A stretch of 64,000 nt of DNA. It comes from the human T2T-CHM13v2.0 reference genome, Homo sapiens. Under the pieces are notes generated by a model. The model was not told the origin of the DNA. It worked only from the letters and a program-made list of their open reading frames with translations, and did no database searches. The stretch lies in NCBI RefSeq assembly GCF_009914755.1, contig NC_060947.1. One strand, written 5' to 3'. The position numbers and the translations under genes were made by a program. Within the stretch, counting starts at the first letter, position 1. Every line of letters starts with the position of its first letter. Shown piece after piece: positions 1 through 64,000 of this stretch.

Positions 1-777
1 TATAAATATGCATTGGGTATATTTTATATCAATAGATTGCTATAAATAAGTATATTTTATTAATATAAACATATGATTTTTATATTTTTATATAAATAAT
101 AAAGTTATATATAGTGTATATGTAAAATACACTTTTATTTGTAATACATAATTTTGTAGATTAAATTTAATATATTAAGCAAAAATATGTGTAACATATA
201 CATAACATATAACATATTTATATAACATATAACTTAATGTAAATAAGTATATAATAAAATTGATATTATATTTGTTAATACATAATTATGTATATATACT
301 ATGTAAAAATAAAATTATATATTGTATATGCATAATTATATTTCTATAAATACAATTACATACCACATATAATTATGTATAAAATAATTGTATATAAAAT
401 TATATAATAAATTTTGAAACTTTATAAATTATTATACATAGTATTTTATTGTATTAAATTTAGAAATGTGTTATATATAATAAAACCTTATATAATAAAT
501 GTAGATTATATAAAATTTTATTTATAATAAATTACCTTATGTATAATCATATGAGAAAATAATTACATATAACATTGTATTACAATAAATTTAGAAATGT
601 TATACATTATTATATATAAAATTTCATTATATTAAATTTAGAAATATATATAGTAAAATGGTATATTAAAATTTTTATGTAACATTTTATTATACATGTG
701 TAATTTTATATGTTTTGTAATATGTAGAATATAAGTACAAAAATATTTATATACAGCTACGTGTAATATAAATACAT
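1..777. repeat. AT-rich low-complexity (TA-rich) tract
   Basis: Almost entirely A/T with degenerate TATA/ATAAT repeats. Confidence 0.9.
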
Positions 778-785
778 CAGTGTAA

Positions 786-1073
<288 letters not shown>

Positions 1074-1454
1074 CAGTGTAAGATACTAGCTATTAAAAAA
1101 TAAATAAATAAATAAATATATATATATATATATAGCAACAGCTGATTTGTCTGGAAGACTTTGGTCAGAAGACAGTGTATGAAGAAGACAGTGAGTCCCT
1201 AGAGGAATATAAGAATATACATCATGTTAATATATTATATATAACATAAACAGCTAATTATATCTGTATGTATAGTATAAACATAAAGTACAAAAATATT
1301 TGTATATAACTATAATATAAATATATGTGTAAGATATTAGCTATTAAAATATACATATGTGTGTATGTATGTGTATATGTGTATATATAATATATACATA
1401 TATAGCATATATAATATATAATATATAGCATAATATAAAATAATATATTGTATT

Positions 1455-1575
1455 ATATATAAGACATAATATAATATATATTATATATAAGACATAATAT
1501 AATATATATTATATATAAGACATAATATAATATATATTATATATAAGACATAATATAATATATATTATATATAAT
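1455..1575. repeat. 28-bp AT-rich minisatellite, ~4 copies
   Basis: Repeated ATATAAGACATAATATAATATATATTAT. Confidence 0.85.
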
Positions 1576-2346
1576 AAAATATATAGCATATATATTTGCT
1601 ATATATATATAGTATATATATAGCAACAGCTGATTTGTCTGGAAGACTTTGGTCAGAAGACACTGTATTAAGAAGACAGTGAGTCCCCAGAGGAATATAA
1701 GAATATACATCATGTTAATATATTATATATAACATAAACAGCTAATTACATCTGTACATATAGCATAAACATAAAGTACAAAAATATTTATAACTATATA
1801 TAATATAAATATATCAGTGTAAGATATTAGCTATTAAAAAATATGTGTACATAAATAGCAACTGGTGATTTGTCTGGAAGACTCTGTTCAGAAGACAGTG
1901 TATTAGGAAGACAGGCAGTCCCCTCAGGAAGCGTGGGGCAGGTGGGATCTGGAGGTGACTCTGGGCTGCCAGAAGATGCCCCACTGCTTTGGGGCAGACA
2001 CAGGTGGAGAGGTCCTCTCTGTAGCTTCAGCGTGGACACTGTGTGTGTCTTGTTGTGGGAGCACTTCTTTGTGCTTCCCTCTCCACTGTGACCCCGTCAC
2101 ATTCACTGACCTGTCCTCCTCCTTCCTCTCGCTCTCCGGGGCCCCTGTGCAAAGAGGGTCTTCCCCCCGAGCAGCAGGAACCCCCTAGACCCTCCCCATG
2201 CTCCTGGGTTCTGAACCTCAGGTACATGAGATCCTACCTGACCGGGCACAGGCTCTGTTCACCCTCAGGAACCCCTGTCCTCCCAGGCCACCGTGGACTG
2301 GAGAACTGGCCTCCTGAAAATCCAGAGAGAACTTAGCACCGACAAC

Positions 2347-2645
2347 TTCTTTTTTCCTTTTTCTTTTCTTTTTTTTTTTTTTTGAGACAGGATCTTGCTC
2401 CGTCCCCCAGGCTGGAGTGCAACGGCATGATCTCAGCTCACTGCAACCTCCTCCTCCCACATTCAAGCAGTTCATCCTGCCTCTGTCTCCCGAGTATCTG
2501 GGATCACAGGCCTCCACCCCCACGGCCAACTAATTTCTGTGTTTTTAGTAGAGACGGGGTTTCACCATGTTGGCCAGGCTGGTCTCGAACTCTTGACCCC
2601 AAGTGATCCACCCGCCTCGGCCTCCCAAAGCACCGGGATGACACA
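2347..2645 (-). mobile_element. Alu
   Basis: T-rich tail followed by antisense Alu right and left arms. Confidence 0.93.
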
Positions 2646-3069
2646 TATTAGCATGACGTATATTCTTCTGTTCCTCCGGGGACTCACTGTCTTCTTGGGC
2701 CAGTGAACCACCGTGCCCTGCCTTCTCTGTCCACATCTACACACGTGTAAATCTCTGTAGATTCTGAATTGTTTTTCCTTTTGCACAGAATGAGAGGAAC
2801 TGAAGTCGGGAGGCCCAGCCCCAACATGGTCCCTCTGGCTCTGTGCTCAGGCGGTTTATGGCTGAGAAGGACTTGGGGGTTGAGGGCTTCCTATCAGCCC
2901 AGGAGACATTCCCCGGGCCTGGGGAAGCCTGCTCTGCACTTGTGGGTCTCGAATTGTCTGTTGCATTTACCTGCCTTATTATTTTTTCTTCCTGTCTCTC
3001 TTCTTACATATTTCTCTCGAATTTGGGGCTTGTTTTTCTTAACTACAATCAACGTGAATCATTATTGCA

Positions 3070-4375
3070 TTATATAAATATAAATTTTATATTGAATAGA
3101 CATTATATGCTCAATCTAGTACACATTCCAACACAGGCCATATCTAAGAGGCATATTTATATTTAATGTACAAAACATGTTTACATTTCGTATGGAAAAT
3201 ATACATTTATATTTAACATATATGTGTATATTTAATACAGGGAATATATATTTATATTTAATATAGAAAATATATATTATATTTGACATATAAAAATATA
3301 TGTTTATATTTAATATGGGAAATATATGTTTATGTTTAATATACAAAATACATGTTGATATTTAAAATAGAAAATGTATAGTTATATTTGCTATGCAAAA
3401 TACATGTTTATATTTAATATAGAAAATATGTTTATATTTAACGTAGAGAATATATATTTATATTTAATATGGAAAATATATATTTATATTTAACATATAT
3501 AGTATTTATATTTAATGTATAAAATATGTTTACATTTAATGTGCGGAATATATGCTTATATTTAATGTCTAAAATACATGTTTATATTTAATGTATTGTA
3601 AACATTAAATGTACCAAACGTATTCTTATATTTAATGTATAAAAGATGTTTATATTTAATATATAAGATATGTTTACATTTAATGGATAAAATGTTTATG
3701 TTTGATGTATAAAAGATGTTTATATTTAATGTATACAATGTTTATATTTAATGTACCAAATATATTATTATATTTAATGTCCAAAATGTATTTATATATA
3801 ATATGTAAGGTATGTTTATATTTTATATGAAAGATATGTTTACATTTAACGTATAAAATGTTTATGTTTAATGTATACAACATGTTTATATTAAATGTAT
3901 ACGATGTTTTTATTTAATGTACCAAATGTATTATATTTAATGTATAAAAGACGTTTATATTTAACATATAAGTTTATATATACTTTATATATTATATATT
4001 ATATATACGTTATATATTGTATAATATATAAAATATATAAAAATAAGTTATATTTAATATATAAGATATGTTTATATTTAATGTATATGTTTATGTTTAA
4101 TATATAAAAGATGTTTATATTTAATGTATAAAAACATGTTTAATGTATAAATTATATTTATATTTAATGTATATTTTTATATTTAATGAATACATATATT
4201 TGTATTAATATATGAAATGTATATTCATACTTAGTATGTAAATATACACTCATTTAATAGACAAAATGTATATCTGTATTTAGTATATAAAATGTATATT
4301 TGAGTTTAATAGATAAATGCATGTTCATATTAATATGTAAATATATGTCCATGTTTATAAAAATATATATATTTA
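3070..4375. repeat. Degenerate AT-rich minisatellite (~24-bp unit ATGTTTATATTTAATGTATAAAA-like)
   Basis: TGTTTATATTTAAT recurs dozens of times. Confidence 0.85.
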
Positions 4376-5340
4376 CATGCTCCTTGTCTCCTTTTCTAGA
4401 TCAAGATCTTACAGTAATAGCAAAAAAAAATAAAATCCGTTTATTTTGTAACAAAACACCTTGGGCTTCCCACAGCCTGGACCAACATGATTTTATTTTA
4501 GAGCAAAGAGTGAGGTGTAAGCAGGTTTTCTGGCCCCATCGGGCGACATGTGTGGCTGGGGCAGCGCTGTGTAGGGAAGGACACAGCCAGTGGACCCTCT
4601 AGAGTTTCCCTGCATGGGGTTTCTCTCTCTTCCTCTTACAAGAAACACTTTCTGAATTTTTAGGACACCCAGTCATGAATGCAAGAAACCTGAGATGGAG
4701 TCAGCCTGGGAACAGCCGAGCTCTGAGACGGTCACATCAAGCTGTTCCCACCGTAAAACTCACTCCTGACGTCCACCTCTCCTGGGATGAAAGTGGCCAG
4801 CAGCCTCGGCCTGGCCTAGGACTCCAGAGCCCCGGGTAGTGGTGGCTGGGGTGACTGACAGGGCCTGTCTGCTCCAGCTGCCTCCCTGTCCCTGAGTCTG
4901 TCCAGCCAAGGGTCACCCTGCAATGCAGGACCTCAGTGATTCTGCACATAGGGGTCACTTTGCTCACATTCTCAAAGATAAAAATGAACCCAGTTTCAAA
5001 ATCAAAAACAAAAACCAGTTGTCTGTGTAATACTCTTGCAGCAGAGCTGGTGCCCTTTCCTGCGTCTATAATTTGTAGCCTTAAGGTTGTAAAAGTCTAC
5101 ACTGGAAGCAAACACAAGCTCCTTCTGAACACCACCAAGAGCTCCCCTCTGGAAGCCTGGCCTCCAAAACGCCGTCTGCTTCCTCTTTTTTCTTTTTTTT
5201 GGAGAGAGTTTCAGTATTTTAAGGATCTCATTTGCTTTTGGGGAATTGCTTCCTGAGAATAAGCGCCTCCCACCCCACCCAACTACCCATCTCTGAACCA
5301 TTTATTCGTTTCTCTGTCTGAGCAACCAAAGCTTTCCTAA

Positions 5341-6904
<1,564 letters not shown>

Positions 6905-6949
6905 TTAAAGTACCCTGCAAACGGGCATTTGCAGAGGGGCACGGGAGAG

Positions 6950-7760
6950 GCTACCGGCGAATTAAGAGCTGCAGAGACGAGGGTCTGTGGCCATCACCTT
7001 TGCAGCTGCAGGAGAGAGGAGGTGATTAGGGAAGCTCCGTGTTCCCCTCTGAGCCTGGCAGGTGCGTTGTCCCCACCCTGCCCCCAGCACCGCACAGTTC
7101 ATTGCAATGCAGGCCCTGCTTTTGGGTTTAGCAAAGGTAACTTCCCCTGGCACCCCCAGGCTTCTGCTTCCAGCACAGCGACTGCGACGTTGTGTTTGCA
7201 CCTCGGTCCTCATACAGAATTCACCCACCTTGCACTCAATCTTCCTCTCCCGGCGGTACCATTAATATTTTAATTTCATCAGAATTTCTGGAACTGGCTT
7301 GCCATCCTGAGCAACCTAGTTACCTGTCAGCCCCTATCAGCTTGTCATATTAGAGGGGATTGTCCTAGGAACCTAATCTGCTTTAAATGATTTTCGTGGG
7401 GTGTTGGTCTATAAATCATCTCGAGGCAGGCCTGACAACGCGAAGGTTTTGGTGGATAAACAAACCACACTTGTTTTATTTTCGGCAGGCACAGACTTTG
7501 CTTTATCAACTTCTTATTGATTTCCGTGCTCCAAGAGGTCAAAAAAATGTTTTTGCTTCTCCTTTACATACAAAAACATTATTCATAGCAGAGCTGTGGG
7601 CAGAGGCAACTCTCATTAAGATAAGTTCCAAGATTCGCAGGCGAGGTGGCTGGTGGGAGAAACGACACACACCTGTTTCAGCCAAGCCCTTGGTGGAGTT
7701 TGGAGTTTCCAAAACGTTGACTCTTCCTCTTTCTGGTCAAAATAGAAATTATATGGATAT
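6950..7760. promoter_or_regulatory. Candidate conserved developmental enhancer (SHOX CNE-like)
   Basis: Repeat-free, CpG-retaining ~800 bp; MEIS CTGTCA 7324-7329; PBX-HOX9 ATAAATCA (rc TGATTTAT) 7411-7418; FOX-like TAAACAAA 7457-7464. Conservation not tested. Confidence 0.55.
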
Positions 7761-7810
7761 TAAGGAGCCCCAAGTCTCTGCAGGGATATGGAGGAACCCT
7801 GGACATACAA

Positions 7811-7812
<2 letters not shown>

Positions 7813-7846
<34 letters not shown>
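7813..7846. repeat. (CA)n microsatellite
   Basis: Direct reading. Confidence 0.97.
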
Positions 7847-7848
<2 letters not shown>

Positions 7849-8053
7849 GCACCCACACTCACCACCCCATGCCAAGAAGATACACAGAAAACTCACTCAC
7901 CTTTCACTCAAGTTTGCAAATTTGGAACTGACTTAATGAAGGAAAGAAAAGTTGCAGCTACAAAGTAACACAGAGCCAATGAAAAGACAAAAACCACCAT
8001 TAGATTTTCTTCTTTTCTACAGTTTTATTTTATGTTTAACAATTATCGTTTGG

Positions 8054-8346
<293 letters not shown>

Positions 8347-8386
8347 TCTCCATAATGATTGTACACATTTATGACATATAATATAA

Positions 8387-8953
<567 letters not shown>

Positions 8954-9167
8954 AACAAAATCCTCTCTTTGGACTATTTTGTAATATACAATATATTCTT
9001 GTTAAGTATTGTCACCCTGCAGAGAATTAAAACAACAGAATTTAGTCCTATTTAGTCGTAACTTTGTACACATGGACCAACCTCTCTCCATCCCTTCTTT
9101 CTCTCTCCCTTCCCCAGCTTATGGTAATCACCACTGTGCTGTCTATTCCTAGGAGATCAACTCTTTT

Positions 9168-9485
<318 letters not shown>

Positions 9486-9832
9486 TAGCTTCCACATGGG
9501 AGTGAGAACTGGCTGCATTTGTCTTATTTCACTTCTGGGTATGCATCCGCAGAAAATAAAACCAGTATATCAAAAAAAAAGGGGGGAGGTCTGCACCCCC
9601 ATGTTCATTGCAAGGCTATTCACGAGAGCCAACATGTAGAATTAACCTAAGTATCAGTGGGGGATGGATAAAGAAAATGTGGTACACACACACCATGGAA
9701 TACTATTCAGCCATCAAAAAGGAAGAAGTCTCACCACTTTGCAACAACTTAACGTTAAGGGAAATGAGCCAGCACGAGGTTTTCTTTGGTGTTTGAACTC
9801 AAAGCAGGATGGTTGTTGTGCGCATAACATGA

Positions 9833-10181
<349 letters not shown>

Positions 10182-10260
10182 TGAAACAGGACAATACCAG
10201 TGCAGTGATGCATGATGATTTGATTCTGGAATTGCTGCTTTGAACGTGTAAGAGTCATAA

Positions 10261-10624
<364 letters not shown>

Positions 10625-10700
10625 TGAGTGTACCAAATATTCAATTACCATAGCCACGCTGTGACTGACTGTTGTCCAAAGGACCAGGTGCTCAGCCCGA

Positions 10701-10716
10701 TGACCTATGCTGAACT
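10701..10716 (-). promoter_or_regulatory. Consensus DR4 nuclear-receptor element (AGTTCA-n4-AGGTCA)
   Basis: TGACCT ATGC TGAACT on + strand, in non-repeat DNA. Confidence 0.4.
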
Positions 10717-10884
10717 TTCTCTAAAAAATGTTACTCCCAATTTCACATCAGTGTGATTTTTCACTCTTGACAGTAAAATGAAACAGCGTTGTTGACCTAA
10801 AATTCCAACCATAGGATCATTGACGTGTTAAAGATATTTTATAGTAAAAGTAATTCCTAGGTTCTGTGATCGTGTAAAAATGGC

Positions 10885-11462
10885 TTTCTCTCTCTCTCTC
10901 CCTCTTTATACTCTCTTCTTTCTTTTCTTTCTCCTTCCTCTTTCTCTTTCATTCATTCTTTTTCTTTCTGTCTCTTTCTTCCTTTCTTCCCTCCCTACTT
11001 TCTTTCCCTCCCTACCTCTCCCTTCCTTCTTTCTTTCCTTCTTTCTTTCCTTCTTTCCTTCCTTCCCTCCCTCCTTCCTTCCCTCCTTCCTTCCATCTTT
11101 CCTCATTTTCCTCTCCTCCCTCCCTCCCTCCCTTCCTTCCTTCCTCCTTTCTCCATTCCCTCTCTCTCTCCCTTCCTTTCTTTCCTTCCTTCCTTTCTAT
11201 CTTCCTCCTTTCTTTTTTGTTCCTTTCTTTCTCTGTCTTCTTCTCCTCTCTTTCTTCCTTTCTCTTTCTCTCTTCTTTTTTCTTTTTCTATCCCTCCCTC
11301 CCTCCTTTCCTTCCTTCCTTCCCTTCCTTTCTCTTCCTTCTTTCTTTCTTTCCTCTTTCTTTCTTTTCCTTTCTTCTCTTTCTTTCCTTCTTTCTTCTTT
11401 TCCTTCCTTTCTTCCTTCCTTCCTCTGTCCCTCCCTCCTTTTCTTCCTTTCTTTCTCTCTTT
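10885..11462. repeat. CT-rich pyrimidine tract
   Basis: (CTTC)/(TTTC)/(CT) mosaic. Confidence 0.95.
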
Positions 11463-11705
11463 CACAGGATCTCACTCTGTCATTCAGACCAGAGTGTAGT
11501 GGTGCAAACACAGCTCACTGCAGCCTCAAACTCCCAGGCTCAAGGAAACCTTCCACCTCAGACTCCAGAGTAGCTGGGGCCACAGACACACGCCACCATG
11601 CCCCACTACTTTTTTTCCAGTTTTTGTAGAAATGGGGTCTCACTTTGTAGCTCAGGCTGGTGTCGAATTCCTGGCCTCAAGCAATCCTCCTGCCTCAACC
11701 TCCTA
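11463..11705 (-). mobile_element. Old Alu (AluJ-like)
   Basis: CACAGCTCACTGCAGCCTCAAACTCCCAGGCTCAAG. Confidence 0.88.
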
Positions 11706-12091
11706 GAGTGGTGCAAATCTTCACAGAGTCCAGCCGCATCTTTCAGGAATGCATTTCTGTTGGACTTGCCGTGCGTTTAACTGACAGTGAAACAGGATGT
11801 ACTCAAACAAAAGTTCAATGACTGCCCAACAAAAACATCCCATATTTTAAAGTGTTTTTAAAAAATCAGGCTGATGGGGGTTGGGGGCACCTGCTTGTGT
11901 AAGAGGAAGCACATGTGAGTTTTGTAAACTCTGGATTTTGAAAACATCATCCATGACCCTTTTGCATTTTGGATTAAGGTTTTCTCTGGCTGATAATTGA
12001 CTATCATTTCTGAATCCCCAAAAATAAATGTTATACATTTTAGCTGGGGTGGGTAAAATGGACAGAGTCAAAGCTCTTAAAAAGTGACTTT

Positions 12092-12667
12092 TTCAAGGAT
12101 CTAGAACCAGAAATGCCATTTGACCCAGCAATCCCATTACTGGGTATATACCCAAAGGATTATAAATCATTCTACTATAAAGACACATGCACACGTATGT
12201 TTATTGCGGCACTATTCACAATATTAAAGACTTGGAACCAACCCAAATGCCCATCAATGATAGACTGGATAAAGAAAATGTGGCACATAGACACCATGGA
12301 ATACTATGCAGCCATCAAAAAGGATGAGTTCATGTCCTTCATGGGGACAGGGATGAAGCTGGAAACCATCATTCTCAGCAAACTCACACAGGAACAGAAA
12401 ACCAAACACTGCATGTTCTCACTCATCAGTGGAAGTTGAACAATGAGAACACATGGACACAGGGAGGGGAACATCACACACCAGGGCCTGTCGGGGGGTG
12501 GGGGAGCTAGGGGAGGGATTGCATTAGGACAAATACCTAATGTAGATGACGGGTCAATGGGTGCAGCAAACCACCATGGCACGTGTATACCTATGTAACA
12601 AACCTGCACGTTCTGCACATGTATCTCACACAACTTAAAGTATAATAATAATAATAATAATAATAAT
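12092..12667 (+). mobile_element. 5'-truncated L1PA (about PA7/8-like): ORF2p C-terminus plus 3'UTR and (TAA)n tail
   Basis: ORF 12113-12439 translates to L1 ORF2p end (PFDPAIPLLGIYPK...[24 protein letters not shown]); TSD AAAGTGACTTT at 12081-12091 and 12668-12678. Confidence 0.95.
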
Positions 12668-13854
12668 AAAGTGACTTTGCAGTTCTCCAAGACAGGCAAG
12701 ATTTCCACTGTAGAAACATTTCAAGAAACAGTGTGAGCCGTTTTAAACAGACGCTGTCACATCCAGGCAGTTATTCATCCCGCTGACTCTCAGATTACTG
12801 ACCAGGGTACACGTGGTCGTATTACTGTGGCAGAAATCACTGGATGATATTATAGCTCACCATAGAATTCGAAACCTATTTTTTAATGCAATTTTTAAAT
12901 ACAGGCATTTGAGATAAATGTCCTTGAGTATTCTTCTGACATCTTAAAGCAGTTCCTTTCCAAATCCCTTGTGGCGTTGAGAAATGAGCTTGTAGGAAAA
13001 ACGCTTAATTCTTTTTCCTGATTCATAGCGATCAATGTTGAAATCAATCAAGTGGGGTCACATCCGCCTTTCCAAATAATAGTCCAAAGTTTTCAAATTA
13101 AAAAAAAAAAAGCATTATGAGTTATATGAATTGGAGTAGACAGAACTGGATTTCTTTTTTTTTTTTTTTCACTAGGCTTGTTTTAGGAATTATAACTTTA
13201 CGATGTTCTGTAAGTTGCATGTCTGCTTTTTGAATGGCCCCTGTGGTTTTTGGAGTTCCTCTCCATGCCTGTACAAATCTCTCTGCCTCCCGAGGGGTCT
13301 CCAAAGTGGAAGATTACAGGCCACTGAGTCATGGCCGGATCCTTTTCAGGATGACAAAGCAATGCAGGCTTGGATTACAGAAGCCAGACGTGTTGCATAT
13401 TAATCTACCTTCTACCCAGGAAAAGCAAAAACTGGAGGGAGAGTAAGAGCAATTAATTTAGAAGTGGCCGTGGGGAAGGCTCTTAGAGTCTAGATGAGAG
13501 AAGAGAGTCGGTTATTTACTCACAATATGGAGTTTTATTTTATTTTTATTCCCAGGGTTCTATCGGCATGAATTTCTCAGAAAAACGAAAACGAAAACAC
13601 AAAACAAACAAACAAAAACCTTGAAGCCACAATGGCTGATAATTCATAAAATAATTATTCCATATAAGTCTCAGGCTGCATTTATATTTGAATTATAATT
13701 GGGATGAGAGGCAGGAAGTGCATAGGAATGACTTGTTACCACGAGCCCGCGCTCTGGAATGCAAAGCTGTAATTTTTAACGATGAAATGGCAGATATCTA
13801 CACAGATCAGTGGAAAATACCTTAATTTTCCATAAATTTTCCTTCATGGTCCCC

Positions 13855-15102
13855 ATGGGACCCGTAAGGTCTTCAACTGTGCTTGGGTGGTTTTTCTTTG
13901 GAGGAACACAGAGTTTCATCTTCTGGTGTATCCAAAGTCTCACATATGTTGCTGGCTCCCAGCAAGATGGGAAAAGAAGAAAAGAAAAAAAAAGAAAAGA
14001 AAAGAGAAGAGAAGAGAAGAGAAGAGAAGAGAAGAGAGGAGAAGAGAAGAAGAGAAGAGAAGAGAAGGGAGGGGAAGGGAAGAGAAGGAAGGGAAGGGAA
14101 GGAAAGGGAAGGGAAGGGAAGGGAAAGGAAGAAAAGAAAAGAATGAAGAAAAAGAAAAGAAAAGAAGATAAAAGAAAAGACACGAAAAGAAAAGAAAGGG
14201 AAGAGAAAGGAAGAAAAGAAAAGAAATTTTACATTGATTTATTTATGGAAAATTAAATTTGTGGTCATGGGGCAACGTGTGGTGGACTGGAATATAGGCT
14301 CCCAAGAATCAGGGTGGGCATCAGAAAACAGAGCCGGGTGTGTGGAAGGCAGGAATAGCAACTCCTTCGGATTCCTGGTGGTTGCTATGCACGGTGACTT
14401 TCTTCATCTTGAAAATAATAGCGGCATTGCGTATCGTCTCACACATACAGCACTAAATAATGAGGTAAAGAGTCTAATTCGCCCCCACATACCTCAGTCG
14501 CTGCAAGCCACACTCTAAGAAATGGTGGAGATGGTGTGCGTCTTACTGATGTAGATTTTGGGGTGGGCTCTCCAGTTTGGGAGACCAGGGTGACCTCCAT
14601 GATCTCCTACTTCCCCAAGGCAGGTGTAGCACAAAACAAACACAGCTTACTCTACCCCTGATTGGGGAAAATCTCCTAAAAAAAATCCCGTCCTATCACT
14701 GTTCTTCTGTAACCCCATAACTCCTTCACCTCCCCACCTTGGGACCCACAAAGTCTCCAACTCTGTTTGGGTGGTTTTTGTTTGAGGGAACACAGAGTTT
14801 CATCTCTTGGTGTAACCAAAGTCTCACATATGTTGCTGGCTACCAGCAAGAGGAAAAGAGAAGAAAAGAAAAAAGGGAAGGGAAGAGAAGAAAACAAAAG
14901 GAAGGGAAGGGAAGAGAAGAAAACAAAAGGAAGGGAAGGGAAGGGAAGGAAGAGAAAAGAAGGGAAGGCAAAAGAAGGGAAGGGAAGAGAAGGGAAGGGA
15001 AGGGAAAGGAAGGGAAGGGAGAAAAGAAAAGAAGAAAAGAAAAAAAGAAGAAGAGGAGATAAAAGAAAAGAAAAAGAAAAGAAAAGAAATTTTACATTGA
15101 TT
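13855..15102. repeat. Diverged direct duplication (~13855-14240 and ~14739-15102), each copy containing a purine tract
   Basis: GGAACACAGAGTTTCATC..CCAAAGTCTCACATATGTTGCTGGCT..CCAGCAAGA and closing AAGAAATTTTACATTGATTT in both copies. Confidence 0.9.
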
Positions 15103-15254
15103 TTTTTTTAAAGGAAGTGAATGAAATATTGAATTTTTTTTCCCCCTCCATGGTCAACCCCCAGGAAGTCTTCCCTGTTTCTATCTCTTTACCTCCTTTG
15201 ATAAATGTGGGGACAAATTATTCATTGGATTCTCCCCTGCTCTACTCCTGTCTT

Positions 15255-16725
<1,471 letters not shown>

Positions 16726-16860
16726 TTTTTTGTATTTTTAGTAGAGACGGGGTTTCACCATGTTGGCCAGGCTGGTCTCCAACTCCTGACCTCAGGGGAT
16801 GTGCCCGCCTCAGCTTCCCAAGGTGCTGGGATGACAGGCGTGAGTCACCGCGCCGGGTCC
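16726..16860 (-). mobile_element. Alu left-arm fragment
   Basis: TTTTTGTATTTTTAGTAGAGACGGGG..GCGTGAGTCACCGCGCC. Confidence 0.9.
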
Positions 16861-17050
16861 CACAGCCTTTCTTTTGCTAGCAATTCTGAAGTAGCCCCTC
16901 CGTGAGTCCAGGGTCTAACCCGCAGCTCTAGGTCTGCAAGACTTTGTCCTTGGTTCTGGGGAAGGGGAATTTATTTCTGTATTTCCTCCCCCCACCCCCC
17001 GCCATCCTCCAGCTTTACTGAGGTCTGATTATTTACAAATTACATAGATT

Positions 17051-17683
<633 letters not shown>

Positions 17684-17739
17684 AATACCAATCTTGCTTC
17701 AACCCACTTTCCCCCTTGGTTGGTCCGAGGTGCAAACAC

Positions 17740-19390
17740 AGATCCATACACAACACAGACACTCAAGACACACACACACACCTTTAGACAACGTACATGT
17801 ATAGACACAACACAGCACGCTCAACAGACACACGCACGCATACACAACACACAGTCAACAGACACAAACATATCATACACATACAACACACACTCAAGAC
17901 ACAACGGCTGTACACGACACACATATATATAAATAATGCCACACACGATCAACACACACACACAACATACACTCAAGACACATCTACATAGAACACACGT
18001 GTATATACACAACAGACACACACACACAACACACAGTCAAGAAGCAACATCTATACACAACACACATGTATATACACAATACCACACATGCTTAACAGAC
18101 ACACCCACAAGACACACTGAAGACACAACATCTATACACAACACATATGTGTATACACAATGCCACACACAATCAACAGACACACACACAACACAGTCAA
18201 GACACATCTATAGAGAACACACGTATACACACAACAGACACACACAAACACACAATCAAGAAATAACATCTATCCACAACACCCATGTATATACACAATA
18301 CCACACATGCTTAACAGACACACACGCAAGACACAACATCTATACAGAACACACATGTATATACACAATACCACACACGGGATCAACAGACACTAATACG
18401 CAACACACATTCAACAGACAAATGCACAAACACATCATATATAGAAGACACACACATCTATACACAACACAACACACTGAACAGACACAGAAACAACAGA
18501 CACACACACAACATAACATGCTCAACAGACACACAACACACAAGAGACACGCACAAACACATCATATATACAAGACACACACATCTATACACAACACAAC
18601 ACACTCAACAGACACACACATACACAACACACAACAGACACACACACAACACGCTCAACAGACACACAACACACAAGAGACACACACACAAAGACATCAT
18701 ATATACAAGACACACACATCTATACACAACACAACACACTCAACAGACACACACATACACAACACACAACAGACACACACACAACACGCTCAACAGACAC
18801 ACAACACACAGACACACGCACAAACACATCATATATACAAGACACACACATCTATACACAACACAATCAACAGACACACACATACACAACACACAACAGA
18901 CACACAACACGCTCAACACACACAACACACAAGAGACACGCACAAACACATCATATATACAAGACACACACATCTATACACAACACAACACACTCAACAG
19001 ACACACACATACACAACACACAACAGACACACACACAACACGCTCAACAGACACACAACACACAAGAGACACACGCACAAACACATCATATATACAAGAC
19101 ACACACATCTATACACAACACACTCAACAGACACACACATACACAACACACAACAGACACACAACACGCTCAACACACACAACACAGAAGAGACACACGC
19201 ACAAACATCATATATACAAGACACACACATCTATACACAACACAACACACTCAACAGACACACACATACACAACACACAACAGACACACACACAACACGC
19301 TCAACAGACACACAACACACAAGAGACACACGCACAAACACATCATAAACACAACACACGCACTCAAGACACACATGGACACACAACACA
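17740..19390. repeat. CA-rich minisatellite with ~122-135-bp higher-order unit in its right half
   Basis: ATCATATATA.AAGAC at ~18434, 18561, 18696, 18828, 18950, 19085, 19207. Confidence 0.92.
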
Positions 19391-19944
19391 GTTTAATGTA
19401 GGTTTCCTGCCGTTTTAGAACTGAAAAAAGAAGAATGAGGCGTGTGGGCTCATTGCAGAAGTTAACTAATGCTCTGAGATTTAATTTTTCAAGGAAAAAA
19501 TGACCGTTTCTACATAGACATGTCCATAGACCATTTCTACAAGGAAGCACCGATTTGCAGCGTCCATCATGGGGACCTTTGTTTGCTTCCCCCTCTATGG
19601 GAAAATTACTTGGATGCCGCTCTTGTTTTAACCCACTCTCGCCCTTGGCTGGTCCGAGGTGTAAAGACAAATGACTTTGGGATAAACGTGGGGTTTGCAG
19701 CAAAGTGTGAGCAGGAGTCACGGGCTCACCCCAGAATGTGGGGAGGCCAGACGTGGGGCCCGCTTCCTGCCGCCACTAATTAGCGTGGGTTTTATGGCCG
19801 GTCGTTAAAAAGGCCGGGTCAAACAGTTGCAAAGTTATGAAACAGCCACACAGGCTAAAGACCTGGGCTTTGCAGAGGTATGAATGTTTCGCTGTGTTGC
19901 CAACTTCTCCTGAACTTTGGCGTCCTCATGGGGAAAAAAAAATG

Positions 19945-20015
19945 TAAAAAAAAAAATAAAAAAATAAAAAAAAATATCATATCTGCCTATTAAAAAGATT
20001 AGAAGCAAAAAAAAA
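19945..20015 (+). mobile_element. Orphan L1 3'-transduction insert: A-rich tail + 30-bp tag + poly-A
   Basis: Tag 19977-20006 with ATTAAA at 19989; poly-A 20007-20024; putative TSD AAAAAAAAATG at 19934-19944 and 20016-20026. Confidence 0.6.
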
Positions 20016-20126
20016 AAAAAAAAATGAATCCAGGATTGAAGCAGGAAAAGGAGTCTTATGTCCACACAGCCAAGTCAACCTCAGCAAAATTAACTCCGTC
20101 TTTTCCGAGACGTCGTCACGATTATT

Positions 20127-20390
20127 ATTATTATTATTTTTTGCTTCTAATCTTTTTAATAGGCAGATATGACATGTTTTTTTATTTTTTTATTTTTTTA
20201 TTTTTTATTTTATTATTATTATACTTTAAGTTTTAGGGTACAGGTGCACAATGTGCAGGTTAGTTACATATGTATCCATGTGCCATGCTGGTGTGGTGCA
20301 CCCATTAACTCGTCATTTAACATTAGGTGTATCTCCCGATGCTATCCCTCCCCCGTCCCCCCACCCCACCACAGTCCCCAGAGTATGATG
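20127..20390 (-). mobile_element. 5'-truncated L1PA2/3-like 3' end with 3' transduction and second tail
   Basis: L1 3'UTR ~20210-20390; own T-tail ~20177-20210; tag 20143-20172; (ATT)n/T tail; TSD GTCACGATTATT at 20115-20126 and 20391-20402. Confidence 0.88.
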
Positions 20391-21489
20391 GTCACGATTA
20401 TTTTTCTGTGATGACAGTAAGAGTCAGAAAATGTACCACCTTGATAAAGATATAGTTATCATTAGGTGCTTCTTGGGCCAGCTAGGAGATGATTGGGTTG
20501 TAAACTTGGGGGCTGGCTCTTGAGAAGGCATTCATTTGCTTTTGTGTTTTCACTCAGAAACCCACATTGATACTGGGCTTTGGAACTCTCCTCTGATTGC
20601 AAATTCCTGTCTTCCTAAGACAGCGTGGAGGGTTCCAGGGCTCCGTGTGTACGTAGGTGGTCAGGTCAGCCGGCCAACGCACCGACGCTACAGCAAATGA
20701 TACGTATAAATTATTGGAGCACTGCGGGAATGGCAATTTGACTTTTTATGAGCCTGTAACGACGTCCCTAGAGAAGAGTGTGTATGTGTGTGTGTGTGAA
20801 ATTCTGGAAAGGATTTTGCATTTTCATAGATTTGGCACCACTGACTTTAAAAGGGGCTGCTCTGGGTTTCGAATTTCTCCAGTCATCAATAAGAGCCATT
20901 TTGGTGGGGTTTTTTTCTTCTTCTTTTTTTAATGTCTGGTTTGTGCAGGAAATATAAAGATTGTAATCCTTGTTGACGAGGGGTCTTCAAAGAATGAGAC
21001 TTTGGGGTGTAAAAGGGAGCTTACCCGTCTACATCTTGGGCATGGCAGTTTGGGCACCTATTTCAAGGGTGTGGGCACGAAACCACAAGCTCCTGTGAGC
21101 TCATATCGCTGCTGATGGGTTGACAGAGTAAGCGGGTTCCGGACACTGTGGCAGTTTAACCCAGACTCAGAAAAGCAAGGCAGAGATGAGACGGTCAGCT
21201 GCAAGCACCCTTTCTTCCCGTAGGCTGGTGGGCTGAGACGCTGCGTCTCTTCCTGCCTAAACCTGTTCTGGATGTTTTCACCACAAACTGGCATCTGCAA
21301 TGTAACGGGCTGGAAAACGGGCAGTGTGGGGGATTGGATTGGCCCTGCTTGGGGGTGTCTCTCTTGAGGCCGTGAGCCCTGACTCTCTGCTCTCTGATCC
21401 ATGAGGGTGGACTCCGGAGGCAAGGGGATGAGGCAGATAAGGGAAGGGAACGGACAGACTAGCGCTTGGAAGAAGAAAAAGGTTTAGAT

Positions 21490-22860
21490 ATTGTAAGGGT
21501 TTCCTGGGGATGCTGTCACAAGATGCCAAAAACCAGAGGATCAAACAAGAAAAATTTCATCTCTCCGCGTCCTGAACTACAGTCCTCCTAAAAACTGTAT
21601 ATACATCCTCAGTCTCATAGCCTGTGAACGGGACCTTATTTGGAAATAGGGTTTCTGCAGATGCAGGTAGTTAAGGATTTCAACATGAGATCATCCTGAA
21701 GTAAGGTGGATCCTAAATGCAATGACAGGTGTCTTTCTAAGAGACAGAAGAGGAGACACAGACACGGAGGAGAAGGCCACGTGGAGATGGAGGAGAGACA
21801 GGGAGGACTTCTGGACTCCAGGAAGGCCAGTATTGGGTCCACTATGATTGTGTTTAGTTCCTCCTGGAGGCTCTAGGGGAGGGTCCTTCCTGCCTCTCCC
21901 AGCTCCTGGGGGCTCCAGGCGTCCCTGGGCTTGTGGCCGCATCACTCCAGTCTCTGCCTCCGTCTCCACGTGGCCTTCTCCTCTGTGTCTGTGTCTCCTC
22001 TTCTGTCTCTTAGAAAGACACCTGCCATTGCATTTAGGACCCACCCTACTCCAGGATGATCTCATGTAGAAATCCTTGACTTAGTTACATTTGCAGAGAC
22101 CTTATATCCAATTAACGTGCCATTCACATATTCTGGAAGTTAGGCTGTAGAGATAGCCTTTAGGGGGACTGTAGTTCAATTCAAAACAATTGTATTATCT
22201 TCCCTCTGGAGGCTGTAGGGGAGGGTCCTTCCTGCCTCTCCCAGGTCCTGGGGGCTCCAGGCATCCCTGGGCTTGTGGCCGCTTCACTCCAGTCTCTGCT
22301 GCCATCTCCATGTGGCCTTCTCCTCTGTGTCTGTGTCTCCTCTTCTGTCTCTTACAAGGACACTTGTTATTGGAATTAGAATCCACCCTAATCCAGGATG
22401 ATCTCATCTCAATATCCTTAATTTATTACATCTGCAAATACTCTGTTTTCAAGAAGGGTTTCATTCACAGGTTCTATGAGTCAGGACATAAACGTGTTTC
22501 TTAGGGATCACCATTCAATCTACTAGAATTGTGTTCAGTTCCTTCTGGAGGCTCTAGGGGAGGGTCCTTTCTGCCTCTCCCAGCTCCTGGGGGCTCCAGG
22601 CGTCCCTGGGCTTGTGGCCCCATCACTCCAGTCTCTGCCTCCGTCTCTATGTGGACTTCTCCTCTCTAAGTGTATGGAAACTTCCCTCTTTTTACCAGGA
22701 CGCGACTGATTGGATTGAGCATCCCCTCTGCTCCAGTCTTTCCTCATTATACGTCCATAATATCTGCAAAGACCCTATTTCCTACAACACCACGTTCACA
22801 GGTATGTACAGTTAGGACCTTAACAGATATTTTGAAGAAACACAATTCAGTTCACAACAG
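21490..22860. mobile_element. MLT1 (MaLR) LTR-derived array: one inverted partial copy (~21630-21795) plus three ~340-bp tandem copies
   Basis: CTGGAGGCT.TAGGGGAGGGTCCTT.CTGCCTCTCCCAG at ~21865, ~22206, ~22546; GGACCTTATTTGGAAATAGGG..GCAGAT typical of MLT1. Confidence 0.8.
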
Positions 22861-23022
22861 ACATGTTTTTGAAGGAAACGGAAAGTCATTGATTTTTGTT
22901 TTTTTTTTTTTTTTAGTGAAGCAGATGGCAGTATTTTAAGGTAATCTTCCATACCGTGGCTCCAACTTCCTATGCAGAAAAATCCTTTTCTCTCTCAATG
23001 AGGAGCCTAGTTTTCAAGATTA

Positions 23023-24010
<988 letters not shown>

Positions 24011-24219
24011 CTAATTATCGGTGTCAGTTCCAAGGTTGTAATGATGTAATGAGTAAGACTTGATGCTGTGTGTTTGGCTGGAGTTTGTAGCTTTGAAAGG
24101 ATCAAGTTGGAAGCCACATTTCTGATTCCCAGCTAAGAAAACTCTGGGGGAAATAAGTCAGGGAATGCAGAGAGGTCGGCGTTCATTTTCCAACGTGCCT
24201 GGTAGAAGTCAAATGTTCT

Positions 24220-24512
24220 GGCCAGGTGCGGTGCCTCATGCCTGTCATCCCACCACTTTGGGAAGGCGAGGCGGGAGGATCATGAGGTCAGGAGTTCAAG
24301 ACCAGCCTGGCCAACATGGTGAAACCCCGTCTCTACTAAAAATATAAAAATTAGCAGGGTGTAGTGGTGTGCCTGTAATCCCAGCTACTCCGGAGGCTGA
24401 GGCAGGAGAATCACTTGAACCCGGGAGGCGGAGGTTGCAGAGATCACGCCACTGCACTCCAGCCTGGGTGACAGAGCGAGACTCCCTCTCCAAAAAAAAA
24501 TAATAATAAATG
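24220..24512 (+). mobile_element. Alu
   Basis: Sense dimer with CCTGTCATCCC variant. Confidence 0.94.
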
Positions 24513-24974
24513 AAAAAGAAGTCAAATGTTCCTCATGCCAGCATCGTGGTCTCTTGAGAAGACCAGGCTGAACTTGGTGAGCCTAATTCTCTGCCAGGAA
24601 TGCTTTCTCTTCTGCGGGAATTCTTAGGGAAAGCCTCTCCAACAGTCTCATGCATGGACTAAAAGTTCCTTGGATCTAGGCAGGAATTTGGGAGAAATTG
24701 GGGGTTAGGCCCCTTCATAGACCCGACACACCATCCATGAGTTGCAACGGAGGTCCCCTTGCAATTTAAGCAACGCAACAAATCAGGGCAGGCAGCAGTT
24801 AACTTCTTAATTCCCCTTCGGCAATTCAAGGCTTTCACGGCGACCAGCTATTAGGCTGAGAAATTAGCTTTTACAGGAGGATTGCTCCATATTCCATATG
24901 CTGCCTTTCCCCTGGAGCTTGGAACTATAAATATCAACCCGATAATGACACGATGGTGGATTCTCATTCAGCTT

Positions 24975-25482
24975 GTGCATGTGTGGGTACGTGTGTGTCT
25001 GCATGCGCATGTGTGTTTGTGCATGTGTGTGCATGAATGTGTGTGAGGTTGCGTGTGTGCATGTATGTGTGCGCTCGTGTGTGCGCGCATGTGTGTGCAT
25101 GTGTGCACGCATGTGTGTATGTGCATGTACGTGTGTGAGTGTGCATATGCGTGCACGTGTGCATGTATGTATGTGAGTGCGTGCATGGGTGTGCATGTAT
25201 GTATGTGTGCATGTATTCTGTGTGCATGAATCTGTGAGGTTGCATGTGTGTGCACATACGTGTGTGCATGCGTGCGTGCATGTGTGTGAGTGTGCGTGTG
25301 TGCATGTGTATGTGCATGTACACGTGTGAGTGTGCATGTGTGCGCATGTGTGCATGTATGTGAGTGTGTGTGCGTGTGCATGCATGTATGTGTGTGTATG
25401 TGTGTGCGTGTGCGTGTACGTGTGTGTGTGCACGCACGTGTGTGTGCATGTGTGTGTGACTGTGCCTGTGTGTGTGTGTGTA
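24975..25482. repeat. Alternating purine-pyrimidine (TG/CA/CG) tract
   Basis: GTGTGCATGT/GCGTGT mosaic. Confidence 0.93.
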
Positions 25483-25576
25483 AACGAAATTCTTCAGAAT
25501 GGTTTGCAATCTGGGGCTGATGTTTAATTGACAGGGGTCGGGGTGGCTGGTTATTTGGTCAAAGAAGTTGAATTAA

Positions 25577-26340
<764 letters not shown>

Positions 26341-26384
26341 TATATATATATATATATAAAGAAATATATATATTTATATATAAT

Positions 26385-26612
26385 ATATACATATATTTAA
26401 ATTATATATAATGTATACATATATTTAAATTATATATAATGTATACATATATTTAAATTATATATAATGTATACATATATTTAAATTATATATAATGTAT
26501 ACATATATTTAAATTATATATAATGTATACATATATTTAAATTATATATAATGTATACATATATTTATATATAATGTATACATATATTTAAATTATATAT
26601 AATATACATATT
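26385..26612. repeat. 29-bp AT minisatellite, ~7 copies
   Basis: ATATTTAAATTATATATAATGTATACAT repeated. Confidence 0.92.
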
Positions 26613-26619
26613 TGGATAG

Positions 26620-27780
<1,161 letters not shown>

Positions 27781-27959
27781 TTTATGTTAAGGTGACACTG
27801 CAGACACAAGAGGCCTGGCTGGCTGGGATGTAGGGAGGGTCCCCCTGGGACTGTTGGACCGTTTTCTGAGTACATGAGGCTGCCAGGAGGAAGGGGCTGC
27901 GCAGAGCCAACTGGGACCCTCCAAGACGGACCCTGAGAAACCTCACTGGGTCCTCTCTC

Positions 27960-28262
<303 letters not shown>

Positions 28263-28361
28263 TCTCTGGGTCCTCTCTTATTTGCCCCATCTCAGCCCTG
28301 CAATTTATCTTAATAATGCTAAGGACAAATCCACTCTCCATTTCCAACGTTTTATACATAG

Positions 28362-28698
<337 letters not shown>

Positions 28699-28751
28699 TT
28701 CAGCCTAACAAGGACCCAGGAACAACATATCTGCAGATAACCATAGAATCA

Positions 28752-29072
<321 letters not shown>

Positions 29073-29218
29073 CACACACACAAACACGGTGGGACTAGGA
29101 CTGAACCCTGATTCATGCCACTGCAGCTCAGAGGTCCTGGCTCCGCCACCTTCCCTCTGTGTGCCTCAGTTTCTTCTCCAGCCAATTGCCTAAGAGGTGG
29201 CTCAGTCAATGAGGGTAT

Positions 29219-30568
<1,350 letters not shown>

Positions 30569-31079
30569 GTACAAGGATACCTAAGTCCATACAGGTGGGG
30601 ATCAAGCCATCGTTGCCCATTGGCTTCACTTTAGGGCTGTAAACTCACATTCATGTAAGGTTTCCCAATGAGTGAATTCTGTATTCCCATAAGCATTCAC
30701 ATTCCTAGTGTGAGAATAGCAGAGTTTAGCTGGGCTCACCTGTCTACCAGGTGTGGAGGCACCATTTGCAGTTGCATATGATGGAGCTCAAGGCTCAACT
30801 TCCCCAGCATCCCACAGTCTGACCTCACTGGGACCTTTCATGAAACTGTGACTCAGTCTCTTCTTCTTGATGATGAAATACTTTGCACAATTCAGTTCAC
30901 CATTTTAAAGCACCTGGAATGTGTGAGGCACTGTGCAAACACTAATTTGGTAAACTGAGATTTCAGAAGGAGAATACCTGGCGTGGCATATATCACTATT
31001 TATTTATGGTCTATTTTATTTCTCTCAGTGAGATTTTGCAGTTATCTGACTAGACATCATATATAACTGTCAGATTTTT

Positions 31080-31490
31080 TCTTTAATATTACATTTTATC
31101 CTATTATAAATATTAGATATTTATGCTATTATACTATGTTTAAATATATTTTATGCTATTATAAATAAATTAATTGATGATATTATAAATAAATATAAGT
31201 TTTACATTACAATATGCTATTATATATCATATATAATAAAAGTGTATATAAATTTTATACAAAAGTTTATATGTAATATACATTATATTATAGATAATAA
31301 GTTTATATATAAACTATATATTTGTAAACTTTATATAACCTATTATCTATAATATAGTGTATATTATAGATAATATAATGTATATATAATAAAACTTTTA
31401 TTTTATATAAAATACACTTATATATATAAAATAAAACTTTTATTATATATACATAGTAAACTTTTATTTTATATATATAAAATAAACTTT
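31080..31490. repeat. AT-rich low-complexity tract
   Basis: TA-rich degenerate repeat. Confidence 0.85.
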
Positions 31491-31630
31491 TATTTTAAGT
31501 TCAAGGGTACATGTGCAGGTTTGTTACATAAGTAAACATCTGTCATGGCGGTTTCTTGTACAGATTATTTTATCAACCAGGTACTAGGCTTAGTACCCAT
31601 TAGTTATTTTTTCTGATCTTTTCTCCCTGG
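31488..31630 (-). mobile_element. Older L1PA 3' end fragment
   Basis: TTTTAAGTTCAAGGGTACATGTGCAGGTTTGTTACATA..TGTACAGATTATTT. Confidence 0.85.
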
Positions 31631-32059
31631 CTTTTGCTATCATTTTATGCAAACATAAATAGTATTTTATTCCACATTATGTGAATATGTGTTATTATAT
31701 GTGTTTACAAAATTAATTCTTTGTTGCCAGCATATATAACTGCAAGCTCATCAAGCTTGTTAATCTTTTTGTTCAAAGTATGCCCTTGGTTTATATGCTT
31801 GTTTTTAGTTACTGAGAAAAGTATGTTCAAATCTCTTACTACGATTGTATATATTTTACATTTTCTTTTAGTAATTTCACATTTTGCTTTATATATGTTT
31901 TAGCTGTGGTTTTATATGCATACCTATTTAGAATGTTTATGTTTCTTGATTAATAAAACATTTTAAACTAGGATTATTACTCTTTATCACTAGTTAAGAC
32001 TTTATCTTAAAATGATCTTTAATTTTTTCATTTTTATTCTTTTTTATTTATTTTAATTT

Positions 32060-32368
<309 letters not shown>

Positions 32369-32525
32369 CTTAGCCTTGGTTTTTATTAATCTGATGATCT
32401 TGTGACTAGAAACTCTAGTTTATTTCCATTTAATAAAATTATTGATACATATGTTAATATCTACCAGCTTATTAGCAGCTTTTGCTTTCTGCTGGTCTTA
32501 TCTTTTTTACATATATTTTTTGTCT

Positions 32526-33612
32526 TATCTTCTTTTAGTGTATTTAAGTTTTTTGTTTCCTAGTATATTTCTTCTTTTAGTGTCTTTAAGGTTTTTGTTT
32601 TCTAGTATATTTCTTCTTTTAGTGTCTTTAAGATTTTTGTTTTCTAGTATGTATCTTCTTTTAGTGTATTTAAGGTTTTTGTTTCCTAGTATATATCTTC
32701 TTTTAGTGTATTTAAGCTTTTTGTTTTCTAGTATATTTCTTCTTTTGGTGTATTTAAGATTTTTGTTTTCTATATATATCTTCTTTTAGTGTATTTACGG
32801 CTTTTGTTCTCTAGTACATTTCTTCTTTTAGTGTATTTACGGCTTTTGTTTTCTAGTATATTTCTTCTTTTAGTGTATTTAAGCGTTTTGTTTTCTAGTA
32901 TATTTCTTCTTTTAGTGTATTTAAGGGTTTTGTTTTCTAGTATATATCTTCTTTTAGTGTATTTACGGCTTTTGTTTTCTAGTACATTTCTTCTTTTAGT
33001 GTATTTACGGCTTTTGTTTTCTAGTATATTTCTTCTTTTAGTGTATTTAAGGTTATAGTTTTCTAGTATGTATCTTCTTTTAGTGTATTTAAGGGTTTTG
33101 TTTCCTAGTATATATCTTCTTTTAGTGTATTTAAAGGTTTTGTTTTCTAGTATATTTCTTCTTTTAGTGTATTTACGGCTTTTGTTTTCTAGTGTATTTC
33201 TTCTTTTAGTGTCTTTAAGGTTTTTGTTTTCTAGTATATTTCTTCTTTCAGTGTATTTAAGGGTTTTGTTTCCTAGTATATATCTTCTTTTAGTGTATTT
33301 AAGCTTTTGTTTTCTAGTATATTTCTTCTTTTAGTGTATTTACAGTTTTTGTTTTCTAGTCTATATCTTCTTTTAGTGTATTTACGGTTCTTGTTTTCTA
33401 GTCTATATCTTCTTTTAGTGTATTTACGGTTTTTGTTTCCTAGTATATATCTTCTTTTAGTGTATTTACGATTTTTGTTTTCTGGTATATTTCTTCTTTT
33501 AGTGTATTTACGGTTTTTGTTTTGTAGGCTATATCTTCTTTTAGTGTATTTACGGTTTTTGTTTCCTAGTCTATATCTTCTTTTAGTGTATTTAAGTTTT
33601 TTGTTTTCCAGT
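32526..33612. repeat. 42-bp VNTR, ~26 copies
   Basis: CTTCTTTTAGTGTATTTAAGGTTTTTGTTTTCTAGTATATTT; TTTTAGTG at 32533, 32575 and onward. Confidence 0.96.
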
Positions 33613-33793
33613 ATAATTACTCTCTTCACCAGCACCATTAACTTGAAAGTAATATACTCTTTAACTAGCCTTGCCGAGGTTATCGTAAACATCACAGCAC
33701 ACCCCTGGGTTTTCAAAGTCTAATTCTCACTACTTTTACTCCTCTTTTCTGACAAAGCAAAAATACCTTGGAACATTTACATTCATTGCACTA

Positions 33794-34512
<719 letters not shown>

Positions 34513-34869
34513 ACTTGTAACATCTAAATTCATGCACTTCCTCCTGATTCGGATATCACCATTGTCATGCATTTTAATTCTCTGTGTGTTTTAAATCCCT
34601 GAAGACATGATGGTTTTATAATGTCAATATATATTTACAATTACTGACATTATCTTGAGTTCTCACTGCTGTTGAGTCCTTCCTAAATTTTCATGTCACA
34701 TTGGGTCAGCTTCTCTTCTGTCTTTGGAGTCCCTCTTTAATATTCCCTTTAGAGCCAGGCTGTCGGTAGCATATTTTCCCAATTTTTGCTTTTGGAAGAA
34801 GGCTTTGCTTCAACCCCGTGGCGAGCATATGTGAGGCTGTTGTTTATTAATTGAATATTCCCCCCCCCC

Positions 34870-35161
34870 TTTTTTTTTTTGAGACAGAGTCTCACTCTGC
34901 CACCCAGGCTGGAGTGCAGTGGTGTGATCTCGGCTCACCGCAACCTCTGCCGCCTGGTTTCAAGCGATTCTCCTGCCTCAGCCTCCCAAGTAGCTGAGAT
35001 TATAGGCGCCCGCCACCATGCCTGGCTAATTTTTTGTGTTTTTAGTAGAGACGGAATTTCACCCTGCTGGCCAGGCTGGTCTCGATCTCCTGACCTTGTG
35101 ATTCACCTGCCTCGGCCTCCCAAAGTCCTGCGATGACAGGTGTGAGCCACTGCGCCCAGCC
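34870..35161 (-). mobile_element. Alu
   Basis: Full antisense dimer. Confidence 0.95.
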
Positions 35162-35379
35162 TTCCTCTCCTTTTTTTTTTTTTTTTCCGAAAGAAACACA
35201 GAGTTGGAGACAGACTTCTTAGCATTGAAGGGAGAGATCTGATGAAGAGAAATGGGGCCACTTTGAGGCAGTGTCCTGGAAGGACCTGTGATTTTTACGT
35301 CTGTTGGTGTTAGGGGGAAAGGCGTGGACCAGGGTGGTAGGCAGTGGGCTAAGGGTGAGGCTCCCACCTCACAGGGAGG

Positions 35380-37026
<1,647 letters not shown>

Positions 37027-37654
37027 TCACGTCGAGACCTGCTGTGTGGATGGGAACCTCATGCCCCCTCCAAGACACTGGAGAATCTGAGCTACTCAGC
37101 CTCAGCCTTCTCCCCATTAACACTGATAAGAGTGGAGTGAGCAACCCCACAGCCCTCTTTGATAACCAGCAACGGAAATTTTAGTGGATTGTTGTGAGGT
37201 GTGGACGCTCTTCCAAATCATAACCCTGGTCTAATATTTCCTGGAAACTCAAGAGGCCTGCGGGCGTCTGTCAGACACGCCCAGTGCATCCCTCACTTCT
37301 GCTTAATCTGTCTTTGATGTGTGATGACCTGCAGGGTGTACCCTTGACAATCCTTGCGTTTCCTCCCGAAACACAATCAAAGCGTGAACCGGGTTCACAC
37401 CGTACCGGGATCTCGAGTTTCCCTTCAGACAGGAGGAAGGCGCCAGCAACAGCCAACAAAATGGTAACGACAAGAAAAGTATCTGGAATTTCTGCTGTCT
37501 GTAAAGTCGGGGCGTCCTGGAGGAAACGTGAAAGGCAGAAAACGCCATCCTGCCTTCAAATTGAAGGGACAGAAAATTGCCTCTGCATGTTACAAACATA
37601 GCAAGATCTGCTTTCTCACTGCAATGAGGGAAGGCTGAGGTGCCTATGGACTTG

Positions 37655-38884
<1,230 letters not shown>

Positions 38885-39601
38885 AATTGTATGACATTTT
38901 TCTCATAGCAATTCAGATGAACTAAGACAAACAGTAATCACCCCTTTTCCACAAAAGTGCTTCGTGAGAAGCATAAAGACTCATGTAGACATTCTGCCGT
39001 GGGCGAACACAAGGCTTTGCATCAGGAATCCATTTGAACTGACATAGAAGAACAGGTTCTCAGGAAGTGATACGGTGAAGCCCAAACCCAGATAACAGAC
39101 AGACGCCATCGCCGTCCATCAGATAATTGCTTGGAAAAGCAGGTTCTGAATTCCAAAACTATGCCAACTCTAACTGTGGATGCAATTCCCAAAATACAGC
39201 ATCAGACAAACTTCAAAGCGAGAAACTGTGCCCACCGACAAGTAGAGCAGTGTTAATTAGGGACGATGCTCTTTAATCTATAAATAATTAAATGATCACG
39301 CAGCTCCCCAGAGAGGTATTAAAAAAATAAAAATAAAACATAACACACGCAAGTTATTTCACAGACCGCGGTCGATGGCCGGGACAAAGTCTACGCATTA
39401 CTTTGGGATCCCGTTTGACATTCAACAAAGAGAGATGACTTGAGAAACTGGAAGATGGTGCTCAGAAAAGAAAAAAAAAAAGACACGTTTTATGGAGGTC
39501 ACCTTAAACTTTAGATGGTTTGGGGTGAAAAATAGGTAAGTTGTTTAGTTTCTAGGTACCGCAATTCGAGCAGGTGCGAGACTGTCTCATGACACAGACT
39601 A

Positions 39602-40443
<842 letters not shown>

Positions 40444-40456
40444 TCACCTTTTCTGA

Positions 40457-40805
<349 letters not shown>

Positions 40806-40834
40806 TGGGACATTTACATTTTTAAAGAAACTTC

Positions 40835-41115
40835 CAGCTGTAAGCCCAACACTTTGGGAGGCCGAGACACGCAGATCACCTGAGGTCGGTAGTTTGAGAC
40901 CAGCCTGGACAACATGGCAAAACTCCGTCTCTACTAAAAGTACAAAAATTAGCCAGGCACAGTGGCACATGTCTTAATTCCAGCTACTCAGGAGGCTGAG
41001 AATCAGATGAACCTGGGAGGCTGCTGTGAGCCGAGGTCGTGCCACTGCACTCCAGCCTAGACAAGAGCGAGACTCCATCTCAAAAAAAAAAAAAAGGAAA
41101 GAAAAGAAAAAAAGA
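40835..41115 (+). mobile_element. 5'-truncated Alu with TSD
   Basis: AAAGAAACTTC at 40824-40834 and 41116-41126. Confidence 0.9.
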
Positions 41116-41181
41116 AAAGAAACTTCTCTGGAGGTGATGTCACGGGGAAGCTCAGGTCTTCAATTTTGGAAGGAAATATTC

Positions 41182-41488
41182 TTTTTTTTTTTCAGAGGGA
41201 GAGACAGAGAGACAGGGTCTGGCTCTGTCACCCAGGCTGGAGTGCAGAGGCATAATCACGGCTCACTATAGCCTCCAACTCCTGGGCTCAAGTGATGCTC
41301 CTGCCTCAGCCTCCTGAGTAGCTGGAACTACGCTTGTGCACCCCCATGCCTGGTTAACGTTTTAACTTTTTGCAGAGACAGGATCTCTGTATGTTGACCA
41401 GGCTTCTCTGGAACTCCTGGGCTCAAGCACCCTCCCAGCTTGGCTTCCAAACGGCTGGGATGACAGGCATGAGCCACTGCATTTGGCC
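41182..41488 (-). mobile_element. Alu (AluJ-like)
   Basis: ACGGCTCACTATAGCCTCCAACTCCTGGGCTCAAG. Confidence 0.9.
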
Positions 41489-41564
41489 TTCCGGAAGAAA
41501 ATACTCTAACCTGCTGAGAGATGCTGTCTTTGATGGGCAAGCCCTCGTGGCTGCAGAAACATAG

Positions 41565-41950
<386 letters not shown>

Positions 41951-42478
41951 GAATCAGGCAATTTTAGAATAAGGTTTCCAAGCGATGACAATCTGTGCCA
42001 TACACAGAAGAGAAGGCAGAGATGACGTATGAATCACTACAGCGCTTGAGGATATACCCTCTCCACGTTGGCTGATATCACCTCATTGCCTTGAGCATCC
42101 TTTGTGTTCCCTGCATCAAAGACGACCTACGTTCTGCCCTGAGTTTCTTCCTTGGAGACAGAAAAGACTCCACGACTGATAACTTTCCCTTGAGGAAATG
42201 TTCCCAGCCACGGTCCTTGACTGTGTGTTTACCATGAGGTCTGAGAGGCTATGATGAGAAGTCGGTTCTCTGTGGGGAGAATGGTGGCCTTCCACTGTAC
42301 GATAATTCCAGAACCACACGATGGCATGACTCATGCCGTGGGTATTTTAAGTCATGGGACTCCTTCCCATATGAGACTTTTGAAAGGGGGTATGCTTGTT
42401 ACAGCATTAACAAATACTCTTGGAGCTCACTGTTACACTTCAGTGGGCTCCCGACACTGCCTTGTGATTTGATTTTAG

Positions 42479-42991
<513 letters not shown>

Positions 42992-42999
42992 TAATCTAA

Positions 43000-43583
43000 A
43001 CCAGAGGTAATTGTGCCCCCACCAGGGGCATTTGGCCATGTTTGGAGACACTGTTGGTTGTCATGACAGAAGAAGGCAAGTTATTGACCTCTGGGGGTTG
43101 ATACCGGAGATGTTGCTAAACATTCTGCAAAGCACAAGACAGCTACACAACAAATAATCATCCCATCCTGTTATGAACGGAATGCTGTGTTCACCCCAAA
43201 TTTATGGGATGAAGATCTAATCACCAGAGTGATGATATTAGAAGGTGTGGCTTTGGGGACATAATTAGGGTTAGATGATGTTATGATAGTTGGATCGTCT
43301 TAATAGAATTACTGCCCTTATAAGAAGAGACCAGGGTGGTGTGTTTTCTCCCTCTCTGTCTCTCTCTCTCCCCCTGTATCATGTGAAGATACAATTAGAA
43401 AGTAGCCACATGCAAACCAGGAACCCAACCATACTAGCTTTCCAACCTCTGATTTCCAGTCTCCCAAATTGTGAGAAATAAATGTTGGTGGTTGAAGCCT
43501 CCCAGTCTGTGGTATTTTGTTATAGCAGCACGTGCTGACAGAGACACTGCCAATGTGAATGGTGCTGAAATGAGGAAGCCCTG
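43000..43583. mobile_element. MER20-like DNA transposon with nested MLT1A-like LTR (~43169-43545)
   Basis: GGGGCATTTGGCCATGTTTGGAGACA..TGCTAAACAT..; LTR TGTTATG..GTGGTATTTTGTTATAGCAGC..GACA; MER20 resumes AATGGTGCTGAAATGAGGAAGCCCTG. Confidence 0.72.
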
Positions 43584-45846
43584 AGCTAGACTCTTCTGCA
43601 GGGTCTTCAGATAGGTGCAGGGCAAAGACCAAAACTTAGATACCCTCACCTCAAAAGAAGTCAGGGGAACATAATACAACGGGGTCAGCAGCTTATGGGT
43701 AGAAACTAGAGAATCCCTGGGGCACCTCATGATTCTCTGGTGGTCTTCATTAGTGGTTTGTTGAAGAACAGAAGTATTCGTATTTAACAATGGACGGCTG
43801 GCCCTACTCAGCAGGCAAAGATGCTATCAAACCCAATGAATCTGAAGCTGCAGGATACATGAGCTGGGTATAAAAGTGAGGCAGGGAGGGGTATCAAAAA
43901 TGTCAGCCACTGCCCCCTGTCTAGACAGAGAAGCAAGGAGAGTTGTCTGCTTCAATTCCTTTCTTGCATCTGGGCTAATAAATCTCAACTTGTTTTCTTT
44001 TTAGAGATGGATAATAAATAGTCATCATTCATCAAAATGATGGGCTTCCCTATTAGAGATTGGGTGCACCAGAGGCTGAATGTACTCATACACCTTGGCT
44101 TATAAGGATGGTCTTAAAATGGGTCAGGGGAGGCATAGAGTCATGGGGCTGAGTCTTCATGACGTCATCTCTTCCCTGTGAAAATGTTTGTACACTTCTT
44201 TTTATTGATTTTATTTATTTTTTGCCACTGGCCAATGTGGATTATACAGGCTTCAAAGCCACCCTTTAAGAGATGCGGGATCTCCCAGTGTACACCAATG
44301 GTGGGCATTCCATCCTGGGGTGTGTGGATTTCTGTGTTGAATGATAGTGCAATATGGTAGAGCATCTAGGCCCACTCTGTTGTATTCTATCATCTGGAGT
44401 CCCCTGGAATCCCCTTAACACCCATTTCTGAGATTAAGCAACAAGAAAAGATGTGGAGAGAGGGACTCCTGCTGCCTTGCACCTCTAGTCATCAGAGAGT
44501 TGTTTACTGCAAGACTTCCAGTCACTTGGCATGGGTTTCAAGAACAAATAGATCCATTTAGATAAATAAATCATATCAGTATAATCAAACACCTAGTTTG
44601 GGTGATGAGACAGTAGTTTACATAAGAGATGATTGATAGCAGCCTGAAAGCTTCCCTGATTAATAAGGATCTTCATTTGTGCTTTTCAATGAGAAAGTCT
44701 TTAAATTAATTAAAGAGGCTTTAGGAGGGGAAGGAATGCTTGCCAGCTTTAGAAGGCTTTGACTTTTCTATCCATATTCTCCATAAGACACATTATTGCA
44801 AATTTGTTTTTGTAAACACCCACTCTTTATGCCATAAATATTCAACCCTCGTTTATGCGTTTGCATCTGGCAAGTGGTAGAGGGAGCCCCAGAGGCTCTC
44901 TCTCTCCTCATTAAGGAGCTCAAGTGGAAGCAGGAGCAATTTGTCATTGTCTAAAGTGGGAAGACCTTGAAATGAGTCCTGCTTTCATGAGGAACCTGCT
45001 AGAAAGACCAGCCAGGCTTTGAACAAGCACATAGGGAGGGCAGCAGGGCTGCAGCTCCTGTGTGTCCAATATAGACAGAATTCCATGTCAAAATACAGAC
45101 ACATCAGTTTCCCTTGTCTAAGGGGATCATTGCCTTTTCTGACAGTATTGGTGTTGACTAGGTTGACCATGGACCAGGATGGCTTCATGGATGGGGTAAG
45201 AGTTGAGGGGGTTATGGATAGACGGGGAGAGATGACATCACTAAGAATGGGTGTTTTGGGGGGATCAATATGACCAAATGTACATTGAGTGAGGGGGCTA
45301 CTCACCTCACCAACCTCCAATCTTCTTCCCGACTTATATTCCTTCATATCATCTGTTACCGGGGAATAAACTTTAAATTTTACCTCTCACTGTTGTTCTT
45401 CACCAACACATGAGATGGATGAGCTCAAGCATGCTCCTGTTTTGTTCAGCATGATATTTTCCTCTTGTAGATACTCCATAAATTGTACTCAATAAATGCC
45501 CAGTCAACGTTTTTGAATTATTTAATGAATGAGCAGGTAGAAATGCAAAATAGTGGCCGAGGAGGGTGACCCCGAGGTAATCCAAGGAGAAGAGGTTTCG
45601 GCATGGTTTTCAGATGTGGTATTGTTGAAAAGGCAAGACTGGGTTGGGCCCCAGAGTGAGTAATATGCTGTGCCATGAAATTTAGGATTTATATCGAGGC
45701 CAGAAATAGCAAATACGTTTTGAGTTGTGGGTGAACTCTGAGCACTTGCCAGGTATAGTGATGGGGGTGGTTGGCAAAAGCCATGTGAGATCCCACTGGA
45801 TCCAATGCGTAAAAGGATGGCTTGGGGTTAATAATGAGGGGGCTTT

Positions 45847-46254
<408 letters not shown>

Positions 46255-46814
46255 CTAAAATAGGCAGAGATGGGGAAGGAAATCCTTGGGGGAGGCCCAG
46301 GCATTAGTCCAACCAGGAGCACTAAGGGCCAGAACCAGAACATGTTACTTGGCCTGAGTGTGACTTCTGGTGTAAGAAAAACAGACCCTGAAGGTCTTTG
46401 TGACACTTTAGTTTCTCCTTCTAAAGAAATGTGTGTTTATTTTACAGATACAAAGGATAACCACATTAATTCTGAGGCAGTTTTCCAAAGTATTATAATG
46501 ATCCCAACAAGAAAATGGCATTTCAGTTCAAATGTTACTGAGTGCCAGGGAAACGGTTAGATACTCAGGCTGTGGAACTGGGTTGGTTGCAGGGCTCAGG
46601 ATCCAGAGACAAGGAAGGCAGCATCACAAGTCAGCCACTCATAAATGCAACGTTATAAGAGTCCCAATTTCTTTTTGAGGTTTGTTCCAATCAACAGCAA
46701 CTGAAACACAACTCAGACTAAGTTAGGCAAAGAAAGAAGATTGTTGACCTAATATAACTGTGAGATCCTACGATGGAGCTGACCTCAGGATTCCCAAGGA
46801 CTTAAGAAATCTCT

Positions 46815-46822
46815 AGATAGAG

Positions 46823-46865
<43 letters not shown>

Positions 46866-47312
46866 GACATAGATAGAGAAAAAATAGATATAGATAGAAT
46901 AAATAGATGATAGATAAATACATAGGATAGATAGATAAATAGATAGCTAGATGATACATAATATATATAGATATGTAGTTATTTAATAGATACATAAAAT
47001 AGGTAGATAGATAAATAAGATGGATAGATACGTAATTGATAGATAACTAGGACAGATAGATACATAATAGATACATTGATACACAGGATAGATAAATGAT
47101 AGGTAGATAGATAAGATGGATAGATACATAATAGATACATAGGATGGATAGATAGATAGAATAAGATGGATGATAGATAGATAGAATAAGATGGATGATA
47201 GATAGATAGAATAAGATGGATGATAGATAGATAGATAGAATAAGATGGATGATAGATAGATAGATAGATAGAATAAGATGGATGATAGATAGATAGATAG
47301 AATAAGATGGAT

Positions 47313-47365
<53 letters not shown>

Positions 47366-47445
47366 GATAGATGATGGGTAGATGGATAGATGGATAGATA
47401 GACAGGATAGATGATAGATAGATAATAGATAGATAGATGGAATAA
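46815..47445. repeat. Compound (GATA)n/(GATG) tract with AGAATAAGATGGATGATAGAT higher-order units
   Basis: Direct reading. Confidence 0.95.
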
Positions 47446-47489
47446 ATATCATATAACTGCATAAAGAAATGTATGGAAATAAGCAAATA

Positions 47490-47832
47490 ATCATGACTTC
47501 AATAAGATGGAAGTTTGCTTCTCTCTGATATGATAGGAGGCCAGAACAAGGGGTCCAAGTTGTTGTACAGATTCAAGATGTCAGACATCCTCCATGTTGT
47601 GCCTCCACCATTTTAGTATGTGACTTTCTACTCATGGTTCAATATGGTGACATGGTCTCCAGCCCTCACATCTCCATTGCAGCTAGCAGCAAAAGGAGAG
47701 GGAAGAGTTCACGTTCACTTTTTTAAGAAATTAAGGAGATTTTTACGGTCTTAATACATTCCTACTTACTTCCCATGAGCTCAAAGTTCATCATACTGTC
47801 ACACAGAGCTGCAAGGGAGTCTAGGAAAAACA
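47490..47832. mobile_element. Old MaLR (MLT1I/J-like) LTR fragment
   Basis: CTCCAGCCCTCACATCTCCATT..GCTGCAAGGGAGTCTAGGAAA. Confidence 0.5.
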
Positions 47833-48606
47833 GTCTGAAAAAGTAGAGGTGGACAGCTTCTCAGGGATCCCCCAAGTTCTGGTCACTCTCTCAACTCTCT
47901 GCTTCTCTCTGTGTTCCAGACTAGATTCTCTTGGAAAAAGTCTTGGAAGATAGGATGGAAAAAAAAATCCAGCTGCTGAGGCTATAGATTTAGAGTCTGA
48001 GCTTCTCCCACCTTCTCTCAGTCTTTGCTGATCAAATTCAAGGGAAGGGTTAATTAGCCTGTCTTGCACCATATGTCTATCTCTGGGATAATCTCTGCAC
48101 CTGAGAAAGGCTGGCTTCTCAGAACAGATGATTTTGTTGTTGTTGTTGTTGTTGTTAAACTTTAAAAGATGAATCAGATGTTACAATGACTCAGGGCTGG
48201 GCAGGCAAAGTCAGGGAACTAGGAAATTGATGATGGAGGCAGAGATTGAGGTGTTGGGTGTGAGGTGATGAAGTACAGACAGAGAGGCCACATCTTTCCA
48301 TGTGTGAATTTATGAAAGATCTCAGACACTTAGGTAAGGATCCTGAACTGTTCTCTGCAGTTGATGAGAAACCACCAACATTGTGTGACCAGTCATGTCC
48401 ACATTTATGCTTATACATATTAAATAGGTCTAAATGTGTTTAGACCTATTACCTTGGAACCCATGCATAGGATGGATCAGAAGGGATGGCACTGAAGGTG
48501 GAAGCCTGGAGCCTCTGGCATGGGATGGATGGTGGTAATGGAATCTTTGAACCTGGAGCATGGAGTGGGAAGGAAGAAGTGAGAAGGCATTCAAAGTCAC
48601 CAGTAA

Positions 48607-48900
48607 GGCTGGGCACCATGGCTCACACCTGTAATCCCAGCAGTTTGAGAGGGCAAGACAGGCAGATCACTTGAGCTCAGGAGTTCAAGACCAGCCTGGG
48701 CAACATGGCGAGACCCCACCTCTATTAAAAATAAAAAAATAGACAAGAGTGGTGGTGTGTGCCTGTGGTCCTAGCTACTAGGGAAGATGAGGTGGGAGGA
48801 TCACTTAAGCCCAGGTGGTGGAGATTGCAGTGAGCTGAGATTGTGCCACTGCACTCCAGCCCAGGTGACAGAGCGAGACATTGTCTCAAACAAACAAACA
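48607..48900 (+). mobile_element. Alu (AluJ-like)
   Basis: CACTTGAGCTCAGGAG, GGGAGGATCACTTAAGCCCAGG. Confidence 0.92.
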
Positions 48901-48959
48901 AATTAAAATAACACACACACACACAAAGAAACAAACAAACAAAAATAACAGTCACCACA

Positions 48960-49745
48960 GAAGCAAACTGTTGTGTCTCTTTGATGTTGAGGGAAGAATC
49001 AAACGTGACTTCAGGGCTCTAACCTGAAAAGTTGAGTGGGAAACAAACTCCCAATAAAAGAACATAAATTATGTCTGGGGGAGAAAAGAAGACAAAGTTG
49101 AGTTCAGCCTTTGCTTTATTGATTCTTCTTCTGAAGGGGGTTCTTCTAAAACAAGGAGTCACATTTAGCCTTTGCTAGTTCTTCTCCTCTTCCCAAAGGG
49201 GTTTTTCTAAATGTTGGGCTGAACTAGGGCTCAAACATAAGCTTCCTTCTCTCTCCGGGGGATCTCACTCAGCTCCAAGACTTGACACATCCACTCAAAA
49301 TCCTAAATTCCTATCTCTGGATTTGACATCTTTTCTCTATTTCAGATTCAGCATGTAACTGTATCCTCAACTTCTCAGCTCAGGAAAATGATTAGGGTTT
49401 TCAAGTTAACCCATCCCAAACCATCTGGACAGCCTTCACTGGATTCACCACCACCCCTGACAAGTGTTTTGGCAGAAGATTTTGGAAACTTTGAACTCTC
49501 CTTTCTCTCATCTCCCCCTTATACAATTCATTGGCAAGTCTCTTGAATGACCTCAAACATTTGTCAAAATGGATCAGATTTTCCTGCCTTTGCCTTCTTC
49601 GCCCTGATGCATGACGTATGTCATCTGGATCATGGCCACATCCTCTTGATTGATCTTTTGGCTTCTGTCCTGGTTTCTGCTTTGATCCTGGAATTATTCT
49701 TAAGCAGAGAAATCTTTTTAAAATGGAGATGATTTTTAGCTTGTG
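48960..49745. mobile_element. Degraded L2-like fragments
   Basis: Purine-rich AATCAAACGTGACTTCAGG.. followed by an opposite-orientation CTCCTTTCTCTCATCTCCC..ATTGGCAAGTC segment. Confidence 0.45.
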
Positions 49746-50427
49746 GCCCTCATCCCTTCCTATTGACTAAATAGCAGTTTCCCAAAATTTGTATGTTGAA
49801 GGCCTAACCCCTACTGGTTATGTCCCTCCAAAATGCACCATACTGAAGCCCTAATCCCCAATGGGATGATATTAGGAGGTGAAGTCTCTGGAGGTGATGA
49901 GGTTTAGATGAGGTCATGAGGATGGGACCTTCATGATGGGATTAGTATCCTTATAAGAAGAGCAAGAGACACAAAAGCTCTCTCTCTATCTCTTTCTCTC
50001 TCTGAAGGCACCATCTGTGAACCAGCAAGAGAACCCCCTCCAGCCAATAAATCTGCCATGCCTCGAACTCGGACTTTCCCATCTCCAGAACTATGAGAAA
50101 TCAATGGCTGTTACTTAAGCCACCCAGTCTATGATTTTTGTTATGGCAACCCAAGCTGACTAAGACATCCCTCATGCCACTCAAAACCCTCCAATAATTT
50201 CACATCAAAGTTGGAATACAATCTGACTACTTCCCTATGGCTTCTTTGTAACTCTGTCCCTGGCAACTTGCTCCAATTGGGACTCTGCGGTCCCAATAAA
50301 AGAATGTAAATTATGTCTGGGGGAGAAAATAAAACAAAGTTGAGTTCAGCCTTGGCTTTATTGATTCTTCTTCTGAAGGGGGTTCTTCTAAAACAAGGAG
50401 TCACATTTAGCCTTTGCTGGTTCTTCT
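49049..50427. repeat. 137-bp dispersed direct duplication (49049-49185 and 50291-50427)
   Basis: TCCCAATAAAAGAA..TTTAGCCTTTGCT.GTTCTTCT; 6 mismatches by manual alignment. Confidence 0.93.
49760..50167 (+). mobile_element. MLT1A/MST-like LTR
   Basis: GTTTAGATGAGGTCATGAG..TTAAGCCACCCAGTCTATG..CTGACTAAGACA. Confidence 0.75.
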
Positions 50428-50502
50428 TTGCTACCTCCTTGGGCGTCCCCCCAGTCATGCCAAATTCATTCCTGTTGCAGACCTCCAGCACATTACTCCT
50501 TC

Positions 50503-51033
50503 TGTGAGTGTCCTGTGGCCGCCATCACCAATGATCATGTTCGTATTGGCTTAAAGCAACACAAATGTATTGTCTTACAGTGTTGTAGGTTTGAAGCCCA
50601 CTCTAGGTCTCACTGGCCTAAAACCAAGGTGTCAGCAAAACTTCCCTCTTGATGCAAGTTCTGGGGGAGAATCAGTTTCTTTGCCATTTCCTACTTCTAG
50701 AGGCATGTTTCTAGAATATTCCTTGGCTCCTGGACCCTTCCTCCATCTTCGAAGCCAGTACTGCAGCATCTTCTAATCTTTCTGTGACTCTGACCTTTGC
50801 TTTTGTCCTAACAACACCTCCTCTGGCTCTGGCACTCCTGCCTGCCTCTTACAAAGATCCTGTGATGACCTTAGACCCACCTAGATAATCCAGGGTCATT
50901 TCATCTCATGATTCTTAAACTAATCACATCTGCAAAATCTTTTTAGCCATGAAAGGTTTTTACAGATTTCTGGAATTAGGATGTGGATGTTTTTTTTTGA
51001 GGGGGGGCAGGGGGCGCTTACTCTGTCAACCAC
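50503..51033 (-). mobile_element. MLT1C/D-like LTR
   Basis: GGCTTAAAGCAACACAAATGTATTGTCTTACAG..TAATCACATCTGCAAA..ATTAGGATGTGGA. Confidence 0.75.
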
Positions 51034-51750
51034 ATGGGGATTAGGATGTAGACATCCTTGGGGCCATTATTCTGTCTACTACCTAGTATTAGGACATGGA
51101 CGTCTTTGGGACCATTATTCTCTGTACCACATGAGGATTAGGACATGGGCATCTTTGGGACCATTATTCTGTCTACCACATGGGGATTAGGACGTGGACA
51201 TCTTTGAGGTCATTATTCTGTCTGCTGCATGAGAATTAGGACATAGACGTTGTTTGGGGCCATTATTCTACTACATGAGGATGAGGATGTGGATATCTTT
51301 CATGCTATCATGCTGTCTACTACATGAAGATAAGGATGTGGGCATCTTTGGGACCATTATTCTGTCTACCACATGAGGATTAGGAAGTGGACGTCTTGGA
51401 ATCCATTATTCGGCCTACCCCATGGGATTAGAATGTGGACATCTTTAGGGCCATTATACTGTCTACCTCACGGGGATTAGGATGTGGACATCTTTAGGGC
51501 CATTATTCTGTCTACCACATGGGGAATAGGATGTTGGTAACATCTTTAGGGCCATTATTCTGTCTCCCACATGAGGATTAGGATGTGGACATCTCTGGGG
51601 ACATTATTCTGTCTACCACATGGGGAATAGGATGTTGGTAACATTTTTAGGGCCATTATTCTGTCTCCCACATGGGGATTAGGACATGGATATCTTTGGG
51701 GCCATTATTCTGTCTACCCCTAGATAATTAGAACTTGGACATCTTTGGTG
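50975..51750. repeat. ~49-bp VNTR (~16 copies) derived from the MLT1 LTR terminus
   Basis: GGATTAGGATGTGGACATCTTT.GGGCCATTATTCTGTCTACCACATG repeated. Confidence 0.92.
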
Positions 51751-52222
51751 AAATCACTTTGTCTTCCTCCTTTCTTATTCTTAGAATTCTCCTAGTAACA
51801 AGCTGCTTCTTCCTCAACTTCTTCTTCCTCAGCATTCCTATGGGGCCTCCAACACTCACCAGGCAGCTCCCTGACTGCATTACCCGAGATTGTATTTGGC
51901 CAAGATTCTCTGCTTTCTCTTGGTACCTCCAAGCAGGATGGAAGCTTTAGAGGGCAGTGTCTTTGTTACTCTTTCTTATTCTAATTGTTTATTCTTATTT
52001 ATTGACGTGTCTCCTGCTTTCAAGGCAGACTCCCACCCATTAGGTCTTCTATATACAATTAAATTTACCTAGAAAATATTTCCTTCTTATTTAAAGCTTT
52101 TTAAAAGTAAATTTCAAAATTGCTATATCATGTTACAAATTCACGTGCCTCCCGTGAAGAATACATTTGCAAAATAAATGATGTCTTGAGACTAAATGAA
52201 TTTTCAATGAAGATTTTAGAGA

Positions 52223-52644
<422 letters not shown>

Positions 52645-52909
52645 TGAATAATAACCCATTTCCCCCCAAAATAGAAAAGGGAACTATTTCCCCCTGCTCT
52701 TTGAGGGAACTGAATAAATAGTAAATGAAGTTCTGTCTGTACAGGAAGCGTGGGTACTTGGCATTACATCCAGAAAAGTAAGGACATGAGTGTTTTCTTC
52801 CAAACGAATGACATGTTTAAAAACCATCATCACCACCCTCTCTGTGATTGCAGATTTTGCGTGCATTTTAATCATTGGGTGCCAGAAGCAAATTTCCATG
52901 TGAGCACGC

Positions 52910-53236
52910 CCTCTTTCTTCTTCTCCTCCCGCTCCTCCTGCTCCTCCCGCTCCTCCTCCTCCTTCTTTTCTCCTTCTCCTTCTCCTTCTTCTTCCTCTTC
53001 TTCCTCTTCCTCCTCTCCCTCCTCTGCTTCTTCTCCTTCTTCTCCTTCTCCCTCTTCTCCCTCTTCCTCTTCTTCCTCCTCTCCTTCTCCCTTTTCCCCT
53101 TCCCCATCCCCTTCCACTTCCCCTTCCCCTTCCCCTTCCTCCTCCTTCTCCTCCTCCTCCTCCTCTTCTTCTTCTTTTTCTTCTTCTTCTTCTTCCTTTT
53201 CTTCTTCTTCTTCTTCTTCTTCTTCTTCTTCTTCTT

Positions 53237-53270
<34 letters not shown>

Positions 53271-53305
53271 CTCCTTCTTGTTTTCCTTCTCCTTCTCCTT
53301 CTTCA
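52910..53305. repeat. (CTT)n/(CCT)n tract at an L1 tail
   Basis: Perfect CTT run ~53200-53265. Confidence 0.95.
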
Positions 53306-53782
53306 CTTCAAGTTATGGGATACATGTGCAGAATGTTTCAAGTTATGGGATACACGTGCAGAACATGCAGGTTTGTTACATAGGTATACATGTGCCATGG
53401 TGGTTTGCTGCACCCATCAACCCATCACCTAGGTTTTAAGCCCTGCATGCTTTATGTACTTGTCCTAATGCTCTCCCTCACCTTTCCCCCAACCCCCAGA
53501 CAGGCCCTGGTGTGTGATGTTCCCCTCTCTGTGTCCATGTGTTCTCACTGTTCAACTCCCTCTTATGAGTGAGAACATGTGGTGTTTGGTTTTCTGTACC
53601 TGTGTTAGTTTGCTGAAAATGATGGCTTCCAGCTTCATCCATGTCCCTGCAAAGGACATGAACACATCCTTTTTTACGGCTGCATAGTATTCCATGGTGT
53701 CTATGTGCCACATTTACTTTATTCAGTCTATCACTGATGGGCATTTGGGTTGGTTCCAAGTCTTTGCTGTTGTAAATAGCAG
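53306..53782 (-). mobile_element. 5'-truncated L1PA 3' end with 30-bp terminal tandem duplication
   Basis: TTCAAGTTATGGGATACA.GTGCAGAA twice; ORF 53478-53759 minus is L1-derived. Confidence 0.92.
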
Positions 53783-53987
53783 CATGTCCTCCGATTCAAC
53801 AATGAGAACATTGTCCACTGTTCTGTTCAGGCCTACGGAAAGGTCCCAGGCTGCTAAGACAATCTCGAATTCTCTCAACACCCCACAGTTTGTCAATACT
53901 GGAGATATTCTGGTGATTTTTTTTTGGGGGGGGGAAAGTGGCTGTTTATATATCACAAGGTTTCTTGATTACAAAAACAGTCAACTA

Positions 53988-54301
<314 letters not shown>

Positions 54302-54617
54302 TCAGCTCTACAAGTATAAAACAGTCAGCTCTACAAGTGTAAGAGGAAGGAACCACACCATGTCACAGTCAGTCGGATGACCACTGGCTCTGAAGGAGGA
54401 AAAACACTCAGCTCTCTACCTACCTGCTCTCTCTCCCCATTCCTGTTACATAGATTACTTCTTTCCTCCCCAGGTACACTGGAGGGTCAGGGTCTTCCCT
54501 TCTTCCTTCTATTTAAATAAAACAATATGAGAAAACTGCTTGACAGGTGGTTCCAAGCATCAGTGGGGTGAAGAAACAATATTCTTCGTGATGCGGGTAA
54601 CACCAGGAAAAAAAAAA

Positions 54618-55628
<1,011 letters not shown>

Positions 55629-55629
55629 T

Positions 55630-55758
55630 TTTTGGTTTTTGGTTTGTTTGTTTGTTTTTGTTGTGTTTGTTTGTTTGTTTGAGACAGAGTCTCTGCCTCT
55701 GTCACTCAGGCCAGAGTACAGTGGTGCAATCTTGGCTCACTGCAACCTCCACCTCCCA
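55630..55758 (-). mobile_element. Alu right-arm fragment
   Basis: (GTTT)n tail, GAGACAGAGTCT..CAACCTCCACCTCCCAG. Confidence 0.88.
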
Positions 55759-55804
55759 GAAAAAGAAAGCAAACACGGCATGCAGCATCAGCTTTCTAGA
55801 AGAC

Positions 55805-56763
55805 GCTGGAGCTTCTGGTGGGTGGACCATGCTGGAGCTTCTGGTGGGTAGACCTGGTGGAGCTTCTGGTGGGTAAATAATGCTGGAGCTTCTGGTGAGT
55901 AGACCAGGGTGGAGCTTCTGGTGGGTAAATTATGCTGGAGCTTCTGGTGGGTAAATCATGCTGGAGCTTCTGGTGGGTGGACCATGCTGGGGCTTCTGGT
56001 GGCTAAATAATGCTGAAGCTTCTGGTGGGTGGACCATGGTGGAGCTTCTGGTGGGTGAACCATGCTGGAGCTTCTGGTGGGTAAATCATGCTGGAGCCTC
56101 TGGTGGGTAAATCATGCTGGACCCTCTGGTGGATAAATCATGCTGGAGCTTCTGGTAGGTGGACTATGGTGGAGCTTCTGGTGGATGGATCATGCTGGAG
56201 CTTCTGGTGAGTAGACCATGGTGGGAGATTCTGGGGGGTAAATTATGCTGGAGCTTCTGGTGGGTGGACCATAGTGGAGCTTCTGATGGGTGGACCATGC
56301 TGAAGCTTCTGGTGGGTGGACCATGGTGGAGCTTCTGATGGGTGGACCATGGTGGAGCTTCTGGGGGGTAAATTATGCTGGAGCTTCTGGTGGGTGGACC
56401 ATGGTGGAGCTTCTGGGGGGTAAATTATGCTGGAGCTTCTGGTGGGTGGACTATGGTGGAGCTTCTGGTGGATGGACCATGCTGGAGCTTCTGGTGAGTA
56501 GACCATGGTGGGAGCTTCTGGGGGGTAAATTATGCTGGAGCTTCTGGTGGGTGGACCATAGTGGAGCTTCTGATGGGTGGACCATGCTGGAGCTTCTGGT
56601 GGGTGGACCATAGTGGAGCTTCTGGGGGGTAAATTATGCTGGAGCTTCTGGTGGGTGGACCATGGTGGAGCTTCTGGTGGGTGGATCATGCTGGAGCTTC
56701 TGGGGGGTGGATCATGCTGGAGCTTCTGGTGGGTAAATCATTCTGGAGCCTCTGGTGGGTGGG
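55805..56763. repeat. 26-bp G-rich VNTR, ~37 copies
   Basis: GCTGGAGCTTCTGGTGGGTGGACCAT with TAAATTAT/TAAATCAT variant units. Confidence 0.96.
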
Positions 56764-57260
56764 GTATCCACACAACTGTGGATGCCCATAGATAGTGCGG
56801 ACTTCACCCCATGTTCCAGAAACCTGCAAAGAGGCAAGGAGGCCACGCGCCCCATACATTCTTTTCGGCGACTTAATACTCCCACAGCACGCTGTGTGTT
56901 TCCCCAAAAATGACATCAGCCAATTACACTTTCAAATCAAATGCCTTCCCGATGGGTGAAACTGGAAATGTGAAAACACTTTAATTCTCGGATAATGTAA
57001 TGGTTTACATCTGGGGCTCTTCAGGCAGCCCACGGCTCGTTCACGTTGCTCCCTTCCAAGAAATGTTTGCAGTATGTGTCTTGTTTAATAACGATTTAAC
57101 CACGGAAAATAAATGCTTTCCTCTTAGGCGTCCACCTGTCTATCACCCAGAGTCTGGGAGGACGGCCCTTCTTTTCAACGGGATTTGCCAGGCCAGTCTC
57201 CATGAATCATTTGACAAAAACCTCTAACGGTTTCCTTTTTTTTTTTTTTAACACTTAAGC

Positions 57261-58728
<1,468 letters not shown>

Positions 58729-58749
58729 TAAATAGCAGAATCCCCCTCA

Positions 58750-59604
<855 letters not shown>

Positions 59605-59925
59605 CTACGCCGTTCCTCCTCGGGGAACACATGGGCAGAGGCTGCACCGGGAAGGCCCCCAGCCGTTGCAGGGTGAGTAATTTCCGAGCGTGCAATTATA
59701 AAGAACCGGAGTGCAGCAGCTCCCCAAGGCACCCCCGGATTCCCGCAGTGTGCACGTAATTGCAGCCAGACAGTAACCTCGCTGTGGCCTGTGTCCCAGC
59801 CCTAACCCCGCACCCCGCTTGGCGCTCCCACATATGGGACAATTTTCCAAGCTGATTGCTGGAAACTGATGAAGGGAAGTTATGTGGTCTCTTGTGACGG
59901 GCGGTCCCACAGCTGCTCTGGTCGG

Positions 59926-60091
59926 AAAGAGAGAGAGAGAGAGGAGAGAGAGAGAGACAGACAGAGGGAGAGGGGAGAGAGAGACAGACAGAGAGGAGAG
60001 AGAGAAAGAGGGGAGAGAGAGAGACAGAGACAGAGAGAGGGGAGAGAGAGAGACAGAGAGAGAGGGGAGAGAGAGAGACAGAGAGAGAGGG

Positions 60092-60122
<31 letters not shown>

Positions 60123-60205
60123 CAGAGACAGAGGGGAGAGAGAGAGAAAGGGGAGAGAGAGAGACAGAGGAGAGAGAGAGACAGAGAGAGATACAGAGAG
60201 AGAGA
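59926..60205. repeat. (GA)n/(GACA) tract
   Basis: Direct reading. Confidence 0.95.
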
Positions 60206-60472
60206 CCCTGGAAGGTATTTTCTCTGTGCTCCAATTCCAGGGCATATTTTGGAAGAAAAGGGATCATGCTGGTGGTTTTGCGGAAGGTCAGTGCCAGAGT
60301 TGAGGAAGAGGAAGATGTCACTTTGGCAACTCATTGTCAAGTTCTCCAAAAATCAGGGAGGTGGGGAGCTGGAGTCAGGGAGGGAGGAGAGGAGGAAGCA
60401 ACAGCCACCCACACAGGGAAGGATCTCTCCTCTCTTCCTCTCCATCTGCCACACCGTGACCCCATCCCTTGA

Positions 60473-61348
<876 letters not shown>

Positions 61349-61555
61349 TTATCTTTACTTTATGGAGAGAAATACGCAATTTCTACGTAGTGCTTTTGTT
61401 TTAAAATGCAGCTTGATCCTCAGACCATGAGAGGCAGGCATTTTACAGAAGAGACATCAGAACTTTCTAGAAGGTGGGTGATTGTTCAGTGCCTCTTCAG
61501 AGAACAAGTTGCAAAACCGAGGAAATTGCAACTTCTGAGCCTAAATTCAAGGGTT

Positions 61556-61884
<329 letters not shown>

Positions 61885-62115
61885 TCAGCCATGCTGTCCC
61901 AGGTCCCCAAACTCTTAACCTTTTGCGTTTCATAGAAAGTGCTAGGATTTACAAAGATGCCACTACCCTCGCCAGCCCACTAAGATGAAAGTGAGATGCC
62001 ACCTGTGATGGTCATTGGAGCACCTTGCCACCCTCCTCAATGGGCACCGGTGAGGAGGGTGACAGGCGCTTGGAGTCCCTGTGGGTTCTGGGATTCTGAG
62101 CTGTCACAGCGATAA

Positions 62116-62631
<516 letters not shown>

Positions 62632-63074
62632 TCAAAGCTCATCTCCTAAGGCATGCAGAAACTCAGCTCCACAGATCTGAGGTCTAAATGAGCAGGGCAA
62701 CCTTGCTTATGGAGACGCGGGCAGGCAGGGAGAACAGGGTCTCTGCCCAGGCCACCAAGGAGGAGGCAAGATGCCAGATGGAGAAGGGGTTGCCCCAAGC
62801 CCCAGGTTGACATGGAAGTTGGGAACAGCCAAGCAGAGAATCTCAGGATCTCCATGGAGGCTAAGAACGTTTCATTGGAGATTCAACTTTTGCAATAAGC
62901 AGTGCTGGGTTACATAAGTGCCTAATTAAGACCCTTGGAACTAATTATATAGGACAGAGAGGAGGTGATGGTGAAGACGTGAGATTCTAAGCTGTGATGA
63001 TACTTACCACATGAGAGGATCAAGACCCACCGATGAACTCCTGGTAGTAGAGAGAGGATATGCAGATAGGGAGG

Positions 63075-63630
63075 CAGCTAGCTAGACAGATAGATAGATG
63101 ACAGATAGATAATTGATACATAGATTATAGATTCAATAGATAAATACACAGAGAATACATTAGATAGATGGATGGATAGATAGATGGATGAATGGATAGA
63201 TAGATATATCAATAGATAGATAGGTAGGTGGATAGAGAGATGATAGATAGATAATTGATACATATAGATTCAATAGATAAATACATAGATAATACATTAA
63301 TAGATGGATGGATAGATAGATGAATGGATAGATAGATATATCAATAGGTAGGTGGACAGATAGATAATTGATACATAGATTATAGATTCAATAGATAAAT
63401 ACATGGATAGATAATACATTAGATAGATGGATGGATAGATGGATGAATGGATGGACACAGACATAGATAGATAGATCAACAGATAGGTAGGTGGATAGAT
63501 AGATACATAGATGATTGATTGATAGGTAGAAGATAGATGATGAATATATAGATAGATGATAGATGTTAGATAGATATTTAGATACATAGATCAATAGATC
63601 AATAGGTGATAGATAAGCAATATACAGATA
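63075..63630. repeat. Compound (GATA)/(GATG) tract with longer duplicated blocks
   Basis: ATAATTGATACATA..ATTCAATAGATAAATACA recurs three times. Confidence 0.92.
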
Positions 63631-63749
63631 GGAACTCTCCAGTCAGCCTAGACTTAGCTAGTCAAGGTCCCACCTGTGGAGTTTCCAGGTGAACCTCATC
63701 TCTATTAGCCTTCGAGTCCACGTAAATCATGTATCTACATCTGCCTGGA

Positions 63750-64000
63750 TTTGTTTTCACTGCTAGAACAGAATCCCTGAGACTGTGGTTTATAAAGAGC
63801 AGAGATTTATTTACTCCTGGTTCTGGAGGTGGAGAAGTCCAAGATGAAGGCACCAGCAGATTCTATATCTGATGAGTGCTGTTCTCTGCCTCCAAGATGG
63901 CGCCTTCCTGCTGAATCTTCCAGAAGGAAGAAACACCTTGTCCTTACATGGTATAGGTGGAAGACCAAGGGAAATGAATGCTACAGGAAGCCTCTTTTCT
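63750..64000 (-). mobile_element. MST/MLT1A-like LTR (runs off window)
   Basis: GATTTATTT..GTTCTGGAGG..AAGTCCAAGATGAAGGCACCAGCAGATT. Confidence 0.75.

What the first reader, a model, noticed from the sequence alone, without database searches (positions are those of the whole stretch)
19934..20402. Twin, oppositely oriented retro-insertions sharing the same L1 3'-transduced tag about 100 bp apart
Seen: TCATATCTGCCTATTAAAAAGATTAGAAGC (19977-20006) is the exact reverse complement of 20143-20172. The right copy lies inside a TSD-bounded unit (GTCACGATTATT x2) that reads, on the minus strand, L1PA2/3-like 3'UTR, T-interrupted A-tail, tag with ATTAAA, second tail. That is the established layout of an L1 3' transduction. 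The left copy has the same interrupted A-tail, tag and poly-A but no L1 body, and its own apparent TSD (A9TG x2). Inference: one source L1 inserted twice, tail-to-tail, on opposite strands within ~100 bp, probably in a single concerted event (two nicks primed on two copies of the RNA, or re-use of one RNA/cDNA). The pair also forms an inverted repeat of roughly 70 bp.
Basis: partly seen in the sequence, partly recalled or inferred. Interest (0 to 1): 0.8.

Follow-up and report, generated by a model that had tools for sequence, protein, structure and literature searches.

The report
Paired inverted L1-derived inserts beside SHOX enhancer
Two small, oppositely oriented retro-copies of the same L1 read-through RNA, whose tag comes from chromosome 7, sit 111 bases apart between the SHOX limb enhancer ZED and the breakpoint of a common disease deletion; whether they arose in one event is still open.

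Summary
A 30-nt tag lies at 19977-20006 (+) and 20143-20172 (-). The arms match 54 of 56 nt in the core and 87% over 91 nt.

The right unit is a TSD-bounded L1 3' end, T-interrupted A tail, tag and second tail. The left unit has tail, tag and poly(A) only.

New here:
- The tag has one other copy in the assembly, in unique DNA on contig C7 (chr7, about 21.0 Mb), inside an old repeat that runs on past the tag. That locus is the parent.
- No L1 3' end lies within 10 kb of it, but the junction is a textbook L1 endonuclease site.

So both arms come from one RNA species (about 0.9). Two chance hits 111 bp apart are excluded.

How they were paired is unresolved:
- coupled double target-primed reverse transcription, about 0.5;
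- a DNA-level inverted template-switch copy of the right arm, about 0.35.

No ape orthologues could be reached with these tools.

Primer mapping places the pair inside the 367 bp that Skuplik et al. 2018 call repressive. It starts 7 nt from their 563-bp ZED enhancer. The centromeric breakpoint of the recurrent 47.5-kb deletion lies in the right unit's L1 piece.

The parts
19363..19926 (+). Context: the '563 bp' ZED limb enhancer fragment of Skuplik et al. 2018. It ends 7 nt before the left unit.
   Evidence: Both primers from Suppl. Table S1 map once each with 0 mismatches.
19934..19944 (+). Left unit, target-site duplication copy 1 (A9TG).
19945..19968 (+). Left unit: 5'-truncated piece of the L1 A tail (T A11 T A7 T A3).
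   Evidence: The T positions are shared with the right arm.
19969..20008 (+). Left unit: 40 nt identical to chr7 (AAAAAATA, the 30-nt tag at 19977-20006, then AA). ATTAAA lies at tag positions 13-18.
   Evidence: query 103-142, 100%.
20007..20015 (+). Left unit poly(A), part of an 18-A run at 20007-20024.
20016..20026 (+). Left unit, target-site duplication copy 2 (A9TG). By coordinate arithmetic its T (20025) is a common A/T polymorphism.
   Evidence: rs68084433 in Suppl. Table S2 of PMC6155277; the mapping is my inference.
20027..20114 (.). 88-nt spacer, unique target DNA between the two units.
   Evidence: the query 20022-20120, which contains the spacer, has only 2 matches in the assembly, this locus on C23 and on C24.
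20115..20126 (+). Right unit, target-site duplication copy 1 (GTCACGATTATT).
20127..20142 (-). Right unit second tail, now A6 T(AAT)3 AAT on the minus strand. It may partly be an (ATT)n expansion of the target.
20143..20172 (-). Right unit: the 30-nt chr7-derived tag.
20173..20217 (-). Right unit: CATG plus the T-interrupted L1 A tail. It has two differences from chr7 and the left arm, at 20173 and 20176.
   Evidence: (95%).
20218..20390 (-). Right unit: 5'-truncated L1 3' UTR piece. L1 homology runs about 2-3 nt into the TSD.
   Evidence: other genomic copies listed at 93-95%; 28 of them re-aligned at 93.75-94.9%; 9 private differences in 176 nt; hub annotation mobile_genetic_element 20218-20393.
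20391..20402 (+). Right unit, target-site duplication copy 2.
20328..20329 (.). Context: annotated chromosome breakpoint, identified here as the centromeric breakpoint of the recurrent 47,543-bp SHOX-downstream deletion.
   Evidence: Hub annotation. PMC6155277 passages place it 401 bp from ZED and 37 bp from the 930-bp fragment boundary. Primer mapping puts that boundary at 20293.
20350..20362 (+). Context: a match to the 13-mer CCNCCNTNNCCNC inside the L1 piece.
   Evidence: hub annotation nucleotide_motif.

Best explanation
Both arms are reverse-transcribed copies of one RNA species.

The RNA. It was an L1 transcript that ran past its own weak poly(A) signal. It continued through the element's T-interrupted genomic A tail and about 38-40 nt of flanking chr7 DNA. 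It was then cleaved 12-14 nt after an ATTAAA. The source L1 sat at CTT|AAAAAATA on chr7 (about 21.0 Mb in this assembly). That allele is absent from this genome and was presumably never fixed.

The integration (inferred). Two target-primed reverse transcriptions were primed on that poly(A) RNA at two T-rich 3' ends on opposite strands, 111 bp apart. They are the bottom-strand T9 at the left site and the top-strand ATTATT(T) at the right site. Each got its own second-strand break, giving TSDs of 11 nt and 12 nt. The 111-bp segment between them kept its orientation. One cDNA stopped after 176 nt of L1, the other inside the A tail.

The coupling (inferred). Both primers lay within reach of one RNP or one long poly(A) tail. 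This is effectively twin priming on poly(A) rather than on an internal site.

The result is an AT-rich inverted repeat wedged between the ZED enhancer and the later deletion breakpoint.

What is shown: the anatomy, the single chr7 parent and the uniqueness of the spacer. What is inferred: the lost source L1, the RNA origin of the left arm and the simultaneity.

Confidence by step: same RNA species about 0.9; coupled double TPRT about 0.5.
For: One parental locus only. Five hits with up to 2 mismatches are this locus twice on C23, twice on C24, and C7.

Direction of copying:
- The chr7 sequence continues without poly(A) into an old repeat. Five fetched loci were re-aligned to it at 77-87%, out of about 18 further loci listed at 74-87%.
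- The X copies stop at the poly(A) site.

Match to chr7: the left arm is 40 of 40 nt identical, the right arm 38 of 40.

Shared tail: both arms carry the units T A7 T A7 T plus 11 nt before the tag. That is expected if the tail was encoded in the source.

The chr7 junction reads TTTTTT/AAG on the primer strand, which is the canonical endonuclease site.

Signs of two separate integrations:
- Each unit has its own direct repeat of L1-typical length.
- The left insert ends exactly at the RNA's 3' end with a pure A run.
- The spacer query (20022-20120) matches nowhere else in the assembly, so the pair was not imported as one piece.

Chance is excluded. Two hits within about 200 bp have odds of about 1e-7 for the only two progeny seen (my arithmetic).

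Precedent: synchronous, interacting L1 integrations and twin priming are documented in tumours and cell models (passages of 10.1101/2024.08.27.596794; PMC11702581).
Against: No L1 lies at the chr7 parent in this assembly.

Both priming sites are T runs followed by C (TTTT/CC and TTTT(T)/CT), not the canonical TTTT/AA.

The left TSD differs from a bare A run only by TG. Its T in the right-hand copy maps onto a common A/T polymorphism, rs68084433, allele frequency about 0.5 (mapping inferred).

The right unit's post-tag tail may be as short as one A if (ATT)n expanded from the target.

Nothing in the sequence separates an RNA-templated left arm from a DNA-templated one.

I found no report of two TSD-bounded same-tag inserts this close together. 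The passages I read in large somatic catalogues list 5' inversions and fold-backs but not this (PMC10191854; PMC12016303).
Confidence: 0.5

Rival explanations
1. Only the right unit is a retrotransposition. The left arm is a DNA-level inverted copy of its 3' end.

During replication or break repair, either at integration or later, a nascent top strand ending near the A9TG site switched to the T-rich top strand of the right unit. It copied about 70 nt: tail, tag and A run. It returned by pairing its new A run with the T9 of the original template. Returning at that point automatically re-copies A9TG and mimics a TSD.
For: The left arm contains nothing that the right arm lacks.

Both junctions lie in long A/T runs that offer microhomology. 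The distance, 98 nt between the arms, is typical of local switches.

Short-range template switching that creates inverted copies and hairpins is documented in human and ape genomes (passages of PMC5453318; listing of PMC7954356).

Extra polymerase synthesis of 52-220 bp giving fold-back copies at L1 integration sites is reported for 3 of about 1,200 somatic events (passage of PMC10191854).

This reading has no need for a second non-canonical endonuclease site.
Against: The copied segment ends exactly where the RNA ended and never runs into the right unit's target DNA.

The departure point after TG has no microhomology with the entry point.

The left arm matches chr7 at the two positions where the right arm differs. 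The right arm must therefore have changed after the copy was made. This is equally needed under the main reading.

A 71-nt copy seems to me long for a short-range switch. That is my expectation only; the passages I read in PMC5453318 gave no event lengths.
Confidence: 0.35
2. The L1-tail-plus-tag junction was not encoded at chr7. It was made once, when reverse transcriptase started on a polyadenylated chr7 transcript and jumped after about 40 nt to the poly(A) tail of an L1 RNA, giving a chimeric retrocopy. Because such a junction is unique, the left arm must then be a copy of the right arm or of its cDNA.
For: No L1 lies at the chr7 locus.

The switch point AAAAAATA would give a T6 microhomology with a poly(A) tail.

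Chimeric L1 insertions formed by template switching are catalogued (passages of PMC13174262).
Against: 3' transduction is far commoner than chimera formation (established knowledge, recalled).

The chr7 junction is a perfect endonuclease target.

The internal tail is T-interrupted in a graded pattern that is frequent in genomic tails of the nearest L1 relatives. By eye, at least 10 of 28 have two or more T interruptions, and four resemble it closely: L026, L035, L040 and L046. A fresh mRNA tail would be pure A.
Confidence: 0.1
3. Two unrelated insertions from the same active source landed near each other by chance, or because the site is a generic hotspot.
For: Both sites are T-rich. The region is open, recombination-active DNA according to the hub annotation.
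Against: These are the only two progeny of this tag in 3.1 Gb. Chance proximity of 200 bp or less has odds of about 1e-7.
Confidence: 0.03

Closest known systems
L1 3' transduction (read-through of the L1 poly(A) signal; layout recalled, and as used in PMC7058536 and PMC10191854 passages)
   Same: The right unit has an L1 3' end, the source's A tail, unique foreign DNA ending after a poly(A) signal, a second tail and a TSD. The foreign DNA maps to one locus.
   Different: The parental locus carries no L1 in this assembly. The transduced piece is only about 38-40 nt.
Orphan (body-less) 3' transduction (term recalled from the cancer L1 literature; not seen in the passages I read)
   Same: The left unit has tag plus poly(A) and no L1 body.
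   Different: It keeps about 30 nt of the source's A tail. It lies 111 bp from a sibling in the opposite orientation.
Twin priming (Ostertag & Kazazian 2001; seen only as a citation and in descriptions)
   Same: Two cDNAs of opposite orientation are primed from the two strands of one target region.
   Different: In twin priming one TSD pair encloses both pieces, the inverted piece comes from a more 5' part of the RNA, and priming is internal. Here both pieces start at the poly(A), they overlap completely, each has its own TSD, and 88 nt of target lies between them.
Synchronous L1 insertions that exchange ends (Zumalave et al. preprint 10.1101/2024.08.27.596794, passages)
   Same: [quoted passage not shown]
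   Different: Those are somatic, at distant loci, from independent elements, and are recognised by translocation or inversion. Here the pair is in the germline and fixed, 111 bp apart, from the same RNA species, with no exchange.
Short-range template-switch mutations (Loytynoja & Goldman 2017, PMC5453318, passages)
   Same: A nearby sequence reappears as an inverted copy and creates a hairpin in one step.
   Different: By my expectation (not checked in the passages read) the copy is long for such events, and it coincides with the ends of an RNA.

Membership tests
L1 3' transduction (right unit) | L1 3' end, then A tail, then non-L1 sequence, then a second poly(A). | tested here: met
L1 3' transduction (right unit) | The non-L1 sequence maps to a single parental locus. 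| tested here: met
   C7 only, continuous with its flanks there.
L1 3' transduction (right unit) | The parental locus lies directly 3' of a source L1. | tested here: not met
   no L1 3' end within 10 kb in this assembly. The junction is a canonical endonuclease site, so an unfixed source allele remains possible but is not shown.
L1 3' transduction (right unit) | A poly(A) signal 10-30 nt before the end of the transduced piece. | tested here: met
   ATTAAA at tag positions 13-18. The tag ends at position 30.
L1 3' transduction (right unit) | A target-site duplication around the whole unit. | tested here: met
   A 12-nt repeat found only at 20115 and 20391.
Orphan transduction / TPRT insertion (left unit) | A target-site duplication of L1-typical length. 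| tested here: inconclusive
   A9TG occurs twice here, but only TG is informative, and the T appears to be polymorphic (inferred mapping).
Orphan transduction / TPRT insertion (left unit) | An L1 endonuclease motif (TTTT/AA-like) at the primed nick. | tested here: inconclusive
   T9 followed by CC. The T run is good, but the bases after the nick are atypical.
Classical twin priming | A single TSD pair encloses the inverted and the direct piece. | tested here: not met
   Two separate TSD pairs with an 88-nt unique spacer between them.
Classical twin priming | The inverted piece derives from a more 5' region of the RNA by internal priming. | tested here: not met
   Both pieces start at the poly(A) and share the tag and tail.
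Short-range template-switch mutation | An inverted copy of a sequence within a few hundred bp, absent from the outgroup. | not testable with these tools
   The inverted copy is present. No primate orthologue is available.

The most novel reading that the evidence does not exclude
This is a fixed germline fossil of coupled, poly(A)-primed double integration. One L1 particle, or one long poly(A) tail, served two opposite-strand nicks 111 bp apart. A single event thus created an AT-rich palindrome. That palindrome now forms the 'repressive' 367 bp next to the SHOX ZED enhancer, and the breakpoint of the commonest SHOX-enhancer deletion lies about 114 bp beyond its right arm.
Probability: 0.4. Interest if true: 0.7.

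Novelty: new variant of a known kind. Interest (0 to 1): 0.5.

Why it matters
For L1 biology. How the second strand is cut and primed is still debated. A natural pair of same-RNA inserts facing tail to tail, each with its own TSD, would show that both strands of one target can be primed on poly(A). The check is cheap: ape T2T assemblies and human pangenomes.

For SHOX. The 367 bp that lowers ZED reporter activity about 10-fold (PMC6155277 passage) is shown here to consist almost wholly of two L1-derived inserts plus 88 nt of old DNA. The centromeric breakpoint of the recurrent 47.5-kb Leri-Weill deletion lies in the right insert's L1 piece, about 114 nt beyond a hairpin-capable inverted repeat. 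Whether the repeat contributes to either effect is untested.

Tried and rejected
Classical twin priming: rejected. There are two TSD pairs, and both pieces start at the poly(A).

Import of the whole left-spacer-right block from elsewhere: rejected. The spacer query matches nowhere else in the assembly.

An L1 further upstream at chr7: rejected. There is no L1 3' end within 10 kb on either side.

The T-interrupted tail as evidence that the left arm was copied late from an aged right arm: rejected. Similar graded T-interrupted tails are common among the 28 nearest L1 copies, so the pattern may be inherited through source elements.

A partner for the annotated breakpoint at +47.5 kb:
- I found no homology; the best hit was 12 nt.
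- The premise was wrong. Primer mapping later showed that 20328 is the centromeric breakpoint, not the telomeric one.

The paper behind the RefSeq recombination and motif features: not identified. I used. The primary report of the 47.5-kb deletion is not held.

The subfamily was not assigned, because no repeat library was available.
Full report
**1. What is there**

The 30-nt string TCATATCTGCCTATTAAAAAGATTAGAAGC occurs at 19977-20006 on the plus strand and at 20143-20172 on the minus strand. It occurs nowhere else in the window, and 0 of 100 shuffles gave a match.

Extended without gaps, the arms are 19935-20025 and 20124-20214: 91 nt, 87% complementary, 98 nt apart. The informative core, 19957-20012, has 2 mismatches in 56 nt. 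The other 10 mismatches lie in A/T runs.

The right unit is bounded by GTCACGATTATT at 20115-20126 and 20391-20402, the only two copies in 64 kb. On the minus strand it reads as follows:
- a 5'-truncated L1 3' UTR, 20390..20218;
- A runs of 4, 6, 7, 7 and 7 separated by single T;
- CATG;
- the tag, which contains ATTAAA at its positions 13-18;
- A6 T(AAT)5, running into the duplication.

It holds 71 nt: T A11 T A7 T A9 TA, the tag, then A9.

Between the inner duplications lie 88 nt. The 99-nt query containing them (20022-20120) matches nowhere else in the assembly, except the same locus on contig C24.

C24 is identical to the window from 19633 to 21506, so the structure is real in two independently assembled chromosomes.

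**2. Where the tag comes from**

A whole-assembly pattern search (up to 2 mismatches) gave five hits. They are the two arms on C23, the two on C24, and one at C7:21003769-21003798.

On chr7 the tag sits in ordinary DNA. It is preceded by ...TTCTCTCTTTCTTAAAAAATA and followed directly by AATGACGTAC..., with no poly(A).

A 261-nt chr7 query showed that the sequence from tag position 6 onwards belongs to an old interspersed repeat. It listed about 18 other loci at 74-87%. Five of these were re-aligned at 77-87%, and they run on for about 100 nt past the end of the tag. So chr7 is the parent, and the X/Y copies are cut at a poly(A) site 12-14 nt after ATTAAA.

The left arm equals chr7 over 40 of 40 nt (AAAAAATA, tag, AA). 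The right arm matches 38 of 40.

No L1 3' end lies within 10 kb on either side of the chr7 site; the best blastn hit of the 176-nt piece was 19 nt at E 0.46. The junction CTT|AAAAAATA reads TTTTTT/AAG on the other strand, the canonical L1 endonuclease target. This motif is established knowledge, and it appears as TTTT/A in the passages.

The simplest reading is a source L1 allele at that point that was never fixed. This is inferred, not shown.

A rarer alternative is a chimera made by reverse-transcriptase template switching from a chr7 transcript to an L1 poly(A) tail.

**3. One RNA species for both arms**

Both arms have T A7 T A7 T followed by exactly 11 nt before TCATATC. They therefore share not only the tag but also the internal tail structure.

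I first thought a patterned tail argued for a late DNA copy. The tails of the 28 nearest genomic L1 copies changed that view. By eye, at least 10 have two or more T interruptions. L026, L035, L040 and L046 have runs of 5-9 A split by single T, as here. Such tails seem to be inherited along L1 lineages, so this feature does not discriminate.

These are the only two progeny of the tag in 3.1 Gb. The chance that two independent hits fall within 200 bp is about 1e-7 (my arithmetic). The arms are therefore linked, either mechanistically or by copying.

**4. How the pair arose**

*Geometry.* The poly(A) ends face each other. Both primers therefore belong to the 111-bp middle segment, 20016-20126: its bottom-strand T9 on the left and its top-strand ATTATT(T) on the right.

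*Reading A: coupled double TPRT.* Two complete integrations took place, with TSDs of 11 nt and 12 nt, primed on the same RNA species or on one long tail.
- For it: each unit has an L1-sized duplication, the left insert ends exactly at the RNA's 3' end with pure A, and the spacer kept its orientation.
- Precedent exists for simultaneous, interacting L1 integrations and for twin priming (passages).
- None of the passages I read describes this arrangement.

*Reading B: a DNA-level template switch.* A nascent strand leaves after A9TG, copies about 70 nt of the right unit's T-rich strand, and returns by A-run pairing. That return re-copies A9TG and imitates a TSD.
- For it: both junctions lie in A/T runs, the distance is short, and such switches are documented.
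- Polymerase-made fold-backs of 52-220 bp occur at a few L1 integration sites.

*Against A:*
- Both nick sites are T runs followed by C rather than A.
- The left TSD rests on TG only.
- By coordinate arithmetic (hg19 = window + 807,765 at ZED), the T of the right-hand copy is rs68084433 A>T, allele frequency about 0.5 (Suppl. Table S2).

*Against B:*
- The copy stops exactly at the RNA end.
- There is no microhomology at the departure point.
- A 71-nt copy seems to me long for a short-range switch. The passages I read gave no event lengths, so this is only my expectation.

*Non-discriminating:* the two right-arm differences from chr7 must have arisen after the split under either reading. One of them, the G at 20176, maps onto an indel variant, rs111882096. 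Its inserted allele has frequency 0.95-1.0 and is absent from hg19.

*Odds.* I put A at about 0.5, B at about 0.35, the chimera variant (which implies B) at about 0.1, and chance at 0.03 or less. Classical twin priming is excluded.

**5. Age and local evolution**

The search with the L1 piece listed other genomic copies at 93-95% identity (40 scored of 2,757 candidates). The 28 fetched and re-aligned were 93.75-94.9% identical.

Against those 28 copies the L1 piece has 9 private differences in 176 nt: 6 are A/T to G/C, 2 are the reverse and 1 is G to C. The 28 copies themselves differ from their own majority at 1-5 positions, but they were selected for similarity, so this comparison is biased.

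The excess and its direction fit the GC-biased gene conversion described for PAR1 (passages of PMC4102438).

The subfamily name was not tested.

The sequencing screen of the 930-bp fragment in PMC6155277 lists only SNVs and 1-nt indels. The number of alleles typed per variant was 186-248 in the patient cohort and 217-252 in controls (Table S2). This suggests that both inserts are fixed or nearly so in that sample. This is my inference.

**6. Context found on the way**

Primers from Supplementary Table S1 of Skuplik et al. 2018 (PMC6155277; supplement read whole) each map once with 0 mismatches.

| Fragment in the paper | Window coordinates |
|---|---|
| 563 bp (ZED limb enhancer) | 19363-19926 |
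| 930 bp | 19363-20293 |
| 324 bp | 19925-20248 |
| 461 bp | 20278-20738 |

- The pair begins 7 nt after the ZED fragment.
- The authors' 324-bp fragment is exactly the left insert, the spacer, the right tail and tag, and 31 nt of L1. [quoted passage not shown]
- The 563-bp fragment was about 10-fold more active than the 930-bp fragment. [quoted passage not shown] That 367 bp is 19927-20293.
- The passages I read do not mention its retro-insert nature. My term search for LINE, repeat and repetitive found only a UCSC repeat track in a figure legend.
- They place the centromeric breakpoint of the recurrent 47,543-bp deletion 401 bp from ZED and 37 bp from the 930-bp boundary. That is the hub's breakpoint at 20328-20329, inside the right unit's L1 piece and about 114 nt beyond the right arm of the inverted repeat.
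- As single-stranded DNA the repeat folds at -63.8 kcal/mol, z = -12.

Any causal link to the reporter effect or to the breakpoint is speculation.

**7. Is it in print?**

Searches (L1, transduction, twin priming, orientation, tail-to-tail; SHOX/PAR1) found no description of this pair or of this class. These searches cover only the open library held. The primary paper on the deletion is not held.

**8. Verdict**

The same-source claim is strongly supported by a newly found parental locus. The single-event claim is plausible but untested. This is a new variant of known L1 behaviour, in a clinically annotated spot. Interest 0.5.

Noticed in passing
window 19363-20738: Published SHOX ZED enhancer fragments map here. 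The 367 bp proposed to be repressive, and the 324-bp luciferase-negative fragment, coincide with the paired inserts. The recurrent 47.5-kb deletion's centromeric breakpoint lies in the L1 piece.
   Followed up: yes
window 18478-19204: The two assembled copies of this region (C23 and C24) differ by 128 alignment columns clustered here, in CA/CACA-type indels and substitutions that look like a variable tandem repeat. One further difference lies at 19632, and none from 19633 to 21506.
   Followed up: partly
window 20218-20393: Private substitutions in the L1 piece are biased towards G/C: 6 of 9. This fits GC-biased gene conversion in PAR1. None of them falls in the 13-mer motif at 20350-20362, which is therefore shared with the related L1 copies.
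   Followed up: partly
whole window: CCNCCNTNNCCNC matches 14 times against 1.78 expected. Several of the matches have identical or near-identical sequence and so probably lie in repeated elements.
   Followed up: no
window 21587-22505: Three copies of an unrelated repeat form close inverted pairs. The arms 21669-21793 and 21957-22081 are 94% complementary and 163 nt apart. Each arm ends in a 13-mer motif match.
   Followed up: no
L001 (C7:21002269-21005298), minus strand 1525..1400: The tag's 3' 25 nt and the next 100 nt or so belong to an old interspersed repeat with about 18 further copies listed at 74-87% (five re-aligned at 77-87%). In the two re-aligned copies that span this position (L009, L012), the site of the chr7 ATTAAA signal reads ATAAAA or ACTAAA.
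   Followed up: partly
L020-L047 (28 L1 3' ends): Many tails of this L1 group start TAATAATAATAAAAT and continue with A runs of growing length split by single T. This suggests that part of a source's genomic tail is transcribed and inherited.
   Followed up: no
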